NCBI RefSeq assembly: GCF_049075655.1
Contig: NZ_CP157522.1
Span: forward strand, 576,001-640,000
Reading direction: 5' to 3'
From: Methanothermococcus sp. Ax23
Lineage (GTDB): Archaea; AGJL01; Methanococci; Methanococcales; Methanococcaceae
DNA length: 64,000 nt
Under the pieces are notes generated by a model that did not search any database, was not told where the DNA came from, and was given only the letters and a program-made list of their open reading frames with translations. The translations under genes were made by a program, and so were the position numbers. Position 1 is the stretch's first letter. Every line of letters starts with the position of its first letter. Shown here in pieces: positions 1 through 64,000 of the stretch.

Positions 1-774
1 TTTTATACATCTATCTCCAAATCTCTCAACATCTTTTAAAAACATTCCAAATTGAACATAATAGTTTATATCCTCTGATTTACATCCCCTATCTGAAATA
101 TTTTTCATAATTTCATCTAATTTTTTATGCAAGTTTTCCTCTAATTCATATATTTTAAAACTTATTTTTTTATTTTTTACCACATCCATGGCAATTATAA
201 ACATTTCTTTGATAATAGCAAATATTTCATCAACATTGTCGGATAAATAATCCTTTACCTCTAATCCATTTGTAATCTCTTCGGCAATATTTGATATATA
301 ATCTCCGCATCTTTCAATATTTGAAGCAATTAACGATAAAAGCATTGCCTGTTCCATTGGCAAATACTTTAAACTGTCCATTTTAATTGATAGGTGAATT
401 TCTTCTTCCATTTTATTTAATGTATAATCCTGAAAAATTATGCTCTTTGCATCCTCTAAATTGTGAGTTTTTAACGCATTAAATGCTTTATCCAAATTAT
501 ATAATACATTATTTCCCATCTTTTCAAACATTTCAATGATATTATTCAATGGCTTGTCAATGTCTTGATATACGCCAAGTTCAGACAACTTATCCATATT
601 AACAACATAAGGATGCATTACAACCCTTTTTTCTATCAAAGGCTTTAAAAGTTTTGCAACATACCTTCTACTTATATTAAGTTTTTGGGCTATCTCATCC
701 TGAGTCTCTGGTTCATCTTCAATTATAATCTTGATAATTGCCGCCAATGTGGCTTCTTTTCCCCTTAGCATCAT
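1..774 (-). CDS. PhoU-domain phosphate uptake regulator with N-terminal HTH (runs off window start)
   Basis: Not in ORF track. Manual translation from ATG 774/771: MMLRGKEATLAAIIKIIIEDEPETQDEIAQKLNISRRYVAKLLKPL (HTH), later IASNIERCGDYISNIAEEI (PhoU repeat motif). Confidence 0.75.
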   Translation of the reverse strand, partial: MMLRGKEATLAAIIKIIIEDEPETQDEIAQKLNISRRYVAKLLKPLIEKRVVMHPYVVNMDKLSELGVYQDIDKPLNNIIEMFEKMGNNVLYNLDKAFNALKTHNLEDAKSIIFQDYTLNKMEEEIHLSIKMDSLKYLPMEQAMLLSLIASNIERCGDYISNIAEEITNGLEVKDYLSDNVDEIFAIIKEMFIIAMDVVKNKKISFKIYELEENLHKKLDEIMKNISDRGCKSEDINYYVQFGMFLKDVERFGDRCIK

Positions 775-961
775 ACCACAGATTTTTATTTTAATTTTTA
801 ATCAATTTTTTAAATTAATTTTATAAATATATTGGATTTATTATATTTAGATTTGTATGATATATACTTCATATAACCACCTTTTTTGATATTAAATATT
901 ACTTAGGTATTCAAATAATATATTTTTAAGTAATCAAATAAAAAGTTTATTAACAGAAATG

Positions 962-969
962 TTTATATG
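962..969 (+). promoter_or_regulatory. TATA box (TTTATATG) with A-rich BRE, upstream of candidate ncRNA
   Basis: About 30 nt upstream of the GC-richer structured segment starting at 992; no + strand ORF follows. Confidence 0.5.
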
Positions 970-991
970 TGAGTTAATCATATTGTTTAAT

Positions 992-1215
992 GTCCAGCTC
1001 TCATCAACTTCAACTTAAACTTTAAACGCTCCATTGACATCTGCATGGAATATTTTTTTAAGCAACTCCCGAGCTGTTCCCTTATAGAACAGTAGGGAGG
1101 ATGGACTGTCCCATAATAATACGGGAGCGGGTGTCGATGATAAAGGTATTCAAAATATATCGGATATAATTACATGAAACTTATGGTATATTTTAAATAT
1201 CTTTTGAGATACCTT
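992..1215 (+). ncRNA. Orphan TnpB omega-RNA-like structured RNA containing an inverted tnpB fragment
   Basis: Pairings GTCCA/TGGAC, CTCCCG/CGGGAG, CTGTTC/GAACAG and AAGGTAT-TCAAAA/TTTTGA-G-ATACCTT; shares AAGCAAYTCCC, CGATGA and ATGAAACTTAT with the region downstream of tnpB. Confidence 0.5.
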
Positions 1216-1256
1216 ATTATTCAGTTCAATATACATCCATAAAACCAATACAATAA

Positions 1257-2027
1257 TTATTGGTGGTTATATGATTTAAGCACTTCATCTTTTAGTTTAT
1301 CAACTATTTGTTTTTTATATTCTAAAAATTCCACAGTATTTCTCTTCCTAGGTCTATCTAAACTAATATCCACAATATCCTTTACTTTTCCCGGTCTTGC
1401 AGTCATTATAATTACTCTATCTGATAAATAAACTGCTTCTTCAACACTGTGAGTTATAAAAACTACGGTTTTTTTATCTTTTTCCCATATCTTTAAAAGT
1501 TCATTTTGCAATATTGTTCTTGTTTGGGTATCCAGAGCTCCGAAAGGTTCGTCCATCAGCACAATTTTTGGGTCATTTGCAAGGGTTCTTGCAATTGCCA
1601 CCCTCTGTTGCATTCCTCCACTGAGCTCATATGGGTACGCATCTTCAAAACCTTCCAAACCTATCATTTTTATAAACTTTCTTGCTACTTCATCCCTTTC
1701 TGCCTTTGGAACTCCTTTTATTTCCAAGCCGAAACCCACATTTTCCAAAACAGTTCTCCAAGGTAGCAAGGTATATTGCTGAAACACCATGCCCCGTTCT
1801 GCGTCGGGTTTTTCGATTTTTCTTCCTTCAATAAGTATCTCTCCAGAAGTGGGTTTTTCAAGCCCTGCAATCATCCTCAATATTGTGGATTTTCCGCACC
1901 CACTTGGTCCCACAATAGATAAAAATTCGTTGTTTCTAACTTCAAAATTTACATTATCTACTGCTAAAACTTCCTTTTTCTCCGTGATAAATTTCTTAAC
2001 AACATTTTTAATTTCCAATATCGCCAT
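1257..2027 (-). CDS. ABC transporter ATP-binding protein (nitrate/sulfonate/bicarbonate type)
   Basis: Walker A GPSGCGKST, LSGGMQQR signature, MDEPF; start moved to ATG 2027 behind GGTG SD. Confidence 0.93.
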   Translation of the reverse strand: MAILEIKNVVKKFITEKKEVLAVDNVNFEVRNNEFLSIVGPSGCGKSTILRMIAGLEKPTSGEILIEGRKIEKPDAERGMVFQQYTLLPWRTVLENVGFGLEIKGVPKAERDEVARKFIKMIGLEGFEDAYPYELSGGMQQRVAIARTLANDPKIVLMDEPFGALDTQTRTILQNELLKIWEKDKKTVVFITHSVEEAVYLSDRVIIMTARPGKVKDIVDISLDRPRKRNTVEFLEYKKQIVDKLKDEVLKSYNHQ

Positions 2028-2094
2028 AAAAACACCAATTAGCATTTTTTAATGCAGCAAATAAAATATATAAAATAAATATAAATTATAAACT

Positions 2095-2859
2095 TTATTT
2101 CATCATAGTTTTCCATTTGAAGTATCTATTTTCAATATATCTTAGCCCTCTGTCAAGGGTTAATCCTATCAATCCTATTATTACCATAGATGCCACAACG
2201 ATATCCATTTTACTAAGTGAATAGGCATACATAATTAAATATCCTAAACCAGCATCACTTCCTGGAAGCATCTCAGCCGCCACAACACACATCCAAGCTA
2301 TACCTGCCCCTACTCTCAATCCAGTTAAAATCCCCGGTGAAGATGCAGGAATAATAACTTTTAAAAGTATATCCTTTTCCTTAGCTCCTAATGTTTGAGC
2401 AGATTCTACAAGTATCTTTGGAACGCTTTTTACACCGGCAATTGTGTTTAGCAATATTGGAAAGAACGCACCGATGAATATAATAAACAGCATGGAAGTT
2501 TCCCCTATTCCAAACCATGCAAGAGCAAGTGGAACCCATGCAAGTGGTGGTATTGGTCGCAGGAGCTCCACAAATGTATCAAATAAATCATGAATTATTG
2601 AAAAATATCCCATCAATATACCAAGTGGCACAGCTATAATTCCTGCCACTAAAAAACCAGATAAAACTCGCTTAATACTAACAATCGTGTTATCCACAAG
2701 ATTTATCCCTGTTCCTAATATGGGGTTTTGGGGGTGCATTAAAACATTGATAACATCTTCCAATCTCGGCAATATAACAGGATTATTTAACCATATAGCC
2801 ACCCCTTCCCATAAAACAAGACCAAATATAGGTAAAACTAAATTTTTTATAAGTTTCAT
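2095..2859 (-). CDS. ABC transporter permease (SsuC/TauC type)
   Basis: LRPIPPLAW and EAA-like ESAQTLGA motifs, hydrophobic helices. Confidence 0.92.
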   Translation of the reverse strand: MKLIKNLVLPIFGLVLWEGVAIWLNNPVILPRLEDVINVLMHPQNPILGTGINLVDNTIVSIKRVLSGFLVAGIIAVPLGILMGYFSIIHDLFDTFVELLRPIPPLAWVPLALAWFGIGETSMLFIIFIGAFFPILLNTIAGVKSVPKILVESAQTLGAKEKDILLKVIIPASSPGILTGLRVGAGIAWMCVVAAEMLPGSDAGLGYLIMYAYSLSKMDIVVASMVIIGLIGLTLDRGLRYIENRYFKWKTMMK

Positions 2860-3062
2860 AAGCTACCTCCCATCTTTTGATTTAAAATTTAAAAATCGAA
2901 GCTTTGCTTCGTAGCGAAATATTATTTTACCAACATGTTAATTTCCTTGAAATCCTATTTATGATTTTATTTGATATTTATCTTATAATAAATATTATTT
3001 AAAAATATTTATTAAAATATTAAATAATTATAAATAATTATAAATAATTAAAAATAATAAAA

Positions 3063-3626
3063 TTAGTTGGTGCCCCCGCATAAGGCAATAACAAATCTTG
3101 ATTCTGCTTTATCAAGTTCCTTTAATGAATTTCCTTCTATAATATAACTGTTATTGTATTTTTCAATTGTTGCATTCCTACTTCCTTTTATAATCTTAAT
3201 AACCATAGTTTTATTGCTATTTTTTACCTTGTAGATTTCTTCAGTATTATTAAATACACTTTTATCGGCAAGTATGTGGGGATAATATTGATTAAAGAAT
3301 TTTAATTTCATTATTAAATCGGTGGTTGCTACTCCTCCTTCATTATTTGGTAGAGATTCATTGTATTCAAAATATATTATTTTATGAGCAAGGTAATAAT
3401 TTCGTATATCAGTATCATTTGTGTTTATTAATTGTGTAGATAATGCTTCGCCTACTGTCGCCCTTAGTGGCACTTTAATGCTGTTATTTTCAAAATTCAT
3501 GAAAATATAGTCATTATAATAATTACTGTTGCCATAATTATTATTACCTGAGCTCTGTTTATCAACGCATAGACATAAACTGCTCATTAAAATTATGGAA
3601 CAGATTAGCAGTATGAGTTTTTTCAT
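3063..3626 (-). CDS. Hypothetical exported lipoprotein-like protein
   Basis: MKK + hydrophobic stretch ending LCLC; 187 aa. Confidence 0.7.
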   Translation of the reverse strand: MKKLILLICSIILMSSLCLCVDKQSSGNNNYGNSNYYNDYIFMNFENNSIKVPLRATVGEALSTQLINTNDTDIRNYYLAHKIIYFEYNESLPNNEGGVATTDLIMKLKFFNQYYPHILADKSVFNNTEEIYKVKNSNKTMVIKIIKGSRNATIEKYNNSYIIEGNSLKELDKAESRFVIALCGGTN

Positions 3627-3650
3627 AGTATCTACCTATTTTATTTTTAT

Positions 3651-4814
3651 TTATTTAGCCAATAACTCATCGACTATTTTTTCAAATGTTTCATCATCTA
3701 TATGAGCTCCTTCTTCCCTGGTCTCCTTTACCTTTTTAACAATTTTCCACAATTTATCCTTGGAAACTTCAATTCCCATCTCTTTTAGTTTAGACTCCAC
3801 AGCCTTGCATCCTGAATGCTTTCCAAGAACAATTTCTCTTTTTTGACCGATTTTTTCAGGAAGAAACGGCTCATAAGTTAGTGGATTTTCAAGCACTGCA
3901 TCAACATGAATACCGCTTTCATGATAAAATACTCTGTCCCCCACTATTGGTTTATTTACAGGAACTGTTATTTTGGAGTATTCTTCTACCATTTTAGAGA
4001 GCTCCTTTATCACTGATATATTCAAGTCCATTTCAACATCATATAAAACAGTCAATGCCATGATGAGCTCCTCCAATGGTGCATTTCCTGCCCTCTCACC
4101 TATTCCATTTACTGTGGTAGATACTGCCTTTGCACCACCCATAAGCCCATAAATTGAGTTTATTACTGCAAAACCAAAGTCATTGTGGCAATGAACTCCA
4201 ATATGTGCCTTTTTTAAATTTTTGCTTAATTCTGAACATATATAATTTATAGACTGGGGTGTGCCTGCACCTGTTGTATCTGCAATATGGACTCTATCTG
4301 CCCCATGCTCTTCTGCATTCTTGTGAATTCTTATTAAATCTTCAATAGGGGTTCTTGTGGCATCTTCTGCTGAAAATGCTACAAAAAGACCATGGTCTTT
4401 TGCATATTCCACTGCCCTCATCCCCATTTCCTCAACTTCTTCAATGGATTTACGAAGTTTATATTTTAAATGAAGGGGTGAAGTTGCTATAAAAGTGATT
4501 ATCCCATCTACATCACAGGCTATTGCCTTATCAATGTCCTCTTTTAGAGCTCTCGATAGTGCCAATATTTCTGCATTCAGTCCTTCATTGGCTATCTCCT
4601 TTACAATCTCTCTTTCCTTTCTTGATACCGCAGGAAATCCTGCTTCAATTTGTTTAATGCCCAGTTCATCCAGTTTTCTCGCAATGTTTAATTTCTGCTC
4701 CTTTGTAAAACAAACACCAGGTGTTTGTTCTCCATCTCTCAATGTTGTATCATAGATATAGGCATCTTTTAGGTTTAATTTTGGATTATATTGGCATACT
4801 GCTTTCCATTCCAT
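3651..4814 (-). CDS. aksA: Homocitrate synthase (coenzyme B/biotin chain elongation)
   Basis: DTTLRDGEQ, HCHNDFG, GERAGN motifs; no LeuA regulatory domain; N-terminus typical of methanococcal AksA. Confidence 0.88.
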   Translation of the reverse strand: MEWKAVCQYNPKLNLKDAYIYDTTLRDGEQTPGVCFTKEQKLNIARKLDELGIKQIEAGFPAVSRKEREIVKEIANEGLNAEILALSRALKEDIDKAIACDVDGIITFIATSPLHLKYKLRKSIEEVEEMGMRAVEYAKDHGLFVAFSAEDATRTPIEDLIRIHKNAEEHGADRVHIADTTGAGTPQSINYICSELSKNLKKAHIGVHCHNDFGFAVINSIYGLMGGAKAVSTTVNGIGERAGNAPLEELIMALTVLYDVEMDLNISVIKELSKMVEEYSKITVPVNKPIVGDRVFYHESGIHVDAVLENPLTYEPFLPEKIGQKREIVLGKHSGCKAVESKLKEMGIEVSKDKLWKIVKKVKETREEGAHIDDETFEKIVDELLAK

Positions 4815-4886
4815 CTTTTCACCAAAAGTATCACTAATATAAAAAAAATATTAAAAAATATTAAATATTAGTTATAAATAAGAATT

Positions 4887-6392
4887 TCATTTTTTCACTT
4901 CTAATATATATACTGTATCCTTAGCTTTGAGTTTTTTGAGAACATCCTCATTTTTAACAATTTTACCTACGATATTTGTCCCCTCAAATGTCTCACCAGT
5001 GGGTCCATACTTATCATTTGAACTTAATCTTGTGCCGATATATCCCTTGTATCTTTTAACCATGTTAGTTACCCCAATGTATCCACCTTCCAGAGTTCCA
5101 GTTGGAGTATTCTCTGGCAATAGTCCTTTTGCATACTCGTCATTTCTTTCAAACATTGCCATATCGCCAGTTTTGAAATAAACATTCAATGTCCCTATAC
5201 TTTTTGTCGTGAGTCCGGTGGTTTTTCTAAAATACCATGCTGTATTTGGGGCTTTGTCATCATATATTTCAACATATAATAACTTATCGGGAGATATTCC
5301 TTTGGTAACTACTTCTTTTGATTTCAAAACATCCATGGTGTATTCCGGACTTTGTTCTATTACTATGGCATCTTCGTTAGTGTCTCCTTCCATTGTGTGA
5401 TTAATTCCGTGCTTTTTAAATAATTCGGATGCTTCTTTTTGGGTTTTTCCTATGGCATTTAACCGTTCTGGTTTTGACACCACAGATATAATCCCCTCGT
5501 CTGAAAAATCCACGAGCTCCATACCTTTGGTTATTCTACCCACTACGGTGTGGGATAATGAAGATGCCCGGTTCTCTTTATAAATATATACCTTACCAAC
5601 TCCGTCCCCCGTATTTCTAACGGTAATTGAACCTCTTTTTCTATCTTCAAGATTTTCTTCATCAATGCTAAGAGTCTGCAATCTACAATCTGCAATAAAT
5701 GTATTTGTGCCCTCTGTGGCTTCAAAATATCCATCTTCCATTAATGCAAGTGCATGCTCCACAGTCTTTGAAGGTCCTTCAAATTCTGCCTCACAATATG
5801 TCCATATTTCCCATCCATCTTCTAGTTCAGTATTTAGGTCTGTTGTTGTCAAATAATCTATTTTTTCTTTTGATTCCCTTATTGGTTCAATGGATATTAT
5901 AGAATCCTCAGGCGTTAATTCAGACAATACTCTTTTCCCACCAATTAATATACCTATTTTTGGACTTTCGATGCCATAAATCTCCTGAGTATCTTTTTTA
6001 ACAAATACAAGGTGTCCCTCAGTCTTATCAAATCCAGAAATGCTTAATACAACATCCCATTTTTTGAATTTTTCAGGTTTGTTGCTCATTTTCAAGTCAA
6101 TTGTTATATTTCCAAATGATACATCAGAAACACTTCTCCATCTTACATTTTTACCTTTGAATTTCTCATAATTATTATTCCAGAAATCCACAGTGCCGGA
6201 GCTCTCGGTGATTCCAATAATCATGGAACCTTTTGTAGTGGTTATCTTATATTTTTTTGATTCTTTTTCCACTTCTTTTTTTATTCCTTTTATAATTACT
6301 ATATTTGCCCCCATCTTGTATGGTTCTCCTGCTATAACCTCTTTAAGAAACTTTCCAGATTTCTTGGTGTTATTAACCAATACCTCAGCCAT
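4887..6392 (-). CDS. Methanogenesis marker protein 3 (cyclophilin-like repeats)
   Basis: [30 protein letters not shown] motifs. Confidence 0.88.
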
Positions 6393-6605
6393 TTTTTATC
6401 AACTCCAATAATATCAACCAGAATATATTTATATGAGCAATTAAATATAATTAAAACTTACTATTTAATAGTAGATTAATATAAGTTATAAAAATATTAT
6501 AAAATTATTCCATAATTTTTATTTTATCAATATTTAACAATTATTTAACATAATATGTAATATATATTTTTTTATAATTATCTTACAACATTTATAAGGG
6601 ATAGT

Positions 6606-7028
6606 ATGGAAATGGAAAAATTAAATGAACAGAAAGAAGAAGCTGTAAAAAAAGAAAAAACCGAAAAAAGGCTGACTTCCAGAGCTAAAAAAATGCTTAG
6701 AGCTCAGTCCCACACAATAACACCAGTGGTGTGGGTTGGAAAAGAAGGCGTAGATAAAGTAATAATGGAAGTTAAGCGACAGATAAAAGACAGAGGGCTT
6801 ATAAAAGTCAAAATTAGAAAAAGTGCATTAGAAAATAGCGATAGAAAAGAAATTGCAGAAAAAATAGCCACTGAAACAAACTCTGAAATAGTAAGTTTGG
6901 TAGGAAATGTAATTACATTATTTAAGCCAAGAGAAGGCTGGAAGAGATACACCACTAAAAAACCTAAAAAAGAGAGATATATAGAAGAATTCGAAAAGTT
7001 CAGAGCAGGTCGAAAGCTTAAAAAATAA
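6606..7028 (+). CDS. YhbY/CRM-domain RNA-binding protein
   Basis: LRAQSH..PVVWVGKEG, LIKVKI, VGNVITLF. Confidence 0.88.
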   Translation: MEMEKLNEQKEEAVKKEKTEKRLTSRAKKMLRAQSHTITPVVWVGKEGVDKVIMEVKRQIKDRGLIKVKIRKSALENSDRKEIAEKIATETNSEIVSLVGNVITLFKPREGWKRYTTKKPKKERYIEEFEKFRAGRKLKK

Positions 7029-7301
7029 AAATAGTTAAGTTATAAGGACACCAATAGAAAATAATATATATAGGTTTGTAAAATTATAATAAAGATTGCC
7101 CGGTTATGGATTTTGAAAATTTGGCATAGATTAAAAACCAATAATTAAACCTATTAAAATTTTTTGAAGTTAAGAATTTTATCTTTTATAATATATTAAC
7201 CTATAATATGTAAAAGAGATAATATATCGTAAAAAGTATAAAAATAAATAAAATCGATAAATAATTAATAAAAAATAAAAATAAAAAAATGAGGTGCTTA
7301 A

Positions 7302-7748
7302 ATGACAACAGTATATGATGTTCCCCCAACAAAATTAATTGAAAAATTAGCAGAGAAGTTAAAAGAAATGAATATCGAAGAACCATCATGGACAGCATTT
7401 GTTAAAACAGGAGCTCACAAAGAAAGACAGCCAGACAATGACGACTGGTGGTATGTAAGATGCGCTTCCGTTCTCAGAAAAATATATACAAACGGACCAG
7501 TAGGTGTTGAAAAATTAAGAAGTGCATATGGTGGAAGGAAAAACAGAGGACACAAACCAGAGAAATTTGTAAAAGGTAGTGGAAATGTTGTAAGAACAGC
7601 ATTGCAGGCATTGGAAAAATTGGAGCTCGTTAAAAGAACAAAAGAAGGTAGAGTAATTACACCAAAAGGTCAGTCATTGGTGGATAATACCGCAAAAGAA
7701 GTTAAAGATGAAATAATTAGTGAAATTCCAGCATTATCAAAATACTAA
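7302..7748 (+). CDS. rps19e: 30S ribosomal protein S19e
   Basis: MTTVYDVP, WWYVRCASVLRK, YGGRKNRG; GAGGTG SD. Confidence 0.97.
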   Translation: MTTVYDVPPTKLIEKLAEKLKEMNIEEPSWTAFVKTGAHKERQPDNDDWWYVRCASVLRKIYTNGPVGVEKLRSAYGGRKNRGHKPEKFVKGSGNVVRTALQALEKLELVKRTKEGRVITPKGQSLVDNTAKEVKDEIISEIPALSKY

Positions 7749-7785
7749 TTACCTAAACCTATTTATAGCACTGCTGAGGGAAATT

Positions 7786-8130
7786 ATGGACCCAGAAGAA
7801 ATAAAAAGAAGAAAACTGCTGGAAATGCAGCAAGCTGCTGCTGCCAATGCCGGTGTTGATGAACAGGCACTTCAACAGCAACAGCAGTATGAGCTCCAAA
7901 AAAGAAAAATACTTAAACAAATTTTATCTGAACCTGCAAGGGCGAGATTATCAAGAATTAGGATGGTGAAACCTGAATTCGCCGAACAGGTTGAACTTCA
8001 ACTTATTCAGCTCGCCCAGATGGGGAGATTACAAATTCCTGTTTCCGATGAGCAGTTAAAACTGCTTTTGGATAAAATATATGAAATGGGCAAATCTAAA
8101 AAGAAAGATATTAAATTTGTTAGAAAATAA
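7786..8130 (+). CDS. PDCD5-family DNA-binding protein
   Basis: ILSEPARARLSRIRMVKPE; usual position after rps19e; start moved to ATG 7786. Confidence 0.9.
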   Translation: MDPEEIKRRKLLEMQQAAAANAGVDEQALQQQQQYELQKRKILKQILSEPARARLSRIRMVKPEFAEQVELQLIQLAQMGRLQIPVSDEQLKLLLDKIYEMGKSKKKDIKFVRK

Positions 8131-8150
8131 ATGGTTAATAAGGTTTTGAT

Positions 8151-8747
8151 ATGGAAAAAGTTCATGTTCTATTTAGCGGTGGGAAAGACAGCTCATTATC
8201 TGCCATACTTTTAAAAAAACTTGGCTATGAACTTGAACTTATAACTATAAATTTTGGCATCCTTGATTCTTACAGGCATGCCCAAGAAACCGCAAAAATA
8301 TTGGGTCTCCCACATAGCGTAGAGTTTTTAGATGGAGAAATACTTGAAAAATCCGTGGATATTATCTTAAAAGATGGATTTCCATCTAATGGAATCCAAT
8401 ATATTCATAAAACCGTTATCGAAATCCTATCCGATAAATATAAACTTATTGCAGATGGAACAAGAAGGGACGACAGAGTTCCGAAATTATCTCATTCAGA
8501 AATTCAAAGCATTGAAATGAGAAAGAAAATTCAATACATAACTCCATTGATGGGATTCGGTCATAAAACCATTAGGTCTCTTGTGGATAACTACTTCGTC
8601 ATCTCTGAAAAAGAAAGTGAGGATTTATTAAAATCCGATTATGAAACTGAGATTAGAGAACTAATAAAACTAAGAGGGGAAAATCCATTAGATTATTTCC
8701 CAAAACACATTCAATCAAGAGTTATAGGTCTTAAAGAAAAAATTTAA
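8151..8747 (+). CDS. PP-loop (adenine nucleotide alpha hydrolase) family protein
   Basis: FSGGKDS, ADGTRRDD; conserved member of the rps19e-rpl39e cluster. Confidence 0.85.
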   Translation: MEKVHVLFSGGKDSSLSAILLKKLGYELELITINFGILDSYRHAQETAKILGLPHSVEFLDGEILEKSVDIILKDGFPSNGIQYIHKTVIEILSDKYKLIADGTRRDDRVPKLSHSEIQSIEMRKKIQYITPLMGFGHKTIRSLVDNYFVISEKESEDLLKSDYETEIRELIKLRGENPLDYFPKHIQSRVIGLKEKI

Positions 8748-8768
8748 AAAAACAACGAGGTGTATATG

Positions 8769-8924
8769 ATGTCATCAATTAAACCACATGCTAAAAAATT
8801 AAGACTTGCTAAGGCTTTAAAACAGAACAGAAGAGTTCCATTATTTGCAGTTGCAAAAACAAAAGGTAAAGTAAGAACACACCCAAAAATGAGAAATTGG
8901 AGAAGAAACACACTTAAAAAATAA
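8769..8924 (+). CDS. rpl39e: 50S ribosomal protein L39e
   Basis: Below ORF-track cutoff; translates [51 protein letters not shown]; GAGGTG SD. Confidence 0.96.
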
Positions 8925-8968
8925 ATAAAATAAATAAACTGTATATTTATAAATAATAAAATACTTTT

Positions 8969-9715
8969 TTAATTAATATTAACTATTTTACCATCTTTAA
9001 ACATTCCAACACTTTTTTGAGAATTTTCAGAGGTGCAGAATATTAAATCTTTATGATATCCTAAATTTTTCAAATTATTTGCAGAACTCCCATTAAATAT
9101 TAATGATTTCCAATCTGACTTAACCAGATTTAAAGCAGGGGTGAGCTCTTCACTATATATTTTATCGTCCATATTCTTTAAAACATATTTTGCAATCAAT
9201 CCAGCACCAATATAATCTTCAATGGCAAAACTACCTTTTCTATGGCATGGTATAATTAATATATCTTTTTCATTTTCTTTTGCTATTTTGTATGCTGCAT
9301 CTGCAACATATTTTGCATTTGTTATGGAACCTATCAATATGTTATCGGAGAGAATGCTTTTCAAAACTCTTGTCCCATTTGTAGTTGTCAATATGATACT
9401 TTTTCCATCAGTTGTTTGAGATATTATATTATCTCCATTTAGTTTTATTTCTAACGGCGAATTTCCAAAATCAAAATCTTCAATTTTCTTCCCGTTTCTC
9501 TCCCCTACCTTAATAAAATCTTTAAATGATTGTGCTTCAACATCTTCAATACTATCAGTTATATATATCTCATCGCACAATTCCAATAATGTTGTAATTG
9601 TCGTAGAAGCCCTAAGAACATCCACGACAATCACGCAGAAATCTTTAAAATCATAGGGCAAATTATGTTGTAATTGATGAGCTCCGTAAAAGTTATGAGA
9701 TATATGCACATTCAT
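8969..9715 (-). CDS. comB: 2-phosphosulfolactate phosphatase (coenzyme M synthesis)
   Basis: VDVLRAST, GERNG, FDFGNSP, TTTNGT, EDYIGAG. Confidence 0.92.
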   Translation of the reverse strand: MNVHISHNFYGAHQLQHNLPYDFKDFCVIVVDVLRASTTITTLLELCDEIYITDSIEDVEAQSFKDFIKVGERNGKKIEDFDFGNSPLEIKLNGDNIISQTTDGKSIILTTTNGTRVLKSILSDNILIGSITNAKYVADAAYKIAKENEKDILIIPCHRKGSFAIEDYIGAGLIAKYVLKNMDDKIYSEELTPALNLVKSDWKSLIFNGSSANNLKNLGYHKDLIFCTSENSQKSVGMFKDGKIVNIN

Positions 9716-9751
9716 AATATCACCAAAATTATTAAGTTAGGTCATGCAATT

Positions 9752-9911
9752 GGTTTCAAATGTTTCAAAGTATATCATTTGATAATTAAACTAACCAATT
9801 GTTTTATAAGTTTCATCGTTGGTTTCGTTGCCGTCCCCAACTCGACTTAATAGATGTGACCCGCACCCTCCTATCCCTCCGTCTCTATTAAAGAGAGTTT
9901 GGGAATTGCTT
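9752..9911 (-). ncRNA. Putative omega-RNA scaffold downstream of tnpB
   Basis: GC-richer non-coding segment between tnpB stop and element end; TTCCCAA/TTGGGGA pairing, TCTCT-TTAAT-AGAGA hairpin, CAATTGGTT/AACCAATTG stem. Confidence 0.55.
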
Positions 9912-9969
9912 ACGAAGTAAGAGAGCTACGAAAACCGCAGGTTTTTGTTTAATCGCTTACTAAATCTTA

Positions 9970-11160
9970 CTAAATATATACTTTTACAGGATGAGTTGGT
10001 AATTTACACAAATCTATCCCTTTAAAAGCATTATCAACCACTTTTCTCATAATATTGTAAGCACCATTAACATCAGCATTTACAACCCATCCTTTTAATG
10101 TTTTAAACAATCCTCTACAAAACCTCTTACCTGCGTATTCTTTCTTTTTGCCTATTTCTTCATTATCAAAGAATGAACATTTAGATGTGTAGCTTTCCTC
10201 TATTAGTACCACTTTAATACCAACCTCTTCTGCCTTATAAACAATTTTATCAATTAATGTCTTAAATGGTATTAAAGTGAAAGTTTGATTATTTTTCTTA
10301 CCTAAACTTACTTCCTGCTTCCAATCATCATTGTATCCAATGATGATTTTAGAAACTTTATTCTTAACGCAGTAATTAACTACAAATCTACTTGCCTTAT
10401 GTATCCAATCACTGACTTTAAAGTTTCTCTTGGTTATCACCTTTTTTAGTTTCTTACCTGATTTTATACCTTGTTTATCGTAAATAGATTTTAGGTTGGA
10501 AACAATTTTATTGAAAAACTGGTTAATAGATTTAATCCCTTTCCCATTGTCTTTAATGATAATCGGTTTATCACCAAAATTATTTGTCATTGTAATAATG
10601 TTTTTCATTCCTAAGTCGATGGATATTATTTTGTTATCATTTAGTTCCATAATTATAGGTTCTTTCTCGTAAATAATTTCTATTTTATAACCTCCTAATG
10701 TTGGTATTAATCTGACTTCCCTGATGTTAGTATCGTCGTTTAATCGTGTATCTACTGTTAAATTTATTTTCTTTGGAAATCTTAATTTTCCATCTTTTAT
10801 TTTACATTGTTGGTTTGTGAAAACCAACATAAAAATACCATCTTTTGGTTTAAAGGACGGTGGTTTTGGTTTTGCTTTAAACTTATTTGAATTGTTCCTG
10901 TATTTTTTTAAAGCTTTGAAATATGATTTCCAATTTCTACTGACTATTTTTAGTATCTGCTGTGCTGATTGTGTTGGTAGTTCTTTGTAGTTCTCACTGT
11001 CTTTTAGTAGTTTATTCAGGTCATTATATAATAGTAATTTATTTTCTTTTAGATGTTGTTTTATTAAGTATGTTGCTTGGTTGTATAGATTCTTTGATAT
11101 ATGGGAGTAATAGTTTAAGGTTGGATTTAGTGGAATATAGATTATTTCAGTTCTTTTCAT
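9970..11160 (-). CDS. tnpB: RNA-guided endonuclease TnpB (rearranged RuvC-II type)
   Basis: SKNLYN N-terminus, RuvC-I SIDLG, IIIGYN with downstream EESYTS, RuvC-III NADVNGAYNI. Confidence 0.93.
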   Translation of the reverse strand: MKRTEIIYIPLNPTLNYYSHISKNLYNQATYLIKQHLKENKLLLYNDLNKLLKDSENYKELPTQSAQQILKIVSRNWKSYFKALKKYRNNSNKFKAKPKPPSFKPKDGIFMLVFTNQQCKIKDGKLRFPKKINLTVDTRLNDDTNIREVRLIPTLGGYKIEIIYEKEPIIMELNDNKIISIDLGMKNIITMTNNFGDKPIIIKDNGKGIKSINQFFNKIVSNLKSIYDKQGIKSGKKLKKVITKRNFKVSDWIHKASRFVVNYCVKNKVSKIIIGYNDDWKQEVSLGKKNNQTFTLIPFKTLIDKIVYKAEEVGIKVVLIEESYTSKCSFFDNEEIGKKKEYAGKRFCRGLFKTLKGWVVNADVNGAYNIMRKVVDNAFKGIDLCKLPTHPVKVYI

Positions 11161-11302
11161 TATATCAAATCTCCAATTTTATTATATAGTAGGATGGTTT
11201 AAATGATATATTATTATTTGACAATATTTGAAACATATGGTTTAAAAGTGTGGATGATATAATGTATATTTAATTTTATAAAAAAACATTATGTGGTAAA
11301 TT

Positions 11303-11959
11303 ATGATATTGGATGGATTGACTAGATTTAGTGGAATTTTTGAATTATTGGGAATTGTTTTTGTAATATTTATTTTCTTGGGATTATTGGTATTATTAAC
11401 TGCAATAGTTCTAAGCTATTTTCTTGTAAAGAAGGATAGGTTAATATTCCCTAGACTATTTTTATATATTATGGATAATTTCTACTCCATACTTTTAAAA
11501 ATATTCCTTTTAGTTGGAACGGAGGATACATTCTACAAAATTGGATTAGATTTCTACAATAAATACTACTACGACAAATTTAATGAAGCCAAAAATAAGG
11601 TTTTAATACTACCCCATTGTTTAAGGGATTTAAAATGTCCTGCAAAGTTGGGAGCCAATGGAATCCAATGTATATTTTGTGGTAAATGTCCCTTGGGCGA
11701 TATAATAAAAACTGCAAAAGAAAATAACTACGATGTATATATAGTTCCAGGCTCAACATTTTTAAAAAGGATATTAAAGGAAAAAAGACCTGATGGAGTA
11801 TTTGGAGTGGCTTGTTATAGCGATTCATTCCATGGTATGAACTACCTTTCGAGAAAAGGCATTGCAACACAAAGTCAGCCCTTATTAAAGGATGGCTGCA
11901 TATGCACATCTGTGGATGTTGAAGAATTATTGGAGCGATTGAGAGATAATAAAAAATAA
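11303..11959 (+). CDS. DUF116-family membrane-anchored Cys-rich protein
   Basis: LPHCLR..CPA, CxxCGxC, VPGST, GVAC, DGC motifs. Confidence 0.85.
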   Translation: MILDGLTRFSGIFELLGIVFVIFIFLGLLVLLTAIVLSYFLVKKDRLIFPRLFLYIMDNFYSILLKIFLLVGTEDTFYKIGLDFYNKYYYDKFNEAKNKVLILPHCLRDLKCPAKLGANGIQCIFCGKCPLGDIIKTAKENNYDVYIVPGSTFLKRILKEKRPDGVFGVACYSDSFHGMNYLSRKGIATQSQPLLKDGCICTSVDVEELLERLRDNKK

Positions 11960-12120
11960 AATAAAACCTTTGTTTTGCTACTCACTTACGAAGTAGTGAA
12001 AACTAAAAAAATTAAAAACATATAAAAATATTAAATACCATTCTACATATATGTGCTTCTTATATCTATATTTAAAATAACAATAATTATTACAAATTTA
12101 ATTTATTGAATTTTTATTAA

Positions 12121-13143
<1,023 letters not shown>

Positions 13144-13225
13144 TCAAAAAAATAATTAATTTTTTAAGATATTTATTTTTTAATATTATTTTTTTTAAAT
13201 ATAAATATAAATTATTCTGGTTATT

Positions 13226-13678
13226 TTAGTTTCCCTGAGCTCTATCTAAAACAATATCAACAACCCTATCATCCGCACCCATAGGTTCTCTGTAAATTAT
13301 CTCCACATCTTCTGGGAGCTCTATTTTTTCAGTGTCGTGGTGATGATGATGGTGATGATGGTGGTGTTCGCATCCCTCCCCGTGTTCATGGTGATGTTCT
13401 GTTTCATCGTCCCCTTCATAGATTCCTAAAATTTTTGGAATATCTCTTTTTGTATGGTTTCCATGAGCCAAGAAAACAGGAACAACGATGATTTTTTTAG
13501 CACCTTTTTCAACAGCACTATTAATTGCCTGAGGTATTGTTGGTTCATTAAATTCCATCATGCCAACTTCTATAATAGGATATATGTTTTTTTCCCTTAT
13601 TTTTTCAGCAATCTCAGAAACTATTTCTTTTGAATATGGCAATCTACTTCCATGGCCTACTAAAACTAATGCTTCCAT
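13226..13678 (-). CDS. cfbA: Sirohydrochlorin nickel/cobalt chelatase (CbiX-S/CfbA) with His-rich loop
   Basis: VGHGSR, VPVFLAHGNH, poly-His tract; start ATG 13678 behind GAGGT. Confidence 0.9.
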   Translation of the reverse strand: MEALVLVGHGSRLPYSKEIVSEIAEKIREKNIYPIIEVGMMEFNEPTIPQAINSAVEKGAKKIIVVPVFLAHGNHTKRDIPKILGIYEGDDETEHHHEHGEGCEHHHHHHHHHHDTEKIELPEDVEIIYREPMGADDRVVDIVLDRAQGN

Positions 13679-13753
13679 ATTATACCTCACTTTTATTTTG
13701 TAATACTTTTGTTATTGTTCTTCATAAACATATATATAGTTTTCGAATTTGAA

Positions 13754-14800
13754 GAGGTTGTCGAAAAATATTAAATTATCAATAACATATAATACATGTT
13801 ATGAAGGGGAATATAAAAAAGAAAATAGAAAAGAAAAAGACCAATCCTAAGACAAAAGGATACTGGAGAATATACGACCTTAGATATAAGAAATACGACC
13901 TAAGAACTACTTATACGTTGATTTTATCCATTACAAACATGCTGAATCGTCCTTCTACCGAAGGACGAAAGGTTGATAGGGTATCTGCCCTACCCTATAA
14001 TGAATATGTGGTAGTTCTAATATTAAAACATATCTACAAACTAAGTTTAAGGGATTTAGAGACACTCTCAAATACATTACATAACAAACATATTGACCAT
14101 TCCACATACGGTAAAGCATTTAAACGGATGGATAATGAGTTTCTATCCAATTTACTCACTTTTACATATACGATTATAGATAATCTACTAACTCAGCCCT
14201 CCAACAAACTATATATGGCAGACTCAACAGGAGTTTCCATAAATAGGTTATACTATGAGTGCATTCACGGAGGGAAACGTACTAAACGATTGGTGCATGA
14301 TAAATTGCATGTTCTAGCATCATACTATCCAGAACAAGGATATATTCCAATAATCTCCGCCCGTTGGGGCGGAGGTTATAGTTCCGATAGTGCCAACCTA
14401 TTGGAAATGGTTAAACAGATTGATTTTTTAGATAATGAATATCTACTGGCTGATGGAGGATATGATTGCTGTGAATTGTTTGAATATTTACTACAACACA
14501 ATATCACTCCAATAGTTAAAACAAAAGAATTCAAGTGGAAGTATCATATTAGCAAAGTTAGAAAAACCATTAAGAGCATGTTTAACAAGGATTGGTATCG
14601 CCTTCGGGGGATAGTAGAATTCATATTTGGAGGGCTGGAGACTAAAAACAGGTTAATATTAGATGACAGGTTGGCGGATAGCAGAGATGTAAAAGCACTA
14701 TTGCTACTGCGATAGTGCATAACGTATTAACACTAATGAGAGTATTAGTATTAACATATGATACTGAATAAAATTACAAATTCAATTATTCGACAACCTC
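13754..14800 (+). mobile_element. IS5-like DDE insertion sequence, 1047 bp
   Basis: TIR GAGGTTGTCGAA / TTCGACAACCTC (12 bp perfect); 9-bp target duplication GAATTTGAA at 13745-13753 and 14801-14809. Confidence 0.92.
13801..14771 (+). pseudogene. IS5-like DDE transposase with C-terminal frameshift
   Basis: ADSTG, LADGGYD, YRLRGIVE motifs; ORF stops at 14715 while the expected AIVHN tail continues in another frame (14709-14771). Confidence 0.75.
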
Positions 14801-14867
14801 GAATTTGAATACTTATTAATAATATAACATTAAAGATAACTATAGAAACAAATATGGAGAATATTAG

Positions 14868-15024
14868 GTCAGCTACCAACGACTAAAGTCGTTGGCTTGC
14901 CCTTCCAACTCCCTCAATAATAAGGGCGGAGGACATTAGGCTGGCTGACGGACAGCCCTGTATTATTTACCAATAAAGCCCTTCCAACCGTATCCACTCT
15001 ACCGAGCTTCGTGCCTTAGGGCTT
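14868..15024 (-). ncRNA. Putative omega-RNA (sotRNA-like) of the miniature element
   Basis: Internal BRE-TATA (CGAAAAA-TTTATATG, TATA 15048-15055); GC-rich body with AAGCCCT/AGGGCTT stem and tnpB-3'-type GGGCTGTCCGTCAGCCAGCC. Confidence 0.65.
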
Positions 15025-15108
15025 ATTACAATTTATAGTTTATACAACATATAAATTTTTCGGCATTCCTCCAACGGCTAAAACCGTTGGCTTCCTGCCG
15101 AAGGAATC
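14868..15108 (-). mobile_element. Protein-free IS200/IS605 miniature element (241 bp)
   Basis: Sub-terminal hairpins 14876-14895 and 15071-15090; on - strand guide GAAG with target TCAC and guide CAAG with end TGAC, both fitting IS608 guide/cleavage pairing rules. Confidence 0.88.
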
Positions 15109-15132
15109 GTGAAATTATTATTGGGTGAAATT

Positions 15133-16257
15133 GTGGCAGTATCTTCCTTAACGGTAATACTTTTATTTGCACTAATCTGGACAATATTATATATATTATA
15201 CAATAAAAAACCAAATAATGACAATGTTGGGTTAAAAACATATTATGGAATATTTGGAATATTAAGAACCCCCTGGGGTCTGAAAACCATAGAAACACTG
15301 GGGAAATATAAAGTATGGCAGAAAATATCCATTTTATTAATTCCAATCTGCATAATTGTGAGTATTCTTACTTTTTACATGCTTATAAATTCTACGATTC
15401 AATTATTTAACGGAACTGTGCCAAAAGAAAGCTCAAAACCTGTTATATTTTTATTCGGAAATATGATACCATGGATTCCCGGAATTATAGCTCTTATAAT
15501 TGGAATTACATTTCATGAGATGGCACACGGTATTGTAGCACGGTCATTTAACTTGAATATAAAAAGCACAGGATTACTTCTTGCTTTGGGTATTCCTCTT
15601 GGTGCATTTGTTGAAATAGGGGATGAATTCAAAAACGCCAGTAAAAAAGTAAGGGGTGCTGTGGCATCAGCAGGACCAATAGCAAATATAATAATATTTT
15701 TTATGGTGCTTTTTATAACTCCCTATTTCTATGGGATTTCTACTCCATTAACCATTACAAATGTATTAGAAGATTATCCAGCTAGTGGAATACTTATGAA
15801 AGGGGATGTAATATATTCAATTGGCAAAAGAAGGATAAATTCATTGTCTGACTTCTACGATGCTGTGAAGGACATGAAACCAAATGAAAAAATAGCAGTA
15901 AGTGTTTTAAGGGATGGTCAATTGAAAACTGTGGAATTAATAACCTCAAATGATGGAAAAATAGGCATAAATGCAGAACCTTCAAAAAATTTGTTGTTTA
16001 TACTTCAAACGCTATATTGGACTAGCATGTTAAATTTAATGCTTGGATTCTTTAATCTATTACCTGCGTTGCCCTTGGATGGTTTTCATGTGTGGAATGC
16101 ACTCCCTGAGCTCATCCGAGATATAAAAAGAAACAGCAAAATAACCGAAAAGATTTCAAAATACCTGGAATACATAATAAATGAAAAAAATTTATCATCT
16201 ATAAGTTTAATGGTTTGGATGATTATATTTGCCTCCATGGCATATTCATTTGTATAA
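15133..16257 (+). CDS. Site-2 protease (M50) with PDZ domain
   Basis: HEMAH, AGPIAN, NLLPALPLDG; start moved to GTG 15133 behind GGTGA. Confidence 0.92.
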   Translation: MAVSSLTVILLFALIWTILYILYNKKPNNDNVGLKTYYGIFGILRTPWGLKTIETLGKYKVWQKISILLIPICIIVSILTFYMLINSTIQLFNGTVPKESSKPVIFLFGNMIPWIPGIIALIIGITFHEMAHGIVARSFNLNIKSTGLLLALGIPLGAFVEIGDEFKNASKKVRGAVASAGPIANIIIFFMVLFITPYFYGISTPLTITNVLEDYPASGILMKGDVIYSIGKRRINSLSDFYDAVKDMKPNEKIAVSVLRDGQLKTVELITSNDGKIGINAEPSKNLLFILQTLYWTSMLNLMLGFFNLLPALPLDGFHVWNALPELIRDIKRNSKITEKISKYLEYIINEKNLSSISLMVWMIIFASMAYSFV

Positions 16258-16307
16258 TTTTTTTATTTTATTTTATTTTTTTATTTAATTTTAAAGGCTG
16301 GTGAATT

Positions 16308-17165
16308 ATGATAACAATAGTGTGTGCAGAAGGCGGTTCAACGATATATTCATTAAAAAATGCCATAGAGAATTTAGGGGAAAAGTGTGAAATCCTACTA
16401 TTATCAGACAATAATTTAATGGTAGAAAGGAAGTTTAATATTGATACCGATTTAATCCATTCAAGATGTGGTATTGGGGATTATTTAGATAGATTAACCC
16501 TTTTTTCATGGCAGGTATTAAATGTTTTGGAATCAGAAGAACATAAATTCATCAACCCCCTTAAAACAATCTACAATTCGTCGGATAAATTCAAAACCAT
16601 TAAAATACTTTCAAAAAACAACATAAACACACCAAAAACGGCACTTGTAAGAGACTATGAAGATGCCAAAAGATTTATGGAAAAATATAATTTAAATTAT
16701 CCCATAATATTAAAAAATTCTTTCTCAAAATGTGGATTAAGTGTAAAAATGGCAAAATCTGACGAAGAATTAAAAAAATATACGGAAAATGCAATATGGG
16801 AAGGAACTATTGTCCAAGAATATGTTGATTTTGGGGAAAATGGAATATATAAAGACATTCGGGTTCTTGTGGTGGATGGGGAAGTAATTGGCGGATATAG
16901 AAGAGTTAGTAAAAATTTCATAACTAACTTACATCTTGGAAATGGCATCGAGCCATTAAAACTAAATGACGAAATTGAAGAGCTCGCATTAAAATGTGCG
17001 GAATCCATGAACGGATATATTATGGGTGTGGATATATTACCTTCAAAAAATGGATACTATGTAATTGAAACAAATACTGCACCAGGGACAAAAGGTTTCA
17101 GAGCTCTGGGTATAAATGCAGATGAAGAAATTGCAAAATGTTTAATAAATTATAAAAAGAGATAA
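16308..17165 (+). CDS. mptN: RimK-type ATP-grasp ligase, likely tetrahydromethanopterin:alpha-L-glutamate ligase
   Basis: DLIHSRCGIG, QEYV, DIRVLVV, IETNTAPG. Confidence 0.8.
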   Translation: MITIVCAEGGSTIYSLKNAIENLGEKCEILLLSDNNLMVERKFNIDTDLIHSRCGIGDYLDRLTLFSWQVLNVLESEEHKFINPLKTIYNSSDKFKTIKILSKNNINTPKTALVRDYEDAKRFMEKYNLNYPIILKNSFSKCGLSVKMAKSDEELKKYTENAIWEGTIVQEYVDFGENGIYKDIRVLVVDGEVIGGYRRVSKNFITNLHLGNGIEPLKLNDEIEELALKCAESMNGYIMGVDILPSKNGYYVIETNTAPGTKGFRALGINADEEIAKCLINYKKR

Positions 17166-17227
17166 AACTAAAAGTTAAATAGATATTAAACGATAATATC
17201 CGTAATATCCGTAATTTGGGGGAAATT

Positions 17228-17956
17228 ATGATTGAAAATCTTATTTATAGTTTTATTTTTGTAATCGTGGCATTGGCTCTCTCTTTCAAAGAAAAATTGG
17301 GAACAGAAAAGGAAATACTCTTTGTTTCCATTTTGGCACTTATTCAGTTGTTTATTTTAGGGTATATACTTATCCATATTTTTACTTTGGGGATGGCTTT
17401 TGCATATTTGCTAATGTTAATAATGATTTTTGTTGCATCATATATCGTAAATAAGGAGGTTAAACTATCCAATAAAAAGAAGTTATTTTCCTGCTTATTT
17501 CTAACATATCTAACAACTGCAATTGTTTCCTTGTTGATTTTAATATTTTCAAATATCGTCCCATACGAACCTAGATATGTAATTCCACTTATGGGGATGG
17601 TAATAGGAAATTCAATGAACACTGTTCATTTAACATTGAATAAAATCATAGACATTATTAAATCAAATAGAAATGAATTATGGGGATACCTATCATTAGG
17701 TGCAACAGAGTTTCAGGCATTAAAGCCATTTATGAAAAACGCCATTAATTCAGCAATTATTCCCCAAATGAACAGAACAAAATCTGTGGGAATTATATTT
17801 ATTCCCGGAGCTATGACAGGTATGATTCTAAGCGGAGCTGACCCCATTTATGCCGCAGAGATTCAAATAGTAATCATGTGGATGATACTAAGCGGTGCGG
17901 TGATTTCCGGGCTACTGATATGTTATCTTATATATAAAGAGCTCGTTAAGGTGTAG
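17228..17956 (+). CDS. UPF0014/FetB-family permease
   Basis: [25 protein letters not shown]; start ATG 17228. Confidence 0.88.
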
Positions 17957-17986
17957 AAATTAATAAATTATCTTTTTTTGTTTTTA

Positions 17987-19684
17987 TTATTCAATTTCCA
18001 TTTCAAACCCAACAACAGGATGTTCCAAATCAAAGTTTAATATAACTTCCGGGTGGAGCTCACCAAAATACCCTATTGCTTTTTCAGTATCTGCATTTAT
18101 TATCCTTGCACATCTTCCCCCTATAAATGATGGATGGTCGTAGTTTTCCAATTTATAATTTATATCCATCTCTCTTAAAAGACCTTCTGCATAGCTTTTC
18201 AACTCATTGAAGTTTGCATTTGGATGAATTATAGCAAATGCTACCTTTCCTACATTTTTACATTTTGTATATGAGCTCTCATCAGTTTCATCGATTACAA
18301 CACAGTCCCCCACTTCAAATATTTTCTGTGGGAGCTCATTGTGTTTATTAATATACAATGTTTCCAACAGCAAAGGTAGTATTGACGGTCTAACAACCCT
18401 GTGCTCTATTGATGCAGGTTTTAAAACTTCAACATATTCTTTATCATCTACATCAATCTTCATTTTTTTGAAAAGCACATCCTGATTTGATAATGTTAAA
18501 TTCATTACCTCAAAAAATCCAAATCCTACCATAACATCTCTTATAAAATCAAATTTCTTTTCCAGCGGATGTTTTTCCCCAATTGTGGCAACATTTGGGA
18601 ATTTCCCAGTGAATTTATCGTATCCATAATGTATTGCTACTTCCTCTGTGAAATCGACTTTATGGAGTATATCGACTCTATATGCTGGGATTTGGACAAT
18701 TATATTATTTTTTTCATAATTATATTCTGCATCCATTCTCGCCTTTCTTAAAGATGTTATTATTTCCCCAGGATTTAAATTTAATCCGAGTCTTTTATTT
18801 ATAAATTCTGGTGAGAGCTCTTCTACTTTTGGCGTTAAGTCTGGATAAATTATTGTATCCTTTTTATTTTTATTATTGCTATTAACCAACTTCACAGAAT
18901 ATATTGTTCCGCCCCTATCTGCAAATGCACTTACCAATATATTTAAGGTATTTTCTACCGCATTTTTATCCGTTCCTGTGATATCGATTAATAAATTTCT
19001 TGTTTCCGTTGTTACTTTTGTTAGATTCCCGTTTATTATCGGAGGCATTGAAAGAACATTTCCATCTTTATCAAGTATTATAGGATACCTGCCATCAGCA
19101 ATTAAATGAGCGTATTTTATACCTTTTTCATGTTTTTGAAGGATTTCTTCGGGCGTCATTTCTACATCATATCCCAAAGGTTCAAATTTCAATTCATCCC
19201 CTTTTATTTCCTTATAATAAAATGGGGGAGCTACTTTATCAAAGTCATGAATACCAATTGCTATCTTTTTTCTATCTCGTCCAATAGTCCAATGGAGCTT
19301 CTCTTGAAGATTTATTATACTTTCCAAAACCAAATCATCGACAATAACATTTTTTACAATTGCAAAGGCACAATATGGTCTAAGTCTCACATCTTCAACA
19401 AAAACTTCAACATCTGATTCATAAACATCATACTTTGGCATTCCTTTATCTATACCCATAAATCCCCTAAATCCTCTTGCAAGCCCTTCAACACTTAAAT
19501 AATCTGGTCTATCAGGGTTTATTGAAAACTGGATGATTTTTTCTTTTTTATCCTCTTTAATTTCTTCAAATATTTCTTCAACTTCAACCCCCATCATTGG
19601 GAATTTATCTTCAATAGTCTTATCGGATAAACTCACATTAACAAGATTTTCAAGGTCTCTTTTATTAACATTGATTGTTGGCAT
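17987..19684 (-). CDS. pheT: Phenylalanyl-tRNA synthetase beta subunit
   Basis: MPTI start at 19684, NPDRPDYLS, AIGIHD, RVDILH, GELHP. Confidence 0.95.
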   Translation of the reverse strand: MPTINVNKRDLENLVNVSLSDKTIEDKFPMMGVEVEEIFEEIKEDKKEKIIQFSINPDRPDYLSVEGLARGFRGFMGIDKGMPKYDVYESDVEVFVEDVRLRPYCAFAIVKNVIVDDLVLESIINLQEKLHWTIGRDRKKIAIGIHDFDKVAPPFYYKEIKGDELKFEPLGYDVEMTPEEILQKHEKGIKYAHLIADGRYPIILDKDGNVLSMPPIINGNLTKVTTETRNLLIDITGTDKNAVENTLNILVSAFADRGGTIYSVKLVNSNNKNKKDTIIYPDLTPKVEELSPEFINKRLGLNLNPGEIITSLRKARMDAEYNYEKNNIIVQIPAYRVDILHKVDFTEEVAIHYGYDKFTGKFPNVATIGEKHPLEKKFDFIRDVMVGFGFFEVMNLTLSNQDVLFKKMKIDVDDKEYVEVLKPASIEHRVVRPSILPLLLETLYINKHNELPQKIFEVGDCVVIDETDESSYTKCKNVGKVAFAIIHPNANFNELKSYAEGLLREMDINYKLENYDHPSFIGGRCARIINADTEKAIGYFGELHPEVILNFDLEHPVVGFEMEIE

Positions 19685-19814
19685 GTTTTCACCTTTTTTC
19701 TTTTTATGGGTGAAAACATTAGAAACCATGGGTTTCTTTTATGTTTTCACCATCTTTCTTTTTTTGGGGAAAATATATAAAATCCTGAAAGGATTTTAAG
19801 TATGTTTTTTCACC
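19683..19814 (-). promoter_or_regulatory. pheT leader with repeated SD/anti-SD modules
   Basis: ATGTTTTCACC at 19683 and 19741, its complement at 19709, degenerate copies near 19766 and 19801, with short intervening hairpins. Confidence 0.45.
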
Positions 19815-19995
19815 TTTTTTTCTTTATCTTTTTTTATTTTTTTCTTTTTTCCGTCCCAACTATTGTAAAATAATAATATTAAATTAATTAAATTATACCA
19901 ATACCAAATTTTAAATTATATAAAATAACTTAAATGATATTATAATAGTATTAAAAATAACATAAATAGAAATAATATTTATATTTAGTGATAAT

Positions 19996-21417
19996 ATGAA
20001 AATCTACAACACATTAACAAAAAAGAAGGAAGAGTTTAATCCAATAGATGGGCATGAAGTTAAAATGTATGTTTGCGGACCTACGGTTTATGATTATGCC
20101 CATTTAGGTCATGGCAGAACCTATGTGGCATTTGATACTATTAGGCGATACCTTGAACATAAAAATTATATCGTCAAATTAATCATAAATTTCACAGATA
20201 TAGACGATAAAATTATAAATCGTGCAAATGAAAAAAGAATAACACCAAAAGAGCTCGCAGATAAATTCATAAAATCATTTTTGGAGGATATGGAAAAACT
20301 GAATATCAAACCAGCAGAGCTCTATCCCAGAGTTTCAGAACATGTGGATGACATAATAAAATTCATAGAAACACTTATAGAAAAGGGATATGCCTATGTG
20401 GCTGATGATGGGGTTTATTTTGATGTAAAAAAATTTGGAGACTATGGAAAACTGAGCAATATCAATTTAGATGAAATGATAGCGGGGCATAGGGTGGAAA
20501 AGAACCTAAAAAAGAAAAATCCAGAAGATTTTGCACTATGGAAGTTCGCCAAACCTAATGAACCAAAATGGGACAGTCCATGGGGTGAAGGGCGACCTGC
20601 ATGGCATATAGAATGTTCTGCAATGGGGATAAAATATTTAGGGGAACAGTTCGACATCCACGGCGGAGGAAACGATTTAATATTTCCGCACCACGAAAAT
20701 GAAATTGCTCAGAGTGAAGTTTATACAGGCAGAAGTCCTTGGGTAAAATACTGGATGCATACGGGATTTGTGATGGTAGATAGGGAAAAAATGAGCAAAA
20801 GTCTCGGAAATTTCATTACACTTAAAGATTTAATTGATAAGTATGATTCTGAGGTCATTAGGCTGTTCCTACTGCAAAGACACTATCGTTCCCCACTTGA
20901 TTACTCAGAAGAAGGATTACTTGATGCAAAAACCAATTTAGAAAAATTATACAACACCTTAAAAAATGTTGATGCAACTATTAGGAGCTCACATATAAAA
21001 CATAACTTGGATGACATTGATATAAAAACTTATGAAACCATTAGGAATGCTTGGATAAACTTTTATAACGCCATGGACGATGATTTCAATACACCAGAGG
21101 CACTTAAATATGTTTTCGAAGTTTCGAATGTCATAAATAGATATGTAAATACATCAAACAATCCAAACAAAAGTGTATTGACAAAGGCACTTGACTTCTT
21201 TAAAATGGTTGGAGAGATATTTGGAATCTTCAATAAGTTTGATAGCAAAGATAACGAAGGAATAGAAGAGGATTTAATAAATATTTTAATAAATATCCGT
21301 GCAAAGTTGAAAAAGGAAAAAAATTACAATTTGGCTGATGAAATAAGGGACGAATTAAAAAATATAGGTATTCAGCTGGAAGACAGCCCTAAGGGAACGA
21401 TTTGGAAAAAATTGTAG
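19996..21417 (+). CDS. cysS: Cysteinyl-tRNA synthetase (class I)
   Basis: YVCGPTVY, HLGH, WHIECS, KMSKS. Confidence 0.96.
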   Translation: MKIYNTLTKKKEEFNPIDGHEVKMYVCGPTVYDYAHLGHGRTYVAFDTIRRYLEHKNYIVKLIINFTDIDDKIINRANEKRITPKELADKFIKSFLEDMEKLNIKPAELYPRVSEHVDDIIKFIETLIEKGYAYVADDGVYFDVKKFGDYGKLSNINLDEMIAGHRVEKNLKKKNPEDFALWKFAKPNEPKWDSPWGEGRPAWHIECSAMGIKYLGEQFDIHGGGNDLIFPHHENEIAQSEVYTGRSPWVKYWMHTGFVMVDREKMSKSLGNFITLKDLIDKYDSEVIRLFLLQRHYRSPLDYSEEGLLDAKTNLEKLYNTLKNVDATIRSSHIKHNLDDIDIKTYETIRNAWINFYNAMDDDFNTPEALKYVFEVSNVINRYVNTSNNPNKSVLTKALDFFKMVGEIFGIFNKFDSKDNEGIEEDLINILINIRAKLKKEKNYNLADEIRDELKNIGIQLEDSPKGTIWKKL

Positions 21418-21457
21418 ATTATAATTATATAGATATAGGAACATATACGGGGATAAT

Positions 21458-22054
21458 TTGAGTAGCTACAAAACTATTGCAAAAGTGGGGAGCTCTAAAA
21501 AAGTGTTTAAAAATTCGGTATTTATTGGATACGCATCACCTGTAAAAAATGAAGAAGAAGCAAAAGACTTTATAAATAAGATAAAAAACCACCATAGCGA
21601 CGCAAATCACAATGTATATGCCTATATTGTAGATAATCATTTAAAATATGATGACGACGGTGAACCTAGTGGAAGTGCTGGAAAACCTATAATGAATATT
21701 TTAGAGCTCACCCACTTAAAGAACATTGTTGTAGTTGTGTCTAGATACTTTGGAGGTATAAAATTAGGATACGGCGGACTTGTGAGGGCATACAGCGATA
21801 CTGCAAAGGAAGCAGTGGAAAATGCAAAAATTATTGAAGTATTTGAAAAGGAGTGCTTCAAAGTAGAGCTCCCCTATAATTTATTAAGTATCGTAAAAAA
21901 GATAGTAATAGAAGAAAATGGAGAGGTTGTTAAGGAAGATTACGCAGATACCGTTGTTTTTACCATTGCAGTGAGAAAGGGGACTGCTGAGAAGGTTATA
22001 AAAAAATTAATTGACCATACCAAAGGGAATATAAAAATAAAAAATAATAAATAA
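21458..22054 (+). CDS. YigZ/IMPACT family protein
   Basis: DDGEPSGSAG, RYFGGIKLG.GGLVRAY; TTG start. Confidence 0.9.
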   Translation: MSSYKTIAKVGSSKKVFKNSVFIGYASPVKNEEEAKDFINKIKNHHSDANHNVYAYIVDNHLKYDDDGEPSGSAGKPIMNILELTHLKNIVVVVSRYFGGIKLGYGGLVRAYSDTAKEAVENAKIIEVFEKECFKVELPYNLLSIVKKIVIEENGEVVKEDYADTVVFTIAVRKGTAEKVIKKLIDHTKGNIKIKNNK

Positions 22055-22132
22055 AAATAAAAAAACAAAAATAAAACTTAACTAAAAAATAAAAAAATAA
22101 TGAAAGAAAAAGAATGAAAAGAAGATGATAAT

Positions 22133-24016
22133 ATGAAAAAATATTTTTTATTATTTTTATTATTGATAATACCGGTGAGTGTTGCAGATGTTTCAATTGT
22201 AGCACCAGCAGTTGCTGAAACAGATTATGGATATGTAGGAGCTCCTGTAAATATAGATGTGAAAGTATCAAAAGGAAACGGACATATATTTATGGACACT
22301 ATGCCTATGACACAGCTTGATATGCAGGGCTCGGCAAGAATAGCCGCAAAGGTAGCCTTTGATATATGTGGAAAAAATCAGAAGGATTATGATATATACT
22401 ATGTTGTTAGGTCTGATGTTCCAGTAATTGGAGGTCCATCAGCAGGAGCCACATTATGTGTAGCTACAATAGCATCGTTGAACAATTGGAGCATAAATAA
22501 AAATGTCATGATGACTGGAATGATTAACCCCGATGGAAGTATAGGTCCAGTGGGAGGAATATTAGAAAAGATGAAAGCCGCAAAATCCATGAATGTAGAT
22601 TATTTTTTAATTCCTTCCGGAGAAAGATATGTTAAGGCAGATTTAAATGAAGCTGACAATAATACGGTAGATGCAGTAGAATACGGTAAAAGTTTAGGGA
22701 TAAAAGTTATAGAGGTTAAAAGCATATACGATGCAGTTTATTACTTTACAAACCATAAAATCATAGAAAGAAATTACGAACCAAATCCCATAATTAAAAA
22801 CATCTACGATAATAAGATGGAAAATTTATCCAATAAGGTCTTAAAACAAACTAAAAACAATTACAATTATGTAGAAAATAGGCTAAATTATGAATACAAA
22901 TACAACACTCGAATAAACTACGATTTAAAGAAAGAGTTAGATACCAAATTAAAAACTTCAAAAACTAATATGGAATTAGCAAACAGCCTTTATATAAATA
23001 AATCATATTATGCCGCAACTTCAAAGGCTTTTGGAGCATTGATAACACTTGAAAGTATCAACACAACATTAAATTACATCGACAGCGATGATGGAAAGGA
23101 CTACCTAAAAAAATATCTTTTAAGCGTTCAGAATGAATTGGACAATGAGAAAATATTAATAAATAATAAAAATTTATCAAAAAATAACATAGAATACATT
23201 ATCGCATCTAAAAGTAGAATCTATGAATCAGAGGAGCTCATCGATAATGCATGGAAAGAATACTATAATAACAAACCACTATCTGCAATAGAATATGGGG
23301 CTTATGCAAAATTAAGGGGAAAAAGTGCCATTTGGTGGCTAAATTTAAATGATAATAATAATTATAATAAAAATGGCAATAAAAATATCGAAAATGAATT
23401 AATAAACGAATCTGATTTAAAATATCTTGCTCAGGAATATCTCGATAATTCAGAGATTGTTGTGCTATATTCTTCGATGGTATTGCCAACAGCTTTAACA
23501 AATGATGCTATGAAAAATTTAGATGATGCAAAAAAGTATTACAATCAAAAGGAATATTTGCTGTCAATTTCAAAAAGTATTGATGCCTATGTATATGCCA
23601 CAACTTCACTTAACTATATGGAAGATACCGATTATTTAAAAAAACTGGCAGAAAAAAAGATAAATTTAGCAGAAAATTATGATGATGGATGTATTCCAGT
23701 ATCTGCACTGGGGTATTACGAATATGCCAATACATTTAACGATAAAATGTCAAAAATATTATATTACAAATACAGCATAGCTTATGCTCAAATGAATATC
23801 GATGTATTGAATGAATTGAATGGCAACATTTCAAAAGTTGTAGAATACGACGAGAGCTCTACATTTACAGAAGACAGTCCTATAAATAATAATATTGAAA
23901 CGAGCACAAACGCCAAATACAATATAACATTAAATATGGCATTTTTAGCTTTGGGATTATCCTGTGGAGTGTTTGCAGGATATCTTTTAGGTAGAAGGAA
24001 CAGGGATGACGAATAA
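22133..24016 (+). CDS. Secreted, membrane-anchored Lon-like (S16) serine protease
   Basis: Signal peptide, GGPSAG, PVGGILEK dyad, C-terminal TM helix. Confidence 0.88.
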   Translation: MKKYFLLFLLLIIPVSVADVSIVAPAVAETDYGYVGAPVNIDVKVSKGNGHIFMDTMPMTQLDMQGSARIAAKVAFDICGKNQKDYDIYYVVRSDVPVIGGPSAGATLCVATIASLNNWSINKNVMMTGMINPDGSIGPVGGILEKMKAAKSMNVDYFLIPSGERYVKADLNEADNNTVDAVEYGKSLGIKVIEVKSIYDAVYYFTNHKIIERNYEPNPIIKNIYDNKMENLSNKVLKQTKNNYNYVENRLNYEYKYNTRINYDLKKELDTKLKTSKTNMELANSLYINKSYYAATSKAFGALITLESINTTLNYIDSDDGKDYLKKYLLSVQNELDNEKILINNKNLSKNNIEYIIASKSRIYESEELIDNAWKEYYNNKPLSAIEYGAYAKLRGKSAIWWLNLNDNNNYNKNGNKNIENELINESDLKYLAQEYLDNSEIVVLYSSMVLPTALTNDAMKNLDDAKKYYNQKEYLLSISKSIDAYVYATTSLNYMEDTDYLKKLAEKKINLAENYDDGCIPVSALGYYEYANTFNDKMSKILYYKYSIAYAQMNIDVLNELNGNISKVVEYDESSTFTEDSPINNNIETSTNAKYNITLNMAFLALGLSCGVFAGYLLGRRNRDDE

Positions 24017-24105
24017 ACAAAAAAGTAATATCAATAAATAATGAATAATAAATAATAAAAGCAATACTGGATAAATATAATATAAAAGGTAAATAATGTG
24101 ATACT

Positions 24106-24882
24106 ATGGAAAAACCGATTATTTGCAGAATAAAAGAGATAATAGAGGAAAGTCCTACTGTAAAAACATTTATACTTGATAAATATTTTGATTTCAAAGC
24201 AGGTCAGTTTGCCATGGTGTGGATTCCAGAGGTAAATGAAAAACCACTTGGATTGTTAAAAACCAAAAATTCCATAAGCTTTGGCGTGGCAAAAGTTGGA
24301 GAATTCACCGAAAAAATGCACAGTTTAAAAGAAGGGGATTTAATCGGTGTAAGGGGACCTTATGGAACATCCTTTGAACCATTAGGGGACAAAGTCCTTG
24401 CAGTTGCAGGGGGAATTGGAAGCGTTCCAATATTAAGTGCTGTGGAGGAATTTTTAAAAAAGGGCATATCCATTACTACAATACTTGGGGGAAGAACAAA
24501 AGATGAATTATTATATTTGGATAGATTTCAAAAATGCGGAAAACTTCATCCATGCACAGATGATGGAAGTTTTGGATATAATGGATTTACAACGGATAAG
24601 ATGGAAGAAATACTAAAAAATGAAAAATTCGATTTAATAATTACCTGCGGACCTGAAATAATGATGAAAAAAGTTGTAGATATTGCAAATAAATACAATA
24701 TTCCTGTTCAGGTTTCATTGGAACGGTATATGAAGTGCGGTATTGGAATCTGCGGACAGTGTGCTGTTGATGATGAAGGACTCTGTGTCTGTAAGGATGG
24801 TCCAGTATTCTGGGGAGATAAATTAAAATACATATCCGAGTTTGGAAAGTATAAAAGGGATGCCAGCGGTAAGATTGTTTAA
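24106..24882 (+). CDS. pyrK: Dihydroorotate dehydrogenase electron transfer subunit
   Basis: RGPYG, AGGIG, CGP, MKCGIGICGQC...C..GP. Confidence 0.92.
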   Translation: MEKPIICRIKEIIEESPTVKTFILDKYFDFKAGQFAMVWIPEVNEKPLGLLKTKNSISFGVAKVGEFTEKMHSLKEGDLIGVRGPYGTSFEPLGDKVLAVAGGIGSVPILSAVEEFLKKGISITTILGGRTKDELLYLDRFQKCGKLHPCTDDGSFGYNGFTTDKMEEILKNEKFDLIITCGPEIMMKKVVDIANKYNIPVQVSLERYMKCGIGICGQCAVDDEGLCVCKDGPVFWGDKLKYISEFGKYKRDASGKIV

Positions 24883-24899
24883 AATATAAGGGTGATATT

Positions 24900-25385
24900 A
24901 TCATTATCGGAGCTCAGGTATCAAAAAACTTCGTAAATACAAAAGATGACATACAAATACAGCAATGTGGAATTGATTTAAGAGTTGGAAAAATATTCAA
25001 ATTGAAAGGAAATGGAACACTTGATTATACCAATGAAAAAAGGGAGCTCCCCAATTACATTGAAATATTCGACTCTGAAAAGGACGAAAAAATTGAATTG
25101 GATGTTGGCATATATACAGTTCAAATAGCAGACAGGGTAAAAATCCCAAATAATACAGCAGGTTTTGCCTATCCAAGAAGTAGCCTACTAAGGATGGGAT
25201 GCACCATTTACACCGCAGTTCATGACCCAGGATATGAAGGTTATCCTACCTATTTAATGCATGTTTTGAACCCAATTACCATTTATAAAGATGCGAGAAT
25301 TGCTCAAATCGTTTATATTGAATGCAATGAAGTAAATGGAGAATATGAAGGAATATACAACGAAAAAAATAAAAATAAGGAATAA
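24900..25385 (+). CDS. Trimeric dUTPase/dCTP deaminase family protein (probable non-AUG start)
   Basis: PRSSLLR, HDPGYEG, RIAQ; frame extends upstream of the called TTG (25002) through QQCGIDLRV to ATC 24900 behind GGTGA. Confidence 0.85.
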   Translation: MIIGAQVSKNFVNTKDDIQIQQCGIDLRVGKIFKLKGNGTLDYTNEKRELPNYIEIFDSEKDEKIELDVGIYTVQIADRVKIPNNTAGFAYPRSSLLRMGCTIYTAVHDPGYEGYPTYLMHVLNPITIYKDARIAQIVYIECNEVNGEYEGIYNEKNKNKE

Positions 25386-25441
25386 TAAATAAAAAATAAA
25401 TAAAAAAGGAAATTAAAAATAATGGCTAAAAAAATAAAAAA

Positions 25442-26701
25442 TTAATAACTGTCAAACCTGCTAATTTCTGTTATTTCTCCAACTAAATTTTTATTCATCA
25501 ACTCTTTTGCCTTTTCTATGTCATAGTTGCCCAATAAATACATCATTTTAACCAGTGCAACTTCTGGAAGCATATCTTCACATCCGATTACTCCCAATTT
25601 TTGGAGCTCCCTTCCGTTTGAATAGACATTCATATTTATTCTTCCGTTTATGGTTTGGGTAGCCATTGCCACTAAAACGCCGTTATCTGTTGCATATTTT
25701 ATATTTTCGAATATTGTTTCAGGAGTGTGTCCCAATCCTGTTCCTTCAATCACAATTCCCTTGTATCCATTATCCACATAGTAGTTTATGATATTTCCAT
25801 CGATTCCCGGATATATTTTTATTAAAGCTACTTTTTCTTCTAAATTGGTGTTAATAGCTATGTTTTTTCCTTCGCTTTTCTTTATATCTCTTAAATATTC
25901 AATCTCCTTTGTGAATGGATTTATTTTTGCAACAGGGATATTATTTATCGATTTAAAGGCATCTCTTCTTGATGAATGGGACTTCCTAACCTTCACCCCT
26001 TCATGCAGATAGCAGAATGTATCCCCACTTTCCCCATGCATAACAACATAAACTCCCTTAATTGGTTGAGTGGATGCAATTACAGCACTTATAAGGTTCA
26101 ATGCCGCATCTGATGAAGGTCTATCGCTACTTCGCTGAGCTCCCACGAGAACTATTGGAACATCTGCATCAATCATAAAGGATAAGGCACTTGCTGTGTA
26201 GTGCATGGTGTCTGTTCCATGAGCTATTACAATTCCATCTGCACCGTTTTCAATTTCCTTCTTAATCTCTTCTGCAATCATCTTCCAATAGGTTGGTGTC
26301 ATATTTTCGCTTAATATGTTTAAAACAGCCTTACTATTTATATTTGCAATATCCAACAATTCAGGAACTGCCCTTATTAAATCGTCAGCTGTGAAAGCTG
26401 GATGAACGGCACCTGTGTTATAATCCACCCTTGAAGCTACTGTTCCACCAGTTGATAGAATTGATATGTTTTTTAAATCCTCTTTTTTCTCAATTTCCAA
26501 TGGTGGAAGTTTGTATGTTGGTTTTTCCCCTTTGTTTATTAATTCTATTGATTTAATTTTATTCTTTGAAATGCCTATGTTGTATCCATTTTTCATTTTA
26601 ATTACTATGATATTTTCATCCAAAGACGGCATTATAGTTCCAGTATAGTCCGTATTTTCCGTTTTTATAGTTATTAAATCTCCAATATTATAATCATCCA
26701 T
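25442..26701 (-). CDS. gatD: Glu-tRNA(Gln) amidotransferase subunit D
   Basis: [28 protein letters not shown]. Confidence 0.95.
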
Positions 26702-26841
26702 GATTTCACCGATAAAAATTGAAACTAAAAAATATAAAAAATAGATATAAAAAAATAAATTAATTTGGTTTTTTAATTGTTATTTAATTAATTATTTATC
26801 ATTTAATTATTATTAAATTATTACCTATTGTTTATAATATT

Positions 26842-27894
26842 TTACAAATATTTCTTAACATAGAGCTCAGCATTTAAAACACTTGCACCAGCCGCTCCCC
26901 TGATGGTGTTGTGTTCAAGAGCTGTATATTTAACTGTAAATATTGGGTCTTTTCTAATTCTTCCAACGCTTATAGACATACCATTACCTGCATCCCTGTC
27001 CAATCTTGGCTGAGGTCTGTCGAGCTCATCTCTAATAACAATAGGCTTCGCATAAGTTGGAAGGTCGTATTCTTTTAATGGGTCGAATTTATCCATGACT
27101 TCTTTAATTTCTTCTGGTTCTGCCTCTTCCTTAGTTTTAACAAATATGCTTTCTGTATGGCCATCAATTACAGGAACCCTATTGCATGAAACTCCGATTT
27201 TAAAATCTGCGTCTATAAATTTGCAGTTTTCTTTATCCATGGCTCCCAATAGCTTTAAACTTTCAGTTTGCATTTTCTCTTCTTCGCTTCCAATGTATGG
27301 GATTAAGTTATCAAGTATTGCCATGGATGGAACTCCGTTGTATCCTGCCCCACTGATTGCCTGCATTGTAGTAATATTTACCAAATCAAGCCCAAATTTA
27401 TCCATTATTGGCTTCAATGTAATCACTGCCCCTATTGTAGAACAGTTAGGGTTTGTAATTATCGCACCATCCCAGTTTCTGTTTTCCCTCTGAACCTCAA
27501 TCATTTCAAAATGTTCAGGATTTACCTCAGGAATAATAAGTGGAACATCATTTTCCATTCTCATAGCTGACGCGTTTGAGAAAACCAGTTTTCCAGCTTT
27601 TGCAAATTCTGGTTCCAATTTTTTTGCCAAATCTGATGGAAGTGCTGAAAATACAATATCTACATCTTCAAATGCCTCGTGGTTTGCATCTGTTGGAACT
27701 ACAATTTTGTTTGCCAATTCTTCTGGAATTGGTTCTGATTGATACCAATAACAGGCGTCAGCGTATTTTTTTCCCGCACTTCTCTGTGATGCGGCCAAAA
27801 CTTCCAAATCAAATATAGGATGGTTTTCAAGCATCTGGATAAATCTTTGCCCAACATTACCTGTTGCTCCTAAAATACCTACTTTTATATTCAT
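26842..27894 (-). CDS. asd: Aspartate-semialdehyde dehydrogenase
   Basis: [31 protein letters not shown]; start ATG 27894. Confidence 0.95.
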
Positions 27895-28061
27895 TTTTTT
27901 CACCAAAATTACTTATAAAATTAGAACATTAAACATATAATTATGATTATATTATAATGTACTTTATTATATATATTTTAGTCAATGATGATTATTGAAT
28001 TTAATAAGTTAGGATTTAAACATGCGGATAAATAATAAAATGGAAATTTACTGGTGTTAAA

Positions 28062-29246
28062 ATGGATAACAGTGATAAAGTAGTGATTACAGCGGATGAA
28101 TTAAAAAAAATGATTAGAAACAATGAAGAGGACAAAATAGATGAAATAGATATAGTAACCACTGCAACATGCGGAATAATGTCTGGAACCATGGCGGTTT
28201 TCCATATTCCAATTGCAGACAGTGGAACATTTAGAAAGGCGGAAAAGATTTATTTAAACGGCATAGAAGGTTATGTGGGACCATGTCCAAATGAATATTT
28301 GGGTAGTGTGGATGCAGTAGTCTATGGGACAAATTATACTGGTGAATATGGTGGAGGATTTTTATTTAAAGATTTAGTATCTGGAAAAGAGATTGAAGCT
28401 GTTGTGGAAAGTGGGGGAAAAACGTATGAGAAAACATTATCATTGGAGGACATTCCAACAGCAAAAATGATTGGAACTAGAATGGCATTTAAAAACTATG
28501 TGGCAATTACGAATTTAAGTGATGAGTCTGTAAAAACCATATTCCATAGAAGAAGGTTAAAAAAAGGAGAGGCATCATTTTCTGGATGTGGTGAAATAAA
28601 TCCACTTCAAAATATGAAATGTGATGAAAAGGAATTATTTGGAAAAAAAATTCTATTAAACGGTGCAGAAGGACTTATACTAGGATATGGAACAAGACAT
28701 TCTCAAAATAAACCAAATATAATGATATCTGCTGATATGCACGATATGGATGCCTATTATTTAGGTGGATTTATCACTTCTGGTGGTGTAGAGGTATTCA
28801 ATACTATAGCTGTTCCCATTGAAGTAAATGAAAAAAACAAGGAGTATTTAAAAACACTTGATGAAAACATCGAGCTCCCACTAACAAATATAATCGGTAG
28901 AGTTCCCGTGGGAACTGGAAAATATTCAGAAGTATGGAAAGATGCAGAATTGAGGCCAAAAGTTGATATATATAGGTGCAGAAACTGCGATACATGTATT
29001 GCAGAGGAATTATGCCCTACAAAAGCCATAAAAAGAATTGAACATTTAGGTGGTAGGCGTCTTCCAAATGAAAACTGCTTTGGATGTGGGGTCTGTGTAG
29101 AGGCATGCCCTTATGGAATATACCAAATGAAGAGAAACAGTATATTGGATATCCCCATTACATGCAGACAGTCAGATAGGGAGCGAGCTCTGAAACTTGC
29201 TAAGGATTTGAAAAGAAGAATAGAAAAAGGAGAATTTAAATTATAA
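28062..29246 (+). CDS. Methanogenesis marker 16 metalloprotein (DUF39-like + ferredoxin domain)
   Basis: DIVTTATCGIMSGT, GPCPNE, two CxxCxxCxxxCP motifs, CRQSDR. Confidence 0.85.
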   Translation: MDNSDKVVITADELKKMIRNNEEDKIDEIDIVTTATCGIMSGTMAVFHIPIADSGTFRKAEKIYLNGIEGYVGPCPNEYLGSVDAVVYGTNYTGEYGGGFLFKDLVSGKEIEAVVESGGKTYEKTLSLEDIPTAKMIGTRMAFKNYVAITNLSDESVKTIFHRRRLKKGEASFSGCGEINPLQNMKCDEKELFGKKILLNGAEGLILGYGTRHSQNKPNIMISADMHDMDAYYLGGFITSGGVEVFNTIAVPIEVNEKNKEYLKTLDENIELPLTNIIGRVPVGTGKYSEVWKDAELRPKVDIYRCRNCDTCIAEELCPTKAIKRIEHLGGRRLPNENCFGCGVCVEACPYGIYQMKRNSILDIPITCRQSDRERALKLAKDLKRRIEKGEFKL

Positions 29247-29325
29247 CCTGCTTAATATTCCATCCATAATTCCCATCTTATATATTTATTTTTAATTGTT
29301 ATCGAAGCAAATTTTCAAGTTGCTG

Positions 29326-29410
29326 TCTCACGAAAACGAAGGTTTTCGTCGAGATTCACAAAAATATTGGTTTTTGTCGAACTTATAAAAACCTAAGGAG
29401 TTTTGTCAAG
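29326..29410 (+). repeat. Three tandem degenerate palindromic units (27-29 bp)
   Basis: TCTCACGAAAACGAAGGTTTTCGTCGAGA / TTCACAAAAATATTGGTTTTTGTCGAA / CTTATAAAAACCTAAGGAGTTTTGTCAAG. Confidence 0.7.
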
Positions 29411-29604
29411 TTTTTTATATTCCTTATTTTTAATATTATTTATTTATAATAATATGATATCTTCGTATATTTAGGTATTAACATATTACTAAATTATTTA
29501 ATATCTGTAATAACGATTTAAAATAGCAATTCTTAAATATAATATCATTAAAAATAATAGTAGTGGTATAATCAATAATAATCAAATGAAAAATCGGTGG
29601 TAAA

Positions 29605-30438
29605 ATGGTTGTAAAAATAGGCATTATTAAATGTGGAAATATTGGGATGTCTCCGGTAATTGATTTAGCATTGGATGAGAGGGCGGATAGAAAAGATATC
29701 GATGTTAGAGTTATTGGAAGTGGGGCAAAGATGGGTCCTGAACAGGTGGAGGAAGTAACTACAAAAATGGTTGAGGAAATAAAACCCGATTTTATAATAT
29801 ATATCGGACCAAACCCAGCAGCACCAGGCCCAAAAAAAGCAAGAGAAATTTTAAGTACATGTGATATTCCATCAGTTATCATTGGTGATGCACCTGGTTT
29901 AAAAGCAAAAGATGAGATTGCCGAACAAGGACTTGGATATATCATTATAAAATGCGACCCAATGATTGGTGCAAGAAGGCAATTTTTAGACCCTGTTGAA
30001 ATGGCTATGTTCAATGCAGATGTTTTAAGAGTGTTGGCTGGAACAGGTGCATTAAGGGTTGTTCAAAATGCAATTGACGCCATGATTGATGCAGTTAAAG
30101 AAGGAAAAGAAATTGAATTACCAAAAATAGTCATAAATGAAACAAAAGCAGTAGAGGCTATGGAATTTACAAATCCAAACGCAAAAGCAAAAGCGATGGC
30201 AGCATTTGTCATGGCTGAAAAGGTTGGAGATGTGGATGTTAAAGGATGCTTCATGACAAAAGAGATGGAAAAATACATCCCAATTGTAGCCTCTGCTCAT
30301 GAAATGATAAGATATGCGGCTAAATTAGTAGATGAAGCAAGAGAATTAGAAAAAGCTATGGATGCTGTGAGCAGAAAACCGCATGCAGCAGATGGAAAAA
30401 TATTAAGTAAAACAAAATTAATGGAAAAACCAGAATAA
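29605..30438 (+). CDS. mtd: F420-dependent methylenetetrahydromethanopterin dehydrogenase
   Basis: KCGNIG, LDERADR, GSGAKM, DPMIGARR, SAHEM. Confidence 0.96.
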   Translation: MVVKIGIIKCGNIGMSPVIDLALDERADRKDIDVRVIGSGAKMGPEQVEEVTTKMVEEIKPDFIIYIGPNPAAPGPKKAREILSTCDIPSVIIGDAPGLKAKDEIAEQGLGYIIIKCDPMIGARRQFLDPVEMAMFNADVLRVLAGTGALRVVQNAIDAMIDAVKEGKEIELPKIVINETKAVEAMEFTNPNAKAKAMAAFVMAEKVGDVDVKGCFMTKEMEKYIPIVASAHEMIRYAAKLVDEARELEKAMDAVSRKPHAADGKILSKTKLMEKPE

Positions 30439-30504
30439 AGTAAATTTTATTATTTAATTATATTTTATTTTTATTTATTGTTGTTTTTGTATTTTATTAT
30501 TTTT

Positions 30505-31725
30505 TTAATCGGATTTTTTTAAAATATTCATAAATTCGTCAATGGCTTCCTTTACTGTGTTTTTATCTGTTTTAATTACATTGATATAATTGTTTCCAAG
30601 GGCATTATAGGTTCCTGTGCCAATATCTTTAACAATAACTGCATTAATACCATTGTCCATTAAAAATTCCGTAATTTTTATGCCTCTTTTCTTATCCAAA
30701 TCTTTTGCAGGGTTTTCTTTTACTTCAATATCTTTTATATTATATTCATAAGAATCAACACTTGCAATTACAAAATATTTTGCAAGAGAAAATTTATCTG
30801 CTATCGCCGAGCTCATCACATCATTATCATTTATTACATTAATTGGAACTGCCACTTTGATATATCTTTTTTTGATGGGGTCAATATGGACAGTTATATC
30901 GGATATGTTTTTTATATTTTCTTTTATTTTATCTACAACATCTTCTGAAATCTTATGGGCAGATTTAAAGGATAAATTTTCATCCACTTCAATGTGCATA
31001 TCGCAGAATATAAATGGTCCAGATTTTCTAGCTTTTAAATGGTGAGCTCCTTCAACCCCATTTACACTTAATGTTATATTCTTTATTTGCTCAACTGTTT
31101 CTTCATCGCAAAAATCCATCAGCATATAAATATCCTTTTTAATCATTTTCAATCCCAAACCAATTACAATTAGGCTTATTATTCCCCCGACAATTGGTTC
31201 CAGAATGTAGTATCCAAAATAAGAGCCCACTACTGCAAACAATACTGCAATTGTGGTGTAGAAATCCACCAATGAGTGAGCTCCCTCCCCAACCATTGCA
31301 TCAGAACCTATTTCCTTTCCAACCTTTGCCTTATATTTATAAAGATAGTATGTAACTGCAAGGGAAACCAATACTGCAAAAATTACTGCAAAATGGTGGT
31401 GTATTGGTGTAGGATTGCCAAATTTTTCAATAGATTGTCGTAGTGTTTCAATACCAGTTATAAAAATGATAAATGATACTGCAAAGGATGCAAGGGTTTC
31501 TGCTCTGCTGTATCCGTATGGAAATTTAGCATTTGGCTCTTTTTGAGCAAGTTTTAATCCAAAATACACTGCAATAGGTCCCAATACATCAGATAATGAG
31601 TGTAGAGCATCAGCTACAAGAGCCACACTTCCGGAAATATATCCAATAATGCCCTTCAATACTGCAATAAATAATGTCAATATGGCACTAATTACCATGA
31701 CCTTTTTTCCTTTTTCAATATTCAT
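30505..31725 (-). CDS. Cation diffusion facilitator with C-terminal NifB/NifX-like domain
   Basis: ADALHSLSD, FPYGY, HSLVD, VHIDP, then VAVP...ENP tail. Confidence 0.88.
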   Translation of the reverse strand: MNIEKGKKVMVISAILTLFIAVLKGIIGYISGSVALVADALHSLSDVLGPIAVYFGLKLAQKEPNAKFPYGYSRAETLASFAVSFIIFITGIETLRQSIEKFGNPTPIHHHFAVIFAVLVSLAVTYYLYKYKAKVGKEIGSDAMVGEGAHSLVDFYTTIAVLFAVVGSYFGYYILEPIVGGIISLIVIGLGLKMIKKDIYMLMDFCDEETVEQIKNITLSVNGVEGAHHLKARKSGPFIFCDMHIEVDENLSFKSAHKISEDVVDKIKENIKNISDITVHIDPIKKRYIKVAVPINVINDNDVMSSAIADKFSLAKYFVIASVDSYEYNIKDIEVKENPAKDLDKKRGIKITEFLMDNGINAVIVKDIGTGTYNALGNNYINVIKTDKNTVKEAIDEFMNILKKSD

Positions 31726-31868
31726 CTTTTCACTATTAAAAAATTTAATACCAAATATTAAATAATATACTTTTAATCTAATTATGTTATATATTTGATT
31801 GCATCTTATTTCTACTTTATTTTATTTATTCCACCATTATATAATTATAATTATTACGGGTGATTAAT

Positions 31869-32603
31869 TTGATTTTAAGCATAGACATTGGTTCAACCAC
31901 AACAAAAATGGTGTTAATGGACGATAAAAATAACATAGAAAATTATATGGTAAAAAATATAGGCGTGGTTATTGAAGAGGGAGATATTCTAAATATAGTT
32001 AAGGAATTTGAAAAAAACCATGATATAAACAAAATAGTGGCAACAGGCTATGGAAGGCATAAATTATCCTTTGTAGATAAGGTAGTTCCAGAGGTCATAG
32101 CACTTGGAAAGGGAGCTCACTATTTTTTTGAAGGAGCTCATGGAGTCATAGATATAGGAGGTCAGGACAGCAAAGTATTAAAAATAAATGATAAAGGGGA
32201 TGTTTTGGATTTTATACTATCTGATAAATGTGCCGCAGGAACTGGAAAATTCTTAGAAAAATGTATCGATATTCTAAAAATAGATGACGATTTAAACGAC
32301 TATAAATCAGACAATATAGCAAAAATATCTTCAATGTGTGCAGTCTTTGCAGAAAGTGAAATAATTTCCTTACTGTCTAAAAGAACCCCGAAGGAAGATA
32401 TATTAATGGGAGTTTATGAGAGTATCTCAAACAGGATTGTTCCAATGGTCAATAAATTAAAGCTAAATAATATAGTATTTAGCGGCGGTGTTGCAAAAAA
32501 CAGAGTGTTGATTGAACTTTTGGAAAAAAAATTAGATAAAAAGCTATTGGTTCCAGATGAACCCCAAATAGTTTGTTGCGTTGGTGCTGGTTTAATGGTT
32601 TAA
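31869..32603 (+). CDS. Acyl-CoA dehydratase activase family ATPase
   Basis: DIGSTTTK, TGYGR, DIGGQDSK, KCAAGTG, CAVFAESE; TTG start behind GGTGA. Confidence 0.88.
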   Translation: MILSIDIGSTTTKMVLMDDKNNIENYMVKNIGVVIEEGDILNIVKEFEKNHDINKIVATGYGRHKLSFVDKVVPEVIALGKGAHYFFEGAHGVIDIGGQDSKVLKINDKGDVLDFILSDKCAAGTGKFLEKCIDILKIDDDLNDYKSDNIAKISSMCAVFAESEIISLLSKRTPKEDILMGVYESISNRIVPMVNKLKLNNIVFSGGVAKNRVLIELLEKKLDKKLLVPDEPQIVCCVGAGLMV

Positions 32604-32722
32604 TGAACATTGTGATAAAAAATATAACCAAAACTTTATATTTTGCCAAACTATATAGTTTAAATGAGATGTTATATATTTTATATACTTATTAATTCAC
32701 ACTTTGCTTTTTTGGTGTTAAA

Positions 32723-34138
32723 ATGGAATATATATCTAATTTAAAGAGAGCTGTTAAGACCCTTCGAAAAAACAGAAAAAACAATATATTGATATATACA
32801 CATATAGATACTGATGGCATCACTTCGAGGGTGATTTTAGAGGAGCTCCTACACAGATTAAACATAGAGGCAGAATTTAGATTTTTAAAACAACTTGGTG
32901 TTGATTCCATTGAAGATATTCCATTTAAGGACTATGATTTAATAATTTTTGCAGATTTGGGAAGTGGGCAGATTAATCTTATAAAAGAAAAAATGGAAGA
33001 ATACAACCTATTGGACAGAAAGGATAAAAATATAATCATTTTAGACCACCACATACCTGCAAATACGAATATTCCAGAAAATATAATAAATGTGAATCCT
33101 TGGAACAACAATATCGACGGAGGAAAGGAAATTTGCGGTGCTGGTGTGTCCTATTTATTTGCGAAAATGTGCAACCCCCGAAATATCGACTTGGCAAAAT
33201 ATGCCGTTCTTGGTGCAGTTGGAGATATTCAAAATTTAGAAGGCAAATTCACAGGATTTAATAGAATTATATTAAACGATGCGGTAGAGGCAGGGGACAT
33301 TGTAGCATTTCCAGACCTTCAATTTTACGGAAAGCACACAAAACCTATTTTTGCATCTATTAAGTATTTTACAGATGTTAGAACCGACTTGATGAACAAC
33401 GATTCAAGGATTATAAACTTTATAAACAATATAAATAGAAAATACAATTTAGACATTATACCAAAAGAAAGCCTATGCGATTTGTCCTTTGACGAAAAAA
33501 GGATTCTTGGAAGCGAATTTTTAAATAAATGCAATAGATATGTTCCTTCCAATTGGGCGAGATTTCTTCCAAAGGTAATATTCGGAGAAAGCTATGAATT
33601 TAAAAAGGAGGAGATAAAAACACCATTTAGAAATTTAGAGGAGTTTTCAACCTGCATAAATGCCTGTTCCAGATATGAAGATTATGAAACTCCCCTTAAA
33701 GTTTTAAAAGGAGATAGGGAAAAATATTACGATAAAATGAAATCACGACTAAATGCCCATAAAAGAAACCTTTCAAAATCACTCCAATATATAAAAGATA
33801 ATGTTGAAATAATCCAGAAAGACAAATTTCAATACTTTGAAGTGGAAAATGGCACAATAGAGGGAAGTATAATTGGGATTGTAGCTGGAATGAGCTATTC
33901 AATAGAAGAGGTAGATTGGAAAAAGCCCATATTTGCAATAGGGGAAATGGATAATGGTTATAAAGTATCTGCCAGATGTCCAAAGCTCTTATCATTTGCC
34001 GAAGACATAAACCTTGCCGATGCCATAAGCTACGCATCTAAAAAAGTTGGAGGAAGCGGTGGAGGGCATAAATTTGCCTGCGGTGCATATATTCCAGAAA
34101 AAAAGGATTTTATAAGGCATCTTGAAAACAAACTATAA
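32723..34138 (+). CDS. RecJ-like DHH-family single-strand exonuclease
   Basis: HIDTDG, DLGS, DHH, VGDIQ, GGGH. Confidence 0.9.
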
Positions 34139-34209
34139 TTAAATTATAATTATTTTATAAAATTACTCAATCATAAAAATAAAAACTTAAAAGATTTAAA
34201 AGTGATTTT

Positions 34210-35487
34210 ATGTATAACAACGATAAATTTAAAAATACATTTAAAGAGGATACAAAATTTGCATCAAAGTATGAAATTGATGTAATTAATAGATTAACTG
34301 GTTTAAATTTTGATTATGATGATTTAATACTGCTTGAAAAACTTGCAGGGGATGATTACAGGAAAAGAATGTATTTAGATGAAAATACACAAATTGGAAT
34401 ACTTGAATTTGATTTAATTGATTTAGATTGGAAATTTACTCCGTCCCCTTATTATTATCAGTTGGTAGATGAAAAGAAAATAATACTAAAACCTACAAAA
34501 AGAAGATTAAAGGGGAAGTATTTAAAAGAAGAATATGTTGAAAATATTGACGAATACAAAAGTATAGTGGAAGATACGAACTATTTTGTCGGTATTGACA
34601 TAGGGACATTTTTAGGAGTTGGAATAAAAAGAAATGATAGAATAAAATTGAAGGACTTAAAAAGGAAAAAAGAAGAAATTAATATTAATAAAATAAACGA
34701 TTATTTAGAGAAAAACAAAAAAAGAATGGATTATCTTGTAAAATCATCAAAAAATATCCTTAAAAAATATATCAACAAATATAAAAACAAAGGGTATGTA
34801 ATAAATGTATCATTTAGTGGCGGAAAGGATAGTGCAGTTTCCACACTTTTGGCAAAAGAGATGATAGAGGATATTGATGTTTTATTTATCGACACAGGTT
34901 TGGAGTATCCTGAAACGATGAAATATGTTAAAGATTTTGCAAAAAAATACGATTTGAATCTGCACACTATAAACGGCGATTACTTTTGGGATGAATTGGA
35001 TAAAGAAGGTATTCCTACAAAAGATAACAGATGGTGCAATAGCGTTTGTAAGCTGATGCCATTGAAGAGCTTCTTTATGGAAAATTATCCAAATAAAAAA
35101 ATATTAACAATTGATGGTTCGAGAAAATTCGAGAGCTTTGCACGGGCAAATTTGGATTATACTAGAAAAAGTGGATTTATAGACTTTCAAACTAATGTAT
35201 TTCCAATACTTGATTGGAACGCTGTTGATGTGTGGAGTTATATTTATTTAAATGATGTTCTTTATAATCCAATGTATGATAAAGGGTTTGAAAGGATAGG
35301 GTGTTATATGTGCCCAGCCGCACTTAACAGCGAATTTTTAAGAGTAAGAGAGCTCCACCCAAACCTATGGGAAAGATGGGCAAACTATTTAAAAAAATAC
35401 TACTCAGAAGATGATATATTGAGGGGATTTTGGAGATGGGATGAGCTCCCTCCAAAGATGATAGAAATTAAGAAAAATTTAAAATAG
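34210..35487 (+). CDS. PAPS/APS reductase family protein
   Basis: SFSGGKDS, DTGLE, RWCNSVCK, RIGCYMCP. Confidence 0.87.
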   Translation: MYNNDKFKNTFKEDTKFASKYEIDVINRLTGLNFDYDDLILLEKLAGDDYRKRMYLDENTQIGILEFDLIDLDWKFTPSPYYYQLVDEKKIILKPTKRRLKGKYLKEEYVENIDEYKSIVEDTNYFVGIDIGTFLGVGIKRNDRIKLKDLKRKKEEININKINDYLEKNKKRMDYLVKSSKNILKKYINKYKNKGYVINVSFSGGKDSAVSTLLAKEMIEDIDVLFIDTGLEYPETMKYVKDFAKKYDLNLHTINGDYFWDELDKEGIPTKDNRWCNSVCKLMPLKSFFMENYPNKKILTIDGSRKFESFARANLDYTRKSGFIDFQTNVFPILDWNAVDVWSYIYLNDVLYNPMYDKGFERIGCYMCPAALNSEFLRVRELHPNLWERWANYLKKYYSEDDILRGFWRWDELPPKMIEIKKNLK

Positions 35488-35555
35488 AACAAAATAAATG
35501 TAATTAAAATAGATTAAATATAGCTAATAAAAATGATAATAATAAAGGTGATATT

Positions 35556-36323
35556 GTGGATAAAAAAATAACAATCGTTGGAGCTGGTCCCGGAGACCCT
35601 GAGTTGATAACATTAAAAGGAAAAAAAGCCATAGAAAACGCAGATATATTAATATATGCTGGCTCTCTTGTTAATAGGGAAGTTTTAAACTACAACAAAA
35701 AGAATGCAAAAATATACAACAGTGCAACAATGAACTTGGGAGAAATTATTGATGTAATTGTTGATGGTGTGGAAAAGGGCTTAAATGTTGTAAGGGTGCA
35801 TACGGGAGACCCATCCATATATGGAGCAATAAAAGAGCAAATTGATGAATTGAAAAAACATAATATAGATGTTGATATTATCCCAGGAGTCACTTCCTTA
35901 TTTGCAGCAACCAGTTCATTGAAGGCAGAATTAACTCTTCCAGAAGTCTCCCAAACTATAATAATTACAAGACCTGAGGGAAGAACTCCAAAACCTAAAA
36001 AAGAAAAAATAAAAGATTTGGCAAAACATCAAGCTACTATGGCAATATATTTAGGCGTTGGTATGATTGATAAGGTTGTAAATGATTTAATTGAGGGAGG
36101 ATATAATGAAGATACACCTGTTGCCGTAGTTTATCACGCATCATGGGAGGATGAGAAGATTATTAAAGGAGCTCTAAAAAATATATCCAATAAAGTTAAA
36201 AACGCAGGCATTACAAAAACGGCATTGATTATAGTAGGGGATGTTTTAGACCCAAAATACTATGAATATTCAAAATTATACGACAAAGATTTTGAGACAG
36301 AATATAGAAAGGTTAAACACTAA
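35556..36323 (+). CDS. cbiF: Cobalt-precorrin-4 C11-methyltransferase
   Basis: VGAGPGDPELIT, YAGSLV, GDPSIYGA, SKLYD. Confidence 0.92.
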   Translation: MDKKITIVGAGPGDPELITLKGKKAIENADILIYAGSLVNREVLNYNKKNAKIYNSATMNLGEIIDVIVDGVEKGLNVVRVHTGDPSIYGAIKEQIDELKKHNIDVDIIPGVTSLFAATSSLKAELTLPEVSQTIIITRPEGRTPKPKKEKIKDLAKHQATMAIYLGVGMIDKVVNDLIEGGYNEDTPVAVVYHASWEDEKIIKGALKNISNKVKNAGITKTALIIVGDVLDPKYYEYSKLYDKDFETEYRKVKH

Positions 36324-36353
36324 CTGCAAACTAATTGCAATAAGCTCAACTAT

Positions 36354-36413
36354 TATAGTCAATCTACGAACATTTATGACCCATTTAAGGACACCTCATG
36401 TAGATTGACTATA
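36354..36413. repeat. 14-bp perfect inverted repeat, possible TA-targeting mini-element
   Basis: TATAGTCAATCTAC (36354-36367) and GTAGATTGACTATA (36400-36413), 32-bp spacer. Confidence 0.6.
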
Positions 36414-37327
36414 TTTTGAATACCAATAGCCACCAATACATCATCTTTTTTTACCATAAAATCACTTTTTGGATTAGTTATTAACTCTCCATCTCTTAAA
36501 ATCCCAATAATAGTTAAATTTTTATCATTTTTTAAATTTACAAATATGTCTATAAACTTTGTATCTCCACCATCCCACTTAATTTCAAAAATATCACTAC
36601 CGTATTTACATGTGCTGGTGTCTTCAAAGAACATAACTACTGAGCTCTCAAATATGGAACTTGCCATCAACCTACCTGCAAACCCTTCGGATAATATAAC
36701 AAAATCAGCACCTGAATGTTTTAACAAATCAAAATTATCGTCCTTTATACATTTCACTATTATTGTGGCTCTTGGATTTAACTGCCTTACAATTAAAGTG
36801 ATTAAAATAGTCTTAGAATCATCGTTTGTAGAGATTATTACATACTTTGCTTTATCAATACCTGCTTTATTTAGAACCTCTTTGTCGTCCAATTCACCCA
36901 TTACGTAATCATGACCATAAACGGAAGATTCTGAAACTATAACTACATCTTCTTTTATGTTATTTGCCCTTAACTCATCCAAACATTCCTTACTTGCTTC
37001 ATTCCACCCTATTATAACAATGTGGTCTTTCTTTTTCATAGACAACAACCCCTGAAACTTCGCTATATTTGTATCAACAATATAACTTATCATCAAACTA
37101 GCCAATGTCGAATATACTCCTATCCCCGTTAAGGCTATAGCTATTGCTAAGAACCTGCCATATGTAGTTTGTGGAGTAATGTCCCCATAACCTATTGTAG
37201 TCATGGATATTATAGTCCAATACAAACTATCTAAAAAACTTACATGTTCCATTATTGAAAAGGCAATTGAATAAACTATGGTTAAAACTGCAAATATACC
37301 AAACATTATTAAAAAACTGTTTTTCAT
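36374..37327 (-). CDS. Potassium channel with RCK (TrkA-N/C) domain
   Basis: Selectivity filter TTIGYGD, HIVIIGW Rossmann motif. Confidence 0.92.
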   Translation of the reverse strand: MKNSFLIMFGIFAVLTIVYSIAFSIMEHVSFLDSLYWTIISMTTIGYGDITPQTTYGRFLAIAIALTGIGVYSTLASLMISYIVDTNIAKFQGLLSMKKKDHIVIIGWNEASKECLDELRANNIKEDVVIVSESSVYGHDYVMGELDDKEVLNKAGIDKAKYVIISTNDDSKTILITLIVRQLNPRATIIVKCIKDDNFDLLKHSGADFVILSEGFAGRLMASSIFESSVVMFFEDTSTCKYGSDIFEIKWDGGDTKFIDIFVNLKNDKNLTIIGILRDGELITNPKSDFMVKKDDVLVAIGIQNIVNLHEVSLNGS

Positions 37328-37453
37328 ATTATCACTTGGTATTGCATGTCATGTGGGGAATTGATTTAGTCCATGTTTGAAATAATTAATTTGACTTAAA
37401 TTATACACCTTTTTTATTTTTCAGCAGGATTATTTAACAACCTGTGTAAATTC

Positions 37454-37645
37454 TTAGATTTTACTCGATATTATTTTTATATCTGTTTTTCTTGTAATAT
37501 CTTCCTCTGTTTCAAGCAATTTATTTAATCTGTTTTTTAAATCTTCAATATCTCTCGATTCATCTATTATCTCCCTTAAAAATTCTATATCCGAGACATA
37601 AGGCCCAACTTCCATCAATATAGCATTTTTTTCTTCAATGTTCAT
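37454..37645 (-). CDS. Small hypothetical protein
   Basis: 63 aa, AGGTGA SD, directly behind the DUF2304 gene. Confidence 0.7.
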   Translation of the reverse strand: MNIEEKNAILMEVGPYVSDIEFLREIIDESRDIEDLKNRLNKLLETEEDITRKTDIKIISSKI

Positions 37646-37649
37646 TTAA

Positions 37650-37991
37650 TCACCTTTTTTCTTTTTTCTCCCTTTCTATTATTGCAATTTCCCTTACAAC
37701 TGTTGTTATTTCCCTTTCAATATTCTCCATCTTAACATATATTCTATATATTAAATAAAACAATACGATAATTGCAAGATATATCAGAACATCTACACCC
37801 CTACCAACACCAGTTAAGGTTGCCAGGTATCCCAAAGTTCTTGGAAATACAACTGATGAAATCACAGCCATCCAGACAAATATCCAAAATATAGCAGAAT
37901 CCCTACTCATGGCATTTGCCCTTACCTGTAATATTACCCTCGATATTGCAAAGACTGCAAAAATAATTGCAAGTATTTGAATTAGTTGCAT
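37650..37991 (-). CDS. DUF2304 family membrane protein
   Basis: GVGRGVD, EREIT.VVREIA. Confidence 0.85.
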   Translation of the reverse strand: MQLIQILAIIFAVFAISRVILQVRANAMSRDSAIFWIFVWMAVISSVVFPRTLGYLATLTGVGRGVDVLIYLAIIVLFYLIYRIYVKMENIEREITTVVREIAIIEREKKEKR

Positions 37992-38098
37992 AATTCACCC
38001 CTATTATCAATAATATTAAAATAAATTATTAAGAATACGATATATTAGTGATATAAATTTATATCTAATGATTTGATATATATTATTTTGGTGATTTA

Positions 38099-39013
38099 AT
38101 GAAGATGAAGCATTTGATATCTATAAAAGATATTGGAAAAAAAGAAATTTTAAAGATATTGGATGAATCGGAAAAAATGGAAGAATTGCTAAAATCTAAA
38201 AAAGTGATAAACATTATGGATGGAAAAATACTTGCCACTTTATTTTATGAACCCTCCACAAGAACAAGATTATCTTTTGAAACTGCAATGAAGAGGCTCG
38301 GAGGAACTGTAATAGGATTTACAGATATAAAAAATACATCTGTTATGAAAGGAGAAAGTTTGATGGATACCATACGGGTCATTAGCGGATATGCCGATAT
38401 AATTGCGATACGGCATCCATCCGAAGGCTCTGCAAGGTTGGCAAGTGAGTATGCAACTGTTCCTGTGATAAATGCGGGCGACGGTTCAAACCAGCACCCT
38501 ACCCAAACACTACTTGATTTATACACCATAAAACGAGAAATAGGAAAAATAGATGGAATAAAAATTGCATTTATTGGAGATTTAAAATATGGAAGAACGG
38601 TTCATTCATTATGCTACGCACTCTCTCTCTTTGATGATGTGGAAATAGTGTTTATTTCACCAGAAGAACTTAAAATACCAAAAGAAATAATAGAAGATTT
38701 AAAGAAAAAAGGAAATGTTAAATTTTCTGAAAAATGCCATATAGATTTAACAGATGTTGATGTGGCATACATGACGCGAATTCAAAAAGAGAGATTTCCA
38801 GATTTAAATGAATATCAAAAGGTAAAAGGAATATACAAACTCACAAAAGAGCACATATGCGATAAAAATTTAATTGTTATGCATCCGCTTCCAAGAGTTG
38901 ATGAAGTGGATTCAAATGTGGATGAGCTCCCACAGGCGAAATATTTTGAACAATCATTCTATGGAGTTCCTGTGAGAATGGCAATCTTAAAAATGCTTTT
39001 GGAAAATGAATAA
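38099..39013 (+). CDS. pyrB: Aspartate carbamoyltransferase catalytic subunit
   Basis: FYEPSTRT, HPTQ, RIQKER, MHPLP. Confidence 0.96.
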   Translation: MKMKHLISIKDIGKKEILKILDESEKMEELLKSKKVINIMDGKILATLFYEPSTRTRLSFETAMKRLGGTVIGFTDIKNTSVMKGESLMDTIRVISGYADIIAIRHPSEGSARLASEYATVPVINAGDGSNQHPTQTLLDLYTIKREIGKIDGIKIAFIGDLKYGRTVHSLCYALSLFDDVEIVFISPEELKIPKEIIEDLKKKGNVKFSEKCHIDLTDVDVAYMTRIQKERFPDLNEYQKVKGIYKLTKEHICDKNLIVMHPLPRVDEVDSNVDELPQAKYFEQSFYGVPVRMAILKMLLENE

Positions 39014-39216
39014 ATAAATAAAATAAATTTTAAAAAAATAAAAAATATATATCATGATAGTTAATTTTTTATATTATTAATTATATTAAATAAATGCTCG
39101 CATGGCCTCTCGCTTTTTCTTAATTATTATTTATTTAATTTAATCGATAATGCATAAATAATATGGCAATAATATAAACACTAAAACAAATATACTATAA
39201 ATCAACTGGTGATAAA

Positions 39217-39603
39217 ATGGGAATTTGGCAAGGAAAGAGTAAAAGAAAACCTACTGGTGGAAAATACAGATTGGTTGTTAAAAAACACAAAAAAGAAATG
39301 GGTAGAGAACCAGCAGAAACTCACTTAACCGATGAGGTAAAAATAAAAATAGTAAGAGTTGCTGGTGGAAACAAAAAAGTTAAATTATTAAAAACAAACT
39401 ATGCCAATGTAATGGACCCTACAAACAATACATGTAAAAAGGTTGGCATCTTAAATGTAGTTGGAAACGATGCAAATAAACACTACATCAGAAGAAACAT
39501 TATTACAAAAGGAGCTATCATTGAAACAGAAATTGGTAAAGCAAAAGTTACATCAAGACCTGGTCAAGATGGTGTAGTTAATGCTGTTTTAATCAATGAA
39601 TAA
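39217..39603 (+). CDS. rps8e: 30S ribosomal protein S8e
   Basis: [20 protein letters not shown]. Confidence 0.97.
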
Positions 39604-39670
39604 CTAAATATTACTAAAAAATAAAAAAATAAAATATCTATTTTTTATTTTATAATGATGATGTTGATGA

Positions 39671-40903
39671 TTATTCTTCATATTCATCCATTTCTTTTTT
39701 CTTTCTCTTTTTATAGATATACCATACAATAATCAATATTAAGAGACCTATTATCATATAATAATAATTTACACTGGATTTAACTTTTGTATGTTCCTTA
39801 AATGTTATATTAAATGTTTTTGAAATATGATATTCATTATGGTAGTCATCAAAATATGTTAAATCAACTTTTACAGGCTGGGTTTCATTTAACTTCCCAT
39901 ATACATTATAGGATACTGTATCATAATCATCTTCATTTAAATCTCCAATATATTTGATATAATTATTGTTTAATTCAGTTATCCCACTTATTTTCAAAAC
40001 ACAGTGTTTTATGGTGGTTGAACCCCTATTTGCCACCCCTATGACTATTTCAGAAGCGTCAGGATTGTATTTATATCCATCCAAATATACAAAAACACTG
40101 TTGTTATGTATTACTTTTACAACCTTTATATTTATGGGAATCGTTGAATTATATATGGTTCCATCTTCCCCAGTCCAATACATTATTGCGGTTATTGGGT
40201 AAATTCCATCATCTGCCTTGGTGAGGGCATAAATTTTTGCTGAAATCTTGCTATTTTCACCAGGTTTTACGGATTTTAAATAGAATGTTGCAGGACCTAC
40301 TATATTGACATTTTCAGTTCCCTTTAAATTGAGCGTTAAGTATTTTGCAATTCCTGTCCCCTTATTTTTAAGTATTATGTCAATATCTTTTGTTTCTGAT
40401 GGAGTTATGTTGTTGCCGTTGTTGGTATCTATCTCAAATTTTGCGATTCCATAAATCGGAAGATAGTATATTTTTGTGAAATTTATTTTATTTTCATATG
40501 TCTCTCCCTTTTTTTCCTCATACTCAGTTGCTACAATATTTACATCAATTCTATAATTTTGAGATGGTGCATCCTCATTTACATGAAGCTTAAAATATAC
40601 AGTATCACTTTCACCAGTATTTAGATGGGATAATGTAGCTGTTCCTTTTATTGGATTTACCTGTTTTACCTCAAATGGATAGTGTGGTGTAATTGTTATT
40701 ATTATATCCTTTACATTTCGGTTGTTGTTGTTTGTTATTTTAAACCACAAATCCACATCATCTCCCGGATGAATTATATTTGGAGATTTTTCATCAGGTA
40801 TTATTTTATCCACCCTATACTGCGGGTCATCGACTATTAATCCATAATTTATAGAGGTTGTTAAAAATATTGTCAAAATTAAAATAGAAAATATTTTTCT
40901 CAT
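39671..40903 (-). CDS. COG1361-type S-layer/Ig-like surface protein
   Basis: Signal peptide, repeated beta-sandwich N.G motifs, C-terminal TM + basic tail; divergent from MacB-type ABC genes. Confidence 0.8.
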   Translation of the reverse strand: MRKIFSILILTIFLTTSINYGLIVDDPQYRVDKIIPDEKSPNIIHPGDDVDLWFKITNNNNRNVKDIIITITPHYPFEVKQVNPIKGTATLSHLNTGESDTVYFKLHVNEDAPSQNYRIDVNIVATEYEEKKGETYENKINFTKIYYLPIYGIAKFEIDTNNGNNITPSETKDIDIILKNKGTGIAKYLTLNLKGTENVNIVGPATFYLKSVKPGENSKISAKIYALTKADDGIYPITAIMYWTGEDGTIYNSTIPINIKVVKVIHNNSVFVYLDGYKYNPDASEIVIGVANRGSTTIKHCVLKISGITELNNNYIKYIGDLNEDDYDTVSYNVYGKLNETQPVKVDLTYFDDYHNEYHISKTFNITFKEHTKVKSSVNYYYMIIGLLILIIVWYIYKKRKKKEMDEYEE

Positions 40904-41026
40904 AATCCCCCTCTTTTAGTTTAAACTATATACATTATATCCATTATAATATATATAATTACATAATATATAGGCATATAATATACATTGATTATCAAAT
41001 ATACCATATTCAAATTTGGTGAAATT

Positions 41027-42217
41027 ATGAAACCAGCAGATATTATTTCCTTTGCGGGAAAAAACATAACCCAAAAAAGGACTCAAAGTTTGCTAACAAT
41101 TGTGGGAATTGTAATAGGTATTGTGGCCATAGTCAGCCTTATTTCTTTGGGGTACGGAGTTCAAAATTACATACAGGAAGAAACTGCGAAATTGGGGGCA
41201 AATAAAATACAAATTTTTCCGATGAAACAGTTTGGAACTCCACCATCCAAGCTTTTTGGAGATAAAGAGGTTAAAGCAATTAAAAATATAAGGGGGGTGG
41301 ATGAAGTCCTATATGGGTGGTATAGTGGAGTTAATGTTGAATATAGAGATGAAAAATATTTCGTAAATATATACTATGCAAAACCATCCACTCTAAAATC
41401 CGTTTATTCTGATGTGGGAGGGTATGGAATTGAAAAAGGACGGTGGTTATCAGACAATGACAACTATAAATGTATGATAGGTTATGGAGTGGCACATAAT
41501 TTATTCAAAAAAGAATTAAGAGTGGGGGACTCAATATATATCAGTGGGCAAAAATTTAAAATTGTTGGAATCATGACTCAGGTGGGCAACCAGCAAGATG
41601 ATAATATGGTAATGATACCCATGAGCTCCGGTGAAGAACTATTTAATAAAAAAGGGGAGTATAACTACATAATGGTGAAAATCAAAGATGGTGCAGATAT
41701 TAAAAAAGTATCAGAGGATATAAAAGATGCCTTGGAAAAGTCCATGGGGACGGATAATTTCAGCGTTTTAACTGCTGAACAGATGGCAAAATCAATTGGT
41801 GGGATATTAAATGTTTTAACTATGTTTGTAGCAGGGGTTGCTGGAATATCTTTATTAGTTGGTGCAGTTGGAATCTCCAACACCATGCATATGAGCATTT
41901 TGGAAAGAAGGAAAGATATTGGGATTTTAAAAGCACTTGGTGCAGAGACCACGACGATACTATCAATATTCGTGGTTGAAGCAGGATTTTTAGGTTTATT
42001 AGGTGGAATTGTGGGCTTGATAATTGGTGTAGGTATTGCCAAATTAGTTGAAATAATAGCTCAAAATATGGGGTATGGTATGATTCAAGCATGGATTTCA
42101 TGGGAGCTCGCAGTTGGAGTTTTATGCTTCTCGTTTATTGTTGGAGTAATTAGCGGATATTTCCCTGCAAGAAGTGGAGCAAAATTAAATCCAATCGATA
42201 CTTTGAGGGGATTATAA
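41027..42217 (+). CDS. MacB/FtsX-type ABC permease
   Basis: LTIVGIVIG, ERRKDIGILKALGA, FPARSGAKLNPI; start ATG 41027. Confidence 0.9.
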   Translation: MKPADIISFAGKNITQKRTQSLLTIVGIVIGIVAIVSLISLGYGVQNYIQEETAKLGANKIQIFPMKQFGTPPSKLFGDKEVKAIKNIRGVDEVLYGWYSGVNVEYRDEKYFVNIYYAKPSTLKSVYSDVGGYGIEKGRWLSDNDNYKCMIGYGVAHNLFKKELRVGDSIYISGQKFKIVGIMTQVGNQQDDNMVMIPMSSGEELFNKKGEYNYIMVKIKDGADIKKVSEDIKDALEKSMGTDNFSVLTAEQMAKSIGGILNVLTMFVAGVAGISLLVGAVGISNTMHMSILERRKDIGILKALGAETTTILSIFVVEAGFLGLLGGIVGLIIGVGIAKLVEIIAQNMGYGMIQAWISWELAVGVLCFSFIVGVISGYFPARSGAKLNPIDTLRGL

Positions 42218-42921
42218 TGACATTTATAGAAGCGAGAAATCTGTGGAAAGTGTATGGAACAGGGGAGGCTAAAACTGTGGTTTTAAAGGGAATAAATTTA
42301 AAAATAGATAAGGGGGAATTCGTGGCAATAACAGGACCAAGCGGATGCGGAAAATCCACCCTTTTAAATATCCTTGGTCTCTTGGATGTTCCAAATAAAG
42401 GTATTGTATATATCAATGGTAAAAAAACCACTTTGATGAGTGAAAATGAAAGAGCGGTATTCAGGAGAAAAATAAGTGGCTTTATATTTCAACAATTCCA
42501 CCTATTAAATACATTGACTGCACTGGAAAATGTGGAGCTCTCAATGGTGCTTAATGACATGGATAAAAATTACAGAAGAAAAAGAGCCAAGGAATTGCTT
42601 AAAATCATGGGCCTCGAACACAGAGAGAAGCACTATCCTAATCAATTAAGTGGGGGTCAGATGCAGAGGGTGGCAATAGCACGAGCTCTTGCAAACCGTC
42701 CAAAGATAATATTTGCAGACGAACCCACCGGGAATTTGGACAGTAAAAGCGGGTATCAAGTTATGAATATTTTAAAGGAGCTCCATGATAATGGAATAAC
42801 TATTATAATGGTCACACATGAGAAAGAATATACAAAATACGCCACAAAGGTTGTAAAAATGAAGGATGGTGAAATTATAGATATTGTGAAAAATCAAGAA
42901 CATAACATTATTGGAGAATAA
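42217..42921 (+). CDS. LolD/MacB-type ABC ATPase
   Basis: GPSGCGKST, LSGGQMQR, DEPTGNLD; stop/start overlap with permease. Confidence 0.92.
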   Translation: MTFIEARNLWKVYGTGEAKTVVLKGINLKIDKGEFVAITGPSGCGKSTLLNILGLLDVPNKGIVYINGKKTTLMSENERAVFRRKISGFIFQQFHLLNTLTALENVELSMVLNDMDKNYRRKRAKELLKIMGLEHREKHYPNQLSGGQMQRVAIARALANRPKIIFADEPTGNLDSKSGYQVMNILKELHDNGITIIMVTHEKEYTKYATKVVKMKDGEIIDIVKNQEHNIIGE

Positions 42922-42988
42922 TTATTGTATAACTGATAAATTAATTGCATAATCATTCAACAAAAAAAATATTAAAACGGGGGATAAT

Positions 42989-43654
42989 ATGGTAGAATAT
43001 GATTTTAAAATAGAATACAGACCTGCATACTCTTTATTAAAAATAAATCTCCAAAATCAGAGCATCATAGCTGAAACTGGTGCAATGGTGTATATGGATA
43101 GTAATATTAACATAAAAACCAATATGAGCGGGGGATTGATGGGAGCTCTAAAAAGGGCAGTAGTTGGAGAAAATATATTTTTAAATAAATTCAGTGGAAC
43201 GGGGATATTGGCACTATCTCCAAATTATGTTGGGGATATAGTTCATCATGAATTGGATGGAGCTCTGTATGTTCAAAGTGGGGCATATATGGCATCATCA
43301 CCAGATATAAATATCAATACAAAATTTGGAGGGGCAAAATCATTCTTTGGAGGCAAAGGATTATTTTTAATGAAGCTTGAAGGAAAGGGGGATGTGTTTT
43401 TATCATCCTTCGGAGCTCTTGAAACTGTGGAATTGAATGATGAAAGTTTGATAGTTGATAACGGCAATCTTGTTGGATTCACAGATGGATTGTCTTATTC
43501 ATTAAGAAGAATTGGTGGATTAAAATCATCATTACTTGGTGGAGAAGGTGCAGTTTATGAATTCAGAGGCACTGGAAAAGTATATATTCAGACAAGAAAT
43601 ATGGAAAGCTTTGCGGACTTTTTAATGAAGTATTTGCCAGTAGGTAGAAAGTAA
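42989..43654 (+). CDS. TIGR00266/AIM24 family protein
   Basis: AETGAM, GGEG..F.GTGKVYIQTR. Confidence 0.87.
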   Translation: MVEYDFKIEYRPAYSLLKINLQNQSIIAETGAMVYMDSNINIKTNMSGGLMGALKRAVVGENIFLNKFSGTGILALSPNYVGDIVHHELDGALYVQSGAYMASSPDININTKFGGAKSFFGGKGLFLMKLEGKGDVFLSSFGALETVELNDESLIVDNGNLVGFTDGLSYSLRRIGGLKSSLLGGEGAVYEFRGTGKVYIQTRNMESFADFLMKYLPVGRK

Positions 43655-43699
43655 ATATTAAATCAAAAATTATTAAGACCATATAAAATAGGTGAATCT

Positions 43700-44098
43700 A
43701 TGTTAAAATTATACCTCTATGGATTGGGGGCGTGGGTTGTTCTTTTAATTTTAGCAATACTCAATGCAGTTATTAGGGAAACTATATATGCTCCCAAAAT
43801 AGGTGAGCTCCCTGCACATCAAATTAGTTCAATTATATTTATCTGTATTATATTTTTATTCACATATATTTTTCTAAAAATTGTGAATATTGAAGCAACA
43901 GGCACTCAATATCTAATGCTGGGTATCATATGGTTAATATTAACAATTACTTTTGAATTTCTATTTGGGCATTATGTTGTAGGTTATTCATGGAGCAAAC
44001 TACTGGCTGACTACAATATTTTTGAAGGAAGATTGTGGGGCATTGTTCTTTTAACTTTGGTCATTGCCCCATGGTTGATTAATAAATTAAATATATAG
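43700..44098 (+). CDS. Hypothetical membrane protein
   Basis: Four hydrophobic segments, FEFLFGHY, GGTGA SD. Confidence 0.75.
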   Translation: MLKLYLYGLGAWVVLLILAILNAVIRETIYAPKIGELPAHQISSIIFICIIFLFTYIFLKIVNIEATGTQYLMLGIIWLILTITFEFLFGHYVVGYSWSKLLADYNIFEGRLWGIVLLTLVIAPWLINKLNI

Positions 44099-44185
44099 AT
44101 TGGAAAAATAAGAAAATGAATAAAAATAAATAGGAAAAGATGAAAAATATGCCTGTGTATATTTTAACACATAAGTGGTGATATT

Positions 44186-44584
44186 ATGGTGAAATTAACT
44201 GAAGAAATGAAAAAATCAATAAACGAATCTGTTGTATTTCTCACAACAGCTACAAAAGATGGAATACCAAATGTTGCTCCTATGAGAGCTCTCAAAGTAG
44301 TAGATGATGAAACTGTTGTAATATGTGATAACTTCATGCATAAAACCTTAAAGAATATTAAAGAAAACCCAAATGTGGCTCTTGCAACATCAGATTGTAG
44401 GGAGAATCCATTCCAATATAAAGGAATTGCAGAATACTACACAGAAGGGGAATGGTTTGAAGTTGCAAAAGAAATAGATGCACAGTTTGGAAGAGTTCCA
44501 AAAGGGGCTGTTGTAATAAAAATAAAAGAAATATACAACTTAAAATCTGGAGAAGATGCTGGAAAATTAATAGCAAAAGATTGA
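44186..44584 (+). CDS. Pyridoxamine 5'-phosphate oxidase-like FMN-binding protein
   Basis: TATKDGIPN, KTLKNIKENP, FQYKG. Confidence 0.87.
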   Translation: MVKLTEEMKKSINESVVFLTTATKDGIPNVAPMRALKVVDDETVVICDNFMHKTLKNIKENPNVALATSDCRENPFQYKGIAEYYTEGEWFEVAKEIDAQFGRVPKGAVVIKIKEIYNLKSGEDAGKLIAKD

Positions 44585-44697
44585 ATAAATAAAATGTATA
44601 AATTCATATAAACTAATATAAAAACACATAATTCTTCTTTTTTGAACTGTATTTGATAAAAACTTTAAAAATTAGAATTAAAAAAATTAAAAAGAGG

Positions 44698-44931
44698 TTA
44701 TAATAAGCCTGCTGTATCCAATGCTAATTTTACTTCTTCTGTTGAAGCTCCTTTTTCAATTTCAACTTTTTTGTCTGTTGGTTCGATGTGTTTTATGTTG
44801 CATCTTCTTCTTTTAACATTTCCATCTACTACAACAAAGTTTTTATCTAATATATCTACAACAACGCAGGTTTTTCCTGCTTCTCTACCTAATGTTTTAA
44901 TGCATACTCTTCCTACTTCAATTGCTGACAT
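44698..44931 (-). CDS. rpl14e: 50S ribosomal protein L14e
   Basis: [26 protein letters not shown]. Confidence 0.96.
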
Positions 44932-45043
44932 AAATACCTCACCTCAGTTTTTGTTGTTGTAATTGTCGCCAATTACAATTCATCCTTTAAAAGGGGAGGA
45001 GTTATTTATATACCATCTGTTTTTAGTTTATTATATTTTAATT

Positions 45044-45586
45044 TTATTTATTTTCTAAATTATCTATTGCTTCACAGATGATATTAAACACTCCGTTTAT
45101 ATTCCATGTTGAAGAATCGATTACAATATCGTATATTGATAAATCATCTATATCAATATTATATATTTCTTTATATCTCTTCTTCTCACTATTTTCTCTA
45201 TTTATCATTTTAGTTAATGCGGTGTCGAGGTCTTCGTTTTCTCTTTCACTTATCCTCTCACATCTCACCATTGGAGGAGCTCTCAACCATATCGATAATG
45301 TTGGATTCACATTGTTATTTTTAAGCATCCATGCTGCAAGTCTGCCTTCAAGAACTATATTTCCTTCCTTTGCCATTTCAACTTGTTTTCTATCTATTTC
45401 CTTATCAATTTCAGGATTTTCCTCTGCATATTTGCTGAATTCCTGCAACTCCATGTTCATTTCTTTTGCCATATCTCTGAATATAAAACCTGCACATACA
45501 TGTTTAAGGTTGTATTTCTCAGATATTAGCTTTGACATTGTTGTAGTTCCTGTTCCCGGCAGTCCTCCAATGGTTATTATCATCAC
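45044..45586 (-). CDS. cmk: Cytidylate kinase
   Basis: [16 protein letters not shown]; between rpl34e and rpl14e. Confidence 0.93.
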
Positions 45587-45611
45587 AACACCTTTTATTA
45601 TGACTTTCTAT

Positions 45612-45881
45612 TTATATATTTCTTGCTTTTTCAATCATTAACCTTTTAAGACATTTTGGGCACAAGTAGCCACCGTATGGTCTTTCAGGTCTTTTCTCTG
45701 TCTTTGAGAGTTTTGCAATTTCGTATGCTCTTCCTCTTGGAACACCATTTAAGAGAGCTCCACAAGATGCACATTTTGCTTTTGAAGGTTTTTTTCTTCT
45801 GTAATGCAATACGGTCTTGTTTCCAGGAGCTCTCCTTGATACTTTCTTAAATGAACCTGATTTATATCTTGGAGCAGGCAT
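45612..45881 (-). CDS. rpl34e: 50S ribosomal protein L34e
   Basis: MPAPRY, RPERPYGGYLC; start ATG 45881. Confidence 0.95.
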   Translation of the reverse strand: MPAPRYKSGSFKKVSRRAPGNKTVLHYRRKKPSKAKCASCGALLNGVPRGRAYEIAKLSKTEKRPERPYGGYLCPKCLKRLMIEKARNI

Positions 45882-46047
45882 ATTATTACCTCCTGTGTTT
45901 TTCAATAATAATTATATAACTAATTTCATAACCACATATTTATTATTAAAATATATGGATATTTATAAAATAGTAGATTAACTATGCATTTATAGTATAT
46001 AAAATTTTTCATAGTCGCCACGACCTCAATTTATTATGCCGATTCCC

Positions 46048-46263
46048 TCAGTTTTCTATACACTTCCGGGAGAATTTCACCTGCTTTTCAAGGTCTTCAT
46101 ACTCCTTTAATACATCTTTCTTAGTAGATTCTAAAACACAGTCAAATCTTCTTAAAACACACATGGGGAGAATGACCTCTCCATACTGCTCTTTCTTATA
46201 TGCTCCCCTTAATAATTCAGCCATATTCCAAATTAAATTAACTTTTTCTTGAAAGTTCTCCAC
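46048..46263 (-). pseudogene. hsdM: Type I R-M methyltransferase (HsdM) N-terminal fragment
   Basis: From GTG 46263: (M)ENFQEKVNLIWNMAELLRGAYKKEQYGEVILPMCVLRRFDCVLE..., ends after 71 codons. Confidence 0.82.
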
Positions 46264-46315
46264 GCTATCACTCAAATATTTCAATCTATAAATATAATTG
46301 TCTAAAATAAAAAGG

Positions 46316-46402
46316 CGCGGAGGAAGGGATTTGAACCCTTGCGGGGCAAAGCCCCACCGGATTTCAAGTCCGGCGCCATAGTCCAGGCTCGACCACCTCC
46401 GC
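46316..46402 (-). tRNA. tRNA-Ser (anticodon TGA)
   Basis: Acceptor GCGGAGG/CCTCCGC + G discriminator, anticodon arm CCGGA-CTTGAAA-TCCGG, long variable arm GGGGC-TTT-GCCCC, T arm GGTTCAAATCC. Confidence 0.95.
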
Positions 46403-46480
46403 ACTTAACCTATTTATTAAATGCATAAAGTAATATATATACTTTTTGGTTAAAAAATATATTAATATATAATTATATAA

Positions 46481-47077
46481 TTATTTTATTCCCATAACCT
46501 TCCTTAAAATCATTGATGTAGCCATTGAACACAATATATACCATCCAAGCCATCCAAGTGCTTCATTAGACACTATACCAAATCCACCGTGATAAAATAT
46601 GCCACCCAGCCAATGGAAAACTGATACAAACAGTATTTTTGATAATATTACTGGCAGATGAACAACTACTCCATCCCATGCAGGATTTAATTGATGAATA
46701 ACCCCCCCAAAGTCATAAACATGCCTTAAATATGCAAATATCGCAATAATTGGCACCCATGTGTAAATCATAGGTTTGAAGCTCATCTTCATCATTTCCA
46801 TTTGCATTGCCATCATTTTTTGCTGTTCTTCCTGCAATTGTTTCATAAGTTCAGGGTCTCTTGCTGCTTTTTTTGCTTTAACCTGGAATTCCTGAATTTC
46901 TTTTTTTAATTCTGCCATCCTATCCTGATTAACCAACAATTTTGTAGCCAAATTTATTATAAACGAAACCATAAATGCTATTATTAATATGGCAATAGCA
47001 GGGTGCATATTTGTGATGAGTGGCATAAACACTGCATCTAACGAATTATAAAACATATTGAAAATAGATTCAAACAT
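46481..47077 (-). CDS. EMC3/TMCO1 (DUF106, Oxa1 superfamily) membrane insertase
   Basis: TM-coiled coil-Met-rich [18 protein letters not shown]; follows adkA. Confidence 0.9.
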
Positions 47078-47178
47078 TTTTATCCCCGTATTATTTTTAT
47101 TTATTTTTTTATAAATTTTTAATTATAATTTATTGTTAAAAATCATTAAAAAAAGGTTAAATGATAAAATATATAAAA

Positions 47179-47763
<585 letters not shown>

Positions 47764-47898
47764 TCACCTTTTTTAATTTTATACGATTGATAAGGTGTTT
47801 TAAAAATCCTATAATTATGCCCGAGTATTTATCTTACTTTTATTCACATTAATACTAAAAATAAACGCACATTGAATTTAAGGTTTATCTAGTATATA

Positions 47899-48309
47899 TT
47901 ATTTATTATTTCTATATTTTATTTCATTATTTAAATTATTGTTTAATTTAATTAGCAGTTCAATAGCTGTCCCTATTTCAATTATCCTACTTACATCTGT
48001 TTCGCTGTCCAATTTTTTTAATAAATAGCTTATTTTTTTATCCATAATTTTATTTATTTCATTTGAAGGAGAGTATTTAAAACAAGATATTCCTTTTTCT
48101 TTTACTTCTTTTTCAAGTGTGTCATTATTTTTATAGCTATTATAATCATTATAATTACAATTTGGGCAGTATATATTGCCATTTTTATCTTCAAACAGTG
48201 GAAAACCACATTTTTTACAGTGTTTCCCAAGCATCTTGGAGCCTTTGAGCATTTCCTTAGATGCAATTTTTACAACATCCTCTTTTTCATTTGCATTCCC
48301 ATATTGCAT
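47899..48309 (-). CDS. UPF0148/autoantigen-p27-like zinc finger protein
   Basis: MLKGSKML..HCKKCGFPLF...YCPNC. Confidence 0.85.
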   Translation of the reverse strand: MQYGNANEKEDVVKIASKEMLKGSKMLGKHCKKCGFPLFEDKNGNIYCPNCNYNDYNSYKNNDTLEKEVKEKGISCFKYSPSNEINKIMDKKISYLLKKLDSETDVSRIIEIGTAIELLIKLNNNLNNEIKYRNNK

Positions 48310-48521
48310 GAGCTCACCAAAAACTTAAACTTAAAATTAAATCACTTAAACAATAAACTTAAATAAACACATTGATTATAAAAGGTTTTATATCATTATC
48401 TTATATTTTATTATTTACTCGGTATAAGGCATTTTATGATTATTTATAATTTATAATCTAAATTTATAATTATAATCATGTAAGTAAGTATAATATATGC
48501 AAGCATGGATTTGGTGATAAA

Positions 48522-50441
48522 ATGGAAATGGATTATAAAAATTTAGGCTTAAAGGTAGGTTTAGAGATACACCAACAATTAAACACAAAAAGGAAGCTTT
48601 TCTGCAACTGTCCAACAATAATAAGGGACGATGAACCAGATGGTGAGACTAAAAGAGTATTGAGAACATCCCAAAGTGAGATGGGGGAGGTAGATAAAGC
48701 GGCACTTATCGAATCTAAGAAGGGCAAGACATACATCTACCAGTATTACAACGATACAACATGTTTGGTTGAATTGGATGAAGAACCGCCACACCTGCCA
48801 TCAGAAGAAGCCATAAAAACCGCATTGCAAGTATCCTGTTTAATGAATATGAATATAGTCGATGAAATCCACACAATGAGGAAAATAGTAATTGATGGTT
48901 CAAATACATCAGGATTTCAAAGAACGATGTTTGTTTCAAATGACGGATATATTGAAACAGAATATGGAAAAGTGGGAATTACAAGTTTATGTTTGGAGGA
49001 AGATGCTTGTAGAAAAATAGAAGATGGAAAAGGCTATATAATATATCGTCTTGACAGGTTGGGAATACCGTTATTGGAAATTACCACAGAACCTGACATC
49101 ACATCTCCAAAGATGGGAAAAGAAGCTGCAAGACGAATAGGTATGATACTAAGAGCCACTGGAAAGGCAAAGAGGGGGCTTGGAACAATAAGGCAGGATG
49201 TGAATATATCAATCAAAAATGGGGCAAGGATAGAGGTTAAGGGAGTTCAAAACCTTGATTTAATTGAAAAAATAATTGAAAATGAAGTGATTAGGCAGAT
49301 TAACTTACTGGATATAGCAAACACATTAAAGGAAAGAAATGCCGAAATTATAGATGAAATCGTTGATATAACGGAGCTCCTAAAAGACACAAAATCAAAG
49401 GTAATTAAAAAGGCATTGAAGAAGAAAAACGGAAGGATAAAGGCAGTATTGTTAAAAGGATTTGGAGGACTTGTTGGAAAAGAAATTCAGCCAGGTAGAA
49501 GGTTGGGAACCGAATTATCAGACAGGGCAAAGGTAATTGCAGGAGTGGGTGGTTTGTTCCATACGGATGAGCTCCCAAACTATGGAATCACTCAGGAGGA
49601 AGTGGATAGGTTAAAAGAATATGTTGGAGAAAAACTTAAAACAGAATTTACTGAAAAAGACGCTATTATTCTTGTAGCTGATGAAGAAAGTAAGGTAGAT
49701 AGGGCATTATATGCAATTGTTGAAAGAGCTCAGGAGGCTATTGTTGGAGTTCCTGAGGAAACTAGAAAGGCACTTGAAAATGGAAACACATCATATTTAA
49801 GACCCCTTCCAGGTTCTGCAAGGATGTATCCAGAAACAGATATTCCTGCTATAAAGATAAATGAAGAACAGATTGAAGACATAAAAAACAATTTACCAGA
49901 GATGCCAGAAGAGAAGTTAGAAAGATTCATAAGAGAATATGGATTAAATAGGGATTTAGCAGGTATTATGGTGATGTCCCACCGTGTTGAAATATTTGAA
50001 GAATTATGTAAAAAATATGAGGATATAAAACCAACACTCATTGCCACAACATTGGAAGGAACATTGAAAGAAATTAAAAGAGAAGGTTATGATGTGGATG
50101 TTTTAACTGAAATGCACTTTGATATGGTATTTGAAGGACTGTCTAATGAAAAAATGTCAAAAGAGGCGGTTATCGAAGTATTGAAAGGATTTACAGAATA
50201 TCCTGAAAAAGATTTAGATAAGATTTTAGAGATAAAAGGACTTAAATCACTTTCAAAAGAAGAGGTTGAAAAGATAATAGGGGATATAATAAACCAGAAC
50301 GTTGATGTTGTAAAAAGCAAAGGTATGGGGGCAATGGGAATGTTAATGGGTAGATGCATGGCAGTTTTAAGAGGCAAGGCTGATGGAAAGTTAATAAACA
50401 GCATATTGAAGGAGAAGTTAAGGAGTATTATTGATATATAA
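48522..50441 (+). CDS. gatE: Glu-tRNA(Gln) amidotransferase subunit E
   Basis: GLEIHQQL, DGSNTSGFQRT, RQDVN, RMYPETD. Confidence 0.96.
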   Translation: MEMDYKNLGLKVGLEIHQQLNTKRKLFCNCPTIIRDDEPDGETKRVLRTSQSEMGEVDKAALIESKKGKTYIYQYYNDTTCLVELDEEPPHLPSEEAIKTALQVSCLMNMNIVDEIHTMRKIVIDGSNTSGFQRTMFVSNDGYIETEYGKVGITSLCLEEDACRKIEDGKGYIIYRLDRLGIPLLEITTEPDITSPKMGKEAARRIGMILRATGKAKRGLGTIRQDVNISIKNGARIEVKGVQNLDLIEKIIENEVIRQINLLDIANTLKERNAEIIDEIVDITELLKDTKSKVIKKALKKKNGRIKAVLLKGFGGLVGKEIQPGRRLGTELSDRAKVIAGVGGLFHTDELPNYGITQEEVDRLKEYVGEKLKTEFTEKDAIILVADEESKVDRALYAIVERAQEAIVGVPEETRKALENGNTSYLRPLPGSARMYPETDIPAIKINEEQIEDIKNNLPEMPEEKLERFIREYGLNRDLAGIMVMSHRVEIFEELCKKYEDIKPTLIATTLEGTLKEIKREGYDVDVLTEMHFDMVFEGLSNEKMSKEAVIEVLKGFTEYPEKDLDKILEIKGLKSLSKEEVEKIIGDIINQNVDVVKSKGMGAMGMLMGRCMAVLRGKADGKLINSILKEKLRSIIDI

Positions 50442-50461
50442 TTACATATTTTTGGGGTAAT

Positions 50462-51649
50462 ATGTTATATAAAGACCATATATACCTATTTAAGCATATT
50501 ATAAAATGGATGGTAATCTCATCATCCATAGGTGTTGTTGGTAGTTTAAGTGCCATTATTATAACAAAACTTATAGAGATTTTCTCATTAGCACCCCATT
50601 ATGTATTTAGCATACCATTTGCTATGGCATTTGCTGGATATGTTGTTGATAAATATGGAGATTTAAAAGGGTCTGGTGTTGATAGAACATTAAGGGCATT
50701 TAATGAAAAAATAAGTTTGAATCCATTTATAGGATTTCTAAAAATTGTGTTGTCCGGCATTATTATAGGTCTTGGAGGGAGTGCGGGAAAAGTAGGACCT
50801 TCTATTCAGGCTAGTGCTTCTTTTGCAGATTTTTTATACAGAATATTTAAATTAAAAAATAGAAAAGCATTATTAATAAGTGGTATTGCTGGAGGGTTAA
50901 GCGGAGATTTATGTGCCCCATTCGGTTCTGCAATATTTGCAGCAGAAATCGTTCGGAGAGAGGGGTTCGAATATATATCATGCTTTCCTGCAATATTATC
51001 AAGTATCTTTGGATACATGGTATATCTTACAATATATGGAAAAATAAAACTTTTTGATATCCCTTGCCATTATAACTTTTCGCCGATGGATTTTCCATAC
51101 ATATTTATCTGTGCCATATTTTGTGCGTTTATTGCATATATTTACATTCATAGTTATATCTCAATAAGAAATTTTTTTGATAACTTAAAGTATCCCCAAT
51201 ATATTAAATCATTTATGGGTGGAATTATTGTAGCACTTATAGGTTATTATATACCACAATCTCTTGGATTAGGCGTAGGAATTACTGAAAATATAATGCT
51301 TTTAAAATATGGCATTATTTCTTTAAGTTTAATATTATTTGGAAAAATATATACAACATCATTTACAGTTGGAACAGGAACACCTGGTGGTCTAGTTCTT
51401 CCATCTGTATTCATAGGTGCTTGTTCAGGTGCATTGTTTGGAATGTTGTTGGGATTCCACAATGTTTTGCCCTTCATTGTTGTTGGAATAGCCACACTAC
51501 TGTCTTCGATGGCTAATGTTCCGCTTGCTTCTATCGTGTTATGTGTTGAGATATTTGGATTTAATTATTCAATTCCTGCCGCAGTTGGGGCATTAATGGG
51601 CTTTCAGTTAGTTAGATGGAAAACGATATATGAACATATTACATTTTAA
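50462..51649 (+). CDS. CLC-family anion channel/transporter (no CBS domains)
   Basis: GSGVD, GSAGKVGP, PGGLVLP signature regions. Confidence 0.87.
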   Translation: MLYKDHIYLFKHIIKWMVISSSIGVVGSLSAIIITKLIEIFSLAPHYVFSIPFAMAFAGYVVDKYGDLKGSGVDRTLRAFNEKISLNPFIGFLKIVLSGIIIGLGGSAGKVGPSIQASASFADFLYRIFKLKNRKALLISGIAGGLSGDLCAPFGSAIFAAEIVRREGFEYISCFPAILSSIFGYMVYLTIYGKIKLFDIPCHYNFSPMDFPYIFICAIFCAFIAYIYIHSYISIRNFFDNLKYPQYIKSFMGGIIVALIGYYIPQSLGLGVGITENIMLLKYGIISLSLILFGKIYTTSFTVGTGTPGGLVLPSVFIGACSGALFGMLLGFHNVLPFIVVGIATLLSSMANVPLASIVLCVEIFGFNYSIPAAVGALMGFQLVRWKTIYEHITF

Positions 51650-51743
51650 ACATAAATTAAACATCGTAATATTTTAAATATTGAAAATACTAAAAAATAA
51701 TAGTAAATATAGGTTATAATTATTGATGATTATAGGGGTTGTT

Positions 51744-53237
51744 ATGAAGGAAATTTTAGGATACATTATTGGAGAAACCACAAACACCGAGCTCTCATTT
51801 TTATCAGATAAAATTCCAGAGATTGGTAGTTATGTTTCTATAAAATACGACGATGGAAAGGAGATTCTTGGAATGATTGAAGGGGTAATACAGGGATGTC
51901 CAGTTTTTGAGGAAGTTTTAAATGTGGAGGACTTGTTAAAATTAAAAAAATTGGAAACTGATGATTCTTTTTATGTGATGGGTAAGATAAAGGTCTTGGG
52001 AGATATTGATAATAAGGAGATTCCAAGAGCTCCGCCAAAGCCGGGGACTGAGGTATATGGTGCTGATGAAGAGGTATTAAAAAAGATATTTTCAAATGGA
52101 CATATTGAAATAGGAAAGCTTATTTCAAAGGATGTTCCTGTTAAATTGGATGCAAATAAATTATGTTCAAGACATTTGGCAATACTGGCAATTACGGGGA
52201 TGGGAAAGTCAAATACTGTTGCTGTGTTGCTCTCTGAATTAAATAAATTAAATGCCACTGTGCTTGTGTGTGATGTGCATGGAGAGTATAAATACATTCA
52301 ATCCCACGACTCAAATAATAAATTAAAAACACATATTATAAAGCCAAAAATAAATATTTACAATATTAGTAGCAGTAGTTTGGCAGATTTAGCCGGCGTA
52401 GATGCTCAGGCAACAAAACAAAGACCTTATATTAGAAAGGCGATAAAAAATGTAAAAAACCGATACAAAGAAAGTGATTTCAATTCTGCGGAAGATTATA
52501 TAAATGAAGTGATAATCGAACTGGAATCATTCGCAGAAATCAATAAAAAAGATGCCGATAGCATTCAAACTGCAATTTTTAGATTGGAGGACATGTTGCA
52601 ATTTAAAAAGCATTTAATAGCTCTCCATTATAATCCAATAGACGAAATAAGAGAAAATCACATAAACATACTTTCACTTGAAAGCTTGGATGAAAACGAC
52701 ATGGATATAATTGTATCATACTTCTCAAAGGAGATATTGCGAGATAGAAAGGACTCTTTAAGAAACGGAGCTCCGAAACCTATATTTATAATCTTTGAAG
52801 AGGCTCATCTAATTGTTCCACAGAACCGAAATACAAAATCAAAATTATACATATCGAGAATAGCCAGAGAGGGTAGGAAATTTGGAGTTGGAATATGCCT
52901 TGTATCTCAAAGACCAAAGACCCTTGACCAAGAGTCGTTATCACAATGTAATAATTTAATAATTTCAAAATTAATCGAACCTTCTGACCAATCCCATGTT
53001 CAGCATGCCTCTGAAAATCTAAGTGAGGACCTACTTAAACAGCTTCCAGGGTTGAATGTTGGTGAGGCTGTAATACTTGGTCCTGCATTAAAGATTCCTG
53101 CAATAGTTAAGATAAATAAATTTAATGGAGAATACGGCGGAGAAGATTTAGATATTGTAAATATATGGGGCAATGGCAATAATAACCACAATAATGAAGA
53201 AAGGCTTTCGTCTGATGATATGTTTGGAGGTTTATAA
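51744..53237 (+). CDS. herA: HerA-family helicase/ATPase
   Basis: RHLAILAITGMGKS, DVHGEY, FEEAH, REGRKFG, SQRP; start ATG 51744. Confidence 0.88.
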   Translation: MKEILGYIIGETTNTELSFLSDKIPEIGSYVSIKYDDGKEILGMIEGVIQGCPVFEEVLNVEDLLKLKKLETDDSFYVMGKIKVLGDIDNKEIPRAPPKPGTEVYGADEEVLKKIFSNGHIEIGKLISKDVPVKLDANKLCSRHLAILAITGMGKSNTVAVLLSELNKLNATVLVCDVHGEYKYIQSHDSNNKLKTHIIKPKINIYNISSSSLADLAGVDAQATKQRPYIRKAIKNVKNRYKESDFNSAEDYINEVIIELESFAEINKKDADSIQTAIFRLEDMLQFKKHLIALHYNPIDEIRENHINILSLESLDENDMDIIVSYFSKEILRDRKDSLRNGAPKPIFIIFEEAHLIVPQNRNTKSKLYISRIAREGRKFGVGICLVSQRPKTLDQESLSQCNNLIISKLIEPSDQSHVQHASENLSEDLLKQLPGLNVGEAVILGPALKIPAIVKINKFNGEYGGEDLDIVNIWGNGNNNHNNEERLSSDDMFGGL

Positions 53238-53355
53238 TGAATATATAATATAATAAAATACATAATATAGTATTACAATATAATATAAAAAGGGATTTTA
53301 TAACATTGGGAGCTCCCATAAATAATTATATAACATAAAAAAAGAGGTGAGCTCT

Positions 53356-54210
53356 ACGAAGTGGGAAGTTACTTTTGACGGCATAACTTATGAATGCATC
53401 AATTGCGGATATTGTTGCAGTTGTAAAGATTGGAGAATATATTTATCATATTTTGATGCTTTGAAGTTAAAGGAATATGCAGAATATATTGAAAAGACAG
53501 AAGATATAAACGATTTAGGATTCAATAGACGATTGAAGATAAATGAGAGGGGATGCGTCCTTTTGAATAAAGACTATTTGTGCAATATCCAGATTAAAAA
53601 AGGATATGAATTTAAACCTGCCATGTGTAGATTATTTCCATTTAGTTTTATGGTCAAATGGAATGGAGATTTACTTTTAATAATTAAACATTACTGTAAT
53701 GGCATTAAAAAAGGAAAATGCGATGATAAAATAATTAAACATGCCATAGAATGCTGTGAAGAGCTATATCTTGATGAACTAAATAAAATAAGACTTATGG
53801 GCGTGGAATCTTCTGCAAAAACCAGATTGGATAACGATACATTAATCACATGGGAGGAGAGGGAAGAGCTCGGAAGGTATATTTTTGATAGTGGTAGTTT
53901 GGATGAGCTCTCTGAAAAATGTAGAGATATTTTAAAACTTGATATTTCCAACGACATATCAAATATATATAATAATATGAAAAAATTAAATCTCAGCAGC
54001 GAAATATTTATTAAAAATGAAGAAGAAATAATAAGATATTTAGGGGAACTTAATAAAAGGGAGCATTTTAGAAAACTAAATTTTAAAAAAGAAATATGTT
54101 ATTTAATAAATATCGGGAAAGAATTGAGCGGATATAGGAACATATTCAAAGGTGAGGGAATTATCGATTCAAAGATTTTAAATTATGGCATATACAACGA
54201 TATTTCGTGA
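53356..54210 (+). CDS. YkgJ-like cysteine-cluster protein (possible ACG start)
   Basis: CINCGYCC, KPAMCRLFPF; called GTG (53347) lies inside the SD. Confidence 0.8.
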   Translation, partial: TKWEVTFDGITYECINCGYCCSCKDWRIYLSYFDALKLKEYAEYIEKTEDINDLGFNRRLKINERGCVLLNKDYLCNIQIKKGYEFKPAMCRLFPFSFMVKWNGDLLLIIKHYCNGIKKGKCDDKIIKHAIECCEELYLDELNKIRLMGVESSAKTRLDNDTLITWEEREELGRYIFDSGSLDELSEKCRDILKLDISNDISNIYNNMKKLNLSSEIFIKNEEEIIRYLGELNKREHFRKLNFKKEICYLINIGKELSGYRNIFKGEGIIDSKILNYGIYNDIS

Positions 54211-54214
54211 AAAT

Positions 54215-54730
54215 ATGAAAAAAGAGCAAATAATCATCATAATCATAATGTCAATATTGGTAACAATACCTATTTTATGGGTTATTCAATATACTAATGC
54301 AAATGCAGCAGATGTCTTAAAAAAATATAACATATACGCTATAGAAACCAAAAAAATAAACAATAAAAATGTATCTATCGTATATCAAATTAAAAACCCA
54401 TCTCAGGATATAGCTCCAAATAATATTGACTCCAAAACCAAAGCTGAAATATGCTATATTACATGGTATGTATTTAATCATTATAATAATGTTGATGAAG
54501 TTCAAATAATTGCATATTATAATGACTCGGGCAAATTAAATGAATATTACAAATTTAAAATAGATAGAAATACTGCTGAGATATCGGGGCTTTTGAATGT
54601 TTCTGAAGCCGATATATCATCGGATGTATATTATTATTACCGCAAAATAATTAAACTAGGAGTGCTAAAAGTTAAAGATGTTAATATCCCATATTGGAGG
54701 AGGGTTGATTATGACGATAACACCAATTAA
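54215..54730 (+). CDS. Hypothetical membrane-anchored protein
   Basis: N-terminal hydrophobic anchor after ATG 54215; operon-like overlap with next gene. Confidence 0.65.
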   Translation: MKKEQIIIIIIMSILVTIPILWVIQYTNANAADVLKKYNIYAIETKKINNKNVSIVYQIKNPSQDIAPNNIDSKTKAEICYITWYVFNHYNNVDEVQIIAYYNDSGKLNEYYKFKIDRNTAEISGLLNVSEADISSDVYYYYRKIIKLGVLKVKDVNIPYWRRVDYDDNTN

Positions 54731-55277
54731 TGAAGAAGAAAAAATGAGTATTTTGGCAGGGCTTAGAAGCCGTGTGCCTGCTACAAAACTAATAACTTTA
54801 AAGAAAATTTCGGATATTGCAGATATGCATCCTGAGTCATTGCAATACCTAGATATGACTGATAAAAGGACAATACAGGAGATAATAGATTCAATTGAAA
54901 GGATATCCAGTATGGAGCAGGATAATGTATTAAAAAGGGAAGCATTAATAGCCCTTGGAAAAATAAAAAAAGCCTTGGGAACAAAATTTACCCGAGATTT
55001 AATAACCTGCAAAAATTGTGGTGAAATTATAGATTTAGGATGGGAATACTGTGCAAACTGCGGGTCTAATATCAATGATATGGAATTCAATGATGTAAAA
55101 AGATGTAAGAATTGTAATAAGAATATTTCTGAGGAATGGTCATATTGTGCCCATTGTGGAATTAGATTAAAAGAAAAGGAAGAAAAGAATTTAACATGCC
55201 CAAATTGTAGAAGACCTATTGACCCGTCATGGATGGTTTGCCCATATTGCGGACATAGACTCAAAAGGGTAAAATAA
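54711..55277 (+). CDS. Helical N-domain plus repeated zinc-ribbon protein
   Basis: Three CxxC...W..CxxCG repeats; ATG 54711 behind GGAGG. Confidence 0.8.
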   Translation: MTITPINEEEKMSILAGLRSRVPATKLITLKKISDIADMHPESLQYLDMTDKRTIQEIIDSIERISSMEQDNVLKREALIALGKIKKALGTKFTRDLITCKNCGEIIDLGWEYCANCGSNINDMEFNDVKRCKNCNKNISEEWSYCAHCGIRLKEKEEKNLTCPNCRRPIDPSWMVCPYCGHRLKRVK

Positions 55278-55288
55278 GAACATATTTC

Positions 55289-56095
55289 CTAATTTTTTAG
55301 AATATTTGATATAATACAAGATTCTTCTGTGAGCTCGATTTTCAATCCTATTTTTGCAGGAATTATATTAACATCAGTATTTTCCAATATATATTCGCAC
55401 TCTTTAATAGGGTTGGTCATTTTTAATCCCATATGATTCATAACCACAATTTCTGGCTTTTTAGCCATTCCATTTAATAAATCTATTAAATCATTTGAAC
55501 ATAAATGGCCTTTTATACGCTCATTTTTTTTCCTGACAACATTTGCCACAAGAACCCTCACCCCATTGAAATCGTCAATTAACGATTCCATAAACTCAGT
55601 ATCACTTGTGTATCCAATATCTCCCTTATTGGTATTTACCCTTACACCAATTCCGAAAGGATCTCCGTGTTTTGTTTTTGTTGCTGTTAAATTAACATCC
55701 AAAATATCCACAGAATCTTTTGGATTTAATAAATAAACTCTTTCAGGTTTTGATTGATGGTATTTAGATATTGCATTTTCATAATTTCCAAATCCTTCCA
55801 ACACTGAAATATTGCTTATTATATAACCCCTCTTTTTTATCATACCGTTTGTCATAGCCTCTATTATTACCTCAGCATCAGTATAATGGTCAGGATGGTC
55901 GTGAGATACAAAAACAGCATTTGTATTCCATGGGGATATTTTTAACTCACTCATCCTCACCAGAGCTCCGGGACCTGGGTCAATATGTAATTTTGTTTTT
56001 TCAGTATGTATTCTAAAACCGCCCGTTCCCTTATTCTGTGAAATGGTTTCCCATCTACCTCCTCCAGCTCCTAAAAATATTATTTCAACACGCAA
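55289..56095 (-). CDS. Metallo-beta-lactamase fold hydrolase
   Basis: DPGPG, SHDHPDH, YTSDT. Confidence 0.88.
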   Translation of the reverse strand: MRVEIIFLGAGGGRWETISQNKGTGGFRIHTEKTKLHIDPGPGALVRMSELKISPWNTNAVFVSHDHPDHYTDAEVIIEAMTNGMIKKRGYIISNISVLEGFGNYENAISKYHQSKPERVYLLNPKDSVDILDVNLTATKTKHGDPFGIGVRVNTNKGDIGYTSDTEFMESLIDDFNGVRVLVANVVRKKNERIKGHLCSNDLIDLLNGMAKKPEIVVMNHMGLKMTNPIKECEYILENTDVNIIPAKIGLKIELTEESCIISNILKN

Positions 56096-56176
56096 ATTAC
56101 CACATCCGATAATTATTTAAATTCAATAAAAATAAGGGATATTCAAATATAAATAAATTTTTAAAAAAATAATAAA

Positions 56177-56698
56177 TCAGTTATCTATATACTTAATATT
56201 TTCAAATATACCATTTACTTCTACAATTATATAGGGGGATGTAATTAGTATGGTATTATTATTCTGAATACTTTTATTTATATAGACCATTATACTATTA
56301 TTGCTATTTTTAACTATCTTTGTTATTTCAATGTTATAATCAATGGGTTTTTTTCCACCATATATTGCTATAATGGTTTTATTTTTGCATTTATCAATAT
56401 AATTATAATAATATTCTTTATCTTGCTTCCCATATTTTCCATATTCTACTATATCATATTCAATAGAGATGGGAAGTTTTGTTTTAACATTTGTATTATT
56501 TACATTAGTTGTAGAATTATTGCTAAAATGTTCCAAATTGCGTTTATATGTGTTATAATCTCCCATTTCAGTGTTGGTGTTGGTATTCTGAATATTTTTA
56601 ATATTCATCATATTATTAAAATCTAAACAGGCAGATAAACACACCATTGAAAAAATTGAAAATAATACCAACAGTTTATTTGTCTTATAATTTCCCAT
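56177..56698 (-). CDS. Lipoprotein with PrcB-C-like domain
   Basis: LSAC lipobox-like; GKKP..YNIEITKI and TSPYIIVEV motifs. Confidence 0.6.
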   Translation of the reverse strand: MGNYKTNKLLVLFSIFSMVCLSACLDFNNMMNIKNIQNTNTNTEMGDYNTYKRNLEHFSNNSTTNVNNTNVKTKLPISIEYDIVEYGKYGKQDKEYYYNYIDKCKNKTIIAIYGGKKPIDYNIEITKIVKNSNNSIMVYINKSIQNNNTILITSPYIIVEVNGIFENIKYIDN

Positions 56699-56711
56699 AG
56701 TATCCCAGTAT

Positions 56712-57518
56712 TCACTTTCCAAATCTTCTTTTTCTCCTTTGATAATCTCTAATAGACCTTAAAAAATCTATTTTTCTAAATTTAGGCCAGTATGTTTCAC
56801 AAAAATAAAGTTCAGAATAGCTCGATTGCCATATTAAAAAATTACTTATTCTTTCCTCACCAGAAGTCCTTATTATTAAATCAGGGTTTGGATATGGCAA
56901 ATGGGACGTATATAAATGTTTAGATATGGTTTCCATAGTTATATCTTCAACATCCATCTCATTATTTTTTATCTTCTGCCCAATCTTTTTTATAGCATCC
57001 ACGAGCTCCTGCTGACCTCCATAGGCAATTGCAACATTTACAAAATAATTATCATAATCCTTTGTTTTATTTTCCGCATAATTTATTGCTTCCCTAACTC
57101 TTTCTGGTAGGAGCTCTATTCTACCTATGGCTTTTATGCGTATTTTATATTTATGAATATCATTATCATCTGCAATTTTCCTAAATTCCTTTTCAAACAA
57201 ATCCATCAATTCATCAACTTCATCCTTTGGTCTATTAAAATTTTCCAGCGAAAATGAATACAATGTTATTATTTTTATATTTAAATCTACACACCATCGT
57301 ATAAACTCCCTGACCTTTTTTGCACCAATGTAATGACCCCTTGTAGGTTTATCCCCCAGCATTTTTGCCATTCGCCTGTTGCCATCCATTATAACCCCTA
57401 TGTGTTTTGGGATATTTTTTTTATTAATTTCCTTCTCAAGCATTTTCTCGTAAAATTTAAATATCCCCATATTATTAAAAAAATCGTAAATTTTAATGAA
57501 AAACAAATTCACCACCAA
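56712..57518 (-). CDS. uppS: cis-prenyltransferase (polyprenyl diphosphate synthase)
   Basis: IMDGNRR, FSLENFNR, RTSGEERISNF; exact start uncertain. Confidence 0.93.
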   Translation of the reverse strand: MVVNLFFIKIYDFFNNMGIFKFYEKMLEKEINKKNIPKHIGVIMDGNRRMAKMLGDKPTRGHYIGAKKVREFIRWCVDLNIKIITLYSFSLENFNRPKDEVDELMDLFEKEFRKIADDNDIHKYKIRIKAIGRIELLPERVREAINYAENKTKDYDNYFVNVAIAYGGQQELVDAIKKIGQKIKNNEMDVEDITMETISKHLYTSHLPYPNPDLIIRTSGEERISNFLIWQSSYSELYFCETYWPKFRKIDFLRSIRDYQRRKRRFGK

Positions 57519-57551
57519 ATCTTTAAATCTTTAAATTAAAGTTATTTAAAT

Positions 57552-58304
57552 TCAAATTCTAATATTTCCAGTTAAAAATTTTATTGCATTATAATATCTA
57601 TCCCAAGTTCCATTTCTACTGGTATCTATAAATTTTATATTGTTTTTATTTAAGACCACTGCACCGCATCCTTCAGTACCGCAGATTAATCCCAAACATC
57701 TAAAAATTAAGTTCCCAGAGATTCCATCAGGAGCTACAATTATATTGCATCCATCTTTTAGATATTCCTCTATTAATATGCCCTTATGTTCTATTACCAA
57801 ATTATTATATTTATTATTGATACATTTAACAATATTTTCACATTCATCTATTGAACTGCTGATTTTTTCACTTCTACCGTAATCTGAAAGTCTTCCCGCC
57901 GATAAAATTCCGATTTTCGGATTTTTAGTGTTAGTATTAATATTAGCATTAGCATTTAAAAAATTTATTGCATATTCTATTATATTTATTTTATCATTAA
58001 AACTATTATTATCATCTACTTCGTCAATGCCAACAGGAGAAAGTAAAAAATAATCATTTGTAAATGGGTTTTTTAAAATCGATGCCCTATAAAATTTTCC
58101 AATATGTTCTTTTAAATATGGTATAACATCAGAAGATGACAGCGTGCCTCTTATGGACCCATGCACTTTCTTTTTTACAGTTAATTCTACGAGCTCCTGC
58201 GGGTCATCTATTAATTCGACTTTTATATTTTCATCTATCAATTTATTGTATGCCTTTAAAATTTCCTCCTCATTGGTTTTGCCAATTCCCATCAAATATT
58301 TCAT
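57552..58304 (-). CDS. mtxX: Methanogenesis marker protein 4 / MtxX
   Basis: RGTL, PVGIDE, GRLSDYGR, PDGISGNLIFR, DTSR. Confidence 0.87.
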   Translation of the reverse strand: MKYLMGIGKTNEEEILKAYNKLIDENIKVELIDDPQELVELTVKKKVHGSIRGTLSSSDVIPYLKEHIGKFYRASILKNPFTNDYFLLSPVGIDEVDDNNSFNDKINIIEYAINFLNANANINTNTKNPKIGILSAGRLSDYGRSEKISSSIDECENIVKCINNKYNNLVIEHKGILIEEYLKDGCNIIVAPDGISGNLIFRCLGLICGTEGCGAVVLNKNNIKFIDTSRNGTWDRYYNAIKFLTGNIRI

Positions 58305-58385
58305 AGTTTCCCTAATATATAATTTAATTATTCAATTTGTAGTTAAAAGGATAATTTAGAATTATTTTAATTTTATTATTTTATT

Positions 58386-58715
58386 TTAATTTTTTATATC
58401 CAACTTATCTCCTACCTTTAAATCCAAATTACAGCTCTTCACTTCAATCATTGCATTTGAATAAACATTTGATTTATAGGTTTTCCATGGTTTTAAATTC
58501 TTAACAATATCCACAACTTTATTATCCCATAGAAAAATAACATCTATTGGATATTTCATAAAAAATGTGTGTATATGGAGCTTTCTTTTATTATAATAAA
58601 ATATAAGCCCCTCATTATGCCCTATATCTTTAAACATCAAACCAAAGGCTCTTTTTACAAAATTATCTGCAATACTCAAACGATATAGTTTATTATTTAA
58701 TTTTACCTTTAACAT
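58386..58715 (-). CDS. DUF192 family protein
   Basis: RAFGLMF, IHTFFMKYPIDVIF, LKPW. Confidence 0.85.
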   Translation of the reverse strand: MLKVKLNNKLYRLSIADNFVKRAFGLMFKDIGHNEGLIFYYNKRKLHIHTFFMKYPIDVIFLWDNKVVDIVKNLKPWKTYKSNVYSNAMIEVKSCNLDLKVGDKLDIKN

Positions 58716-59532
58716 AATCTACCTTTTTATAAGGGGTCGGTATGTATTGAACAGATGGTCTTTGGCTCACCGGTTGCTTATATAAATCAAACAGTCTATA
58801 AACCTTATTTGGAACCTCTGTATTTACTGATATTCCCAATTCCCTCAACTTTTTAACAGTTAATGGATAATCATGAGTCCATTTACCTGTTGAAAGTGTT
58901 TCTGCAAGCTCTTTTGCTTTTTCATCAGGCATTTTATCCTTTAATAAATCATATACAAATTCTTTTACCTGATTTATTGCCTTTTTGGAAATATCTGCAA
59001 GTATTAATGTTTCATCGTCGAGCTCATCGATATACTTGGTATTTGCTGCATTTAATATAGATGCCGCAGGATACTGCCCTATTTGCGGGTCTACTGGACC
59101 CATTACTGCATTCTTATCCATTATAATCTCATCTACCGCCAGGGATATTAAACTACCTCCGCTCATTGCATAGTGTGGTATTATTACGGTTGTTTTTGCC
59201 TTATGTTCCTTTAATGCCATGGCTATCTGCTCACTGGCAAGAACCAAACCACCCGGTGTGTGAAGTATTAAATCAATAGGCATGTCTTCGGGCGTCATTC
59301 TGATTGCCCTCAAAACCTCTTCACTATCTTCTATATTTATAAATCTATATAGGGGTATTCCAAAAAGAGCCAGTTGCTCCTGCCTATGTATCATTACTAT
59401 TACTCTAGCTTTTCTCTCCTTTTCCAATTCTTTGATACAATTATACCTTTGTAATAATTTCAGTCTAAACATGAATTGTGGATACATGAATAAAAATATA
59501 AAAAATATCCAAAAAAGACTTGATGGGTCCAT
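58693..59532 (-). CDS. SDH/ClpP-like serine protease (DUF114)
   Basis: LHTPGG, AMSGG, GPVDPQ, WTHDYP. Confidence 0.87.
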   Translation of the reverse strand: MDPSSLFWIFFIFLFMYPQFMFRLKLLQRYNCIKELEKERKARVIVMIHRQEQLALFGIPLYRFINIEDSEEVLRAIRMTPEDMPIDLILHTPGGLVLASEQIAMALKEHKAKTTVIIPHYAMSGGSLISLAVDEIIMDKNAVMGPVDPQIGQYPAASILNAANTKYIDELDDETLILADISKKAINQVKEFVYDLLKDKMPDEKAKELAETLSTGKWTHDYPLTVKKLRELGISVNTEVPNKVYRLFDLYKQPVSQRPSVQYIPTPYKKVDYVKGKIK

Positions 59533-59737
59533 AATTACACCACATGATATTAATGATTATTATACGCATCAAAATATATTTTATATTTATTAACCTTTAT
59601 ATTTATTAAATCAATAATATATATTTAACAATTACCTATAAATACAGAGCACATAAATATATACACTACTTATGTATATATTATATACACATAATATTCA
59701 TTATCATCATACATTATTACAAAATTGAGGTGTTCTA

Positions 59738-60856
59738 ATGAACAGAATAAATATAAACACCATCAAAATAAAGCCATTATTATCAGAACCTTCAAAATTA
59801 TCTGATGACGTTATGGCTTTAAAATATGTTATTATAGAACCTGCGGGATTTCCCATTAAAATAAATAGCGAGAACTTAAAAATCACTATTGACGACCCAA
59901 AATTATTCAACGTATATGCGAGAGAGCAGTGGGAAGGCGAGAGTGTAAAAGAAGGAGATTATTTATTCGATAACACAATTATTCCTGATTATGCATTTAA
60001 AGTAATCTCGACATACCCCAAAGAAGGAGGTATTATCACGCGAGACACTTTGTTTAAATTAAAAACAGCGAGAACCCACAACAGCAAAGAATTTAAAAAA
60101 GCAAGATTTGACGAAGTAATAGGTCAGGAAAATGCAAAGAAAAAATGTAAAATAATTATAAAATATCTCGAATGTCCAGAACTATTTGGAGAATGGGCAC
60201 CGAAAAATGTATTATTTTACGGACCCCCTGGAACCGGGAAAACACTTCTAGCAAGAGCTCTTGCAACTGAAACATATGTTCCACTTTATCTAATAAAGGC
60301 AACGGAGCTCATAGGGGAACATGTGGGCGATGGTTCAAAGCAAATTCAAGACCTATACAATAAAGCATTAAATGATAGACCATGTATTATATTTATAGAT
60401 GAGCTCGATGCCATAGCACTTAGTAGGCAGTATCAATCATTAAGGGGTGATGTCTCAGAGGTTGTAAATGCACTATTAACTGAGCTCGATGGAATACACG
60501 ATAATGAAGGAATTGTAACAATTGCAGCCACAAACAACCCTGAAATGCTTGACAATGCTATAAGGAGTAGATTTGAAGAAGAGATAAAATTCGAGCTCCC
60601 AAATGATGATGACAGGTTGAAAATTATGGAGCTCTACACAGAAAAGATGCCCATAAAAGTTAAGGCAAACTTGAAGAAATATGTTGAAAAAACAAAAGGT
60701 ATGAGTGGAAGGGATATAAAAGAAAAATTCTTAAAACCTGCACTTCACAAGGCGATATTAGAGGACAGAGGAGTCATTGAAGAAAAAGATTTAGATGATG
60801 CATTGAATAAATTACATGGAAATAAGAGAGAAATGCCTTTAAATCTATATGGATAA
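59738..60856 (+). CDS. AAA+ ATPase (archaeal COG1223 type)
   Basis: FGEWAPKN, GPPGTGKT, FIDELD, ATN, RSRF. Confidence 0.9.
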   Translation: MNRININTIKIKPLLSEPSKLSDDVMALKYVIIEPAGFPIKINSENLKITIDDPKLFNVYAREQWEGESVKEGDYLFDNTIIPDYAFKVISTYPKEGGIITRDTLFKLKTARTHNSKEFKKARFDEVIGQENAKKKCKIIIKYLECPELFGEWAPKNVLFYGPPGTGKTLLARALATETYVPLYLIKATELIGEHVGDGSKQIQDLYNKALNDRPCIIFIDELDAIALSRQYQSLRGDVSEVVNALLTELDGIHDNEGIVTIAATNNPEMLDNAIRSRFEEEIKFELPNDDDRLKIMELYTEKMPIKVKANLKKYVEKTKGMSGRDIKEKFLKPALHKAILEDRGVIEEKDLDDALNKLHGNKREMPLNLYG

Positions 60857-60898
60857 TAAAATATAAAAATAATAAGATATAAAAAATAAAAATAATAC

Positions 60899-63800
60899 TT
60901 ATCCCATTTTAAAGAAATCTTCTATTTTTACCTGCTTATTCTTATCATTTTCAAATAAATTATCTATCCCTTCTTTAATTAATTCCAATCTCTGTTTTAT
61001 GTAATCACTTGCGTTGTATTTTTCAGCCATTTTCTGAGAAACCTCCATATATTTTTCCACAGCTCCCTTTGAAACTGTTAATATCAATTTACTACCACAT
61101 TTTGGACATGTTCCTTTTAATGGTATTCTTCTGAATTTTGCACCACATTTACATCTTACCCCCTGCCTTGAAAATGCTCTTAAATTTCCAATTAAATCAG
61201 GGACGAAATGAGATTGAATTACCTTTTCAGCAACGTCTCTTTCATCAGTTGCCCTTATTTTTTTCGCAACAGCCAATTGAGCCTCTGTTTTTTCAAGCAT
61301 GGAACCTAATGTTTTATATGCACAAACTAATGGTCCAACATCAACACTTGAAGTTTCATGGGTATATCCAATACCTTCATATTGGGATGGCGTGCCCAAC
61401 CTATCCTCAACGGTTTCTATTAGCTGTTTAACCTCCTTAGGAGATGGCATTTCAAGTGTTTTTTCGTAGAATTCCAATGGATACTCCCAAACTGTATCCA
61501 TGTTATGAACTTCTCCATCAACTTCTTTTGGGTCAAGAAGTGTGGTTAATACAAGAGGTGCATCCATTTGCCCCCCTCTTTTATCTGGCAAAAATCGTTT
61601 GGAGAAGTTTAGAAATGCGTCTAAAAGCAAGAATATACCGTCTTCGTCCCCATCACATTGGTATGTTTGAATATTTGAATTTATAACTATATTGTGATAC
61701 TTCTTTGCATTTAGCGAATATACAAATTCATCCTCTGCCTTAACGATGGTTTTATTTCTAACTCTCACTATCCATCCATAACTGCAATCATTGGAATATA
61801 TTGTTCGTCGGTGTTTATGGAGTTCATACACATTCTGCTTTTTAGAAGATGTAAATCCAATTTCCTTAAAGAACATATGATAAAATATTGAAGTTATATT
61901 TAATGCATAAATCTTTGATATAGGAGCTCTTGTCCCTCTATTGTCATGATATTTTTTTACAATTCCATTTCTTTCATTTGCATTTTTATCAACTGTAATG
62001 TATGTTCTAATTCCATACTTTGCATTTAATAGAGTATCAACATCGAATAGCAATTCCTTATTTACACTATATACGCTTACTCTTGGCGTAGTTTTTAATG
62101 CTGTTCCATCCCCTGTGAAGTATGTTGAAAGCATCAATTTAACCTTTTCCTTTGGAAGTTTGAATATAAATGAAGGCACTCTTTTATTGTGTGCATTTGT
62201 TCCTGTCTTCAATATCTCAGTGAATAGCAAATATATTATTCTTGAACCAACGGTTATTTTTCCGTCTTTTTCATATATTCCAAACCCATCTCCAAATGCC
62301 TCATTTAATGCATCTTTAAGGTCTTTATTTACTTCCTCATCGTAATTTGAGAAGTTTATTTGATAAACGCTATTGGTCTTTCTTATGTAGCCCTCTGCTA
62401 AATAATAGCCAATTATTTTTAATAACGGTTCGATTTTAATAATTCTTTTTATATTTACCTTGTCCCGTCTTACTGCAATAAATACATCCTTTGGAATATC
62501 AGATATATCTAATTCTGCATTTTTTAATATTTTTAACAGTAAATTCAATGGTATTGTGTCTTGTTTTATATATTTGGTGATATTTTTAATCAGTTTTCCT
62601 TTTCCCTTTTCATCCCTTTCTTTTAAACAGTCCTTTGGAATATTATTTTTTATCCAATCAGCTATTCCTCTAATTCTTATGAGCTCCCATATATGTTTAT
62701 ATTCTTCCTTTGAGAGCTCCGCCAACAAATCAATATATTCGATATCCTCTTCCTCAAAATCCAATTTTGGAATTAACATTAAGTCGTTTTCTTCAATATC
62801 CATTGCATTCTTTTTTATAAATTTATCCTCTTTTTCATCATATATCATTACTGGATGGTCTGGCGTGGTTTCAAAACTTCTTCCTGTGTCGAGCTCTATA
62901 TTTATAAGATGATTTGGAGATGGTATTTTTAAAACTTCCTCAATATCCGTTAAAACCATTTTTTTATTTAATGTGTCGAAGGAATAAACCTTAATATTTA
63001 GATTATTTTTTGGTTTATTTTTAATATATGCCATATTTTCATAATACTCATTGTCATATAAATTGTAGAGCTCCTCAATTGTAATTCTTTTTACTTCCCC
63101 ATTGATATTTACCAATATACTTGTATTTGGTGGGAAGCAGTTTCTTCTCTTTGATGCGTGGAAATATGGGTGAGCATATCCAACATTTGCCTTACAATAT
63201 CCAATAATTCTACCTACCATTCCCGCAGAAGTGTGCGGAGCCATTCCTATTACTAAATGTCCTATTAAGTCCTCTTTATTCTTTACATTGTAAAATCTGT
63301 CTGTTTTATAGAATTTTTCAAGTAAATCATCAATAAACTTCGTTGCATTTACAAAATACTCTGCACAAGAATTTGGAATGATTACATCCTGCACTTTTAA
63401 TTCTATCACTTGATTTTCATCAGTTATAGGATTACCGTATATATCTTTATCATATCCTAATTCCTTCAATTTTTCAATGGAAACATTTATTTCACAAGGT
63501 TTAAAATGAGTAATAGGCACATCTGTGCAGTCAAACCTAAGGGTTCCATCCTTAAACACAAATACATCATTCATTGCCCTTAATATACCCTTTTCAAGTG
63601 GTTCAACTATTTTATCCTTTGAAGTCATACCTTTAATGCACTTTACATCGCCCGGTTTATTTATTTTTAGATTTTCTAATGCCTTATACCAATAATCCTT
63701 TAACGGGAGCTCTATCCTATTGGGTCCCGATAATTCCACATGAGCTCCACAAAATGGACATTTGTTATATAAACTTATTTTTCCACATTTTGGGCATTTT

Positions 63801-64000
63801 CCAGAATATACCTCTACTGTATCAGTTTTTCCTTCCTCTACTGCTTTATTTATTAATCTAACAACGTTACCTGCATTTCCTATTGGGAAAAGACCATTTA
63901 CTGGCGGCTTCATTTTTCTTGCAGCAGCTTTTTCAGGTCGCCCCATACGAGCTCCCACATAAACATAGGCATTTCTTTTAATCTCAAATGGTGATAGTAA
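60899..64000 (-). CDS. polC: DNA polymerase D large subunit DP2 (5' end outside window), intein-containing
   Basis: [20 protein letters not shown]|C..DGDED, MDAPL, C-terminal PIP-like QVKIEDFF. Confidence 0.95.
61658..63139 (-). mobile_element. 494-aa intein with LAGLIDADG homing endonuclease in DP2
   Basis: KRRN|CFPPNT start, TTPDHP block B, GYYLAEG and TYFTGDG endonuclease blocks, ends QTYQ|CDGDED. Confidence 0.93.

Follow-up and report, generated by a model that had tools for sequence, protein, structure and literature searches.

Protein-less elements of the IS200/IS605 type encode omega-RNAs that need TnpB in trans, as set out in the part of the preprint of Meers et al. drawn on here (PMC10055086). 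In the IS607 family, elements with tnpA and tnpB carry an omega-RNA at the right end, according to the part of the preprint of Zedaveinyte et al. drawn on here (PMC10690162). We describe a locus of the archaeon Methanothermococcus sp. Ax23 (genome G000) that shares traits with both. The window, meaning the whole stretch of DNA that was analysed, comprises 64,000 nt (contig NZ_CP157522.1, positions 576,001 to 640,000), and positions given without a contig refer to it. Positions 868 to 1215 are likely to be a non-autonomous, protein-less mini-element of the IS607 family that expresses an orphan omega-RNA, with an inverted fragment of tnpB (the arm) carried as a rearrangement scar. The anatomy, homology, RNA structure, copy number and insertion polymorphism of the locus, and the absence of its cognate tnpB, are described as observed.

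The repeat unit lies on the plus strand at 868..1215 (copy A) and recurs at a second genomic location, G000:C1:344643-344989 (copy B), with 99.1% identity over 348 nt by BLAST and a sharp stop of identity at both ends. The unit is 345-348 nt long, and G000 holds two copies. A sequence-only reading had marked 962-1215 as a stand-alone RNA gene; this stretch is the right half of the unit, and the 348-nt repeat and its second copy had been overlooked. Copy A is colinear over its whole length with G021:C113, a locus in another genus. It is absent from the syntenic site in all 10 congeners that have both flanking genes, and at these empty sites the flanking genes are adjacent, separated by gaps of 10-138 nt in nine congeners and by an unrelated 1072-nt insert in one. 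The insertion is a presence/absence polymorphism and the unit is a two-copy mobile mini-element. Judged by eye at the junctions, a TT core agrees with copies A and B and disagrees with G016 and C113. No target-site signature, core dinucleotide, exact empty site or TAM was definable, the intergenic DNA of the congeners being too diverged to align. As the sequence-only reading had stated, there is no protein gene here: no ORF of at least 40 aa occurs in 775-1256 on either strand, and no conserved ORF was found on either strand. A minus-strand micro-ORF through the arm was considered and rejected, as its frames lack an ATG and G000 and C113 have unrelated sequence upstream of the motif.

The left end (871..955, plus strand) starts with ATATAAC, and contains a conserved block at ~905-950 and the part that aligns with the promoter of tnpA in the full-length element. 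Copy A and G021:C113 are identical there at 61/83 positions. By BLAST, the left end of C113 in turn matches that of G016, which precedes the serine-recombinase tnpA, and both have the same orientation (71% over 76 nt, E 5e-6); copy A and C113 were both aligned with this G016 left end. The direct BLAST comparison of G000 copy A with G016 is not significant, and the link between these two is transitive through C113. An ATATAAC-type left-end consensus occurs in six of the seven aligned protein-less loci, the exception, G021:C92, being poorly aligned there. The intergenic TATA box of the sequence-only reading is found as TATA-like TTTATATG at 961-968 on the plus strand, preceded by GAAA; read directly from the letters, it is the candidate promoter for the RNA. 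Another box, TTTATTAA (946-953, plus strand), aligns with the TATA box of G016 tnpA and is a candidate too; either may act as a promoter. The left end had also been read by eye in reverse, as a tnpB leader with RBS and ATG; this was dropped, as BLAST places it in plus orientation upstream of tnpA.

The right end of the element is a structured region, 1060..1215 on the plus strand, that was defined with covariance models R1 and R2 and scores 189 and 151 bits, respectively, in copy A. It comprises stem 1 (1066-1070/1095-1099, CUCCC with GGGAG), stem 2 (1073-1082/1086-1093), stem 3 (1109-1112/1123-1126, UCCC with GGGA), a closing helix (1129-1135/1208-1214) and a long hairpin (1141-1155/1191-1205), all on the plus strand. 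Stems 1 and 3 covary on 12 loci. Across these loci 93.3% of cells are paired and 22 of 39 pairs have changed on both sides, in an alignment that was fitted to the model and so favours the structure; none of 500 shuffles was as good, and slid controls reached at most 55% paired. An independent MAFFT/RNAalifold run on five sequences gave 13 compensated pairs of the 39. Two G-U pairs, present in 12/12 and 11/12 loci, fix the plus strand of the scaffold. Two pairings proposed earlier did not hold. In place of the long-range pair CTCCCG/CGGGAG, covariation backs stems 1 and 3. The 5' stem of GTCCAGCTCTC (992-1002) with GGGAGGATGGAC (1095-1106) competes with stem 1, is absent in the homologue of the other genus and lies upstream of where the RNA-library contigs start.

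In a survey with model R2, 12 strong loci (79-184 bits) were found in 7 of the 40 genomes of the class; the phylum-level search covered the same 40 genomes. At three of the 12 (G016, G029a and G023) the region forms the 3' end of a full-length tnpB, with which it shares the strand and the last part of the ORF, and it is therefore an omega-RNA scaffold; the window locus has no adjacent tnpB. The tnpB ORFs that end inside the scaffold are 474 aa in G016 and, counted from an MKVI start, 490 aa in G029a and 493 aa in G023, and all three products carry OrfB_IS605 and TNB domains (Pfam). At G016:C54 an ORF with Resolvase and HTH_17 domains (tnpA, Pfam) lies directly upstream of tnpB, and this serine-recombinase tnpA makes the element IS607 type. 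The full-length elements show a hairpin centred on the RuvC-III codons, and their KVGL codons pair with the scaffold start. The remaining nine of the 12 loci are protein-less, and seven of them were aligned. Homology in the family stops at ACCT(T/A), copies A and B cease to match after 1215, and the RNA-library contigs diverge at 1214-1218. A variable flank in guide position follows the scaffold, whose end coincides with the right end of the transposon. The RNA is predicted to bind TnpB and to function as a guide. Rfam 15 gave no match at gathering score at the locus (best sub-threshold E 0.14, unrelated) and nothing for six related loci, so the omega-RNA family defined here stands outside Rfam 15. 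A metagenome pattern scan with a 17-letter degenerate motif of the scaffold core returned 118 stretches, of which 80 were taken as loci and none of the 80 matched R2, the motif being too unspecific.

The TnpB proteins of G016, G029a and G023 are 59-61% identical to each other and are referred to here as the cognate family. No cognate tnpB was found in G000, where the best matches are 31-35% identical to the cognate family, nor was one found in G021 or G027. A selfish guide function therefore cannot act in these three genomes now, yet the RNA structure is intact. G000 has only two serine recombinases, 37-39% identical to G016 TnpA, and no Y1 transposase (Y1_Tnp) was found in it; the mini-element would have been mobilised by a TnpA acting in trans.

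The sequence-only reading had set the locus beside the local tnpB of the window. This gene (ORF 9970-11160, minus strand), whose product has OrfB_IS605 and Cas12f1-like TNB domains, is adjoined by a 3' flank, 9727..9919 on the minus strand, which is a distantly related omega-RNA scaffold. The parallel is real, and the element resembles the mini-element and the cognate family in its AAGCAAYTCCC start, two 5' stems, long 3' hairpin, ACCT-type end and protein domains; ATGAAACTTAT also recurs exactly, at 1174-1184 and downstream of the local tnpB. It is, however, a distant parallel. Under R2 the flank reaches 25.3 bits (E 0.007 genome-wide, 3e-6 locally) against 79-184 bits for the strong loci; only stems 1 and 2 align, the rest having diverged, and the similarity extends to 9727 instead of 9806. 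Since the local protein is 31-33% identical to the cognate family, the local element is a cousin and not the parent, which belonged to a different TnpB family that is absent from G000.

Contigs from RNA-labelled vent libraries (four runs from three studies) cover 1008-1214, arm included, and carry no strand information. Run X1 has a 186-nt contig over 1008-1193 with 0 differences; X2 and X3 each have one of 181 nt that spans 1014-1200 and folds back on itself at the hairpin; X10 has a contig over 1074-1214 with the copy-B letter at 1107. Positions 500-869 and 1425-1600 are uncovered in all four runs, and X2 and X3 are uncovered outside 1014-1200, which counts neither way. Such contigs give coverage and carry no strand, ends or level of an RNA. 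They suggest that RNA of the mini-element is transcribed, and the G-U pairs of the adjoining scaffold point to the plus strand.

The element has kept its left end, with the tnpA promoter region, and its complete right end, the scaffold, and has lost nearly all of the coding DNA between them. The remnant between the ends is ~40 nt of inverted tnpB RuvC-III codons fused to the start of the scaffold and, in G000 only, a reversed RuvC-II patch of ~20 nt. From a promoter in the left end, a plus-strand RNA of ~200-225 nt, running from ~990-1008 to at least 1214, would comprise arm and scaffold. It would work only with TnpB supplied in trans, which it would then guide to cut empty sites, leading to retention or copying of the mini-element. 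With the cognate TnpB family absent from G000, the RNA would be an orphan here. The inverted arm is most likely a scar of rearrangement that has been passed on within the element family.

The arm lies at 1021..1059 and abuts the scaffold. Its reverse complement (minus strand) translates to the TnpB RuvC-III motif KKIFHADVNGAFK, as had been recognised from the sequence. Compared with the reversed tnpB of G016, G029a and G023, the arm shows 84-86% identity over 32-36 nt. The covariance search across relatives showed, besides covariation, that the inverted arm is not unique to G000: the arm-scaffold junction is also present in G021:C113, where the arm matches G023 tnpB over 64 nt with 90.6% identity. 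Three of the nine protein-less loci have an arm (both G000 copies and the one in another genus); it is absent from the other six, five of which have a sense hairpin in its place. The G000 copies alone have a further patch at 991..1014, which reads VEVDESWT on the minus strand. This patch had been overlooked in the sequence-only reading; GTCCAGCTCTCATCAACTTC in it is the reverse complement of the tnpB RuvC-II codons (EVDESWT), whose seven residues are identical to those of G016 TnpB. Against reversed tnpB the patch matches G016 at 12/12 nt, G029a at 17/19 and G023 at 15/17, and G021:C113 has native KVGLK codons where G000 has the patch. A 13-bp pairing of the arm with 1126-1138, seen in one G000 fold, was rejected, as folds from other 5' ends lose it, C113 lacks it and a covarying helix competes with it. 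A programmed invertible segment was also dropped, with no suitably placed inverted repeats bracketing the RuvC-III-to-scaffold segment in the three full-length elements.

If the arm is functional, the RNA would be bifunctional, with a TnpB-binding scaffold and an antisense arm predicted to pair with the RuvC-III codons of tnpB mRNA, the most conserved part of that message; in full-length elements these codons also fall within the 5' portion of the omega-RNA precursor. Such an RNA could act against full-length elements by repression or competition, or could bring TnpB to the message that encodes it, as a parasite or a regulator of the TnpB system. The arm falls within the stretch covered by RNA-labelled libraries, from 1008 on, and its junction with the scaffold has been kept in a second genus despite ~22-46% divergence of the rest of the element. 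It is the best-conserved segment between G000_A and G021:C113, with 25/32 identical positions; the left end (see above), the two scaffold parts (50/75 and 43/73) and the spacer (31/57) are less conserved. All seven arm differences and all four arm-specific states fall at third codon positions, for which a uniform spread over codon positions gives chances of (1/3)^7 and (1/3)^4; an arm that tracks coding targets would be expected to diverge in this way, and the gain in G000 of a second antisense patch, from RuvC-II codons, points the same way. The sequence-only reading had offered a neutral inversion in a decaying element as its alternative. That describes the origin of the arm well, but divergence confined to third positions argues against simple neutral decay and is not expected of a single-origin neutral scar. 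The arm sample, on the other hand, is two lineages only, and the third-position pattern could reflect capture or conversion by unsampled tnpB alleles, G021:C113 being visibly chimeric. The targets also weaken the case. The cognate tnpB, which would be the best one, is missing from G000, G021 and G027. BLAST of 962-1215 against the genome with E up to 10 matched no tnpB gene, its only long match being copy B, and no resident tnpB of G000 is fully complementary to the arm. The earlier match of 1028-1046 to the local tnpB (10079-10061) stands at 16/19 nt with the three mismatches all at codon position 3, a score that 12 of 3000 random 19-mers from the window also reached, and complementarity is thus interrupted, the longest unbroken pairing being ~11 bp by hand count with one G-U allowed. 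The predicted arm-mRNA duplex with this gene (T1) reaches -31.7 kcal/mol against -25.3 +/- 2.9 for shuffled arms (2/100 as good), and that with T2 reaches -29.7 kcal/mol (6/100), but shuffled arms do just as well with the other 10 full-length resident tnpB genes (12 in all) and with a short tnpB fragment (13th locus). Since six of the nine protein-less copies are armless, the arm is not needed for persistence, and no conserved arm-scaffold pairing was found. On balance we regard a functional arm as unlikely, though with a real share of the probability. From the earlier proposal of a stand-alone scaffold with an arm antisense to tnpB, a scaffold without tnpB, a tnpB-derived arm and an RNA-library contig of ~190 nt that includes the arm are retained. 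Its domesticated single-copy host gene is not: the locus is a two-copy mobile mini-element, its left end aligns with an IS607-type left end through G021:C113, and its insertion is polymorphic.

The flank in guide position (1216..1260, plus strand) raises another reading, in which the copy-A RNA is put to use as a trans guide with a resident TnpB (e.g. that of 9970-11160) and the 16-20 nt after 1215 are aimed at a 935-nt DDE insertion sequence; this would amount to a conflict between transposons or to host control of the IS. The first 18 nt of the flank are the antisense strand of the DDE_Tnp_1 transposase gene (Pfam) of this IS, which has eight copies, three of them with the exact 18-mer and five with 17/18, where ~0.001 chance matches of such length would be expected in the genome by a base-composition estimate. 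The distantly related scaffold of the local tnpB, with its similar first stems, would suit such a use. Weaker similarity to the IS nevertheless runs on for ~27 nt (14/1000 shuffles as good), and the flank may be a decayed IS fragment whose best-kept run touches the element by chance. Several family members end in ACCTTAT, and the first 2 of the 18 nt may thus belong to the element. The flank of copy B has no such IS match (the left flank of copy A has no IS similarity either, 473/1000 shuffles being as good), and the RNA-library contigs run to 1214, an extension of the RNA past 1215 being an assumption of this reading. The element has no known TAM, an active nuclease aimed at eight genomic sites would be self-damaging, and the local TnpB shares just 31-33% identity with the cognate family. 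We therefore consider a guide against the IS very unlikely. That the whole locus is a chance resemblance in AT-rich intergenic DNA has a negligible probability: AT-rich sequence does yield the kind of similarity seen in some of the earlier pairings and in the reversed leader and RBS, but a 99% identical copy, scores of 79-184 bits in six other genomes, strong covariation and exact TnpB motifs of 6-8 residues refute it. The mini-element with its rearrangement scar is the reading we prefer.

A bolder reading is that arm-bearing mini-elements form a distinct class of 'anti-TnpB' RNA genes, each with an omega-RNA scaffold fused to an antisense arm against the catalytic-motif codons of tnpB; these RNAs may act on full-length elements by silencing them, by competition or by redirecting TnpB to them, and copy A might also carry a guide against the DDE IS. 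Selection keeping the arm matched to its coding targets would explain the third-position-only divergence. We hold this to be quite improbable. At least three genomes retain mini-elements with intact RNA structure while lacking the nuclease on which these should depend, which raises the question of what keeps them. The catalytic-motif fragment, diverging like coding sequence outside a gene, hints at an interaction of some orphan guide RNAs with tnpB genes or their transcripts. Such an interaction, if it holds, would be a new level of regulation or conflict in TnpB systems, from which Cas12 descends.

No description of an inverted tnpB fragment fused 5' of a scaffold was found in the literature searched, supplementary element tables being outside its scope. 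Antisense RNAs against transposase mRNAs reportedly occur in archaea, in Sulfolobus, where Tang et al. are said to have found them in 2005. Like the RNA described here, they would be non-coding and have a stretch complementary to a gene of a transposon. Unlike those RNAs, the arm is not placed across from its target gene but is an inverted fragment relocated onto a guide scaffold, with no fully complementary genomic target. Among IS607-family elements, the full-length G016 relative agrees with those in the cited part of PMC10690162 in its Resolvase-type tnpA, its tnpB and a scaffold that extends over the 3' end of this tnpB. The window element matches this G016 element directly in scaffold and right end, and in the left end through G021:C113, and differs from the IS607-family elements as presented in that part of the preprint in having neither gene and no group I intron. 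With the PATE-like IS200/IS605 mini-elements, in the cited part of PMC10055086, it shares the lack of a protein gene, conserved ends, several copies and a right-end omega-RNA for a TnpB encoded elsewhere. It differs from them, as they are presented there, in its IS607-type parent with a serine-recombinase tnpA instead of Y1, in its archaeal host and in the absence of the cognate TnpB. An archaeal IS607-type example is thereby added to the protein-less omega-RNA mini-elements known from IS200/IS605.

The region at window positions 775-1256 is bracketed by minus-strand ORFs at 1..774 and 1257..2045 and holds no ORF of at least 40 aa on either strand, in agreement with the sequence-only reading, which had seen no protein gene in this segment. 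The TATA-like box that it had placed here was found by direct reading as TTTATATG at 961-968. BLAST was used to search the Ax23 genome (G000; database of 1.66 Mb plus a 7.7-kb contig), and one further copy of the region was found: positions 868-1215 (copy A) share 99.1% identity over 348 nt with G000:C1:344643-344989 (copy B; C denotes a contig). One indel and a single substitution (T/A at 1107) separate the two copies, whose left and right flanks are unrelated. Twelve congeners were searched for synteny and 10 had both flanking genes, which were adjacent in all 10. The gap between the aligned parts of these genes is 10-138 nt in nine congeners, and in the closest congener, G010, an unrelated 1072-nt insert occupies the place of the mini-element. 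Since the flanking genes are adjacent without the element in congeners, the Ax23 lineage acquired the 348-nt unit by insertion. This unit is a repeat and not a lone gene, and the earlier notion of a "domesticated" stand-alone gene is not supported. The G010 insert (L065 2319-3390, in the DNA stretch around this locus; G010:C1:642260-643331) is ~1.07 kb, apparently coding, and lies at the same intergenic site. This site may be an insertion hotspot.

The structured part of the unit (1060-1215) belongs to a scaffold family. A family-level DNA search found one homologue, intergenic and in another genus (G021:C99). Covariance models R1 and R2, built from Ax23 sequences and homologues, identified 12 strong loci (79-184 bits) across 7 of 40 genomes of the class; the phylum-level search covered the same 40 genomes. 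At three loci in related genomes (G016:C54, G029a and G023), a tnpB ORF on the same strand runs into the first part of the scaffold and ends there. This placement defines an omega-RNA, and the structured part is therefore an omega-RNA. The three tnpB ORFs (474 aa in G016; 490 aa in G029a and 493 aa in G023, the latter two counted from an MKVI start) have OrfB_IS605 and Cas12f1-like TNB domains. G016 has a 200-aa Resolvase/HTH ORF immediately upstream of tnpB, the IS607 arrangement. In the consensus structure of the 12 loci, from an alignment fitted to the covariance model, 93.3% of cells are paired and both sides have changed in 22 of 39 pairs; none of 500 shuffles was as good, and slid controls reached at most 55% paired. 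An independent MAFFT/RNAalifold analysis of five sequences gave 13 compensated pairs out of 39. Two G-U pairs, present in 12/12 and 11/12 loci, identify the plus strand as that of the RNA. Neither this locus nor six related loci match any Rfam 15 family. The sole gathering-level Rfam match in the window is an 87-nt tRNA with a long variable arm (46316-46402, minus strand; 52 bits).

A parallel had been drawn between the orphan scaffold and the 3' flank of the local tnpB (ORF 9970-11160, minus strand). The shared string ATGAAACTTAT is exact at both places and the first two stems align, but the match scores only 25.3 bits and the rest does not align. The local TnpB is 31-33% identical to the cognate family of G016, G029a and G023, whose members are 59-61% identical among themselves; it is a cousin of that family and not the parent of the mini-element. 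Cognate tnpB was found neither in Ax23 nor, in a search with the G023 protein, in G021 or G027. The 12 tnpB copies of Ax23 are of three or more kinds; the genome has no Y1 transposase and two serine-recombinase (IS607 TnpA-like) homologues (G000:C1:46775-47275 and 1511913-1512461) that are 37-39% identical to the G016 TnpA. At G016:C54 (L061 834-900 / L050 1-120), the tnpB frame starting MKVITEF stops after 21 codons and the 474-aa ORF starts from a Met further along; this "full-length" gene may have a damaged 5' end. In full-length elements, the scaffold begins with bases (GCAACYTC) complementary to the codons just after RuvC-III (KVGL region; L050 1395-1405 with 1507-1517 and L052 1415-1435 with 1502-1522). 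The letters differ between G016 and G029a, and the complementarity may reflect a long-range helix within the precursor of the full-length omega-RNA.

Nine loci lack protein genes and are read as mini-elements that retain both ends. Left-end alignment took in seven of these, and a consensus starting ATATAAC was present in six of the seven; G021:C92 aligns poorly there. The left end of G021:C113 matches that upstream of the G016 tnpA in the same orientation (71% over 76 nt, E 5e-6) and is identical to that of copy A at 61 of 83 positions, so that the link between copy A and G016 is transitive. Five mini-elements (G021:C99, G021:C92, G029_b, G029_c and G030) have a sense hairpin ~10-45 nt before the scaffold (~20 nt in both G021 loci). 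This hairpin represents SMSG codons that lie ~200 nt upstream of the scaffold in full-length genes, and the five are plain internal deletions. In copies A and B and in G021:C113, an inverted tnpB fragment (the arm) abuts the scaffold at the same junction, and copy A and C113 are colinear across the full 348 nt. G027:C2 is without arm or hairpin. Its scaffold (G027:C2:16772-16908; L053 1501-1637) is shortened to 137 nt and lies on the small second contig of a 3-contig genome, possibly an extrachromosomal element by which the family could spread.

The arm of copy A (1021-1059) translates on its reverse complement to KKIFHADVNGAFK, bearing out the claim of a segment antisense to RuvC-III. The claimed match of 1028-1046 to the local tnpB likewise holds at 16/19 nt, with 3/3 mismatches at codon position 3; 12 of 3000 random 19-mers from the window attain 16/19 against this gene. 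The arm of C113 spans 64 nt, with 90.6% identity to reversed G023 tnpB, and that of Ax23 is 84-86% identical to the three full-length tnpB genes over 32-36 nt. Both Ax23 copies have an extra reversed patch of RuvC-II codons (EVDESWT; 12/12, 17/19 and 15/17 nt against the three genes) in the place of the native KVGLK codons of C113. The shared letters AAGTTG suggest that this patch was microhomology-mediated. The arm is absent from six of the nine mini-elements, and neither a minus-strand ORF through it nor arm-scaffold pairing is conserved. Its simplest origin is an inversion and deletion scar. The RuvC-III codons at L050 1345-1392 form a quasi-palindrome (CTCCAT ... ATGGAG), which could favour template switching and mini-element inversion.

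The covariance-model search suggested earlier as a check on arm conservation was run, and the arm was also found in the other genus (G021:C113) at the same junction. Two results are at odds with a neutral scar that arose only once. First, no other segment compared between copy A and C113 is as well kept as the arm, with 25/32 positions identical against 61/83 in the left end, 50/75 and 43/73 in parts of the scaffold, and 31/57 in the spacer. Second, over the 11 codons IFHADVNGAF(N/K), 7/7 differences between the two arms and 4/4 arm-unique states among five sequences fall at third positions, for which the chances under changes uniform over codon positions are (1/3)^7 and (1/3)^4, respectively. 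The arms thus resemble further alleles of a coding gene. Repeated capture or conversion from unsampled tnpB alleles could possibly have produced this pattern, an account favored by the chimeric nature of C113, in which the arm and 5' scaffold are G023/G029-like and the 3' hairpin is like that of other G021 copies. Within C113 (L055 1447-1663), the arm and first scaffold stems are 87-91% identical to the G023/G029 type and the 3' hairpin is nearly identical to other G021 copies, which suggests recombination among family members. Selection keeping the arm matched to coding targets is another possible cause.

Present-day antisense action of the arm on tnpB, as the sequence-only reading had envisaged, is a minority possibility. 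The tnpB-derived antisense segment is real, but the cognate target is absent from Ax23 and G021, and the arm pairs with resident genes only with interruptions (16/19 for the local tnpB). Of the 12 full-length resident tnpB genes, only the local one (2/100 shuffled arms as good) and another copy, T2 (6/100), give a duplex energy better than that of shuffled arms. At a 13th locus, a short tnpB fragment, the arm duplex is no better than with shuffled arms.

Within the right flank of copy A (1216-1260), the 18 nt directly after the element's end are exact in three copies, and 17/18 in five more, of a 935-nt IS, where they correspond to the antisense strand of DDE_Tnp_1 transposase codons. A bold reading would make this flank and the IS a guide-target pair. 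Weak similarity to the IS runs on for ~27 nt (14/1000 shuffles as good) and none is seen in the left flank (473/1000), so the sober reading is that the right flank is a decayed IS fragment. The IS occurs at G000:C1:1324905-1325839 and in seven other copies (90-99.9% identical), with its transposase split over two frames. A full copy of this IS is situated 46 nt away from copy B.

Short contigs over the element are present in four runs labelled metatranscriptomic, which come from three studies of vent samples: a 186-nt contig at 1008-1193 with 0 differences (X1), a 181-nt contig at 1014-1200 folded back at the long hairpin (X2 and X3), and a contig at 1074-1214 with the copy-B letter at 1107 (X10). 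At 1214-1218 the contigs diverge, running on into two or more other flanks, consistent with the element occurring in several natural genomic contexts. They show the arm and scaffold present as a ~190-nt unit in RNA-labelled libraries, although they carry no strand, ends or level and DNA carry-over is possible. These short contigs suggest that the orphan omega-RNA is made. The TATA-like boxes at 946-953 and 961-968 would be consistent with an RNA that starts near 985-1010.

The feature is real: an archaeal IS607-type mini-element with an orphan omega-RNA. The inverted gene fragment that it bears is unusual and conserved, with a puzzling pattern of change. A search of full texts, as distinct from supplements, which possibly list such mini-elements, found no account of an inverted tnpB fragment joined to an omega-RNA, and none of this RNA family in Methanococcales-type genomes. 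Among known systems, IS607 elements are described in the text of PMC10690162 as combining a serine TnpA, TnpB and a right-end omega-RNA, and protein-less IS200/IS605 mini-elements (PATE-like) are described in that of PMC10055086 as encoding omega-RNAs and relying on TnpB in trans.
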